In this document: positions 1-64,000 of the stretch, piece by piece
How positions within the stretch are numbered: position 1 is the first letter of the stretch
Layout of the letters: the number at the start of each line of letters is the position of its first letter
Notes under the pieces: generated by a model
What the model saw: the letters and a program-made list of their open reading frames with translations, nothing else
Told to the model about the DNA's origin: nothing
The model's database searches: none
Translations under genes and position numbers: made by a program
Origin: Carcharhinus longimanus
Lineage: Eukaryota
NCBI GenBank assembly: GCA_030264375.1
Contig: JASCQW010000098.1
Location: 40,416,320 to 40,480,319 of the forward strand
Length of the DNA: 64,000 nucleotides
Direction: 5' to 3'

Positions 1-72
1 TTGGACTAAAACCTGGTGTTGTCAGACTTTTTACTGTGTTTACGCCAGTCCAACGCCGGCATACCCACATCA
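1..72 (+). mobile_element. Penelope-like element 3' end (pseudo-LTR tail), truncated by window start
   Basis: ttggact..acctggtgttgt.agact..tactgtg..ccagtccaacgccggcat..ccacatca matches the copies at 20935-21012 and 23100-23145, and (reverse complement) 21115-21200 and 22486-22570. Confidence 0.75.
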
Positions 73-1509
73 AGCTTATGTAGGACCTTGATTAGGCCAA
101 AATGCAAGTTCTATGCACAATTTTGATCTCAATATTGCAAAAGGAATATGGAAACATATGGAACAAGGATACCAATGTAGATGTGTTCCATTGTATGGCT
201 TCTTTATGTGCTGCGCAATCTATATATCTCTGTGTAAAAGGGGCCCATAGAAAGAAAATACTCCAAGCAATTGGTAGCATTTTATTGTTTAAAAGCCACT
301 CCCTAAAATTAAATTTGGTTCATTGCCATATTAAGGAAATACAATGAGAATGCAACAGAAGATGTAGGCTGAGGGAGGGGTGTTGTCTTTTTGCAAACAT
401 TACGCTGTACCCAGCACCTGTATATGAGCAAATATTCAAGCGATCATAATTTTATTAGATTTCATCTTCCAAATAAACTGACAGTGGAGACATTAGAAAG
501 AATTAATCAGAAATTGAAATCACTAGGGAGTATGTCAGAAGGAAAAATGAATTTAGGGAAAAGTTTTAAGCCCTACGATCAAAGTATGATGTAATGTTGC
601 ATTGTAATTTAACAGTGTACATTCAAGTGAATAAAAGGGGCATCAAAAATTCATGGGGAAATAGAGTATTTTGCAATGCAGGAAGAAAAGTTCTGAAATC
701 AATGAAGCATATAACATAGAAGCATTATCATGCCTATGCATTCTATGGGAACACTATCCAATTAAGCCCATTCCCTTGTTTAATTCCCTCCAGCCCTGCA
801 AATGTTTTCTTTTCAGTATATATCCAATTCCCTTTTGAAGCATACTATTGAATCTGCTTTCACTACCCTTTCAGAGAATGTGCTCAGGATCCCAACAACT
901 CATTTCATTTCTCCCCATCTCCCCTCTGATTCTTTCGTCAATTATCTTAATTTTGTGTTCTCTGGTTAGTGACCCTCCATCAATGGGAGCACTTTCTCTG
1001 GTTATTCTCTCAGAGCCTATCAGTACTTTGATTAGCTCTATTGAATCTACCCTTAATGTTGAGGTCTGTAGAGAACATCTGCAGAATACTGAAGAATCCA
1101 CAATCCAACATGTTCTATCACAGAAAATGAAAACAATGATTTCACTGGCTTTATTTCACTCCTGAAGTAAGAAATCATTATCAAAATTGCAGAGCATCAT
1201 TGCTCTGGAACTTGTTTCTCATGATACAATTTAATGAGTGGCAATGAAATGGCAAAAGCTAACCAGAATGCTACAATAATGGCATTTTTAGTCTCCTGAA
1301 GCAAATAATGTGACATTGAACACAAAAACACTGGAAAAAGGAGCTGTAGACTACATGGATGGTCAAGCGTACTCTGTCATTCAATATGATCATGGCTGAT
1401 CTTGGGTCTCAGCTCAAACCCTCTCCCAATATCCCATGATTCCCTGAGAGATCAAAAATCTGTCCATCCCAACCTTAAGTTCATTCAAAGAAAAAAAAGA
1501 TAAAGAAAA

Positions 1510-2340
1510 GTACAGTACACAAACAGGCCCTTCACCATCCAAACCCATGCTGATCATGATGCCCTAACTAAACTAAAAACACTCTGCCCTGACTCAGTCC
1601 TCTATTCTCTCCCTATTCATGTACCCATCCAGATGCCTCTTAAATGTTACTAATGTGCCTGCTTCCACCATCTCCTCTGGCGGCATGTTTCAGGCATTCA
1701 CCACCCTCTGAATGAAAAACTTCCCCCACACATCACTCTTAAACTTTCCCCTTCTCATCTTGAACCTGTGGCCCCTTGTAATTGACACTTCTACCCTGGG
1801 AAAAAGCCTTTGACTATCCACACTAACAATGCCTCTCATAATTTTGTAGACCTCTATCAGGTCTTCCCTCAGCCTCCAACTTTCTAATGAAAACAATCCT
1901 AGCTTTTTCAATCTCTCCTCATAGCCAATACCCTTGAGACCAAGCAACCAGGTGAGCTTTCTTTGCCCTCTCTCCAAAGCTTCCATTTACTTCTGGTGAT
2001 GTGGTGACTAGAACTGCATGCAATGCTCCAAATGTGGCCTAACCAAGGTTTTATTTGGCTGCAACATGATTTGCCAACTATTGTACTCAATGTCCCAGTT
2101 GATGAAGGAAAGCATCTTAAGCATCTTGGCCACTCTGTGTTGCCACTTCTGGACTGTGGACCTGAACCTCCAGATCCCTCTGTATGTTCATGTTTTGAAG
2201 GGTTCTGCCATTCACAGTATAATTCACGCCTAAATTTAATCCACCAAAATGCATCTCCTTGCCTTTATCTGGATTAAACTCCATCTGCCATTTCTCTGCC
2301 CAAGACTCCAATTAGTCTATGTCCTGTTGAATCCTCTCAC
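1510..2340 (-). mobile_element. CR1-type LINE 3' fragment (decayed RT C-terminus and 3' UTR)
   Basis: Minus-strand peptides WAEKWQMEFNPDK and ALERGQRK..YEERLKKLGLFSLE.RLREDLIEVYKIMRG..TRGH.FK are typical of the CR1 ORF2 C-terminus. Frameshifted. Confidence 0.9.
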
Positions 2341-2344
2341 TGTC

Positions 2345-5300
2345 CCCGACAGTATCAGCAATAATAGAGCATCCACAACCCTCTGGAGTAGTGAATTTGA
2401 ACCCTTTGCGTGAAGTAATTTCTCCTCATCGCAGTCATAAATGATCAGCCCCTTATCCTGAAACTGTGCCGCCATGTTTTAGATTTGTAACTTGTGGAAA
2501 CAAATTCTCAGCATCTGCCCTGTCAAGCCCTTTCAGAATTTTATGCTTTTGACTGCCTCTGATTGTTCTAAACTCCGGAGAATATGAGCTCAGTTTACTC
2601 AGCCTCTCATCAACCCGCTCAACCCAGGAACCTATTTAGTGAAGTTTTGCTGTACCGCTCCAATGGAAGTATACTGTTCCTAAAACATGGAGATTAGAAC
2701 TGTACACAATACTGCAGACATGGTCTCACCAAAGCTTTTTATAATTGTGAGTACAAACATGAACAAGTCACTTGTCTAGATGCGGAATTAGGAACATAGA
2801 AACACGGGAACAGTTGTGGGTCAATCAGCCCATCAAACCTGGTCCACCATTTAATACGATCATGGCTGCTCAGATACGTCAATTCCTTTTACACCCACTT
2901 TCACCATAATCCTTTACCAGAAATCTATCATTCTCTGCTTTAAACATGCACAACGATTGAGCTTCCACAGTCTTCTGGGGCAGAGAATCCCAAAGATTCA
3001 CAACTCTCTGTGTAAAGAAATGTCTCCTCATCTCAGTCCTAAGTGGCACCCCTTTATTTTGAAAATGTGTCCCCGGGTTCTAGACTCCCCAGCCAAAGAA
3101 AACATCTTGCCTGCATCTACCCTGTCTATTCTTTTAAGCATTTTATAGGTTTCAATGAGATCACCTCTCATTTTTTGAAACTCTAGAGAATATAGGCCCA
3201 ATTTTCCCAAACTGCTTTCATATGACAGTCCCCAGAACAACTTTGGTGAACTTTTATTGCACTCCACCTGTGGCAATAACATCTTTTGAGGTAAGGGGAG
3301 CAAAACTGCACACCATACTCCAGGTACATTCTAACCAGGCTCGTATACAATTGATGCAAGATCTCACTACTGCTGTCCTCAAACACTGTTGGAATAAAGG
3401 CTAACATTTCATTAGCCTTCCTAATAGCTTGAAGAACTTGTCTGCTAGCCTTCAGTGTCTTGTGGACAAGGACACAAGGTCTCTGTACATCTGCACTTTC
3501 TAATTTCTTATCATTTAAGAAATCCTCTGTAGATCAGTTCCTGTTACCAAAGTGGACTACCTCACATTTTTCCATAGTACATTCCATCTGACGTGTTCTT
3601 GCCCACTCACTAAATCTGTCCAAATCTTCCTGTAGCCACTTTACATCTTCCTCACAACATTCATTCCTGCCTGGCTTTGTATTCTCTGCAAACTTGGAAA
3701 TATTATATTTGGTCCTGACATCCAAATCATTGACATATATTGTGAACAACTGGGGTCCAAGTACTGATCCTTGTGGTACCCCACTAGCCACAGTCTGCCA
3801 ATGGGAGAATAACCCTTTATTCCGACCCTATGTTTTCTGCCAGTTAGCCAATCCTCAATCCATGGCAGGATGTTGCATCTTATTCCATGTGCTTTCATTT
3901 TGCTAATTAATCTCCTGTGGGAGACAAAAGTAACTGAAAGTCTAAAGATATTAGGTCCATCAACTCTCCTTTATCAATTTTGTTAGTAACAATTTCACAA
4001 TACTCCAACAAATTTTCCAAACATGCTGGCTATGCCTAAGCAGATCATAATTATCCAAGTGTCCATTTATCACATGCTTTATAATAAATTCTAGCATTTT
4101 NNNNNNNNNNNNNNNNNNNNNNNNNNNNNNNNNNNNNNNNNNNNNNNNNNNNNNNNNNNNNNNNNNNNNNNNNNNNNNNNNNNNNNNNNNNNNNNNNNNN
4201 GCTTTATAATAAATTCTAGCATTTTCCCTATCACTAATACAAGACTAACAGGTCTGTAATTCCCTGTTTCCTCTCTCCCACCCCTCTTAAACGTGGGGTG
4301 ACATTTGTCACCTTCCAATCTTCAGGAACCATTCCAAAATCCATAGAAGTTTGGAAGATGATGGCCAAAGAACCCGCTATCTCTATAGCAACCTCTTTCA
4401 AAACTCTGCGATGCATGATATCAGGTCCAGGAGACTTATGTAGGTGCTAATTTTCTCGCGCAGCAGTCTGGGAGAATCGCACGGGTGGGGTAAGTTGCAG
4501 GGTTTCCGCAAGCATTCGTGTCCCACTAGCGACTCCCAGCACCAGATTTCCAGTGCAGTCTGCTCCACACCGGAATCAATGAGGAGGCAGGGCTAACAGT
4601 TAAATGATATTTTAAATATCATTTATATGCTATTGGTGGGCCCAGGACTGAAGTCTCCAGGCCCGCTCACCTGTCCCACCCCGCCAGAGTGTTCCACTCC
4701 AGCAGGGTTTAGAGTAGCTCCCCACTTTCAGGTAGCTAGTGGCCTGACCCTGCTGGAGTGAAGGCAGCAATGGGTGGTGCCCTCTGGGCATGGGCACCCA
4801 GGCAGTGCCAGCCTGATGGGGAGGTGTCTATGGGATGATTAGTGGGGAAGGGGAGAGTCCCGCTGCCACTCTGCATTGGGATCAATAGGGGCAGAAGGGA
4901 GGCCAGTGATTGGGGCAGGCTGGGGAGTGGTCTGCCTGGGGGGGCTGCTTGCGTGGGTGTCTGCACTGCAGGGGGTGGGGAACGGATTGGCACTGCAGGT
5001 GGGAGCTGAAGATCGGGGTGGTCCACAATGGGAGGGATCACAATCGGGCCATGGGGGGTTGGGGGAGCAGCACTGCAGGGGTCCCGGGCTGGCCAGCGAT
5101 CGAGTTGGCCGGCAAACAGGGAGCTGACAATTTGGGGTCACTGTGCATGTGCAAAGACCCGCTGGTTCAGTGGAATAGGCCCACTGAGATCTAATGATAT
5201 TCATGCTGGTGGCCTCTGCAGTGCACAGAGTGTGCGAGATTCTTGTATGAACTCCCACTGAAAAAAACAGCATCAATTACTCCCGTTTTCCCATGAATTC

Positions 5301-5640
5301 AACAACTTTCTGGGAGCATTTGACCCGTCAACTTTCAGTCTGATTCATTTCAGCCTTCTTAGATGAGTTTCCTTCAACACTGCATTCTCCAAGTCCCTTG
5401 GACGCCCACATCTGGAAGATTTCATATCTTCCTTAGTGAAAATAGATGTATAACAATCATTTAGTTTTGCTGCCATTTCTCTATTACCCATTATAAATTC
5501 TCCTGGCTTTGCCAGTAATGGATCCACATTTGTCTTAGCCAAACGTTTCTTTTTTGCATACCCATAAAAGCTTTTACTATCTGGTTTATTTTGCTAGATT
5601 TCAGTCAAATCCTGTTCTCCCTTTCCTTATCAGATTTGGT
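2345..5640 (-). mobile_element. Stacked CR1-type LINE fragments including RT domain, interrupted by an insertion at ~4443-5327
   Basis: Peptides SGVPQGSVLGPQLFTIYVNDLD, GNYRPVSL, VLKEVAIEIA..VPEDWKVTNVTP and LGLYSLEFQKMRGDLIETYK in mixed frames. Confidence 0.9.
4443..5327. mobile_element. GC-rich non-autonomous DNA transposon (Harbinger-like) nested in CR1
   Basis: GC-rich block with imperfect inverted ends (ggtgctaattttctc ... gggagcatttgaccc). CR1-like sequence resumes on both sides. Confidence 0.6.
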
Positions 5641-6189
5641 GAAAGTAACTGGATAGCAACTGTGAAAAAAAAATTCAACAATAAGGTTGTGCAAATGCAG
5701 CATTGGTGTGAAGCAAGGATATATTAGTGAAATGTTTGCAAGTACGTACTAAGTAATATATTAAATGTGAAGTCAGCATAATGTCATAATAAGACAAGAA
5801 TTACTACAGGGAGAAATTGCAATGGGCCAAACATCTTTCCCAAAAAAATCTTATTGGAGTTGTTCCTTCTTACCTTCTGAAACCTCACTAAATGTACAAC
5901 AAAATGCTCCCAGGTATGTTGCTTCCATCATATGCTTGTTGAAGTTAGGCTAATCCTCAGGACAATCTCCAAGGAAATTTTTCAGCCCCTAGTTTCAGTC
6001 CTCATGTGTTAAAACTAACACACAAAAGGAAGGCAGAGCAGGCAGCTGCTGGCTGAAGTCCATGTATTCGGGAGCTTGCTTCAGCAGCATTGCAAAAAAT
6101 GTTTGAAAAACTTTGTGCTGTGGAGATTACAGAACACTCCTTATGAATATTTCTGATACTGGAAAAGCCTAACAATCCAACTTTCTTCA

Positions 6190-6780
6190 GCTGTGGCTCA
6201 GTGGTGGCACATTGGTTTGTTAGCTAGAAGATCATGGGTTCAAACCACAGATTAGAATCTCAGAACGTAGTTCAGGCTGATACTTCACTGCAGTTTTAGG
6301 TACTGCACTGTTGAAGGTGTTATTTTTAGGAAGAAGTGTTAAACCAAACCTGTCAGATCAAGTGGACATAAAATAGCTCATGGCAGCCATGGGGAGCTGG
6401 TGATATAATGGTATTGTCATTGGACGAGTAATTCAGCAAAGCAGGGCAATGCTCTGGGGACCTGGTTTCAAATCACACGGAGATGGTGAAATTTAAATTC
6501 AATAAAAATCTGGAATTAGAAAGTCTAATGATGACCATTGTTGCAAAACCTCCAGATTCTTAAATGAATGCTGGCCCAGCCAGTGCTGCCCACTTCTCTT
6601 GAACAAATAAAAGGAAAACAATTTTAAAAAGAACAACCTTATTGTTCTTCTGGTGCTCTGGCCAATTGTTAAAACCTATGGTTACTTATTTCACTGTTGT
6701 ATCCAAATTGGCTGCTGAATCAAAGTATTGGCTGCAATGCAATTTTGAAGGTCCTAAAGCCAAAAAAGGTGCCAAGTAAT
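6190..6780 (+). mobile_element. tRNA-derived Deu-domain SINE with a second short SINE nested at ~6390-6610
   Basis: tRNA-like head (gtggctcagtggt..gggttcaaacc) and Deu-like core (caaattggctgct). The inner element resembles the one at 14835-15060. Confidence 0.55.
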
Positions 6781-7002
6781 TTTAAATTGAAATCATGACT
6801 GGCTTCAACTCACTTGAGGAACAGTCATCTATGACAGAAACTCTGAAACCTCACAAATAATCATGGTTCTATTCCCACAGAGGTTGGTAGACATTGTGAA
6901 AAGATAAACTCCATCTGTCACATAGGGAATTGCACGAGTACAGCTTGCCAACAGTTGTGACAGTGGTAATTTTGAAGCAAACACTGGCCCTGAGGAGGTA
7001 TC

Positions 7003-7656
7003 TGCGATAACACCGCCCCTCCCCCGCCCCATGACTTCCATGGGGAATGATGCCCCTGTGGGATGTGGTGAGTATGAGTTCCCTTGTTAATGCAACAGCC
7101 TGCCGAGGTGGAACTCATTACCTGGCTGGGAAGGGTCTGCAAGGCTGTTTTCCCGACTGGAACTTGTGTATGTATGCTACGATGCAGTGACTTAATTTTT
7201 GTTTAATAATAAATACCATTGCTTTCCAGTTGGGCTTCCTGAATTATTCCATTGCAATGCAGAACAAGGAAAGTTTCAGATAACGTTGCCTTTCAATGAA
7301 CCCGGTAAGACAGTAAAAAGGAGATATTGAAAATGCCGCTGTTTGGGAACTGGAACTGTATGACGTTGGTGTCAAGGATTGGCCCCAGTACGCCAAATGA
7401 ATGAGATTCTTCATCCGGACAAACGGGTTAAAAAGGGACAATTAGCAATCAGTCATCCTCCTAACAGCTTGTGAGGCTACGACTTTCAGCATCATAAAGA
7501 GTTTAACCTGCCCGGCAGCCCCAGATTCAAAATCCTTTAATGAGCTCATAGATATGGCAGTGAACCACTACCACTCCAAATCACCTAATGGATATTAAAA
7601 TTAGGCTCCTTTAACAAATACCTTTCTTTTCCAGTTGGGCATCCTGAATTATTACA
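7003..7656 (+). mobile_element. Internally deleted Gypsy-like LTR retrotransposon relic
   Basis: Direct repeat aaatacc.tt..tttccagttgggc.tcctgaattatt.ca at 7211-7251 and 7616-7656 (LTR 3' ends). Between them a decayed gag N-terminus: MPLFG..DWPQY..VILLTACEATTFSIIKSLTCPAAPDSKSFNEL. Confidence 0.7.
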
Positions 7657-8419
7657 GTGACAATAAATATCCCTTTGAAAACAATGACTCCTCAGTGACT
7701 GCAACAATAAACTCTCTGTAATAGACTTCTGTTTTAAAAAAGGCAGTGTAGCCATAGATTCTTATTTGCATTGGTGCTGCCTGCTTCTTTAAGAATAAGT
7801 TTCAGTAAGACACATTCAGGGAGAATTCAGTGACACACTAAGGGCAGAAATAGCAGCAAAACACATCAAACATGTGCATTACTAGCACTGAAAATGAAAT
7901 CACTTTTAATATATCTTCCAGTCTATCATTCTGCAGAGAATGAAATGTCAATTGTTTACAAGGCAAACAAGCAAACGTGGTGAATTCCTTGTCTGTTCTT
8001 TGTCAGTGCCTGGAAGGTCACTGAGGTTGAGGACAGTGATGATATTCAATACACAATAGTGCATCCCCAAATGGCTGATTGCCCCTACAGAGGTTGGTAA
8101 ACCAAATAGAACAATTCCATCACGGTCTCCCCAGTGAGCCTCAGCCATTTTAATCATACGTAGATAATCAACCTTGTTTTGTTACCCGATAGCATTACTT
8201 GTTACAAGCCTTCTGTCTCCTATGACCTCTGCACTTCCTGATTATTCATTCCTCCACCACTCCAATGTATCTACCACTGACATCTCACCCATTGTCCTAG
8301 CCAGCAAACTCCTCAATTCCATTGTTTTCTCCTGTGATATTTTGAAATCTTACCTTCACTGAGTTCACAAAGTCAAAGATTCATATGGAACCAAAAAAAG
8401 AACAAAAGGCAGCTACACT

Positions 8420-8745
8420 TAGAGCATCTTACACAGTTTCAGAAAATTCCAAATCACATAACAACAAATGAAGTACTTTTGAAGTGTGGTCACACTTCTT
8501 ATATTGGAAATTAATCCATCAATTTTCACACAGAAAGGTGTCCTGATAGCAATGAAAGAAATGAGCAAGATTTTGCTTCTGGCAGGACACCAAGAAGGAC
8601 AACAAAGGACAGCAGTTCCAATAGTGCAACACTCCTTGCATGCTGCATTGAAGAATCTGTTGGATATTTNNNNNNNNNNAACCTTGAACCCACATCCCTG
8701 CTGAGGAAAGTGTGCTACCACTGAATCAAGACTGGTGCCATATTC
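8420..8745 (-). mobile_element. Deu-domain SINE, decayed
   Basis: gaagtacttttgaagtgtggtcac motif shared with several copies in this window. Confidence 0.55.
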
Positions 8746-9860
8746 ACTTGACATCAAAGTTCGAGAATGTTTTGTGTGTAAATTTTGCTGAATCACATGA
8801 TCTTTAACAAGCATGCTGTTTTTCCACATTTACTTAGTTTCATTAGTCCTTATTGGAGGGACATAGATTTCATAGCAATAGCAACAGAGTACATCTAACA
8901 ACATGGCCCCGTTAAAAACAAAAAAATCATACCTGCGTCTTTGTTAGTATCAGCAACACTGGAATATTTAAATTTTACAGATCCTTGAAAATACACTTGG
9001 GAAACCAAAGGAAATTGGTAAACAAAAATATTTGTTTTGAAGTAGAGGTGCCAAGCAGACATCATATCCTTGTTAGTTACAGTTTTAGTGAACAGCTGCC
9101 AAAGAGTATGCATAAGGAGTCCAGAGTTAAATGACAAGCATGCAGCTAAGTTTCTTACAATGTTTCCCCATGAGTATTTATAAGCAGGTAATTGTAAAAA
9201 TATTCAGAAACCCAAGTCACACTTTTCTTGAAGCCCAGTAGAGTTAACAGTTCAAGTACACAAGGAAATGTAATTAGGGAAAGCTAAAAGTACTTATGCC
9301 AAAATGTCAGGGAAGCATGAATCTGCAAATATTAAAGCAGTTGAAGGAAGATGCAGTAAGAAACTTTGGATCAGACCTTCTGTAGTTCATTAAAAGTAGG
9401 GGCAGTTCCTATAAACTACAAGATAGTTTATGTGATTCTATTATTCAAGAAAGACCAGAAGCATGTGTTTTATGAACTGCAGGTCAGTTGGCTTGACTTC
9501 GATCCTATGCAAAATATTATAGGAGAAACAATTTAAGGGCCATTTATCTAAATTGAGCATGATCAATGACAGGCAGCTTGGATTTAGAAAGGGGAGGTCA
9601 TGCAATATGACTCACGCTTTACAAGCTCATTATGTTGTTTCTCACAGATGTCACGGTCACTGCAGGCATGCAGGTACAATTGACAAGACATCTCTGGATT
9701 CCCTAAAAGTATTTGATAAAACCGTCACAAGAGATGTTTCGAGAAGGTGATGTTCCTACGCCAAACAAGCAAACCTGAAAACTGTGTTAAAGATAAAAAG
9801 TTTTAGATAATTGAGTGATCATAAATTATGCACTTCAATATTTTGAAGAATAAAACCTTT

Positions 9861-11110
9861 CGGCAAAATTCTCCCATTTTGAGACTAAGTGCCATGATGG
9901 CGTGAGGGGTGGGGGATGGTGGGGGAGAAACGTGGAGTCTTTCCCGCTGTGGTTATGAGATTACATGGCAAATCTTCCAGCAACCGCCTCATTAATTCTG
10001 CATGTTCAACAGCAGGGCAGGTCTGGAAAGCATGTAGTCAGCCGCTGAGTCCGTGTGCCATATTGAAAAGGTGTCCAATATCAGTGACCCACTATTAAAG
10101 AAAGAAGGTGAAACATCTGAAAATGAAGAAAGATGTCCAGGATTACTTAGAGGCTGGAAGTGGACCCCTTCCAAAACACCGAATCTGAAGGTTCACCTGC
10201 AGATGCACCCCACACCCACTGCCGTGGTGTTCCAGGTCCAGAGCTGTGGGCAATCTCCGTCTGAACTCTGAAAGCAGCCCCAGGCATTGGTCAGGTGAGT
10301 TCTGACATCTGCACAAATGTGTTTCACGTCGGTGTGTTTACTCGCCAGCATTTTGGAGATTATGGCGTACAGTTTTAGGCCTTTGTCTGCATCCTATTAA
10401 TGCCATATCCTGGTGGGTTTTCCTACCTGCCATGGCAGGCACCAGCGGAAAATCTCATTGTAAACTCAAGCTAATATGAAACTGATTTCTGGCCCTGCCA
10501 CCATATTGTCCCACCATGCTGACCATCAAACCCGCTGGTGGGAGTTTGGGAGAATTCCACCCATTGGGTGGAATATTCTCATTTGCGCACAGTGCTGGGT
10601 GAGGCGAGGAAACTGATGTGCAGCTCACCATGTCCACAAGGGCAACATCCCAACCCCCCTCCCTTACAGACAAGGGCAAGCCCCCATCTCCCCATGGACA
10701 TGAGGAACAGCCATCCCTTCACCCCATGAAATTTCCCAAAGGGACTCCAAGGCACTGCTGCCTGCCGCTATCGCCTAGCCATTCTGGCACTGAGAGTACC
10801 TGGGAGCAGTGCCAGGGACACTGCCAGAGTACTGCCCAGGCATGTCCCTCTCACCCCTATAGGCTATACCTACCTGTGCACCTCTAGCTTTCATCTGGTT
10901 CACATTTTTAAAAGTCAGTTGTAATCCTCGCTAGCCATGCTGTTGCGTTGGTGAGGGGGGAATTCCCAATGTTGAGGGATGATACAATGGGGAAGCCGCT
11001 AATTATATTCAAATGTATTAAAATTAAGTTCCTGACCTTTCTGGTTAAGAATCCCATTACCCACTGGCAGGGAATGGGGAAATTCAGAAAACGCCACACT
11101 CACAGCGAAT
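9861..11110. mobile_element. Two adjacent non-autonomous Harbinger-like elements
   Basis: Termini cggcaaaattctccc (9861) and gggagaattccaccc (10548-10562); a new terminus gggtggaatattctc starts at 10566. Confidence 0.6.
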
Positions 11111-11349
11111 GCAGACACTAAGTCACCCTGACCATTGTCTTTGCCACTATCTTATCATCATTCACACTGCCAGGATTTTCCCACCCAGCTGCAATGAACG
11201 GAGATTTAGCTGATCACCAAACTCTCCGAGCTCACTGCAGTGGGAGCATGGCGTGAATGACCAGTAAGATCATGCTCAATAAGTCTCCACTCCAAACTCA
11301 TTAACTAGTCATCAAATCCATTCCACCTCTGTGTTCACTTTCTGAGACT

Positions 11350-12030
11350 GTTTGTGATCTTGGAAAATCTATTCCTCCTGAAGTAGAACTTTGACATCAT
11401 AATCTCTCCATCATTAGCCTCTGTCCTGTCTCATCTCAACTGTTGCTGAAAGTCTCATTCAAGCCTTTGTTATCTGCAGATGTAACTTTTCCAATGTTTT
11501 TCCTGGCTAGCCTCTAGCACTAAACTCTCCATAAATTGAATATGTCCCGAACTCTGATGTCTGCATCCTAACTTTATCAAGTTCCATTCACTCACTACTC
11601 CTATGCTTTTTGACATATATTTGCCCCGGATTCAGTAGATGTATTGATTTCACGATTCTTATCCCTGTTTTCAAGTCATTCATGGCTTTGGGCCTCTCAC
11701 TTTCTGTAATCCGCTCCAGTCCCACAACACTCTCCTCTAATCCTGGCCTCTTCCACATTCCCAATTTTAATTGCTCCACCATTGGCTGTCCCACTCTTAA
11801 TGACCTAAACCTGAAGTTCTTGAACCCCCTCCCTAAACCCATCTGTCACTCAGTTTCCTGGTTCCCCCTTTGAAACAGTCCTCACGGCTATATTTTAGAC
11901 CAAGTCTTTGGTCACACATCCGAATATTTCCTTACATGATTCTGGTTGAACTTTGTAAGAAAATGTTTCTGTGAAGCATCTTGAGATGTCTAATTAGATT
12001 AAGGGTACAAATACAGGTTACTGTTGTTCC
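11350..12030 (+). mobile_element. L2-type LINE 3' fragment
   Basis: Decayed AETLIHAFVTSRLDYSN-type region followed by an L2-like tail (..aaatacaggttactgttgtt). Similar to 37740-38030 and 40480-40880. Confidence 0.65.
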
Positions 12031-13044
12031 CTTGAAATCAAATATTCAATAGTTTTGCAAAGAGCTGTAGCTCGATGTGGTGCCTTTCGTTCTCCATTTG
12101 TGGTTGCCTTTGTTACAAATACAATGTACATGTGATGATGGTATTTTAGAAAGCAGTACAGAAGTGCAACAATTCAAAAAAGAAAGCTGAATATGATACA
12201 TAATATTTAACCTAGTGAAGGAAGACTAGATGGTGCAATGACTGCCCTTTCAATTATAGGACATGGGCTCAAGCCCAGTCCAAAATGTTAGTTTAAGGGT
12301 CCTGTGCAAAATTAGTTTGGGCAGTTTCAACCACATTCCCAATGGGCATACGGGGTAAAATTACCCTCCACTGCATTCCCCCCCCTCCCGGCCCCCTCCC
12401 ACACACTCCCCCAGCTTCTTCCTTCCATGCTGAGCAGTCCCTAAAACAATCCATTTCTTTCACTGCTTTACATCCATCAGATCTTGCCTGGAGTTCTTCT
12501 GCAATGGACACCATTTGCAGGTGGACAAGTTGTCAGTCTGAGTCACAACCCCCTACCTGGTGAACCATGATGCAATGACATGGGGAGAGTACTTCTGCCA
12601 AACCCCTGTCACTCACAAAGGTCCAGAAATACCAACTCAGTATTTAAAGAGTTCCATCTCTAAATGCTGGAACTACCTAGTGTGGGACTTGAACTAATAG
12701 CTTTCCAACTCAGAGTTGGGGATGCTACAACCGAGCCACCATTCACACTACTTTGGTGTTAGTTGCATTCACAAGTGGGTACATGATGTGGTAATTGAAA
12801 ACTTAACAAGAGATTGCAAAAGTTCCTTCGAAGCAGGTGTCCCTTCATCAGATTCCCTTTTACATACAAACTTATCTCCACTCCTAAGAGTGCTTCAGGT
12901 ATAAGTCAGAATCCGGAGTGCCAGTAGACCTGACAGCCTTCATAATATATACAGTTAGGACTCCCCCATTGGGCAGGCAATAATTACCTCAATCAGGGAG
13001 CTCATACGCCAAGAGGCTCACCTTATGGGTCTTGTTGAGATCAT

Positions 13045-13550
13045 TTTATGATAATACATGTCACGCATTTCACAATTTCAGGATGTCCCAAAGCATTATA
13101 TCATCGATGAAATACTTTTGAAGTACACTTATGTTCTAAGTCAAGGAAACACAGCAGTTATTTTGCCCAAAGCAAGGTCCCACAAAGACCAATGAGGTAA
13201 TAACCTGCTGACCTGCTTTGGTCCAAAAGCAAAATATTGTGGAAATTGAAAGTCTGAAATAAAAATAGGAAGTCTTGAAAATCCTCAGAGCCGGTCAATC
13301 TGTTGTAGTGATGTTTATTGCAAGATAAATACCAACCAGGAAATATGGAGATCTACCCAGCTCTTTTTAAAACTAATGGCAGGGACCTGACCCAAGGAAG
13401 ACCAACTGTTTAACCTTTCATCTGATGGTACCCCAGACAGTGCAGAACCACAGTACCAGCCTAGATTATGTGCTAAAGCCTCTGGAGTCCAACTCAAGAC
13501 CCATGATGTTCTGATTCAGTGAGTCACTATCACTAAGCCAAGTCTGCCAC
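13045..13550 (-). mobile_element. Deu-domain SINE containing a short Penelope-tail fragment (13225-13290)
   Basis: caggatgtcccaaagc..cttttgaagta..ggtcccacaaa core; tRNA-like head at the right end. Confidence 0.6.
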
Positions 13551-14639
13551 AGGCATTGGTGTAATAAAGGGACATTTATGTAGGTCAGGCTGTTAACGCA
13601 AAATAATTGAAGCTTTATATACCACTGAATGATGTCTATGCCTGACTTGGGAATATCCATGTCCCAGCTGGTATAACCATCATTTTGTTAAATATAAAAT
13701 TCAGCCCAAAAGGAATATATTTAACAGCAGTCAGTACGGTATTTTTAACGTATCCCATACCTATTGAATCCTGGCAAAGAACAGTGAAATGAAACCTGAT
13801 GTTGCTGTCACAGATCATTAAAACCCTTCTGTCATTACACATCAAGGACATGGTCCACTCAGCACAAACCACCTAAGAGTGGAACATAACTTCGCAAACA
13901 AAAGCATGTCTGCTACATAATGTTAGTATTGATCTGAATTGGGTTCTGCTTGTCAATTATACTTGATCAATCATTTACTTGTCATCCAGTATTGTCACAA
14001 AAAAATGAGATTATTGTAAGTCTAGGAGGCATTGCCAAGTACTGTAAAAATGTATAAATGGATAGTGAGAAGCACCACAGGCATAAATTACCAAGAAATA
14101 CAATGGGACTGGTCAGAGGAACTGCAGTAGTCTTTTCAAGCTTGTATCTTCCAACCTACCTGGAATCATACAATCACACAGCACAAAAGTAGGGCATTCA
14201 GGCCATCATGCCTATGGCAGCTTTTTAAAGAACTGTCCAATTAGTCTCATTCCCCTGCTCTTTCATCAGAACCCTGTATTTTCTTTTTCTTTTTTTCAAC
14301 TATGCATCCAGCTTTCTTTTGTCATATAGTGAGGTTTAAAATGCATCTTGAGTTCAAAAGACATTTACAAACCAGCCCTAAATCCTCTATTAAATTACAG
14401 CTTTCCACCTCCTGTGCACTATTTTATTTGCCATAGGACTCTGCAGCTTAGCTAGTCTGGGGATTTGGAGAATGTAAGTTATCAAATCCTTGATCAGAAA
14501 TCTCTTACAGAAGGTAACTGACACACGGAACAAACTGGTATCAGCTGGACGGAAAGGTAAAAGCATAGCTTCACTGAAGAAAATCATTAAAGAAGAAATA
14601 TGAAATATCCTTGGCTCCTGTCTAGGTTTATAAAAAAAA

Positions 14640-15455
14640 TCACATTGATACAGTGCTTTCTGCGAATGCCAGAAACCTTAAAGCACCGCACAGTCAATTA
14701 ACCATTTTTGGAGAGTAGTCGCTCTCATTCTGGGAGAAACCCAGCAGCCAATTTGCACACAGTGGCCAAAGATTTCCCATCTCGCCTACCATGGGAGTCA
14801 TAGCAGGCAGGTCAGAAAATTTAGGTGAAACGGTAGTCTCGTGGTATTATTGCTACTCTATTAATTGAGAAACTCAGCTACTATTCTGGGGGCGCAGGTT
14901 TGAATCCCATCTCGGCAGCTGATAGAATTTGAATTCAATAAAAATCTGGGATCTACTGATGACCATAAAACTATTGTGAATTGTCAGAAAAACTCACCTC
15001 GTTCACTAATGTCCTTCAGGGAAACAAGCGACACCCATGTCCCATGAATGAATAAAAATTTGGCAGACTATGTAAAGGTCTGTTGAGTTCAGGTGGGAAT
15101 TTCCAGCCATGGGGCCCACTCAGCCAGAAAATCCTGCCCAGCAGATTTGTACAACTAGATATTGGAGAGATCCCATGTAACCTAAGTCTTGTTATATTGA
15201 TTGAGGGGTAAATATTGGCCAGGACACTAGTTCTACTCTGAATAGTGTTATAGGATCCTCAGCACACACTTATGCAGGCAGCCAAGGAATAGCTCATTTA
15301 AAGCTTTGCATTTCCAACAATGCAGCACTCACTGAGCATAATACTGGAGTGTCAGCATGGATCCTTGTGCATAAGCCCTTAAGTGAGAGTTAAAAGACCT
15401 TGAACCTTGTGAAACAGAGTCAAGAGTGCTACCAACTGAGAGACAACTGATACTG
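14640..15455 (-). mobile_element. Three-level nest: Deu SINE > MITE > short SINE
   Basis: The Deu core breaks after gcagccaatttgcacacag. MITE ends at 14764 and 15139 (gaaaatcctgccc). Inner SINE at 14835-15060. Confidence 0.55.
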
Positions 15456-16699
15456 ACAGATAAGAACAACCAGATCGATAGCTGTTTGTGTTTGAAGAGG
15501 AATTAATAGAAACCATTTATGTTATTAATCACAGAAGTGTGGGACATAACAGAAGCGGCTAAATTGTTAAAATGGACTTGTCCTTACTCTTAATTTCTTG
15601 CTAGTGATGACTTGAAATTACATCCACATCAACTTCCACCTTAATACTTCAGGACCTACATGTTTGTAAATGATTTGCACTTGATAACAATTGGCTGTCT
15701 TCAATGCAATATTTTGGCAAGATGTCTTTTGCAGCCACTTTACCAAATTATTTGTCAGTAAACAGTTGCAGTGATATTCTTAATAAGATATTATCACAAG
15801 GGGTTTTAGTGACTAATTTCATAAGGAAGGCAGACCTTACCCATTTAGAGGTACATGTGCAAAGAACATAAAATCCTGAACTAATAATTACAAGGACAGT
15901 CACATTGTGAAACCTACATCTATTCCACATTAAGAACAATTTAATTTCACAACTCTGCCTGTTAGGATTGTAGACATCTGTTGTGTGCTGTAAGTATCTC
16001 CAAATATCAAGGTGTCAGATCCCAGGGTAGAAAATCCAGCTTTGCACATTTAGACTTCACAGAGCTATAAATGTGTTAAACTTTCCTATGCATACTTAGC
16101 AGAGGTATAGAACTTCCTCTGCAGATTATATAGAATTAAATATATTAATCACGATATTTTCTGGTACATAATTTTACAACACAATTTATATTCAGGTGCA
16201 CACATTTCTTTAACAAATCTGTGCAATCTCTGTGTTCTTAATTCATTTAAAATTTACAAATTAAATGTATAGAAACGTCTTGGTTCAATTGTTCACTTGC
16301 CTAAGTGATGAAAGTGGTGAGTATTAGTCCCAAATCTGTCTATCATTGGCACACATTTGTTTCAGTTGAGGAGTTGGAAAGCAAAGTCGCTTCTGGGATG
16401 ACAAAGGACATGAATGCAAGCTCCATATCACTTTATGAAGATTGACACAAGCAAGAGTCTAGACCAAACACTAAGGATTAGTACTTGAGTGAGTGGATTT
16501 AACTGCAGTTACATTAAACATATTGCAACAATGGGGATGTTTTGGTTTGGGGTTAGAAGTACTATAAAACATGAAGAACCCTAGTAAATGAAGTAGCGAA
16601 ATCCCAAGCTTTCTGGAGCTTCATATGGATCAGGCAAGTCACATTCACTCACTTGATGGCATCAACTCAGGCTTACCGATCCTTGCCAAAATTGAATTC

Positions 16700-17058
16700 T
16701 CAGACAATGGAAAAACCCTCCACCTTGGCAGAAACGTCGTACTTCCCTCTCCCTCCGCTATTCTGCAGCACCTGTTAAACCACCTCTGTACATATCATTT
16801 GATTCTATACTTGCCCTCTTTTCTCTTTCGCCGCGTACCATTGTCCTTTTCAACACTGAATTATTTCTGCTTTCTCCTGGCTCTGCACTCACTTAAAAAC
16901 TGTTTGTCTTTAAATCTCCAGGTGTGATGGAAGATCGTCGACCTGAAACTTTAACTCTGTTTCGCTCACCATAAAGGCACCCTTGTACATGCTGAGTGCT
17001 CTCAATGTTTTCAGCTTTTATTTCAGATTTCTAGCATCCACAGTATTTTGCTTTTGTC
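16700..17058 (+). mobile_element. Penelope-like (second family) 3' region, hammerhead motif degenerate
   Basis: gacctgaaactttaactctgtttc..atgctgagt..tttatttcagatttctagcatccacagtattttgctttt; the same tail occurs at 28312-28420 and 31790-31890. Confidence 0.6.
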
Positions 17059-18164
17059 TGAATGGTGCACCCTGCTGGATAATTGACAAACAGCTTCAAG
17101 GAATTCCTGCTGGAACGTTGACATTGCTGGTACGGGAGTATTTTCCGCTTGAGAAACTGGCAATGTCGGAGAGAAAAAAGTTGATTGAATAAAAACTGAG
17201 ATATCATTTTCCTGAATCCTCTTGAATTGCAAACTTAATACTTCACTGAAAAATAAATGTCCATCATGAATGCTTCACAAATTCTTTCTTCATTCAATGT
17301 CAATTCGAATAATCTAATAATAGCATTTTTAAAGACTAATTTACAATTGTCCTGTGTCATTTACACTGCCTAAATTGAGTTATTGGATCATTTAAGTTTT
17401 TCAGTACAAAAAGTGACTTCAGTTGGGATTTTCCAGCCTTGCCAGGCAGGATTGGAAGTTTGGATGGACCAGTGAAATTCTGCCCTTTAAAATATCAGTA
17501 GAAATCCTGTATTGATTTTTCAATGCAATCTGGCTTGCATCTACATTTATGGTATTGTCACATGACAAGTAAGTTCATGGATAAAGGACAACATTATGCC
17601 AATCTCAATATTCCTCATTAGGATTTTATATTTATCTTTCTTGTCAAATTTTGTGTATTCTGTTCAGTCGTGTAGTTTTTCAGAACCACACATACCTCAG
17701 ACCCTATTTGGAATGTCTAGAAATCATATCTCTGTCCTAAAATGGTCACTGATTCCAATCAAGATGGCTGCCACATCGCCAAAATGTTCCACAATTCCAA
17801 GATCCACTGTGTCTGAAGGTGCAAGATCATAGGCCAAGCAGAAAGCCTGTATTCTGCAAGGTCTTTTCTGTCCCTTTGGTTGCTGTGCAAAGCTTACAAT
17901 GCATAGCAACCAGCTTCTCCTTTCTGTCTGCATAATTTTCTGTGAACTAACCACTGACATGATTTTCTGGCTAAGTTACACAAGAAAGCACAAGAAAGCA
18001 TTGAGATGTGGATCAGACTACTGCAGACCTAAGCAGGAGAGAAATTGTTGAGAAAAAATATAAATCATTTTGAAGAACAGAGGGAGGGCTTAGATAAATA
18101 AAGGGAAAACAATGACAATGTTAGAAAACAAGGAAGCGGAAAGAAAGAAAGTAAGAAGAAAGAA

Positions 18165-18525
18165 AGTTTTGCATTTAGAATGTGCCTCAGGGTGTTGTAA
18201 ATTGGTCACTTTTGAAGTATAGTCACTGCAGTAATGTAGGAAAATGCGCCAGTCAAATTACACAATTTCCCACAAACAGCAACAAAATAGATGACCAGAT
18301 TATTTGTTAAAGTGTTAGTTGAAAGATAAATGTTGGCCAGAACATGGAAAAATCCCCAGCCATTCTTTAGATACTGGTATGTGATCTTTTATATCTCTCT
18401 GAGATGGCAGACAGGACCCCAGTTTAGTATCAGCATCTAGAAAATGTGCTCCCATCTCTAAAATGGAGCTTGGACCTACAACCTTCTGACTGGGAGCATG
18501 GAAGCATTCCTACTGAACCATGGAT
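18165..18525 (-). mobile_element. Deu-domain SINE
   Basis: ttttgaagtatagtcactgcagtaatgtaggaaa..cccacaaacagcaa..atgaccagat core. Confidence 0.7.
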
Positions 18526-19436
18526 GAAATAATATATAATACAAATATATTCCAGGAAAACTTGTGCTTAATGTTTTTCCAAACGTAGAATGTCACACAC
18601 CTGGAGCTAACTAGGGGAGATCTTGAGTTTATGCCACTGGCTAAAACAGTCACCTGTTTTACATCTGCTTAAATTCAGTAGAAATAAAAACAGGGAGAGA
18701 TGTAAAATGGTCCACCACATTGATTACTCCTAAAACTTCAATCAGGTTTGTAAGGTGTAAGCTAAGCTTTACAAACCTACACTAGCTCTCTGATTTCTGC
18801 NNNNNNNNNNNNNNNNNNNNNNNNNNNNNNNNNNNNNNNNNNNNNNNNNNNNNNNNNNNNNNNNNNNNNNNNNNNNNNNNNNNNNNNNNNNNNNNNNNNN
18901 NNNNNNNNNNNNNNNNNNNNNNNNNNNNNNNNNNNNNNNNNNNNNNNNNNNNNNNNNNNNNNNNNNNNNNNNNNNNNNNNNNNNNNNNNNNNNNNNNNNN
19001 NNNNNNNNNNNNNNNNNNNNNNNNNNNNNNNNNNNNNNNNNNNNNNNNNNNNNNNNNNNNNNNNNNNNNNNNNNNNNNNNNNNNNNNNNNNNNNNNNNNN
19101 NNNNNNNNNNNNNNNNNNNNNNNNNNNNNNNNNNNNNNNNNNNNNNNNNNNNNNNNNNNNNNNNNNNNNNNNNNNNNNNNNNNNNNNNNNNNNNNNNNNN
19201 NNNNNNNNNNNNNNNNNNNNNNNNNNNNNNNNNNNNNNNNNNNNNNNNNNNNNNNNNNNNNNNNNNNNNNNNNNNNNNNNNNNNNNNNNNNNNNNNNNNN
19301 NNNNNNNNNNNNNNNNNNNNNNNNNNNNNNNNNNNNNNNNNNNNNNNNNNNNNNNNNNNNNNNNNNNNNNNNNNNNNNNNNNNNNNNNNNNNNNNNNNNN
19401 NNNNNNNNNNNNNNNNNNNNNNNNNNNNNNNNNNNN

Positions 19437-19520
19437 ACACTTGATACCCCTGGACATTCAGCTCCCAGTCCCTGTCACCTTGCAGCCACGTCTCTGTAAT
19501 GGCCACCAGATCGCCATAAG
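19437..19520 (-). mobile_element. CR1 ORF2 apurinic-endonuclease fragment running into a gap
   Basis: YGDLVAITETWLQGDRDWELNVQGYQV is the N-terminal APE-domain motif of CR1-type ORF2. Confidence 0.8.
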
Positions 19521-20591
19521 TCTCAAGATCCAGGGCAGTATAGCTGGGGGAAGCCAGGGTGGTGAGGGCTACCCCAAAGGAGTGCTGGGGAACTACCAAC
19601 CTCCAAAAGTTTCCAGGTAAGGTTTGCACAGCAATTGCCTAGCTGTGCAAACTTCTAAACAACTGCCCTATACTAGAGATCTTCTGAAAGTGTGATTTAA
19701 ATCTCAAACTTCTAATGGTTTTGATTGTGTTACATCCCAAAGAATAGTAGGAGATTTAAAAGCTACTTCCAACTTCTGGGTTACTATTGTACAGATTGTC
19801 ACTGATCCCAATAGGACACATCCCATACCCCGGAATCCTTACAGGACTTACCCTTACAGGATCTCGTCACGTCCACCGACTTCTCATCCCCCCAAAGGAT
19901 ATCCCACCTCAATGATATTTCCCCTTCACTAGAATTCCTTCTCCCCTCAAACTCATCCCCTTTGATACTACCTCTACCCCCATCAAGACTACGCCCAACT
20001 TTCAGCAACCCCTTCCTTCTCCCTCCCACCACCATCCCCCCCCACCACCCCCGTGAAATCTCCAGGCTTGGTCCAATCAATCAGTCCCCTTGATCAGACC
20101 CCACTCCCACCAAAGACTGTTCTGACAGTTTGGAGGGAGCATACCCGCCTCCAAAGCCTAACATTCCACTCCTCCATCGAGGATTTAAAGGAAGTGGATG
20201 AGAACAATACAAATGTCTTAGCTATTCATGTAATGCAATGATAACTAAGCTATTGACTAATTATAGATTTCAATCACTTAATCTGCAAGAAAACTGAACA
20301 GTAGAAAGCTATGGAACAAATAAGTCTAAAGTCATCTATTGCTCCCAAGCAAGCTAAGTTTGCCACAGCATGTCTCAAATTATGTATATGTTGTATCACA
20401 AAATATTATTTCCTGAAAGAAATCTGATTAGCATTGGGTGGCATAGTGGCACATGGTGGGCCTGGTAAGAAGCTCTTTCAGAGAGTTAGTGCAGACTTGA
20501 TGGGACAGATGAACCCCTTTTGTACTGTAGGAATTCTAAAGATTCTATGAATATTCAATACTTAATGCTTCCACCATCTCCTCTCGAAAAT

Positions 20592-20707
20592 GGGCAGAAT
20601 TTTCCTATCCTGTCCCCATGAGAATCGTAGCGGGAAGGACACAGACTATGCAAAGATCTATTGAGCTCATGCAGGATTTTACGAGTGCTGATGGAAAATC
20701 CGGTCCA
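20592..20707. mobile_element. ~115-bp MITE
   Basis: Inverted ends gggcagaattttcc / ggaaaatccggtcc. Internal similarity to the split element at 14764-15139. Confidence 0.55.
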
Positions 20708-20892
20708 TAAGTGTCCCATTGATCAACCACTCGCAACCACTTTAACCTGGACCATATATCAGGAAATTGACAGGATGAAGTTCAACATTCGTTTTACAAC
20801 CTGCCCAATTTTACTCCCTATTGAAGTCAATAGAGAATAATATTGAGTGGGGTGTAAAACTGATGTTCCACCAAATCCTGTGGAATTCGTTC

Positions 20893-21332
20893 TCAGTAAG
20901 AAGCCTCACAACACCAGAGTAACAGGTCAAATAAACCTGTTGGACTTTAACCTGGTGTTGTGAGACTTCTTACTGTGCTTTCTCCAGTCCAATGCCAGCA
21001 TCTCCACATCATGAATTCCTACCCAAGCAATAAGATAAAATTATCCCTATCTGCAGACTAATTTTTAATATAGCCCCTACAAGTGCAATTTGTGCTCTCT
21101 AGTTCTGTTATTCTGATGTGGAGATGCCAGCATTGGACTGGGGTAAACAAAATAAGAAGTCTTACAACACCAGGTTAAAGTCCAACAGGTTTATTTGGCA
21201 GCCCAAGCTTTCAGAGTTTCACTTCTTCATCAGGTGGGTGAGGACTTGTGTTCACAAACAGGACATATATAGACACAAACTCAATTTACAAGATAATAGT
21301 TAGAATGCGAGTCTTTACAGGTAATCAAGCCT
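20893..21332. mobile_element. Penelope-like 3' ends in both orientations
   Basis: Plus-strand tail at 20926-21012 and minus-strand copy at 21115-21332 (into gap) are reverse complements over ~85 bp. Confidence 0.8.
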
Positions 21333-21652
21333 NNNNNNNNNNNNNNNNNNNNNNNNNNNNNNNNNNNNNNNNNNNNNNNNNNNNNNNNNNNNNNNNNNNN
21401 NNNNNNNNNNNNNNNNNNNNNNNNNNNNNNNNAATCTTAATTTATTATAGTAATTTTAAATTGAGGGGATTTATACTCTCATTACCCTCCTTCAAAGTTA
21501 CACCACAATAATTCCCGCTGTCATTGGAGCTCCAAATCCTAGAGCTCATGTGGTCATCTCAGACATCAGCAGCATCGGTGACTTCCCACATATTACAGGA
21601 CACACATTCCACACAACACAGCTACCCTGCCACGGCTTCAAATTACTCTCAT

Positions 21653-21975
21653 GGATTCATACAGTGCAGAAGGAGGCCATTTGGCCCATTGAGTCTGCAC
21701 TAACCACAATCCCACCTAAACCTTATCTCTATAATCCCACGCATTTACCTTAGCTAGTCCCCCTTGACACTAAGGGGCAATTTACCATAGCCAATCCACC
21801 TAACCCGCACATCATTGGACTGAGGGAAGAAACCGGAGCACCTGGAGGAAACCCACAAAGACATGGGGAGAATGTGCAAACTCCTCACAGACAGCAATCC
21901 AAGCCGGGAATTGAACCCAGGACCCTGGTGCTGTGAGACAGTAGTGAGACAACAGTGCTAACTACTGTGCCATCG
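21653..21975 (-). mobile_element. HE1-like V-SINE
   Basis: The reverse complement shows a tRNA head with A/B boxes, V-domain (gggtttcctcc.ggtgctccggtttc) and tail ggcctccttctgcactgt. Confidence 0.85.
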
Positions 21976-22039
21976 CGTCTCCTTAGAAAGACTACGCTAT
22001 AACACTTAAGTACACTGATGGCTATACATACAGTATTGT

Positions 22040-22356
22040 AGAATCATAGAATCCCTACAGTGCAGAAGGAGGCCATTCGGCCCATCAAGCCTGCACTGAC
22101 GATAGTCCCGTCCTATTCCCATAACCCCATATATTTACCCTGCTAATCCCCTGACACTAAGGGGCAATTTAATATGGCCAATCCACCTATCCTGCACATC
22201 TTTGGACTGTAGGAGGAAACTGGAACACCGGGATGAAACCTACACACACACGAGGAGAAGGTGCGGACTCCATACAGACAATCATCCGAGACTGGAATTG
22301 AACCCAGGTTCCTGGTGCTGTAAGACAGCAGTGATAAATACTGTGCCACGGTGCTG
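22040..22356 (-). mobile_element. HE1-like V-SINE (second tandem copy)
   Basis: Collinear with 21653-21975; tail repeat (gattcta)n on the minus strand. Confidence 0.85.
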
Positions 22357-22485
22357 CTCTTTATTAACACTGCATTGAAGTCCCCCTAGTCATCACACTC
22401 CAGTATGTGTTCAGATATACTGAGGGAGAATTTAACACGGCCTGTCCACCTAACCAGCATGTCTTTTAGCCTATGCAAGGTAGCC

Positions 22486-23145
22486 ATGATGTGGAGATGC
22501 CGACACTGGACTGGGGTGGGCACAGTAAGAAGTCTTACACCACCAGGTTAAAGTCCAACAGGTTTATTTGGTAGCACAAGCTACAAACTTTCGGAGCGCT
22601 CCTCCATCATCAGATGAACGGGAGTTCTGTTCACAAACAGGCACAAACTCAATTTACAAGATAATAGTTAGAATGCGAGTCTTTACAGGTAATCAAGCCT
22701 TAAAGGTACAGACAATGTTAGTGGACAGAGCGTTAAGCACAGGTTAAAGAGGTGTGTATTGTCTCCAGCCAGGACAGTTAGTGAGATTTTGCAAGTCATG
22801 GGGGTTACACATAGTGTGACATGTACCAAGATCCCGATTGAGGCCATCCTCATGTGTGTGGAACTTGGCAATCAGTTTCTGCTGGAATTCTTCGACTGGA
22901 GACAATACGCATCTCTTTAACTTGTGCTTGGCCCTCTCTCCATTCACACTGTCTGTACCTCTAAGACTTGATTACTTGTAATTTCTTGCATTCCAACCAT
23001 TATCTTGTAAATTCAGTTTGTGTCTGTATATGCCCTGTTTGTGAACACAAGCCCTCACTCACCTGATGAAGGAGCATGATTCCGAAAGCTTGTGCTTCCA
23101 AATAAACCTGTTGGACTTTAACCTGATGTTGTGAGACCTCTTACT
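22486..23145. mobile_element. Penelope-like element: 5'-truncated minus-strand copy plus inverted pseudo-LTR
   Basis: Minus-strand QQKLIAKFHTHEDGLNRDLG resembles the C-terminus of a Penelope GIY-YIG endonuclease. 22523-22767 is inverted relative to 22896-23145. Confidence 0.8.
23060..23094 (+). ncRNA. Minimal type I hammerhead ribozyme motif (Penelope-associated)
   Basis: CAC-CTGATGA-A-GGAG catga TTCC-GAAA-GCT-T-GTG: helix I CAC/GTG, catalytic boxes CUGAUGA and GAAA, helix II GGAG/UUCC, palindromic AGCU helix III. Confidence 0.7.
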
Positions 23146-26100
23146 CAGTTATTCTGGACAGGTTGAAGGATTATGATGATATGCATTATTTAATCTCTCT
23201 AGAATCCTAAAAGTAGAATTCTACTCATTACTTAACCTTCCTTTATCCAGTGAGGAAATGAACAATTTGCAAAGTCTCTCCTCTTAATCCAATTCCTTAT
23301 TCCACCCGTCAATCTGATTTCTCTTTTCTCTATTCTTTCTACAGCTGTAAAGTTCTTTCTTCTTATCTTACCTTTATTGCACAAATATAATCAGAACACT
23401 TCTGCCAGGTTCAAGGTCAGTTGGAGACATGGAAAGAGGCAGACACGGGGTAGGGTTGATAGCTTGAATTGCAATATTTTTGTTGTTAATCATAGAAAGT
23501 TAACTGAACATCTTAATAAAAATATTTTTACTTCATGAATCACAGATGCAAACGTTTCAGTGCAATTTTAACAATCAGAAAATTGTGAAGATAATACATT
23601 AGAATTGGCAAAATATTCGGTTGGCTTCTCATCAGCAGCAGAGACTTGTAAAACGATGCCTTAAATATTAAGAGGATTTAACCTTCTTTCACTCTTACAA
23701 GCACGCCTCAGAGTACACCAACATTCTATGTACAGAATTGATCAGATTACCTTTCGAGTTTTGTCTACAAGAACCGGTACAAACAGAAAGACGCCATTTT
23801 TGGAAAGCATTCAAATATGCAACAAAGAATAGTACATTTTAAAAGGTTGACCAATCAAGATCTGTTCTTGCTGGTGAAAAAAAGTCTTTGGCAAATATAT
23901 TCCAAATTTTTACATGCATGAAAGGAATAGGTAAGCTGGTCAAATGAGTTGGAGTTTGGACTGATATGCGTAAGAAAGAACGAACCCAATTCTAAACTGA
24001 GAAAAGAGGTAGCTAAATTTCAGCTTTTGAATAATAAGTACTTCACTCGCAGAGCAAGATTTTCTGGTACTTCCCACCGGCGAGATCTTTTGGTCCCACC
24101 AAAGGCAACCCCTCTCATAGGGCCCCCAGTGCTGCGAGGACAAGAAATACACAACGCTGTAGACTTTGGATGGACTGGAACACCCTGCCATCAGCCAATG
24201 GTAAACTGCCTCCACCCTTGCTAGAAAACATGCTGAGGGGATGGGGCGGGTGGGGGTGGACTTGGCTGAACACAAATAAACTAAAGCAACTTAGTCCAGC
24301 GCTGTTGTATTCTAGGATGTAAAAGATAAACTGGTCAAATATGTGGAATCAATTAACAAAACGGTTGAATAACTGAATAGTAATTTCTTAACCTTACCAG
24401 ATTAGGCTCATAAGATACTTGCCTCTCTATCAGATGTAAAACAATCCTTTTAATTTAGGATAAAGATAACAGAAATAATTAGTATAAAATACATATATAC
24501 ACATGCAACTATTTTAAACAACAGTATAGCACTTACTTCTAGTCAGTTAATGAAATTACACCCATAATCTTGCATTCTAATCATGTAAAACTACTTCTTC
24601 CCATCCTTTGATATCAAGTCACACAGCAAAATAAGGCAGTTTTAATGACATTGATAAGGAAAAAGCTGGTTTCAGTTAAACAAAGACAAGCACATGAGAG
24701 AAAAGAATACCCATGAGGAAATGGCACTACATAAAGCAGACCAAATATTGTCTAGTTTTCAAGGATATAACTAAGCTTTCCAATTCCTGCTACTTTATCT
24801 CAGGGGAGGGATGTTTATGAATAATTTTAAATAGATTTTTGCATCCATACTAAATCTCCATCTTTCTCTATGTTTGTTTTCTTTTTAAGTCTAAAATTGG
24901 GGCAAAAGCTCAATCTTTTTTAACCGCATGGCATTCCACAAGTGCAAGGGTTAGTGTAAATCAAAAAATTGCTTTGTCTTAATGTAAAATTTGGGAGTGC
25001 AAATTGGATGTGAAGCCATTAACTGACTGCAAAGTGAAGCAAGTAAGAGTCTTCCTTCCAGGGAGCTTCAATCCAATTGATTCCAATCTCTTGTGGGTCC
25101 CTAAAGTCAGATTCAAGTCATATTTACACAATTGATGCAAAGTGAATGCGATTTGCATTGCTCTGCAACTGCAGTATAAATGCACTCTTCAGTGCTACTA
25201 TTGAAATGCAACTCCCTGGAATTATGTACCAAATTTGACTCTGCACATCGTCTGTAGCATGCGGCCTGGAACATCCCAGCCAACATCCCTTCCAAAGCAG
25301 TTTGCCCTCATAGGTCCCCAGTGAATCCCAAAAATGGTCCAGAAAAATGTAAGCAAGGAGCAGGAGTAGGCCATTCAGCCCCATGAGCCTGCTCCACCAT
25401 TCAATAAGATCGTGGCTGATCTGACACCTGCATAAATATAACGATTCAAACCACAGATTCACATTCAGTAGGGTATTTATTGGTCGGTCTTTCGGGTCGA
25501 ACCAAGCAAAACAAACTTAAATTACATTTGGACAAAGAAAAGGAGGCAGCTCCCCAAAAGGAGTGGGAATGGCCCAAATATAAACAAAAGGTACAAAGGA
25601 AACTTAAGACACGTCAAATCAAAAAGTGATTGTCGGGGTCTATAAGGCACCTCAGCCCCTGCGGTGCCCAACGGGCACGGAAGGAGGGTATTTATTGGTC
25701 CATTTATCAATTAGTCTTGAAGTGGCATATTTTGCTTGCAGTAAGTGTCCAAATTAATCAGAGAATTTAACAAGAAACTTGGATGACCTAGTTAGATTCA
25801 ATGACTGGAGAGCATAATGGTTTCAGGTGCCTGTCTGTCTGCTGATTGTATCAATATCATTCTATCTTTTCAAAAAAAATCAAAGCATTATTCAGTTGGC
25901 TTCCTTTAAATAGCTTTTTTAGAGTCCTTTGGTAATTATTCATTTATAAAGTACAGTCCTTCAACTTCAGTGGAGGTTTAATCTGTCTTCCTCTATTTGT
26001 CCCTTTTGATGACCTTCCCTCAGAGATATGTTGGTTCTTGCCTGAGTTTGCTTGACTTTAGGACTTGGTTTTCAGACTTCTGTTTTCATTAGATGACTTC

Positions 26101-26639
26101 TTGCCTGCAACCATCCTGCCCTCCAGTGCCCACCTTTGGTCACGTGACATGGCCTGTCTCATGGTTCTCCACTTTCCCCTGCCAACTATATAGCAAATAG
26201 ATTTTTAGTTACATGATTGGATGATTCTTGATTGTCAATTAGACTTTTAACCATATCTAATATTTTTATAACTAATAAACAAGAGTGTTCCAAGGAAACT
26301 AGAATGAACAAATATTTGAATATATTCCAATGAGTTTTCTCCAGAGTTGCTTTTAGTATTGTCCAGGAGAATTATATTTATTTACTAGAGACTTCAAAAC
26401 AATCCAGGAGAGTTTGCCAACCCTATTTGAGATATGATTTAAAAATTTCACCACATAGTCCAGGCTTTGGTTTCAAAAGTCACACCAGTCCAGTTTATCA
26501 AGCATCATTCAATCTAAGCATATTTGCTTTAATATCTTTGTCCTAATATTTTGTGGGATGTTGACAACCTGTACATCGATTTTGGTCTCATCTTGAGCAA
26601 ACATTTCATTTCAGCAATATTAATTGTAGAAAAGAAAAA

Positions 26640-27000
26640 CATTACATTTATATAGTGCCTTCTACAACATAAGGCTGTCTCAAAGCCCATTTGGTCAAGT
26701 GTAGTCACTTGTACAATGTAGGAAACTCTGCAGCCAAGTGCAGCAAGTTGTCAGAGGCAGCAGCCTTATAATGACTACATGATGGGCCTGAACTTCAGTG
26801 AAGTGGGGAAGAAGTTCCCTCCCCTTCAAACACTACAATAGGATCTTTATCATTTAAGAGAGCATACACTGCCTTAGGAGGCCCTCAGACTTGCTCAGTA
26901 AAGTGCTAAAGTGGCAGCCTAAATTAAGCATTTAAGTTTTGGAGTCACAGCTTTCTGACGCAGAAGCAAGAATGATACCAACTGAGCCACAGTTGACACC
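26640..27000 (-). mobile_element. Deu-domain SINE
   Basis: catttatatagtgcct tail; gtgtagtcact..aatgtaggaaac..gcagccaa core. Confidence 0.65.
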
Positions 27001-28311
27001 ACTTCAATCTCCCAGTGCATTTTTGCATAATTGCCATTCAAACTGCATGTTTCAACTTTTGAAGGGCTTGCCATTTCTGACTTTTCTACTAGATTTCAGT
27101 TAGATGTTGTTCTGAGTTAGAAAGAGGCTGCTGTCAGTTGATGTTTTCAATTTCTTCAATGAATTCAGCTTCAACTCAGGAGTATTTATAATCATTGCCG
27201 TTAGCTTTATACATCTGAGTGAGTAAGAGCTACTCAAAATTTTAGTAATGTACACATCCTTTGCTTCCATTTTAAGTGTGTATTGCAAATATAACAACAT
27301 TCTTTGTAGTTAATTGGTTACACATAGGAAGCAGCAGGGCATTTCAGCCTCTCAAACATGTTCCACCAATCAGTTAGATCAATGCCAATCTGTATTTCAA
27401 GCCAATTAACCTGCCTTGATTCCATATTCCTTGAAATCCATGCCCAACAAAAATCTATCAATCTAATTTTTAGGATGTCTTGAGGTAATAAAAAGCATCA
27501 TATAAATACAAGTTCTTTCTTTTTTGTTTCCTTATTCTCTTCCAACACTGCAACGCAATTATTTAGCAAGTCTGGAATTTCCATATCTTCAATTACAGTA
27601 TCATCTGCATCTGTCTTCAAGGAACCTAAAATGTGCTTAACCACCCTCTTTCAAATGTTTAGTGTTGTTGTTGATAACCTTCACAAGCTTTTTGTTCATA
27701 CTTCCTTTCTGCATTTCTTATTACCTACTTATAGTCATTTGCTGATCTTTATATCTCACCAAGCACATGGGTTGCCACTATTATTTGCATTTATTTTTAT
27801 ACTACCGTCTTTTATTGGCCAAGGTTGTTTAATTGTTCTAGTAGAGCTCTTGCACTTAATAACTCTCTGCAAGAGTTTATGATATGCCTCTGTCATAGAT
27901 GTTATTCAACTGCTCAAATGTAACAGAAGGCATTTCTTTCTCAAAGTGTGTATTTCTGTTGCAGTGCAGTATAGACCTCAATTTCTCAAGTTAAAATGAC
28001 CTGATTCACTTGTATCACATTGTAATACACTCTCCATATCTCAGTACGTAAGAACCGAATGTTCTGTTCTTAGGTTTTTGACTTCAATTATAGCTTGGTC
28101 TTGTTTTGCTAAGTGGTGTCATTGAACACTTTTGTCTGCTTTACATAGAAGTAGTTGGTAGCATGCTAGACTCTTGTATCAAAAATTGTGGGTTCAACCT
28201 CTACTTCAAAGACTTGAACACAAAATCAAAGCTGATACCTCAGTACAGGACAGAGGGAATGTTGCCCTTCTGGGTATTCTGTCTTTCGAATGAAATAATT
28301 AACATCTTGCG

Positions 28312-28420
28312 GTTCTGATGAAAGGTCATTGACTTGAAATGTACCTGAAATGTCAACTGCTTCTCTCTCCATGAATGCTGCCTGATCTATTGAGTGTTTA
28401 CATCATTTTCTGTTATTTCA
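28312..28420 (+). mobile_element. Penelope-like second-family tail with hammerhead-like motif
   Basis: GTT-CTGATGA-a-AGGTC att GACTT-GAAA-TGT..(duplicated)..GAAATGTC-AAC, followed by the family tail. Confidence 0.6.
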
Positions 28421-30511
28421 CAATTTTCATAGGCTCATGATGCATCAGTTGTCTTGTTTTTAACAATTTTTCTGTTACAATTTTCTAGTTATCACAACCT
28501 TCAGCAAATTGCTTTCAGACATCCTTTCCTATAACTCAAAACATAAAATTATACGCTATTCCATCCCCACTCTGTCTATAATTGAAACAGCCAGGACGTG
28601 AGGTTATTTGGACAGCTGTTTCAAAGCAGTAGCCTGGGCACAATGAACCAAATGACCTCTTTCTGTTCTACCTAACTTTATGGCCAGAAGTTTATGCTTC
28701 ACCACATCTCTCACTACGCCCCACCTCTGCCACCCACCCTGCCCCCACCCTCCTCCCAGTGGGTTCTGTGGTGGGGAGGTGTAGGGGTGTGGAGTGGTGC
28801 AAAGCGTGAAACAGCATGGACAGGGTTCCCTCTGGGTCCCCGCCAACCCTGAGTTGGGAAGCCTGCCCTTGTCCCACTTACAGCCCTTAAGTAGTCACCT
28901 AATACCTACTTAAGGGCCTTTTCTCACTCAAGCTATGTGCCAAAGAATGCTTATTAGAGCATGATATGGCATCATGGCCACTGGAGTTGAGGCTGCTGCA
29001 GGAGTCGCATCATGAAAATTCAGGCCAATGATTCTAAGGACCATTATAACTGAGGTTCATGTTTCTGCATATAGGGATCACCTGGATTTCCTATAGCATT
29101 TGCATCATATTTAAGTGGATGTAAACAACACAGAGCTGTACTATTTTTTGAAACTTGACATCTAGATATTGTTGACCTCACCACAGCTGGTGTAGGGTGC
29201 ACTGATTCCATAAAATAACATGNNNNNNNNNNNNNNNNNNNNNNNNNNNNNNNNNNNNNNNNNNNNNNNNNNNNNNNNNNNNNNNNNNNNNNNNNNNNNN
29301 NNNNNNNNNNNNNNNNNNNNNNNNNNNNNNNNNNNNNNNNNNNNNNNNNNNNNNNNNNNNNNNNNNNNNNNNNNNNNNNNNNNNNNNNNNNNNNNNNNNN
29401 NNNNNNNNNNNNNNNNNNNNNNNNNNNNNNNNNNNNNNNNNNNNNNNNNNNNNNNNNNNNNNNNNNNNNNNNNNNNNNNNNNNNNNNNNNNNNNNNNNNN
29501 NNNNNNNNNNNNNNNNNNNNNNNNNNNNNNNNNNNNNNNNNNNNNNNNNNNNNNNNNNNNNNNNNNNNNNNNNNNNNNNNNCCTTGTGAAATGGCACCTG
29601 AGCGTTCTAAAGCTGGGCTCACCAATATGTTTAGGTCCCGCCCCACCCAGCACTGGCGCACAACTCATCACTCTCCCAAAAAGTGACCGAATGTGGGACA
29701 ATTGGAGTGTGCCTGATGGACCAGCATAGAGCACTTCAGTTTTCTTGCCATTATGACACTGGGAAAATTCCATCCTTTCTTTTACAATTAAAATAAAATT
29801 AGTTTCTAAACTGTTTTCTTTTAGCCCAGTCTGAAGGCTAAAAAACTCAATTGGTTCATTAACATGCTCTAGGGAACAAACTTTGCCACCCCTATTCACA
29901 CTTGGGTTATACATGAGCCATGCTCCACACCAATGAAATTAATATATGCCCCTGAAATGAAGTAGCAAGTGACTCAGTTGTACAAAACTCAGGGAAAACC
30001 AAGGATAGGAAATAACTGATGGACTAGCCAGATACACTCACATGTCGGGATTAAATTATAGAAAAAATGCTCTTAGGATACTTTTTCTCATAAAATTGCT
30101 ATTTAATTCACTTCCACTCAATTTGGACTTCTTCTCACTGAATTTCATCTCAGTTAGTTTATCTTTGACAATCCATTTTTGCTTAATTGTATGGACAGTT
30201 CATTCATTGCTTAGCTGCTTCATCTAAAACTATGTGGCATACTTCAGTTCAATAGCCTGCCAAGTGTATGCAAGATTCTTCAGCAGTGATATAGTGATCA
30301 ATCAGTTCCCCTACTCTGTTCATTTCTTCAGACTGAAAACATAATTCTCATGCATAAGATATTTTCTTGTCTGGCAAAGCCTCTCAAATTTCTCAATAAC
30401 TTTCAATAATTGACTTCATCAGTTATTCCATCTCATGTTAACAATCTACAGATTATTTGATAAGTAAGGTAAATCGTGACCTATTCCCTGCAATACCTGC
30501 AACTGACTCAT

Positions 30512-31780
30512 GGGTGGAATTTTCTACTTACGAGACTAAGTGAGAACGTGGCCAGTTCTAGTGGCCCCCTTCCCATTGGTTGAAATGGCTGCTGGCACCC
30601 AATTCCGCACTTGGAAGCTCAATAATTATGCTCAGGCAAATATGATGGGTTGGAAGCTGATTCATCGCTGACAGGTTCAAAGCTCAGGTCACCGTATTAA
30701 ACATATATGCCACGCTTATTTCAACCCACCTGTCTTCTGGACACTTGCATAGATGTCTTTTAGCCACAATAATAAAGCCGAAAGCTTCAAGAAGGAGGCA
30801 GCACTCCACTCCACCCACAAGTCCCTTGAGGCCTTCATCAGTGGAGTGTGGGTGCACAGGTACATCCTGTATCTTAGGGATGGCTTGAGGAAGCACACAA
30901 ACCTCACGTCTTTGGCCTGGGAGGCCATCGCACACCAATGAGGCTAATAACCGCTGGCAATTATGCCCAAAGAATCATCCAGTGCAGGAAGATGCTGAAT
31001 ATCTCATCCGCTCTGCTAGGGTAAGCTATCATTCAATTCCTTTCAATATCAAACTTTCATCAAGGCATTGTGTTCTCAAATCATTACTCTCTTCTTGGAT
31101 CTCACACATCCATTAGCAGGGGACACATTTCAACACTCACCCTCTGACGTCACTACCATCCCATCTATCGTGTTATTAATAGTTAAACCTCTGGCCCTTT
31201 TGGGGAGGACTATTCACTAATCACTACACTGGACAGGAATTTAACCCAATTTCTACTCCATCCCCTCTAATCACATGGCTTTCTTTTGTTTGCATATAGG
31301 CCAAGCTGGCAACAACAGGCAACAAAGGCTGCAGACTGGGGGAGTGATGACTGACATCATTACCCTCAGAGTTCAAGGAGGCTGCAGCTGAGCTGGCATT
31401 TGAGGACAGGGATTGCTCTTGTGGTGAAGAGGAGATTGGCCTCTCTCGACAATTAAGTACAGATCACAACTCCATCATTTCAGAAAATCCTAACAATCAC
31501 AGAGAGTCACATGCAGTTTTATATTGCTCATGCTCATCAGCCAAGCAGCAGTTTCAGCCTTCAGTCCACACTTAAGGGGGAGGCTGAGGAAGAACCATCA
31601 TAGTGCTCACCCGCACCCTCCACCAGTGCAGAGGAGAACTCAGTGGGGCACAGCTCTTGATTAAACTCAGTCTCACTTTCTGGAGAGCATCTCACTAACA
31701 AGTTAAGGACAGCCCAAATCTCTGGCACGCTGAAGGCTGCTAAAGATTAGGCACCTGCTCAGTCTGAGTCAGATGAGCTT
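30512..31780 (+). mobile_element. Harbinger-type transposon relic carrying a spliced Myb/SANT-like pseudogene
   Basis: Terminus gggtggaattttct..gagactaagtg. Decayed peptides SLEAFISGV..LAWEAIA..QCRKMLN.LIRSAR|gtaag; the next exon ..tatag|AKLA..RQQRLQTGG. Confidence 0.65.
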
Positions 31781-32394
31781 AACACACAGACTGAAAACAT
31801 TAACTGTTCCTCCCTCCATTGATGCTGCCATGCCTGCTGAGACTCCTCTTTCAGCATTTTCTGCTTTTATTTCAGATTTCCAGCATTTAGAGTATTTTGA
31901 TTTTTCTGCCTTCTTTTAAATCCCATACACATTCCATGCCTTCTCATCATCCCTCATAATGTCCATTCCATATAAATTCCATCTCCGTGTGACACAGCAA
32001 TCCATACCATACCAAATTCATTGGCACTGACTCCCTCTGTGACTAATTTGTACCTCTATAAACTGATATGATATAAATACACTATTGTCCATTCATAGCT
32101 CCTCAGAGTAGATACTCTGCTGCTTTTTGTGTCTTTCTTTCTAATTGTGACAAATCTCCAGTTCACAGCACATGTTAATATTTTATGAGGTAATGTTTAG
32201 TTCTGGAAAGATTAAAGTTTAACTGCCGAAAATAGAATAAGTGCAACTAAAGAGGCTTGAAGTCTATTACACTTAAAAGGTTAGGCCCATGTTGTTTTAA
32301 GGAGTAACAGCTAAAAAGGTAAGATCCTAAAATGCAGACTTTTAAATGGACCTACCTTGCATCAAGTTGATCTTTCTCTCCACTGGAGCTATAA

Positions 32395-32530
32395 CTGTAA
32401 AAGTATATTCTGCACTCTCTTGTTTCTTTCTCTATGAACAGTATGCTTTGTCTATATAGTGCGCAAGAAACAATACTTTTCACTTTATACTAATACATGT
32501 GACAATAATAAATCAAATCAAATCAAAAAA
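32395..32530 (+). mobile_element. LINE 3' tail ending in AATAAA and (ATCAA)n (Rex1/Babar-like)
   Basis: caatacttttcact..catgtgacaataataaatcaaatcaaatcaaa. The family call is from memory. Confidence 0.45.
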
Positions 32531-32559
32531 AACAAGTCGGCTTATTTAGCTGGAGACAT

Positions 32560-34300
32560 GGGGTGGGACTTTCCATTTTGGAAACGAAGTGCAGTGGCTC
32601 CAGATAGAGTGCAGCGAAGGCTTACCATTCTGATTCCTTGTATGACAAGACTGATGTACATGGAGAGACTGAGTTGGTTAGGATTATATTTGCCCGAATT
32701 CTGTAGAATGACNNNNNNNNNNNNNNNNNATGGTGGGGTTGTCCAGAACCAGGGGTCATAGTCTAAGGATATGGGCAAAGGACATCAAAGGACATGGAGG
32801 GGAGCCAGGATCAAACTATTGAGTTGAATGATCAGCCATGATCATAATGAATCATAGAGCAGGCTCGTAGGGCTGAATGGCTTATTGCTCCTACTTTCAA
32901 TTTTTCTACATGCTGATGGGTTTCATGCCGCATTTCCCGCTAAGTGGTGGGGTGGGCACTTGAGCCTCATTTCACACTCAGAAATTCAATTATTATGCAT
33001 CGGGAGCTGTTCTCCAAATCACGTTTCGTGTCAGGCACTGTTTTATCCACCCCACCGTCGCCTATTGAGGTTGAAGGTCTGAGCGTCATATTTAAATGTG
33101 ACCCAAACATACACATTACTCACAACAAGCCAGCTGTGTACAGAAAACTTCTTGATGTGGCTCCATCAAAGAAATAAGCTTCTCCCAGGTTCAGCAATAA
33201 CTTCTTCCAGGTTCGTAACAGTGAAGTCTTCTACTCATGAGATGGCTTCAGGCAATCCACCAGCCTCATCTCGCTAGCCCAGCAGGTGGTTGAAAGAAAC
33301 ACCAACCAGTGCAAGAAGAGGATGAATGATCTCATCCACGCCATCAGGGTCAGTCAACTTCAGTTCACTCCAATCTCACACTCTCATATTGGCACTCAAA
33401 GCATCTCACATAATATTAGCTGAATAGACACCAGCACTGATTGTTTCACGGGAACTTTAACATCACCAGCATCTCATCTGTCATGCTGCACAAACTCATC
33501 CTCAGGCCTTATTTAGGAGGGCATAGCACACACAGCAGGTATGCATGCTTCCCAACCAATCCTCCATTTCTTCTCAGCACATTCCATTGCATCTATCTTT
33601 ATGCAGGTCAAACTCACCCTCAACCACTGAGTGATATCCCAGATGGGAGGAGGGACTGTAGACGTCTCGGGTTAGTCGCAGTTTGAGGAGGATGCCGAGG
33701 AGCTGCCAGTTGAAGTCAAAGTTTGCTCCTCTGGGGAAGGTAAGATTAGCCTCTCCTAGCAAGCCAGTATGGATGAGACCTCCATGCATTGATCACATCC
33801 TTGCAATCACAGTGAGTGACATGCAATGTTGTATTCTGCCTGTTTATGAATTATATCTATCTTCTCGTCCTTACAGGCACCAGCAGCTCCAGACCTTTAA
33901 AAGCCCCAGCCCCCAGGCCACCTCATAGGAAGATGCTGAGGAGGCATCAGATGAAAAACCATCAATGTATTCATCTGCACATTCCACCAGCACAGAAGGC
34001 ACATACCCCAGGAGGTCTAGAGTAGGCTCGGGGTCACATTTTGGGCAACACCTCATAAACACGTCTCCACAGCATTTGAAAGCAATGACAACACAAGTTT
34101 CTGGCATTTGGAGGATTGTCTTGTAATGAGTAAAGGTTACAAGTGCATTTTGCAAACACTTCCAGTAAAGAGTGAAAAGGCTGTCTTCATTTCTAGGGTC
34201 AAAGCACAAGATCTGTAGCCATGATGGTCTCTCCAACCATGTGCGCATCTCAGTGTCCATTAATAGTTTCTCACTGAGGCGGTAATGACTGCATCAATCC
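32560..34300 (+). mobile_element. Second Harbinger Myb/SANT relic, interrupted by a CR1 3' fragment (~32600-32910)
   Basis: Terminus ggggtgggactttcc..gaaacgaagtg. TNQCKKRMNDLIHAIR|gtcag (33301-33348); acceptor at 33605-33606, then VKLTLNH*VISQMGGG. Confidence 0.65.
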
Positions 34301-34639
34301 CTTTGATGCAGTTTTTGTGTTGTTGTGCCAACTTCCATTTCCCAGGGAGTATGAATATAATGTTCACCAGTAACTTAGCCAAGGATTAGGCCCACGTCAA
34401 TCATGAGGATTGAAGGTGCATCAGCACTCCCTCCACCACACATAAATGTTTTACAGCTCGATATCCTCCCTGCCATAAACCATGCCCTACCTAACTGGAC
34501 TGGGCACTGGTGCCAATGCAGGCTGGCTTGCCTGCATCTGTGGCTAGGTTAAAGCATTGTAGCACAGAAAACACACATATGTTGTGTTACAGAACTGAGA
34601 TTGAAAATCAGGATAAAAAAAACTCTCCACTGCTTGAAG

Positions 34640-36030
34640 TCATAGCCAGAACGAAGCAAGATGATTGTGGTTATTGGAGGTCAATTGTTTCAGCCGCAAA
34701 ACATCACTGCAGGAGTTCCTCTGGATAATGTCTTCGATCCATCCATCTTTAGCTGTCTCATCACTGATGTTTCCTCCATCATAAGATCAGACTGATTGGG
34801 AAGTGTCAGTTCCATTTGCAGTTCCTTAAATAATGATGCAGTCCATGTCCACATGCAGCAGCACCTGAACAACATTCACCCTCGAGAAGTGGCAAATAAC
34901 ACTCATGTCAAACAAATACCCAGCAAAGACCATCTCTAACAGGAGAGAATCTAACCACGTTCTCTTGACATTCAAGGCATTACCATCCTGTTGCCGCACT
35001 ACCGGAAGGATGTGGAGGCCTTGGAGAGAGTGCAGAGGAGGTTTACCAGGATGCTGCCTGGTATGGAGGGTCTTAGCTATNNNNNNNNNNNNNNNNNNNN
35101 NNNNNNNNNNNNNNNNNNNNNNNNNNNNNNNNNNNNNNNNNNNNNNNNNNNNNNNNNNNNNNNNNNNNNNNNNNNNNNNNTTAGGCTGATTGGTGTCAAT
35201 AAATTGTCCCTGAATTGGATCTCCCTTAATCTGGCGTACATATAATTCCCTAAATTTCCACCCCCTTTATTGTGGAATTTCACTAGAGGTACACAAAACG
35301 TCAACGAGCGACAAAAGACTTGAATAAGGCACTCACTGAGTGTTAAAATGGGCGGCGTGGGCTTGTAGGGCTGAAGGGCCTGTTTCCTGTGCTGTGCTGT
35401 TCTTTGTTATCACTGAATTCCCCACCATCCACACCCTGGAGTCACCACAGATGAGAAATTTAACTGGGCCAGCCACATAAATGCAAGAAACACTGGGTAA
35501 AGGAAGATGTAAGCTGGGTATGTGATAGACTACTCTCCATTTGCCCAGATGAATCCCAACAACACTCAAGAACTTTAACACAATACAGGACAAAGTTATC
35601 ATCTTGACTGGTACCCTATCCACCACCTGAAACATTCACTTCTTCCACCAATGGTATAATGCGGCAATGTTATTTAGCATCTATAGTATGCACTGCAACA
35701 TCTCTCCAAGGTCCTCTCAGCAATGCCTTCTAAATCTGCAATCTCCACCAGTTCAAAGAATAAGCACAGAAGATGCAGGGAAATTTCATCACCTTCAATG
35801 TCCCCTCCAAATCACACACCGTTCTGACTTAGACATATTGTGCTGTTCTGTCATCGTCACTGAGTCAAAATCCTGGAACTTCCTCTATAGAAGCATTCTG
35901 GGAGCATGTTTATCACAATGACTGCAAGCATTTCAAGAATGCAGCTTACCACCACCTTTTTAGGGTCAATTGAGAGTGCATAGTGAATACTGGTCTTGTC
36001 AGCAATGCCCACATTCAATGACAGAATTTA
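34640..36030 (+). mobile_element. Old CR1-like LINE fragment with a younger CR1 3' piece nested at ~34990-35405
   Basis: Decayed AGVPxxxVLxPxIF RT motif at 34708-34760. The inner piece encodes PHYRKDVEALERVQRRFTRMLPGMEGLSY. Confidence 0.7.
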
Positions 36031-37274
36031 TTTAAAGATGGGTTTGAATTAATTCAGTATTTTTCACAAAGCATGTAACTGACAACTTCACAGATTCCTT
36101 CGGAGCATAATCACATCCCTGGTAGGTGTCTCTCAATTAATTACATCAATATCAGCCTGTACACCTCAGAAAAAAAAAACACTTCCCAATTTGACACAGT
36201 AGGACTCTCCCAGATAAACTAGTTATTTTGAATTATGTGCCTTCCATGAGAAACATAATATTCAGTTAGTACAAATATTACACAGGGATTAGATTATCCC
36301 ACACACCAGTTTTTAAACAAACCTTACCAGACTTGTACAGCAGATATTGCTATCTCTCAGATCTACCCAGCAGTCAAACTTTCTTGGCCTGTGTTGACCC
36401 CCTGGAATTGTATGTCTATTTCCTTTGCACCTTTATCCTTTGTATTATGTTTATCAATGGATCAACAGAGACACAAACAAAAAAAAATCAAGGGTCTGGA
36501 AAGGATGAAGCTGCCAGATAATGGAAGAGGAAAGGAAGAGGAATATGGGTGTAGGTATTTACAATTACCACAGTCAGGAGTGAGTGCCAGTTCAAGATAA
36601 CACAGCAAACATCTTTCATCTATTGAATTCCATTCTCTTTGGGAAATGGCTATTGGAGCATCTATAGCCAAAATAGCTTTGATGGATGAGATACATTGTT
36701 GCACGTATTTATGTCATTCCTTGACATTGAAGCATTTTGGACAGCAGTGCAGGAAGCAACAGCAAACCTGGCAGTCCTCACGATCCCCACATATTCAGAC
36801 TTCCTACTAAGTGTTGCCATTCCTCCACTCAGTGATATTTCTAATGTTGATGTCTTAATACTAACTGTTCGCGGAATATTCCATTAGAAGCCATTGAGTA
36901 GCCACAAGTGTTCTTAAACCAAGACAATTTTAATTGCATGCATTAAGCAGAGTAGAAAATACCCAAAATACAATGGATGTGTTTAGTTATCATTTACCAA
37001 AATCAGAAAAAGCTTGTATACTTTACTCTTCATCTTACCATTTTACCAACAAACACATACAAATATTAAAGTGCACTTGCATGTATGTTGGCTAATAAGC
37101 TCACAAACTCAATGATAGTTACTTTTTTTAATTTAATTGATCTAAAGTACAATTAACCATATCTGGATTCCAAAGTAGCCATTTGTGGTTACAGTGCACA
37201 CTGCTGTGTTAGTAAGCAACTTCATCCAAGGTTAAGCTTGTGCAGAAAGAAATCTTGCACAACGAAAAATGCCT

Positions 37275-37650
37275 TTGCATTTATATACATCACAACCTCA
37301 GAATCTCCCAAAGCAATTTAGAGCCCAAGAACTACCTTTGAATCATTGCCACTATTATAAGATAGGAAACACAGCAACCAATATGAGCACAAGATCCCAC
37401 AAAAAATAAGGAATGCTCACCAGAAAATTTAGCAACATTATTTAAATGATAAATAATGGCTGAAATACATGAAGATTCTATTCTTTGAATGGTGCCAAGG
37501 GATGTCTTAGATACCTGAAATGAAGTCCCAGTTTAAACTCCCACAGACAGCAGTGCAGCATTCAAATGTCAGCTGAGATTTTGGGCTTATGTCTCTGGAG
37601 TAGGGCTTGAATCTACGATGTTATGAAACAGTATAATAGTTGACACTGTA
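37275..37650 (-). mobile_element. Deu-domain SINE, decayed
   Basis: ttgcatttatata..cacaacctcag..tcccaaagc tail and gcacaagatcccacaaa core. Confidence 0.6.
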
Positions 37651-37739
37651 AAGATTACCATGGGCTTATTCGAGCCCCAGGTGCTCTCTGCAGGCTGTCC
37701 ACAGCCTATTTCATATTTGACCTCAAGATGAGTGACTGA

Positions 37740-38030
37740 TCACATGGCACCATTAAAACTGCCTATTTCCACCTCTGCAACTTCCATTGTTCAAATCCAC
37801 CTTTGCTCCAGTTTATCAGCTGCTGGAATCCTGATCCATATCTTTGTTACTTGTAACCTTGATTATTCCAATAGTCTCCCACATTCTATCCTACACACAC
37901 TTAAGGTCATCCAAAACTCTGTTGTCCATGTTTTTGCTTGCATCAAGAGCCATTCACCTATGACCCTTTTGCTTGCTGCTTTGGCTCCTAATTAAGCAAC
38001 ACTTTGATTTTACAATGCTCACTCTTGTTT
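37740..38030 (+). mobile_element. L2-type LINE RT C-terminal fragment
   Basis: LSAAGILIHIFVTCNLDYSNSL..LKVIQNS..SHSPMTLLL. Confidence 0.75.
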
Positions 38031-38204
38031 TATTTGTTGTAATAAATGTTTTTATTAAGGAGTTTTCATTTTACATTTTATCACAAGACTCAACAAATCC
38101 CCAAAATCAAGTACAATACAGAGTGAGCATTATTCCATATATACATACAGAAAAGATCAACAAATACTTATACAAATGGTTCAGAGTGTCAATCATTGTA
38201 ATTA

Positions 38205-39095
38205 TTCGAGTCACTGTGGACAGTGTAGATGATAGGATAAAATTACAAAGCAATCTTGATAGACTAGGTGAGTGGGCAAAACTGTTGCAGATGGATTTCA
38301 ATCTATGCAATTGTAAGGTTATTCATTTTGGATTGAAACTGTATAGATCAGAGTGTTCTCTAGATGGTCTGAAGTTAAATACAATAGATATCCAAAAGGC
38401 CTTAGGGGTTCAGGTGCATAGATCTTTAAAATGCCATGAACAGGTGTAGAAAATAATCAAGAAAGCTAACGGAATGCTGGCCTTTATCTCTAGAGAACTG
38501 GAATATAAGGCCACAGCGTTATACTGCTGCTGTACAAAACCCTGGTCATACTCTACTTGGAGTACTGTGAGCAGATCTGGGCAGCACATCTTAGGAAGTA
38601 TACATTGGCCTTGGAGGTAGTGCAGTGTAGTTTACAAGAATAATATGTTGACTTCAGGAGTTTAATTATGAGGAAAGATTATACAAATTAGATCTGTTAT
38701 TTTCGAGAATTTAGAAGGTTAAGGGGTGATCTGCTCAATGTCTTCAAGATACTAAAGGAAAAGACAGGGTAGATAAAGATATGTCATTTCCACTGGAGGT
38801 TCTAGGACCAGGAGGCATAATCTAAAAATTAGGGCAAGACCTTTCAGGAACGATGTTAGGAAGCAATTCTGCACACAAAGGATGGTAGAGGTCTGGAACT
38901 CTCTTTTCCAAACAGCAGTTGATGCTTGGTCAGTTGCTACCTTTAAATATGAGAATTTTTTTTGTTAAATAATGGCATTAATGGATATGTGCCAAAGGCA
39001 GGTATATGAAACTAGACCACAGATCAGCCATAATCTCATTAAAAGGTGGAACAACCTTGATGGGCTGAATGGCCTATTCTTGTTTCTATGTTCCT
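38205..39095 (+). mobile_element. CR1-type LINE 3' fragment
   Basis: KLQSNLDRLGEWAKLLQMDFNLCNCKVIHFG..LGVQVHRSLK; ends in gggctgaatggcct..ttctatgttcct. Confidence 0.88.
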
Positions 39096-39596
39096 AGTAG
39101 TGCCTTCTTTTGTACAGATTATGAAAGGATACCAGCGAGAGTGGAGATCTCAGGGTAACAGTATAAAGCCATGAGAACATAGCACCATTATGCACACCCT
39201 CGTCCACAGGATAACAAAGACACAGCTACACAATACAGGATTTCTTATGGAAAAAATACCACCAATTGGGACCTAACTCAGCATGCCAAGACTTCTGAGC
39301 AATGAAAGGATATCCCAAAAAAGGGGAAGATCAGGAAAGTGCCATTGTTATAAGGTATAGCGTGGCAGTGTATATGCTCGTATACTGGAGCCAGTTGGTC
39401 AAAGATTCTTACACCACACCAAGGAGTTCAGGTGCATAGATCTTTAAAATTACGGTTAGGGTTAGAAGCACAACAGGCTTCGGTCCTCTCCAGCCATGTC
39501 AGTGGCACTATTCAGGCCTCACCATCACCAGAGAACTTAAACTCTTTTCCACCATGGAAACCCGACCAACAAGGTGATTCATCCTCAGGGTAATAC

Positions 39597-39962
39597 GTGG
39601 GCACAGTGGTTAGCACTGCTGTCTCACAAGACATGGGACGAGGATTTAATTCTGGCCTTGGGTGACTGTCTGTGTGATGTTTGCATGTTCTCCCCATATC
39701 TGTGTGGGTTTCCTCTGGGTGCCCAGTTTCCTCCTACTGTCCAACAATGCGCAGGTTAAGTTGATTGGCCTTGCTAAATTGCCCCTTAGTGTCCCAAGTC
39801 AGTGGGGGGGGGGGGTGGAATTAGCGAGGTAAATACATGAGGGTCTGGGTGGGATGGTCTGTTGGAGAGTTGGTGCAAACTTGATGGGTCAAATGACCTG
39901 GAGGGTTGGTGCAGACTTGATGGGTCAAATGACCTGCTTTTACACTGTAGCGATTCTATGAA
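39597..39962 (+). mobile_element. HE1-like V-SINE, full length, with a ~35-bp internal tandem duplication
   Basis: gcacagtggttagcactgctg head, V-domain and tail gattctatga. ggtgca.acttgatgggtcaaatgacctg occurs twice (~39872 and ~39908). Confidence 0.88.
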
Positions 39963-40479
39963 TTTTTGAAAGCGCCAATCAGGAGACTCCTTCCTCAACC
40001 CATCTCACCGAATCAACCATAATGTTCAACATACAATGCAGCACTATTTCCAAGGACTGAAGGTGAATCCCAACAAGGAAACTGCCCCCTTGACTGACAG
40101 GGATGCTGTTCTCCACTTCATCTATTCTCTTTAGATGTCTCATAGTTCATCAATGTGAGCACCAACAGTCTGTGCCAGGGCGCTGAGACTGTCGTCCACA
40201 ACTTCACTCTCAATGGCAACTATCATCTTGATGCCAATGGCACTGCCGAAGCATTGTCCTCCTCACCAGCAAAACCGCCACTGCAAACTAGGCCCCACCT
40301 TGACTGCCTCCGATCACTTCAATTAAACGAGGATTCTCTTTATTTAACTTGGCTCTCCATCACCAAAGTTTAGCCACAATCTTCCAGGAACATGGCACAG
40401 GTTATACACATCAAGGTCAAATAATTATGGGTTGTGCATCAGGGTTAAAATAAGATGAATAACATCAGATCTCATGAAA

Positions 40480-40880
40480 AAGCAGCTGCTCCCTTCACAT
40501 GATCCCCTATTCTTGTTTTCAGATCCTTTCATGGCCTCTCCTCTATCTCTGTAAGCTCCTTCAGCCCCTGACGCTCCAAGATATCTGTTAATCTAATTCT
40601 GGCTTCTTTAGTATCCCCAATTTTGATTGCTACACCATTAATGGTTATGCCTTCACTTGCGTTGACCCACAAGCTCTGAAATCTAGTCACCACATCTATT
40701 TGCCTCTATTTATTTTTTCTTCTACAAGATGCTCCTTTAAATCTATCGCGTTGACCGGGTTTTTGACCACCTACTTTAATATGTGGCCCAGAGTCAAATT
40801 TTGCTTTGTAATGCTCCTGTGAAGTACTTTCTGACATTTTATTACAGTAACAACACTATATAAATACAGATTGTTGTTAC
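40480..40880 (+). mobile_element. L2-type LINE 3' end
   Basis: Tail ctcctgtgaag..ctatataaatacagattgttgtt; similar to 11650-12030 and 51700-51972. Confidence 0.65.
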
Positions 40881-41147
40881 TGTGAGAATGGATCTGGAAT
40901 TCAGCATTGAGGTCTAGTTGCAAGACTGCAACACCTGACTTTCCATTCATGAACATGAGTGAACTAAATATAATAAGTTAAGCACCCTTCAAGTGCAGCT
41001 CCTTGCTCAGAGTGCACGGAGTGAGTGCTCATCAGAAGTTAATAGTACCTAAAATTAAACATTAATCCCACCACCATACTGCATCTCACCTAATCAGCAT
41101 AACCCTACAATTCCCATTTATGGATTTATCTTGTTTCCCTATAAAGA

Positions 41148-41445
41148 TAGCATTGGTGCTTCACAGCGCCGGGAATCAGGGTTTGATTCCAGCCTCGGGT
41201 CCGCAGAAATTCCTTCTGGGATGCTCCGGTTTCCTCCCACAGTCCAAAGATGTGCAGGTTAGGTGGATTGGCCATGCTAAATTGCCCCTTATTGTCCAAA
41301 AATGTGGAGGTGGTTTAGCTATGGTAATTATGCAGGGTTATGGGGATACACGGTGGTGGGGGTGGGAATAAGATGCTCTTTCGGAGAGTTAGTGTAGACT
41401 CAGTGGGCCGAATGGCCCCCTATTGCACTGTAGTGGTTCTGTACT
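41148..41445 (+). mobile_element. HE1-like V-SINE (internally deleted)
   Basis: gctccggtttcctcccacagtccaaagatgtgcaggttaggtggattggccatgctaaattgcccctt. Confidence 0.85.
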
Positions 41446-43599
41446 TCTAATGCACTTCAACCACTCTATGTGATCGCAAGACGTACATGTTCACTCTGCA
41501 ATCATTAAAAATATTTTCTGGTTTTCCTGATGGATTTATAGGTGGCCACCTTGTATTGATGGGTCCACGTAATGGACTCCCCAACAAGTGGAAACATCTC
41601 TTCCATGTGTCAGTGTTGAAACCCTCCATCATTTTCAAGGCCTTTATCAAGTTACCCCTCAGTTTCTTTCATTAGAGAAGAGCTCTCACCTGCTATTTCC
41701 TGATCGTTGCAATCTCTCAATACAAGTATCAGCCTTTGCAAATCTGGTATTAATGTCATAAATCCAAAATTAATTGATTAATTATATAGTTCAACATTGT
41801 GGGTTTGTTAAAGTACATAGAGTGAAAAAAATCGCTACAAGGATGATTGCGTTACACGCTTTTTATTTTGTAAAGCAAAACGGTTTAGGAAAAAAAATGA
41901 ACTCTCCTGGGTCACAAGCTCCTGGAAGTATTGTGTAGGAAGAACTTTAGAAAAATCGGATCGTGGATTTATGCAGAACTTCCGCTGAGGATTTTCGCTC
42001 ATATTTAATCTGTTGCTTTTACTATTGTGTCGTTTTATCGATGTTTTCAAAATGAACCCTGGTTTCAGAATTCAGGTAACGATGTGTTGGGTTCTATGAA
42101 TAAAACTGGGGAATTTGAACTCTTGGCATAACACGCTGGCTGAGTTCAGTTAGTTTGTACACAGTCAAGTCACACTCATCACCTATCAAGATGTATCAGA
42201 AACATCACCTCAACATTTTCATCAATCTCTCACAGCCATCTGTTATTTCAGCATAATGTACACATGCTATTGTTATATGCGGTGGAATAAAAAAAATATC
42301 TCAGCAGTTCAAATTACATGGCACAATAGTCCTTCTGCTCAGAATACTGTGCGATTTAATCATAGGAGATTCGCCGCTCTCCACTGGTACCTGTCAGCGG
42401 TGAAAGGATAAGCTGTTACCACAAGTGGAATGAAATCGCTATCTCGAAGTGAGCGTGTCATTGGAACCGCTCCACTCGCTGCTGCCTTGAAGAAGGTTGG
42501 TCGGGAAACAGTTTCGGATCCAGCCTTTCCTAAAAAGTTAGAACATTTCAAACGCTACAAGCTACATTCGGGCCATCTAATCGCCTGTAAAAACGCCTCA
42601 CTTCCATCCCTCGCTCCGCTTTACGATCATTTTCCAGAATAGGTTGTTATTAAACATTTTCAGTTTGAATGGACTTCCAAAACACGCAACTTTTCGTTCA
42701 ATTTTAATATTGAAAATCGGAATGCCGGAATATGAACTAGCGAGAGCTGTTAGTTTCGTTTCATTTTAATACGCTTTGCGTATCATTTCGTTTGGAGAGA
42801 ATTTTGTGATATTTGTTACCGTCTATTCTTCCAGTAAAACCCGTGACTGCATATGGTTTTGGAATGTGTGGTGAAGCCGGGCACTCACTGTTCAGCATCC
42901 CGAATGCACGCTGCAAACCCTTTCAACGACGGAGCTTGGTGTGCTTTGAGTTAAATTGTTAGCATTCCCAGTTGTTGACACTCAGCTCCCCCCTTATTTA
43001 CACTCGCACGAGCTAAGCGGCAATTTCCCGTGCAAAAATGACAGGGAATGCAAACTTCTGTCTTTGATCTCAATGGAGTAATCTGCCTTAATGTTGTGAT
43101 ACTCACACCCCCTGTAAACTGTGTATTGACTGCTAACACTACGGACTGGTGACAGATGAGGCATTCACTTTTGCCAGTGCCTTCACCCGGCAATTTGCAG
43201 TCACACATTCTCTATCCTACCTGTTTGCATTATCCCTTTCCACCAGTATATTCATTTTTAAAAGTGAATAAATTGTGCCTGTTTCCTTGCCTATGACGAT
43301 TTTTTAGGGGGGAGAATTACAATATTTCATCGTAACCTGTGTCTACCCCTCCACCCCTCTCCCAGTCGTCAGTACTGACGTACACTAAACGCTGTTGTGA
43401 GTTAAGATTCATGTATTATCGCCACTTCTGCTGTCGTTTTCCGAAACGCTGCGTTGCAATCATTCAAAGTACTTGTCTTATTTTGCTATCAATGCTCTGG
43501 TTACAATTTTATTTTTAAAAATCGAATAAAGCTTCCGAAAGACACTTTTTGGACCCCACTCACTGGAGACCAATTCATTCATAAAGAATTGCGGGTGTA

Positions 43600-43900
43600 A
43601 TTGCAGGAGCACATGCCCGCGGTCTGAGAGCGAGCACCCGGGGTCGCGCTTTGCAATGCTCGCTCCCTATAGGAGACCCCCCCCGCGCCGGGGGGGCGNN
43701 NNNNNNNNNNNNNNNNNNNNNNNNNNNNNNNNNNNNNCCCTCGCCTCCGACGCCAGCTTTGCCCGCTCCATTGGCCGAGCCCGGTGTGCTTGCATTGGGC
43801 GGTGCCAGAGGACGCGGGCACTCCATTGGCCGGAGAGGCTCTGGGTTGTGTGCAGCCCCTATATGTTTTAACGAAGCTCTTTGCAGGAGGGGGAGGCAGA
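43600..43900 (+). promoter_or_regulatory. Probable PCDH17 CpG-island core promoter
   Basis: Abrupt rise in GC and CpG. Three ATTGG (reverse CCAAT) boxes at 43770, 43794 and 43825, GC-box-like runs, and a TATA-like CCTATATG at ~43858-43865, about 1.1 kb upstream of the ATG. The TSS itself cannot be seen. Confidence 0.6.
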
Positions 43901-44439
43901 GACCTGGAGCGTGTCGACGAGAGGTTCATGTCCAAAAAGGACACCGGACCGAGAGGGAGTGCAAAAGCCACAGAACGAGAAAACAGCCAGAGAGAGAGAG
44001 CGAGGAAGAGAAGCACACACCAAAAAAAAGCAGAGAACAACATCTCTGAATGTTAACCACGTCCTGCTCTCCTGCCGCACAGGCTGGACCTAAGACTGTT
44101 GCTCATCACAAGTGGAGAGAATCAACAGGGAAAGTAACGCGTGTGTCAGCCGAGAGCTTGGGGGCTGCCGCAGATAGCGAGAGGAGGGCAGAGATTTGAT
44201 CCTTTTTTTGCCTTTACCAAGTGTCACTGAAGGTTTGTGTTGCGTTTGACGGGAGGACTTTCAGGGGAATCCTCGGGGTACCAGTGAACGCTTTTTTTCC
44301 CCGATGAAAACTGCTGCTCTTCGACTGTGGGGAGGAAAAGAAAAATAAGAATCGTTTTTTTTTCTCCCCCTCTTGCGGTCTTGTCCGAGTCAGAGAAGCC
44401 AGCTGCTTGCCGCTTATTTTGAGTGAGGAGAGGCTGTCT

Positions 44440-44507
44440 CACACACACACACACACACACACACACAGATAGATTCATCCAGTCGGTATGAGAGTGTGTG
44501 TGTGTGT
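44440..44507. repeat. (CA)14 and (GT)7 microsatellites in the putative 5' UTR
   Basis: Directly visible at 44440-44467 and 44494-44507. Confidence 0.9.
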
Positions 44508-44999
44508 AGCATGCAAAATCCTCAGCAGCTGCATCTCGTGAAATTGGAAGGAACACATCGCAAGCCTTGAAACTGGAACATCGCCGGCGCCGCATTTTGC
44601 AAAAAAGGGCTTTGGATTTCACTTGGGAAAGGAGAGGAGGGGGGTTAAAAGGCAGATTTCGCATGTAGTGCGGGCGACCCGTGCAAAGAAACCTTTTTTA
44701 GAAGGCGGTTAAGGGGGAGAAAGAAAAGTGTTTGGGCACGATTGCTAATTCTTACCCCCCCCTCCCCTCCCACATTAAGGATTTATAATGCAAGATGGTG
44801 ACGAGAGAGAGACTCCTGTCGTCAAACTCAATCACGATTTGAAATGATTACTGGAAGGTGTATCGATGCTCACACGCTGCTGCAGGCTCGTCTTGTTTGC
44901 CGAGCAGTAAATCAACAGGTTTAACATTTTCCCCCCTTAAAATAAGAAAATAACTGGAAAAAGAAGGGGGGAGAAAGAGAAACGAGCAAGTTTTTGGTA

Positions 45000-47471
45000 A
45001 TGTACCTGCACATTGTGATTTTTCTCTTACTGTGGACTGGAGCTCTGACCTTGAAGAATTTGAAATACACCATCCTGGAGGAGCAGGGACCCGGGACGGT
45101 GATCGGGAACATTGCCAAAGATGCTCGGTTGGCCGGCAGTCCCGAGCAGAGGAAGGCTAACTTTCGGGTTTTGGAGAATTCCGCGCCGCATCTGTTGGAC
45201 GTGGACCGGGAGAGCGGCTTGCTCTACACCAAGCAGCGCATTGACCGGGAGACGGTGTGCAAGAGGCTGCCCAAGTGTGTGGTGTCGCTGGAGGTGTTCG
45301 CCAACGACAAGGAGCTGTGCATGATCAAAGTGGAGATCGTGGACATCAACGACAACGCGCCCGCTTTCTCCAGCGAGCAGATCGAGGTGGAGATCCCCGA
45401 GAACGCGGCGCCGGGCACGCGCATCCCGCTGACGAGCGCGCACGACCCGGACACCGGGCCGTTCGGCCTGCAGACCTACCAGCTGAGCGGCCCCAGCCGC
45501 CTCTTCGGCCTCGAGGTCAAGTCCCGGGGCGACGGCACCAAGTTCCCGGAGCTGATCATCCAGCGGCCGCTCGACCGCGAGGAGCAGGCCCGCCACGTGC
45601 TGCTGGTGACGGCGCTGGACGGCGGCGAGCCGCCCAAGTCGAGCTCGGTGCAGGTGAAGCTGGAGGTGGTGGACACCAACGACAACAGCCCGACCTTCCA
45701 GGAGGCCAGCCTGACGGTGGAGATCAGCGAGGACACGGCGCCCGGCACCCTGCTGCTGCAGGTGAACGCCACCGACCCGGACGAGGGCACCAACGGCGAG
45801 GTGGTGTACTCCTTCAGCCCATTCGTGACGGAGCGGATCCGCCAGCTCTTCTCCATCGAGCCGCACTCCGGCCTCATCAAACTGCGCGCCAAAATCGACT
45901 ACGAGGAGAGCAGCATCTACGACATCGACGTCCAGGCCAAGGACCTGGGGCCCAACTCCATCCCCGCGCACTGCAAGGTCTCCGTGCGGGTGCTGGACGT
46001 CAACGACAACGCTCCCACCGTCAACCTGGTGTCGGTCCACCAGGGCTCGGTCAGCGAGGCGGCGCCGCCCGGCACCGTCATTGCCCTGGTCAAAGTCACA
46101 GACCGCGACTTCGGCCGCAACGGGCAGCTGCAGTGCCGGGTGCTGGGCAACGGGCCCTTCAAGCTGGAGGAGAACTACGACAACTTCTACACCGTGCTGA
46201 CCGAGCGGCCGCTCGACCGCGAGCTCAACGACGAGTACAACCTGACCATCGTGGCCCGGGACAACGGCTCGCCGCCCCTCAACGCCACCCGCTCCTTCAC
46301 GGTGAAGGTGGCGGACGAGAACGACAACCCGCCCCGCTTCACCAAGCCGGTGTACGTGCTGCAGGTGCCCGAGAACAACATCCCGGGCGAGTACCTGGGC
46401 TCGGTGCTGGCCCACGACCCCGACCTGGGCCAGAACGGTACCGTGTCCTACTCCATCCTGCCCTCCCGGGTGGGCGACGTCTCCATCTACACCTACGTGT
46501 CGGTCAACCCGTCCAACGGCGCCATCTACGCGCTGCGCTCCTTCAACTACGAGCAGACCAAGTGGTTCGAGTTCAAGGTGCTGGCCAAGGACTCGGGCAG
46601 CCCTCACCTGGAGAGTAACTCCACCGTCAGGGTCACCGTGCTGGACGTGAACGACAACGCGCCGGTCATCGTGCTGCCGGTGCTGCAGAACGACACGGCC
46701 GAGATCCATGTGCCCCGCAACGCCGGCCTGGGCTACATCGTGGCCACCGTGCGGGCCGTGGACAGCGACTTCGGCGACAGCGGCCGCCTCTCCTACGAGA
46801 TCGCCGAGGGCAACGAGCAGCACCTCTTCGACATGGACCCGAGCAGCGGCGAGATCCGCACGGCGCAGCCCTTCTGGGAAGAGATGTCCCCCAGCGCCGA
46901 GCTGGTGGTCAGGGTGTCCGACCACGGCAAGCCGTCCCTGTCGGCCGTGGCCCGCCTGGTCATCGTGGCCTACCTGGGGGCGGCCCCCAAGGACGAGCAC
47001 CGGGTCAACCAGGAGCCGCGGCACTGGGACATGTCGCTGCCCCTCATCGTCACCCTCAGCTCCATCTCGGTCATCCTGCTCACCTCCATGGTCACCATCG
47101 CCGTCAAGTGCCGGAGGGAGAACAAGGAGATCCGGACGTACAACTGCAGGATCGCCGAGTACTCGCATCCCCACCTGGGCAAGAGCAGCAAGAAGAAGAA
47201 GATCAACAAGAACGACATCATGTTGGTCCAGAGTGAAGTGGAGGAGAGAGATGTCATGAACGTGGTGAGCAGTCCCTCCCTGGCCTCTTCTCCCGTTTAT
47301 TTCGATTACCAGACGCGCCTGCCGCTCAGCTCCCCCAGGTCCGAAGTCATGTATCTGAAGCCCACTTCCAACAACCTGACCGTCCCCCAGGGCCATGTGG
47401 TCTGTCACACTTTCTCCGGACAGGGTTCAAATCCGACTGACGTAACGTCGACAAGAATGTCACTGATTCAG
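45000..47471 (+). CDS. PCDH17: Protocadherin-17, coding exon 1 (signal peptide, EC1-EC6, transmembrane helix, start of cytoplasmic tail; 824 codons)
   Basis: ATG at 45000 (the track starts 2 codons earlier at TTG). MYLHIVIFLLLWTGALTLKNLKY signal peptide; repeated cadherin Ca2+ motifs (DRE/DYE, DxD, DxNDN); TM segment LPLIVTLSSISVILLTSMVTIAV. Stretches such as RVLENSAPHLLDVD, KSRGDGTKFPEL, RENKEIRTYNCRIAEYSHP and FDYQTRLPLSSPRSEVMYLKP match vertebrate PCDH17 as I recall it. Donor CAG|GTAAAA at 47471/47472, phase 0. Confidence 0.97.
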
Positions 47472-50400
47472 GTAAAACACACACACCCACACATACACCA
47501 TGGTGTCAGTAATGATTTCGTTGGTGGAACCTGTTGCTTTCAGAAAGTTATTGACAAATTGTGCCGTGCGTCTTTAAGAGTTGGGTAATGTGCTCTGTGC
47601 ACTTAATATCTATGATAAGTCAATATTTCTATAATATAACGTGTTCCCTCGCGTGAAGTGTATTGACTCCCTTATCGATCTGCATAGAGATTTATGACTA
47701 AAGTCGTATTGTACAGGGCATAAGTTGGATCCTTGAGTACTGGGCTATGGATCATAAGACCACCCCCCCCCCCCCTCAGAAAAACACCAATGTAACGCTT
47801 AGCCAAAATGTGTCAATATTTTGCCCTGTAACACCACTTTTTATTGGTAACGTGTTTTCTAAGTACAACCGATTACGTCTGTTTCACTGATGCTAAAAAA
47901 AACACTTCCACAAGCCAGTTTGAAATTGAACAGACTTTGGATTTATTGTCTGGCTTTGAATCACATTGATTTTCAGAGGAAATGTATCTGTAGATCAGTT
48001 TTATAGATCGACAGAAGACGTCATAGTTTCATTGATAGAGTGTAAGGCAACAATACATACTGATAGATGCACATATTGTAAACGGACCTACTAAAATTCT
48101 GTCGATTCTTAATTTTATTCACGTTTAAAGAAGTGATATTTCCTTTCTTAAAACAAAAGGCTTTGTCTGCATTATTCAAATTTGTCTTTAAGAATGCTAA
48201 AAACATTGGTGAGGAAATTTTTTCAATTATCACAAAATCGTATTTGTAATTGGCAGGGGAAGAATGAAGACGATTTTAAAATATGGGGAAACTTAATATA
48301 AATGATGTGACAATTTTCGATGATTTACTGCATTTTGATGAATTTAACTTTATTCATTTAGAAATGTTAATAGTAAAAATAATGTTGATTCAAAGATGTA
48401 TCTAATGTGATTAAAGGAAGTGTTTGAGACACTTTTGACTGAAAGCACTGCAAATAAATGAGAACAAACTTCATAATCCATGTTGCTATATTTATCACGA
48501 CATACTTTTGCTACAATAAGTACATGCATGTATACTAAGTATTTCTGTTTAGTCCTTCATTTCTGTATCTGGTTCATATGAGGAAGGGAAATTTCAACGG
48601 CAACCTGTAATACATAACATTTAAAAACACTTTTATTACTTCTTGGGGCATGGATATAACTAGCAAGGGGGTGTTTGTTATCTGTGCCTATTTGCTCTGG
48701 TAGGCTAGTGGTACTAATAAGTGGCTTGTTTGGCACTTTAAAGGGCAATTAAGAGTTAGTCTTGTTGGTGTAGGACTGGACTGCCACGTGCCAAGCTGGA
48801 TAAGCGGAGCTGCTTTCCTTACTTAAACAGTTGGGTTTTTACAACAACCCAGTGGCTTTGTTGTCCCTTTTTACTGATACCTTGGTTAAATTAATAATTT
48901 TAAAGAGTTTGCATTTGTTAACTAACAATAGAAATGTGGCTGCAAATATTTTTTGTGTAAAAGATGAAAGATACTGGCACATAAATGTAATTGTTGAAGA
49001 TAGATGTCTCTTTGGAAGTACTAACTGATTAAGTTTGATGCTACTTTAATTTACTGAAATATTCTCATTTGATATAACATGAGTTAATATGAGTAAGAAT
49101 AAGGCATTACGATTATGTTGGCAGATTAATAGACCAACTTTCCAATATAACCTCAAAATGTCTTATTTACTGTACAATAAGTTGCTGATACATTTCTCTA
49201 GGTGAATGGAGAAAGTAGTCACAAAATACCCCTTTACTACTACATGCCAACACATTATTCCAACCATTCTGCAATATTTGAAAGAGTTGCTAGGAGCATA
49301 AATCATTGTTGCATAAATTAATACACATTCAAACTACTGGTTTTTAGATTCACCAGTAGGACACTTGATGCATTGAAGCTATACTTTCAACTACCCTTGA
49401 GATTGAATTGGACTGTTTTTGTAAAGTTTAAATCTCTTAATGATAATCCAGTTTGTTACTTCTGACTTGATGCATGAAATCTTTTCAATAGTAACGTGAG
49501 GAATGGAAGTGGCATAGCAAGTCTTATATATAGCCACGTCTTGTCCACCTCCCCCCTCCCTTCAATTTCAGGATATTTCAAAGCACTTGAGAGCCAGTAA
49601 AGTCCTTTTGAAATGTAGTCCCATTTGTAATGTAGGGGAAGCAGCAGCCAATTTGCACAGAACCAGAGTCCCACAAGTAGCAACGAAACAATGACGAGGT
49701 GTATAGAAGAGTCAGCTATTTAAAGAAGCTAATAAATTCAGTGAACTGTTTTACAAATAATCGTTACTTAAAAGCCACATATCCATGCAAGTAGATGATG
49801 AATATTGCCACAAGCATTTCAAGTTTGCAATTAATGACTGAGGTTACAGATAGTTAATAAATATGGTACATTACATTGTGGGACTGTTGCAATGTCAGTA
49901 GCTGGTTGTTATAATTTAAAATGATGAAAACTGACTTCCATCCACATTTATAAAATTCCTATGTGTTCGTTGCTTCTCCATAAGCCCATGGTCATATAAA
50001 GTACAATTCTACCAAATCAACATCATTTTTTTTGCCGTGTATTCAATATACCCACGGGTAACTAACAGTAGTTTGTCAGGATTCATTGGAATATTTTCAA
50101 TATCACTTTGGTTATGGAGACAGCAGAATGACAGAATGGTATAATTTTGTAACTTCTACAAGATTTTTTGAGCATTTACACAGATTTTCTGTGAGAGGCA
50201 AATTCAGTGCAACATAGCACCAGATAAGAAAACCATGGACACATGATCTCCTTCAGTCTAAAAAAAGTCAGGTTAAAGCTGTTACTTCTTGTGGAAAATG
50301 TGTAATTGGCAAAACTGCACGCATATAGACAGCAGAACACTTGTAGTACAATAAAATCATATGTAACAAAAATAGATACCTACAAAGTCAGGTAAATCCA

Positions 50401-50899
50401 ATGCAGCAGTTGTTTGGTAAACCTTTCATATTACGGTCTAAATTATTATAGGTGAGATACAAAAAGTTATATTTAACATGTTCAAATACAACTTCAGTGC
50501 TTAAAAACTGATAAATATTGTTGTTAGCAAAGCAGCATTTATTTGTGGTGTCTTTACAGTATTTAATAACAAACTGCAGTAATTTGTTTCTCTATATACT
50601 ATTCAATTTGCAGATATTAAAATCAAAATATAGACTGCTAATCCTCTCTCCTTTCTGAAACCAAGGTGATTGTATTATGTTTAACATGGCATTGCCAATC
50701 TGTACCATGATGATTTTGACACACCACAGACATCAATTTTATAATAATAATTAATCAAAAGGATTCAATTTCTTTTAACTAATCTTTACATAGGATTCCA
50801 TAACCATTGGTAGAGTGAAGTTATATTACCATGTATGAACTGACAAAAGCATTTCCTTTGTGAAAAAAGGAAAGTGGTTGGATTAACTCAGGAATCTTA

Positions 50900-51365
50900 A
50901 TCCCAGTGTAGTAGAGCAAAGCAGTGTGAAGCCTTCTCCCCACTGTCAATCACTTCCATTCAAATCACTGTGAACTTCCAGTCAGTGTGAAACCTCCACA
51001 GTTGGTGACCTCCCCCCAAGTGTGAGGCTGTACCTAATCAGAATGAAGCTTCCTCAAGTCAATTTGAGACCCTCATAGTCAGTGTGAGACACACCCCAGT
51101 CAGTGAGACATGCTTACTCAATTTAATATTTTCCACCAGAGACCTTTGAGATGCGATGAAACCACCCCCCCTCCCGCATATCATTGTGAAACCATTCCAC
51201 CCCACCCCCTGCTCTGCCCCGAGTATTGGATCCTGCCATCATGTGAGATTCCACAATGAATAATGAGAGGCCCTCCAGTCAAGTGAGATCCCTGGTCAGT
51301 GTGAAACATATTGCTGGGTCAGTGCCAGATCCCTGTAAGTGAGAAACTCCATAGTAAATGTGTCA
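50900..51365 (+). repeat. Degenerate ~20-22 bp minisatellite (consensus about CCCCAGTCAGTGTGARAC)
   Basis: cagtcagtgtgaaac, tagtcagtgtgagac, cagtcagtgagac and ggtcagtgtgaaac recur with variable C-rich linkers. Confidence 0.65.
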
Positions 51366-52849
51366 CTCAGGAATGAAATCGGGTAGGAAAACTAGAAATT
51401 CTCACCAACAAAAGGATGTGAATACCAGATCAGTTGGACCTTTCAAGACTGAGGTTGATAAGATTTTTATTAGATTAGGGCATGAAGGGATATGGAACAA
51501 AAGCAGGTAAATGGTGTTAGGTATGGATCAGCCATAATCAAACTGAATTGTAGAGTAGGCTTGAGAGACTGAATGGTCTGTTCCTGCTCATACAGTGCAC
51601 TTTGCAGCCAGGTATGATCTACAGTATAATTGGGACTTGCCAGTTAAATTACACATGCCACATTTAATGAAGTCAGATCCCATAGTTCCTAGTCCTGGAT
51701 GTTGTCTTGTGTATTTTCAATTTTGTACGCCCACAGTTGCTGAGCTTGCCTTCAGGGGTCTAAGCCAGAAGCTGTGGAATTCCCACCCTAAACCTCTCTG
51801 GTCCCCTCATCATCTTTGACGGCTTTCTTAAAACCTCCTTCTGCTGTCCGAATGTCAGCTTCTTTGACCAATTTTTGATCAGTGTCAGCAAATTTTTATC
51901 CGATTATGTTTTTGCGAAGTTACTTGGGTTTTTTTATTGCATAGAGCTATATAAATACAAATTATTGTTGTTACATTTCCAATTACTGATTTTATCTCGT
52001 TGAAAACTGTGATGTCCTTTCATGAACAGTGTACTGGGAGGTGCAGTCGCATATATATGTTTGGACATACTAACCTAACAGTTCCTTCATTTCAGTTGGC
52101 ATTTAAATTCTTGTTTCAGTAGCAAGTGTTCATGGTATTAATATGTGGACTAGTTTGGTAGGATTACACAAAATATCTGGGAAGTTAAAACAATTTGTCA
52201 CTGTCCTCGACAATGCTATCAAAGAGCACTTATACAGCACTAAGCTGCTCACTGATGCTTAGTTTAGGTTCAACCGGGGTCACTCAGCAGCAGATCTCAT
52301 TACAATCTTGATCCAAACACGGAGAAAATTGCTGAACTAGTGAGGTGAGGGTGACTACCTTCAAGGCAGCATTTGACTGAGTGTGGCCTCTCGAAATTGA
52401 AGTCAGTGAGAACCAGGGGAAAAACTTGCACTGCTTGGACTCCTACCTAGTGCAAAGAAGGATAGTTGTTCTTGTTGGAAGCAAATTGTCTGAGCCCCAG
52501 GATATCACTGCACGAGTTCTTCAGGTAGTGTCCTAGGTCCAACCATCTTCAACTGCTTCATGAATAACTCTCTTTCAGAGTAGACCAGGTCGGAGCAGGT
52601 CTGAACTTTGGAGAGATGTTCGGGTAGTAGGTTACCCCCTTTCGAGAGGTATTGGGGCCCTTTGGTAAATGCAGAAAAGTTGTTGCAAAAGCCACAGAAG
52701 TGGCAAAACGTTCATTTGCAAGTGTCTGGCTTTAACCCATAAGAATAGGAGTGAGGCAATTGCAATTGGCAGGACAAAATCTTTTTCCCTTACTGACTCA
52801 GCTACCCAGGTTGCAGGAATGAGGGAGTGCCATTGAAGAAACAACAGGA

Positions 52850-53900
52850 AAATGGCACCTTCACACATTGGTGCCATAGAGGGAAATGAATGTGATCAGC
52901 CAGAGGCAGAGCAACAAGACACGAGGAAGAGTCAGTACTGTGTGTACCAGGAAGGATGACAAAGGACATACTGACTATGGAGCTCACACCTCTGAAATAA
53001 TGCCAAAGGCAGTTGAGGTTAAGCTGAGAGATTGTCACCAACATGTGTGGCATGGTGCAGCAATATCTTGATCCATAGTCTGTTGATCCATTTGCCCTGA
53101 CAGTGTCTGTAAATGTTACTGTGGCTCTCAATTTTTATGCAACAGACTCTTTCCAGTGCTCAGCAGGAGGCCTGCCTGGAATCTCACAATCTGCTGCACA
53201 AAGTTGCATCAAAGCAGTAACTGATGCCCTGTTTGCTCATGTGGACAACAATATTAACTTCTCCCTTGATTTGGTGACTAGTAACAGAGGGCCTTTTGCA
53301 CAATTAGCAGTCTTGTCTCAGCTGCCACAATAAAGCCTTCAACTTAGCTACTGGGCATCTTCATCAATGTCTAGGCAATTTGTGACTATAGTAAAGTTTT
53401 TTTTTAGGTATGTGCAAGGTTTCTAAGTAACTCCATCATGCTGAGGAATTTCAAACTCCCTTATCTTTTCATACATAGAGACCTATTTGTGGTTGGATTT
53501 GGTGGGGGGGGAGAGTGAAGGGCTAGCTGATGACCACCTTTAGGTGTCCTTACCTACACGAAATGTAAATACAACAGTAGCCATTGGCATTCTGAAATTG
53601 CACTTCCAATGTCTTAACAACTCAGGTGGAGTTCCGTCATAACCCCCTGTAAAGAGTATGCAGAATTGTAATCGTATGCTTCATCATATTGTGCCATGGA
53701 AGAGCCTGCAACCTGAGGAGAAAGATACCATGGCCAGAGCTCCATCATCTAAGGAGAAGGATGCTCATAAGGAAGAGGAAGCCCCTGTCCATTCTCAGGA
53801 ACATGGTATGAAAAAGGATGAGGAAGGCAGCAGTGGAAGAGCAGCTGAGAGGCATGACCAAGTAGCCAGGGCTGATTCTGTGCAGGAAGGGCTCGGTGCC
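52850..53900 (+). pseudogene. PIF/Harbinger DDE transposase (HARBI1-like) relic in PCDH17 intron 1
   Basis: VTVALNFYATDSFQCSAGGLPGISQSAAQSCIKAVTDALF (53103-53250), later ..VCARF.. and IGILKLHFQCLNNSGG (~53583-53630). Multiple stops and frameshifts. Confidence 0.75.
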
Positions 53901-56900
53901 AAATGTGTCCTGATGCACAACAGACTCACACAGGTTCCACACATTTAACACTTCCCTGGTCGGTTACTTCCTCATAACATTGAGCCTGCAGTTACTCAGG
54001 GATATTCCTGACAAGAGAGAAAAGCAACAACGATAAGTTTACTCAGTTATATAAATAAGGCACAAACCATCACCCTCATAACTGTCAACCACAGCACGTT
54101 GTAAACACCCAGTGTGAAACATCATCACAATCTTGACCCTTCAACTCATCGCCAGTGCTGTCAATGAGGTGCTCTTACCTACTCAAACCATGCCCTCAAT
54201 ATGGAGATTGCCAGTAGGAATTATGACTTCACATCTAATACTGGTTGATATGATTGTTTTTGCCAATCTACATGCAGATAATGCAAATTATGAAGAATGA
54301 GGCCATGGCTATGCTCAACCAGCTCTTTGAATTACTATGTCATCATCCATTCACCTTCATGGCCCAGTCTTAGTACTAGACAACATGCAATCCTACCACA
54401 AATCTTGGTTTCTTACACCTATGTCATTTGGAATGCAAAGGCATCCAAAGTATTGTGGATAACAGACAAGCAATCTTCCCTGCAGTATATATGGCACCCT
54501 GACCTATCTTACCTGCACTTCGGTACTGCATAACACTTATGTGACGATGACTGCTTTACATCCAACACTCAGGTGAGATGCACCTGATTAATTCCATCTG
54601 ATCATTGAGTCTGATCATTAGTCTCCTTTAAAGGCAACCCTGGGTGGACAATGAATGATGCGAGGAGCACTTCAGTCTTTGTATTTTTATTTGCTACTAC
54701 CTTACGTGAAAGACCAGAGAAAGAAGAAGCCTTCCTCTGCCTCACAAATATGGTCACACCCTTGATCCTGATGTTAATGTGAAATGTATCTCAGCATGCT
54801 GCCTTCTGTGTTCCAAGTAAAAACATGCTTCATAATGTTTGCAATACCATTGAAATTTGTATTGTACAAACACCGAGACAACAAAGAGTGTGTATACATG
54901 TAATCAAAAATACGCCTAATTGTGGTATGTACAGTGTGAAACGTGTAATCATGCTGAACCCACGAGTGCTTTAGGCAAGATGGCACCCTACACTTGTGCA
55001 CATACCTACAAAGTGGCCACTGTGTTGCCACAGAGAAACTGGAACCAGGCTTCTTACTTCTTGGGTAGAATTTACTGGCCATTTCCATGTATCTGTGAGA
55101 CCTTCTGGTCCCACTGACTGCGAACCCCCGCCACAGGTTTCCCTGCAGTGAGAGACACCCTGTTAACAATGGTGGTCACCTCTGCTGCTGCAGAATGCAC
55201 AAAAATCCCAGCTCTTGTTTTATAAGACATTGAGGACTGTGGTGAGTTGCCTAATCATGCAGCCATCTATGGGTGATCACCTTCAGATCACGGCCTCTAC
55301 ATCTCTATGTAGACAGCTGTGGTTACTAGCACTTGTNNNNNNNNNNNNNNNNNNNNNNNNNNNNNNNNNNNNNNNNNNNNNNNNNNNNNNNNNNNNNNNN
55401 NNNNNNNNNNNNNNNNNNNNNNNNNNNNNNNNNNNNCATCTCTATGTAGACAGCTGTGGTTACTAGCATTTGTAAAACAGGTGAGGGCTCTGGTGAAGGG
55501 GCTGATCAGTGGAGGAAGAGGGTGCTGAGAAACTCATGTTACTTTTAGACTCTTCAGTTACGTCCTTTAGCCTTCAGATGGGGTTGATGGATCTGGCTGC
55601 AGGTGCGCAGCAGTTGTCCATTCCAGCAACAATTATGCCAACAGTGCAACTGTCCTGTTCAGGGTTTGCAGCGCTCCCCTTATGTATTCCATATGTCAGT
55701 GTTCACACTATGATTGGACTGATCCAAGCTGCTAAGGGAGTTAAGCAGTCTTTCCTGGCTGAGATGCTGCTCTTGCATCCACTCCAAGTGTTGTTACATG
55801 TGTCTCTCCATAAAATTGGCCAATTTCTCATGGTTGGAGCTCCTGTAGTTAAGCATCTGAGATAATGTGAAGCTTATCAATGCCTTGGACACCTCCTCCC
55901 TCAGCACATGAACCTGCATTGCCTCAGTGAATGCCTTCAGATGTCNNNNNNNNNNNNNNNNNNNNNNNNNNNNNNNNNNNNNNNNNNNNNNNNNNNNNNN
56001 NNNNNNNNNNNNNNNNNNNNNNNNNNNNNNNNNNNNNNNNNNNNNTCAGATGTCCACACATCTGCATCTGACCGCCCAAATATTGCATCTCAAAAGGTTA
56101 CACTTGAGACTCCATGTTCCTGCCCACTGGAGCATTACTGTGCGTGTCTTTCCTCCCTCCTCCATGGGGGACTGTACACATATGTCACTGACTCTGACAC
56201 CAAATCCTACACCCTGGTGCGGTACTGTTTATCCAGTGCTATCGACTCTACATGTGCGCTGCATCTCCAAACGGCGGTATCTGAGTTGGTGGAGTGTGAG
56301 CTTGTATGGTGTTATCTCATACTCAGTGAACTGACAGCTTTACCTTCACCATTGCTACCATGTTGCAAAATGCATTTAACATATCTTATCTGCTGTAGGT
56401 GATTCTCTGACAGCCAACTGGACAGGCATGCTGGCTAATTCCTTGGCTATCTGCTCAACTGAATGAATTATCTGCAACCTTGCTGAACCACCCCCATCCT
56501 GGCCGTCTCCCTCATAGACCCCAAGACAACATGAATTTATGTTAGCCTGATATTTAATGCTGCAGGGAGAATTCTGTTTAATGTGTCTGTACATTGCAGT
56601 GCTTTTCACATCAGTACTAAGCGTGGCTACATGAACAGTTTGGACATAAAAGCCTCAGTGCTATAGCAGAAGCATGTGATGAGTCTCACACCTTAGCCAC
56701 AGCATGCAGATGCAACATCTTACTTAGACCTTTGTGAGGATGTGCCAGAAGACTCATCTTGTTGGAATGCAACAACCATGGAACCTTACTGCCTTCATTT
56801 TGGTGAGGATGTTGCACTGGCCAGCAGAAAAATTAATTTACCTTCTCTCTGTACCTCTTCTACCAAAATTCTCAGGCCCTGGTCACTGAACCTTTGTGCT

Positions 56901-57800
56901 GCAATAAAAATGTAAAAGGAGAAGGGGCATGACTCATGCACCTGACAATGCTTTCAATCACATTTGTATGCCTGCATGCACTAACTTTTCTCCATATCAT
57001 CACTGAGTACTGTAAAGGTTAGGGGAGCAAATAGCCCTGCACAAATGCATGATGCTATGGATATTACAGCTGTCACTCCCAGATTGCATGCTGCACTCCT
57101 GATCATTAACTGCCCTACTGTTTCACTCTTGTGCCATGCCATTTGCAGTTATGAGGAATCTAGTAAATGGTCAGCTGTGTCAGTGCTTTCTGATAGACAG
57201 GTAGCAAGAGGGCAGGTGGATAGGCTAAAGGATGTTGGCACTGCTCACCATAACTTTATTGAGGCATAGTATTTAACTATGTTACCGCAAAATATATTTA
57301 GTAGGTCATACTGCCAAGATGCTGTCATCTCCATGGCTGTATCTTGTGAAGCCACTTGATGCTTTCACTGGTTCAGTGCACTCCTTTCGTACAATGTGAG
57401 TGGACAGCAGCTATGAGAATTTTTCCCAAGGGAGAGCCCATGATGGGCCATCTGTTCCAGGGTCAGCAACCAGTTGAACAACATTTAGAGAGTTTACATT
57501 CATTTGAGCGGTCAGTGATGTCTCCTCCAATGAACAGACAGTAAACCATCGACTTTCTTGCTCAGAAAAGAGCCTTCTTCATGGCCCAGTTTGTATGCCT
57601 GACGAGTTCCCCAACGCACACTGGTCTTGCTTCCACCTCTGCACTACTTCTGTAGAACTCCCATTACATCCCGTCCTGACCTCAAAACTGTTTTTGTTTA
57701 AATTGTGCATTTTGAGGAACAGCAGAAAATCTTGTGCTCTTTATAGTGAAGGAATTGAACTGCTTTTTCCTCATTACTTCTAGAGCGAACATGTTCCAGC

Positions 57801-57895
57801 TTAGAACATAGAACAGTGCAGCACAGTACAGGCCCTTCGGCCCTCGATGTTGTGCCGAGCTATGTCCGAATCCAAGATCAAGCTATCCCACTCCC
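57801..57895 (-). mobile_element. Young CR1 3' tail adjoining a gap
   Basis: agaacatagaacagtgcagcacagtacaggcccttcggccctcgatgttgtgccga; CpGs retained. Confidence 0.7.
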
Positions 57896-60134
57896 NNNNN
57901 NNNNNNNNNNNNNNNNNNNNNNNNNNNNNNNNNNNNNNNNNNNNNNNNNNNNNNNNNNNNNNNNNNNNNNNNNNNNNNNNNNNNNNNNNNNNNNNNNNNN
58001 NNNNNNNNNNNNNNNNNNNNNNNNNNNNNNNNNNNNNNNNNNNNNNNNNNNNNNNNNNNNNNNNNNNNNNNNNNNNNNNNNNNNNNNNNNNNNNNNNNNN
58101 NNNNNNNNNNNNNNNNNNNNNNNNNNNNNNNNNNNNNNNNNNNNNNNNNNNNNNNNNNNNNNNNNNNNNNNNNNNNNNNNNNNNNNNNNNNNNNNNNNNN
58201 NNNNNNNNNNNNNNNNNNNNNNNNNNNNNNNNNNNNNNNNNNNNNNNNNNNNNNNNNNNNNNNNNNNNNNNNNNNNNNNNNNNNNNNNNNNNNNNNNNNN
58301 NNNNNNNNNNNNNNNNNNNNNNNNNNNNNNNNNNNNNNNNNNNNNNNNNNNNNNNNNNNNNNNNNNNNNNNNNNNNNNNNNNNNNNNNNNNNNNNNNNNN
58401 NNNNNNNNNNCTTGATAACAGAACAGGAGTCCCGATACTCTGCTTCAACAATGCACTTCAACCTCAACCTCAGAAGATTTGGCCCCACTGCACCAATGTA
58501 ACTTGTCTAATTCCTTACATAAATTACCCTCAGGATTTTTCTGAGTCAGATTACCAATTTAATGCAGATTCATTGGCATTTTTGTGCTTTTCTACCATTC
58601 CCACGAGGAGATGAATTCTGATTGCTCAAATTGGTTTCATGTTGGTCTACTGAAATCAACTGAGAAAGGGATAGCTTTGATTGGCCCAGACTTCGATTCT
58701 GATCCAAATCTCAGTGGTGATCGTTGTGGTAATTCATTGCACCAGGCAGCCTCTCTATGTATGTTTAAAAATATTCTGCCCCTTTTATTAATAACATATT
58801 TGTATGTGCTAATTTTATTTAAACTTCCCACAAGTAAAATTAGGGGGGTTTATTATGGTTTCCCAGCTAATGCCAGTTGGCATGTCTGCTTTGCATGGCT
58901 TCAGCTTTCAAGAGCTTATGAGAAAGAAAATTGGGTTTTCCATCAGATTCAACATTGTAGATTAGTGCCGGGGGAAAGATTTTAATGTTTGAATTTGAGA
59001 GAAGTTTTCATTTACTGGGCTAAATGTGGTTAATATCCAATAAAACAAATATTTATACAAGTTCTATATAAAAACAGAGATAATAAGCTTCAGGCATCAG
59101 AATAGGTTCATAACACTTTCAAAAGCGTAGGATATTGGTCCGAAGAGAGAGAGAAACATAAACAGAGAGAGCAATAAGAAACTGCAGAAAACTTTCAAAT
59201 TATCTCTTGTCTTTCTCTGTGCCTTTTAGGGGGCAGGAGTATTTAGGAACATGAATTAAAATCAGCTCAGAAATACATTTTAAAATTGGTTTTTATTTTA
59301 TGCAGCAAAATTGACTGCCCAATACATGTGTGGAACCTCATGCGTGTAAAGCGAAAATAATACTTCAGCCAACACATTATTCCTAGCAACTCTTCCCAAA
59401 CCATATTTATATGCCTGTGCCTGCTTTCTTCTACGTATTTTGGTTTACTTACTGAAGAATCTTCAAAAGCTTCTGCATCATTCAGAGGAAGGTTTTTTTT
59501 GAACATGGCTCATCTTTTTAATTTTTAGTAGAATATTATCAGATTGGGAAGGATTACTGTATGAATGTAGCCACATACCAGCAAATTAGTTTGCCCCTGG
59601 TTATGAAAAGTGCCAGACAGCAGCCATCTTAGTGAAATAATTTTCCAACAGCAAATGTTAGTGGGATTTTGATATTTCAATGAGATGATCACTAGTGAAT
59701 ATATTTCAGCATTGACAAGGCCGTTACATTTAAACATAATTTAGTATCTATTAGAGGCTTACTTTTTAAGATTGATGGAAGTGCATACTAGATATATGCA
59801 AATACAGTTCTTGTCACACGCAAGCTACTGTACATTTGAGTAAGTTATTTGAAACCTATTACTTTTATCTTCTTTTGTTCTCATGAAAATTTATTTAATG
59901 TTTAAAACTTAGTCATTCAGCTTATTCAGAAATGTAGCGTTTACAATTCTTGTGCTGCATAAAGCATACTTTTCTCAAAACCATAAAGAACTGATGAAGC
60001 AGAAAATCTGTTCTTATTGAGTATGAATTAGCCTTGTTTTGGCAATGTTTGGATATAATGTTTGCTTGTAATGGGCAAGCTGGTTTGGCAGCCTAGTGTA
60101 GTGTAGTGATGCCTGGCTCTAAATGTACTGCGAT

Positions 60135-60520
60135 CTCAGTCTCAGCTAAGTGGGTAGCACTCTAGCCTTTGCTAGAAGATATAGCTCCCTGGTCCCAATC
60201 CATGAAACTTGAACACATAATCTAATACCATACTGAGGGAGTCCCAAACTGTCAGAGATGTGAGATTTGATACTAAGCCGAGGTGTCTCAGGTGAATAAA
60301 AAAGATCTCATGGTACTGTCTGCAAAAAAGCAAGGTACTTTTCCTCAGTGTCTTGGTCAATATTTATCTGTCGACCTACATATTGAAACAGATTGTCAGA
60401 TCGTTTCATTAACTCATTGTTGGAGCCTTGCTGTGTACGGAAATTGCCGTTTTTTCGCATCAAAACCTGAAAAGTGCTTCGGGGCATTCTGAGGTTGTGA
60501 AAGATAGATACAATTTTTAC
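60135..60520 (+). mobile_element. Deu-domain SINE
   Basis: tRNA-like head; tggagccttgctgtgtacggaaattgcc core; ctgaggttgtgaaag tail. Confidence 0.6.
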
Positions 60521-61000
60521 TATCGCTTTCCATCTTGCATTCTAGCTTTCCGGTGTGTGCAGCCTTGAAAACACCCCTTTCCCTTTGCCATACCGAGCTA
60601 AACCATTTTGTTTGCTATCAGATCCAGACATTGGATGCATGATGTAAGCTACCATTGTGATGTTATAAAAAACAGAGTTGCTCATCTCCATTGCTCCTTA
60701 GTAACACTGTAACAGTACGTTTTAAAATAATCAATGTGTACCAGAGTTGCCCTATTCATTACCTGCATTCAGGGTGATTCCAAGATGGTTTTTCATTTGA
60801 TATGCATGTTATTTAACACTTACTACAAGCATACTCATATACACATACATGGAGAGACCCACACAGTTTAACAGTCAGATCTCAGATAAAGTATCATATT
60901 TCTGTTAAAATCTATATGCAGTGCATCAGATAGACACAGAGTAACCCTATAATCCCATTCTGTAGACACTGGAGAGGCTGAGAAATAAGAAATCAGATGA

Positions 61001-61190
61001 TATTGACAGGTTAGCACCATTAATAGGATTCAGAACTGTTTTATTGACAAGGCAGTACTGTTAATATGACCTACTGTATTAAATTGACAGGAGAAATCTG
61101 GCAATAGAATCCTTTCTGTGCTGTAATTGACAGGGAAACCCTTTCAATAGGGTCTTAATGCGCTTTTTATTGACAATGTACCTATCACTA
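61001..61190. repeat. Array of five spaced dyad motifs, 40-43 bp period
   Basis: ATTGACA at 61002, 61043, 61083, 61126 and 61169. AATA lies exactly 20 nt downstream of the motif start in units 1-4. Confidence 0.8.
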
Positions 61191-63762
61191 AGTACATATA
61201 TTTGCTGAATGATGTAAATATGCTGAATGCCATAGTACAGTCAAGGCAGCAGTGTAGTTACTGGTGTTGTGGATTGTGTAATAGAAGAGTGAACTGATGT
61301 GTATGAAAAAAATCACGTCATGTAATATGCCCATAAAAAACAAACATTAATAAAATTGCCAACAACCACTCCAGTTATCCTAATACAATGTGACATATTC
61401 CATGTTTTTTTAAATGGATGAAGTCAAAACAAAGTGATTTTTCAGCACCAAGGGTATTTCTTGACAACTGCTTTCTAGTCTAGATTTTGTAAGTGCTTTA
61501 GACCTTATTACGTGAAATTCATGTAACCCAATGAGTCTTGGATTTTCTTAACTCTGTTACAAACAAAACAAAGAAACAACTGTGAGTTCTCTCAGGAATG
61601 TTGTGATTCAAAGGTTTCAGTAAATCCAGGCCTTTCCTCAAATGTGAGTTCATATTTAGCTGGATTTTCAAATTAGTTCATACGGATTTCATTACCTGAT
61701 ATGCTGGATGAAGTTACTGTGTAGCACTGATCTTCATTATTCCATGGCTTTCAAAAGATTGTCTAAAGCTGTGGGTGGACTTGCAAAGAATTCTGATTTC
61801 TTGATTGCTACTCACAAAGCATTTTGCCAAAATATCCATGGTTTTACTGAAAAGGGGGAAAAGGAGCAGAAGAAGTGATGAACAACTAATGCGTGTTTGA
61901 AACTGGGTGGTTTATGTACACTGTTGAAGCTTTGTTTATAAAGCTTATAAAAGGAAAGATGAATCATTGAAGTGAGAAGATTTACCTCTGTGTATCTGTT
62001 TGTTTGTTCTGTCACCGTCTTTAAATGGGGTGTTTTAAATGGTGAACAAGATCATGACCTGACTCATTATAGCTAGTTTAGAACAGGACCTTATTTACAT
62101 GTCACAAACAAGAAACCTGAGAAACTAGTATAATTTAAACAATCAGTGGAGCAGTATTAGGAGAAATAAAAGTTGGACAATTTGAAATGGTTCAGTTATG
62201 GTATCTCTGAGCACCACCTTTTTAGTCATGTCTCAAAAAATAGAAACACCAGAAACAGGAGGAAGCCATTCAGCTCCTCAACTGCTCTATGATTCAGTTA
62301 GTTTATGGCTGATTTGCACAGCAGCTGCATTTGTTCCATATCCCATGATTTTTTTCCTAACAAAACATGTATCTCAGTGTTGAAAGTTCCAATAGTCCCA
62401 ACATCCACATCATTTTGTGGAGAGTTGAGTTCCAAATTCCTGGAAAGAGAGTTCCAGATTTCAGATGCCTACTTTAAATTATTCCCAGGAAAAAGAAGAC
62501 TTAGTGAAAGAATTTCCTTAATGGGTGAATGGGTCAAGCATAGACAGCTAATAATCATGACAAGATAAAGATATGACACTGCATCATTTTATTACAATCT
62601 AACAAAGAAATGATCAACTGCCCAGCAAAGCTGAGACACTGCTAAGCATAAAATTGATCAGGGCTATAATTTTACACATGGAACCACAGATTCCATCACA
62701 AATTATCCAAAATCTCTTGGCTCATCAGTAAACCTTTATTCTGAGCAGAAGAGATCACTGTGTTATGATAAATAAAGTCTGGGACAATTAGAAAGAATTT
62801 CTATTTCTATCTAGAAAGAAATATAGAATTATGAATAATTTCTTAATACTATAAATAAAAGAACTATTTGAGATATCTAATTCTAGTGTATTTACAAAAC
62901 TTGTATCCTTATATTTGGTAAAAAGTTGTTCCTTTGATGTTTCTGCAGAAAAGGTGCAAACACCTATTCGTGTTGAGACAAATAAAATGGCACTTCATTT
63001 TGAACCTTTGCATTAGTATTTTACACTAAAAGAGATGTAACTTCTAACATTACATTGGAGGCAAGAATTTTGCATGGTTATTTAGCCCCTTGCAATTCTG
63101 TTTAATAGTTTTTATTTTAAAAGTTGAGAGTGGGGGATTTTACATTTGTTTAATGAAACAAATGGTGATGTTGAAAGTTCAAAGGTTACCTAGTCTGCTT
63201 AACTTCATCTCAACAGTGCCTAATGTATCTGTACATTATTCTTTGTGTGCTATTCTAAATGCAGTCTTTCATCTAATTGTGAATCCCCAAATAATTCACA
63301 GAGAAACTTGACACAAGTACCTCACATTAAGCCTTTCTGTTTAGAAGGAAAAGCTGTTGTTGCAATTCTGTGAATTATATAATTGCTTCTGAAACTGATT
63401 TAATACAACAATAAAAATTGTGATAAAAATGACGAATTGAAAATTACACCCAGAATTGCTTGATGCTGAGGGAGAATAAAGTTCCTCCCTGTTTCCATCC
63501 ATGCTCAAATTCAGATTCAACAGTTTAAAGAAATATTTTACTTTTGATAGTGGCACTGTTTAAACCAGCAAAATTCTTGCCCTATCTGTTTGTTTTGGAT
63601 AAACAGTTATAGAGGTAGGGGTTTTTTGAAAGCAATTATAGTGGACAAATCTAAAGATAAAAAGGATTTTATGAATTAATCATCTTCCTCTAGGAAATTT
63701 TGTTTCTCTCTAGATTTTAATATGTACCAATATACTTAAATTTCTTCATCTATTCTTCACAG

Positions 63763-63821
63763 ACAGACAATTTTCCCACAGAGCCCAATTACATGGGCAG
63801 CAGGCAGCAGTTTGTTCAAAG
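63763..63821 (+). CDS. PCDH17: Protocadherin-17 coding exon 2 (59 nt, TDNFPTEPNYMGSRQQFVQS)
   Basis: Pyrimidine tract tttcttcatctattcttcacAG before the exon and AG|GTAAGT donor after it. In frame with exon 1 (..MSLIQ|TDNFP..), matching the PCDH17 tail. Too short for the ORF track. Confidence 0.95.
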
Positions 63822-63939
63822 GTAAGTCCTGTTAAATGTCTTGCTCAGCCATTGCATTTGCATTCCTGTCTGCTTTGCTCAGTCAGGCCAAATTACTCAA
63901 AATTGATGCAGTGATGAACAGTGGTGTCTTTTGTTTCAG

Positions 63940-64000
63940 TAATTCCACATTCAAAGATCCAGAGAGAGTTAGTTTGAGGGACAGCGGACACGGAGACAGT
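63940..64000 (+). CDS. PCDH17: Protocadherin-17 coding exon 3, 5' part (runs off window): (S)NSTFKDPERVSLRDSGHGDS
   Basis: Acceptor gtcttttgtttcAG at 63938-63939. The phase-2 junction AG|T restores Ser. DSGHGDS is the start of the delta-protocadherin CM1 motif. Confidence 0.95.

Follow-up and report, generated by a model that had tools for sequence, protein, structure and literature searches.

What has kept a short, regularly repeated motif recognisable in the intron of a shark neural gene? A sequence-only reading of the locus had described five phased palindromes in intron 1 of PCDH17, and had proposed that they serve a dimeric DNA-binding protein, derive from a transposon or fold as RNA hairpins. 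We examined these possibilities, together with that of a decayed minisatellite, in the window, i.e. the whole stretch of 64,000 nucleotides of Carcharhinus longimanus DNA that was analysed; all positions given below are positions in this window.

The array lies in the first intron of PCDH17

The array occupies positions 61001-61190 (190 bp). The window contains the 5' part of PCDH17, with coding exon 1 at 45000-47471 (+ strand), identified by protein and structure matches, and a 59-nt exon 2 at 63763-63821 (+ strand), recognised by its splice signals (AG...GTAAGT), which closes intron 1 (47472-63762). When the exon-1 product (828 aa) was compared with EC1-4 structures, PCDH17 scored 631 bits, PCDH19 552 and PCDH10 446 over the same domains. 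Its best protein matches are shark PCDH17 (99% for Mustelus asterias, 95% for catshark and white shark), as would be expected of a carcharhiniform (ground) shark, and the exact protein has no entry in the protein cluster index. These matches bear out the host gene named from the sequence alone. The array is thus located 13.5 kb into the intron, about 16 kb downstream of the PCDH17 promoter and 2.6 kb before exon 2, which is also the nearest splice site, and we presume PCDH17 to be its target. None of the 11 N runs of the window (2,076 bases) touches the array, the nearest being at 57896-58410. PCDH17 has been named as a gene specifying neuronal connectivity (PMC13142310).

Four lopsided dyads and a fifth half-site

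All five units that had been picked out by eye are present on the + strand, in place and letter for letter. Unit 1 (61001-61025) consists of the left half ATTGACAG-G, a 7-nt gap and a weak right arm ending in AATA, and has three mismatches with the consensus dyad. Unit 2 (61042-61066), in which the left half and its flank read TTATTGACA, and unit 3 (61082-61106), whose left half carries TTGACAGS, both have the 7-nt gap and a right arm, with two mismatches each. In unit 4 (61125-61149) the left half and flank, TAATTGACA, are followed by the same gap length and a right arm, and this unit forms the strongest local hairpin (-8.4 kcal/mol). Unit 5 (61168-61190) keeps an intact left half, with a gap of 5 nt, a poor right arm and no fold, so that the array is better described as four N7 dyads followed by a fifth left half than as the five N7 dyads first claimed.

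The array is real. The heptamer ATTGACA occurs five times in it, with start-to-start spacings of 41, 40, 43 and 43 bp and linkers of 16, 15, 18 and 18 nt, and no other 7-mer of the window has five same-strand copies, each at least 15 bp from the next, within 200 bp (Poisson p ~1e-6 per window). In the 64-kb window, only units 1-4 are gap-7 sites within three mismatches of the consensus dyad, i.e. four sites against a mean of 0.1 in Markov-simulated windows. Profile and PWM scans of the window found no sixth unit.

Among units 1-4, identity is 87% for the left arms, 72% for the right arms, 40% for the gaps and 28-32% for the linkers, which are near random in sequence. We observed that 14 of the 25 columns are invariant, following the pattern W-ATTGACA-R-G-NN-A-NNN-C-NNNN-AATA, and that two of these columns, G10 and A13, fall in the spacer. 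The earlier statement that the arms and the 7-nt gap were kept while the gap sequence diverged therefore holds for units 1-4 in its outline, but not for the degenerate right arms, the 5-nt gap of unit 5 or the two fixed spacer positions. Likewise, the layout of inverted arms stands but perfect symmetry does not, since only six or seven of the nine arm pairs are complementary in any unit. Indeed, the dyads are lopsided, with 0/35 mismatches in the left core against 8/35 in the right (Fisher p=0.005), and an intact TGTCA is found in none of the five right arms.

The period of 40-43 bp is regular, as had been noted, but the units are not strictly in phase: at 10.5 bp per turn the offsets are -0.10, -0.29, -0.19 and -0.10 turn. 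Phasing is loose and constitutes weak evidence, and we give it little weight because a tandem origin alone yields a regular period.

Words of the TATTGAC/GTCAATA type occur 12 times in the window, three of them in the array and four within 270 bp just past the exon-1 donor (47549, 47619, 47661 and 47812). The words at 47549-47818 may form a second site cluster, either for the factor of the array or for a FOX-type factor.

The pattern of conservation differs from that of a decaying minisatellite

A neutral, lineage-specific minisatellite that has decayed, with one stretch retained by luck, would account for the regular 40-43-bp period, and would be compatible with the marginal constraint that we found among relatives (see below). 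To set against it, the array is not reported by TRF at score 30, and the likeness of whole units from head to tail that such a repeat should show is absent, the linkers being only 28-32% identical. The retained columns are also complementary to each other, in 9 of 12 consensus pairs. We simulated uniform decay to the same mean identity (star tree, no indels, with a statistic picked after inspection of the data). In such conditions, a run of at least seven invariant columns appeared in 0.09% of 29,284 simulations, a share that fell to 0.017% when 14 invariant columns were required as well, which places uniform minisatellite decay at p about 2e-4 to 9e-4 for the observed pattern. The simulation bears out the initial impression that this is not ordinary minisatellite decay, and we regard a minisatellite spared by luck as improbable.

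A scan of metagenome sequences led to the same contrast. With a strict two-unit pattern, no locus was found; a relaxed version retrieved 23 loci from metagenomes and 2 from viruses, none of which has three or more dyads of the array's layout with diverged linkers. We rejected them as relatives of the array, since each is either a tandem repeat of the ordinary kind or a pair due to chance, and the metagenome tandem repeats carrying the same word have nearly identical linkers, unlike the shark array. Three metagenome contigs (L011, L014 and L020) hold long tandem arrays of ~42-64-bp units that carry ATTGACAG; their conserved linkers suggest ordinary satellites with no relation to the shark array. 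Within the window itself, a 36-bp unit is repeated 2.1 times at 39863-39936, with 94% identity.

The array is apparently single-copy and may change slowly among close relatives

At least half of the words of 60700-61400 were found in 19 of the 24 sequencing runs listed. No RNA run is named among those that contain them, to which we attach no meaning as regards expression. Four runs, X19, X17, X11 and X20, were compared with the shark sequence over 60601-61800 at 80% likeness. In X19, X17 and X11, which are DNA-type assemblies of three relatives, a single contig covers the array at this likeness. One contig per run leaves no room for a family of copies at least 80% alike, older copies escaping such a threshold, and the view that the array is not part of a young, high-copy transposon is upheld at that level.

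In X19 and X17, divergence is 0.5% in the array and 2.3-2.6% in the flanks. The array sits in a low-divergence block (60968-61223) that holds two listed substitutions in these two relatives, at 61111 in a linker and at 61179 in the gap of unit 5. Of the 43 substitution sites of X19 and X17, two fall in the 190-bp array where 6.8 are expected, which gives p=0.025 if three unplaced sites of X17 lie outside the array, as is likely, and p=0.30 in the worst case that all three lie inside; X19 alone gives p=0.085. Positions are listed for 40 of the 52 differences, and by our tally the remaining 12 belong to X20 (six), X11 (three) and X17 (three); a further five differing letters in X19 and two in X17 carry no position. 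X11, which differs at six places, three of them with no listed position, was excluded from the constraint test. The comparison weakly suggests, at the level of these alignments, that the array changes more slowly than its flanks and may be under constraint. Arms and other positions of the array are not told apart by it (0/90 against 2/100 substitutions, p=0.5), in relatives that are only 2-3% divergent.

The fourth run, X20 (organism H), is a run of very short contigs, one of which is 169 bp long and covers 60991-61159, almost exactly units 1-4. The probability of such a placement at random is about 0.03. This contig could reflect accessible chromatin, capture or RNA, which is a guess, or chance. 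We do not count it as evidence, since its share is small and both the library type and the kinship would have to be assumed. Moreover, it differs at 6 of its 169 positions, with no listed positions, and this tempers the picture of low divergence. Beyond the array, 61321-61449 is a second stretch free of listed substitutions in both X19 and X17, with one insertion in X17 and one deletion in X11.

A transposon relic would have to be old and diverged

Spaced dyads around a 7-nt core bring to mind the sites of tyrosine recombinases, which have arms of 11-13 bp and a spacer of 6-8 bp (PMC3212892). The array could then be what is left of an ancient, non-autonomous DNA element of transposon origin, either of Crypton/Eulor type or the subterminal array of a TIR element, in which the dyads are former transposase or recombinase sites, now decaying or exapted. 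Eulor5 and Eulor6 are Crypton relics that have persisted in bony vertebrates (PMC5753468), and they resemble the array in being ancient, low-copy, non-coding vertebrate DNA. In addition, a family whose copies are less than 80% alike would have escaped the comparison with relatives.

The shark dyads differ from this model in several respects. Their arms are shorter (8-9 bp), imperfect and degenerate on one side, their gap sequences are unlike one another, and their decay is one-sided (0/35 against 8/35), whereas a symmetric site lost under neutrality would be expected to decay in both halves. There is one contig per run at the 80% level, with no dispersed copies, and no second copy of the array in the window. 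As for termini, the best inverted repeat bracketing the array within 1.5 kb on each side matches at 17/20 positions, a score reached by 2 of 30 shuffles. We also considered a 22-nt inverted pair, 86% identical, that brackets the array (60056-60077 and 61328-61349) as the ends of a TIR transposon or MITE, and rejected it since shuffles place it at the level of chance. Animal Cryptons lack terminal repeats (PMC3212892), so that missing termini do not exclude an element of this type; the Eulors were compared by description only. Taken together, we find a transposon relic rather unlikely, while keeping it as a serious alternative.

Other parts of the window look repeat-derived. At ~60130-60490 lies what looks like an old SINE copy, presumably of DeuSINE type, and a search of the window at E<1e-3 gave no further copy of it. 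Three diverged copies of a dispersed repeat (68-79% identical) are found at 62263-62418, 51408-51576 and 32831-32883; we assume that this repeat is probably a LINE fragment.

The arms appear to be conserved as sequence rather than as pairing

Inverted arms in an intron can also be read as a series of hairpins, formed in the pre-mRNA or as cruciforms and acting on the splicing or RNA processing of PCDH17. Units 2-4 do fold locally (z -2.1 to -2.6), and a C-to-T change in two right arms is still compatible with G-U pairing on the sense strand. At the scale of the whole region the signal is lost: the z value is -1.49 for RNA and -1.70 for DNA, and the five hairpins are absent from the best fold. 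Among the four paralogous units, a two-sided change is found in none of the nine pairs, and pairing is missing from 7 of the 36 cells. A search of Rfam gave nothing at the gathering level, the best of three chance-level matches having an E of 1.8, and the distance to the nearest splice site is 2.6 kb. The proposal of a pre-mRNA hairpin series is thus not supported by covariation (0/9 pairs) or by the stability of the region (z about -1.5), and we hold it to be very improbable. The invariance of the arm sequence points rather to a protein reading the bases of double-stranded DNA.

The left half-site is a TALE-class word

By CAP-SELEX, ATTGACA is the core of composites that TALE proteins form with ATTA-type homeodomain, FOX and ONECUT proteins (PMC12119339, Supplementary Table S4). 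The seeds are TAATTGACA for a homeodomain protein with TGIF2LX or MEIS3, AATATTGACA for FOX with TGIF2LX, TTATTGACA for ONECUT2 with TGIF2LX, and TTGACAGS for MEIS2 (PMC12119339). We observed that in all five units the left core and its flanks match exactly at least one of these TALE or TALE-composite seeds: the MEIS2 seed in units 1, 3 and 4 (3/5), the homeodomain composite in unit 4 only and the ONECUT composite in units 2 and 5. In none of the five units did we find an exact match to the FOX composite or to the PBX-MEIS/PREP decamer TGATTGACAG.

The earlier attribution to a MEIS/PKNOX/TGIF core is therefore right for the left half, which is a TALE-class word, but a symmetric homodimer site is not what the array contains. 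Among the matches listed (the first 10 each of 166 for TGIF, 102 for MEIS and 19 for PKNOX), the TALE homodimer seeds are TGACA-N2-TGTCA, with two intact halves (PMC12119339), whereas in the array the two pentamers are spaced by N9 and the right TGTCA is intact in 0/5 units. A literal search of one supplement file of the same study gave no seed for a TGACA dyad with long spacing. From this comparison, the array resembles a cluster of TALE composites and not a TALE homodimer site. It differs from the CAP-SELEX composites in that these are single (PMC12119339), whereas here a weak inverted copy stands at a fixed distance from each half-site and the whole is repeated every 40-43 bp. In the literature we found no link between MEIS and a PCDH17 element. 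BNC2/basonuclin, considered as another possible reader, was abandoned, as the literature search returned nothing relevant.

Similar dyads exist in vertebrate conserved non-coding elements

We searched 6,693 human-fugu conserved non-coding elements (CNEs; PMC3261376) for four half-site words and their complements, which gave 76 exact matches, and judged dyads by eye. Three CONDOR elements contain convergent dyads. CRCNE00004169 has two tandem N4 dyads with a period of 32 bp, of which zebrafish keeps the arms, the first gap being changed; CRCNE00008505 has a TGAYAG-N4-CTGTC dyad whose cores are kept in zebrafish with a changed gap; and CRCNE00008624 has a perfect TTGACA-N9-TGTCAA core, which is the spacing of the array (7-nt gap), with no entry in the zebrafish file (PMC3261376). 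The probability of finding the latter by chance is about 0.02 when the spacing is fixed at that of the array, and 0.23-0.27 if any of 13 spacings is allowed. Enrichment of the half-site in CNEs is not supported, since it matches 23 times and its three permuted controls match 22, 6 and 13 times.

These elements resemble the array by their convergent TTGAYA(G) half-sites and free gap sequence, by the tandem arrangement in CRCNE00004169 and by the N7 gap in CRCNE00008624. They differ in that their right arms are intact, that there are at most two dyads per element, and that the gap in the zebrafish-kept pair is N4, not N7, a difference of ~100 degrees of helix; no homology to the shark locus was seen. 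The clusters of Meis/Pbx-Hox sites described in CNEs by Parker et al. (2011, PMC3261376) likewise combine several TGACAG/A words in a short non-coding element of a developmental gene, but the shark array lacks the TGATTGACAG decamer, and a regular period and dyad layout are not mentioned for those clusters in the material consulted from that study. When TATTGACAGG and AATTGACAGG were sought in the CONDOR, zebrafish and VISTA files, sets that may not cover PCDH17, 14 of 14 matches were in places with no orthologous array.

The CNE dyads are a lead towards a recurring dyad grammar and fall short of proof. Such a grammar, undescribed in vertebrates, would consist of convergent TTGAYAG dyads with a fixed gap length and a free gap sequence, in tandem (N7 four times in shark PCDH17, N4 twice in human and zebrafish). 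Its reader would be a dimer that SELEX collections lack, perhaps two bridged TALE proteins or else a transposase or recombinase that has been domesticated, and the PCDH17 array would be an ancient gnathostome element. We think it improbable that all of this holds, about as improbable as a minisatellite spared by luck.

Discussion

Homotypic clusters of binding sites are a known kind of element. The array answers to this description, as the same site recurs within a short non-coding stretch more often than chance would allow, and the array is single-copy (at a likeness of at least 80%, in three DNA-type assemblies) in a neural or developmental gene. It probably is functional, and the reading that we place at even chances is a constrained cis-regulatory array of PCDH17, enhancer or silencer, that arose by old tandem amplification of a unit of ~41 bp. 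In terms of binding, it is likely an old array of enhancer type on which homeodomain proteins resembling MEIS would dock.

The following mechanism can be proposed. A unit of ~41 bp would have been amplified in tandem long ago, after which selection would have retained the contact positions W-ATTGACA-R-G-NN-A-NNN-C-NNNN-AATA and the length of the gap, while the linkers drifted to random. A TALE protein of MEIS/TGIF type may sit on each invariant ATTGACA(G) half, with an overlapping partner that could be an ATTA-type homeodomain, a FOX or an ONECUT protein. A second protomer or a cofactor would touch the weak right half and thereby fix the gap length. Four or five such complexes, roughly on one face of the helix, might then act additively on the PCDH17 promoter, which lies ~16 kb upstream; the setting would probably be neurons.

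Neither the array nor the spaced dyad is described in the literature that we searched, a body that lies outside subscription papers, Dfam and Repbase, and no such motif was found in the accessible part of bioRxiv 2025.11.09.687492. What appears to be new is the lopsided dyad with a fixed gap, repeated at 41 bp, a variant of the homotypic cluster that we could not match.

Were the array merely a decayed repeat, it would be of little importance. As a rule, conserved non-coding elements cannot be interpreted from their sequence. In this array the site recurs four to five times between linkers that have drifted, which provides a footprint of the contact bases as well as a ready design for mutants of arm, gap and phase. 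Should the dyad grammar prove to recur across the genome, a DNA-binding dimer that is as yet unassigned would be implied. If the array is a PCDH17 enhancer, the patterning of a neuronal adhesion gene in sharks would become directly accessible, and so would the building of enhancers by tandem duplication.
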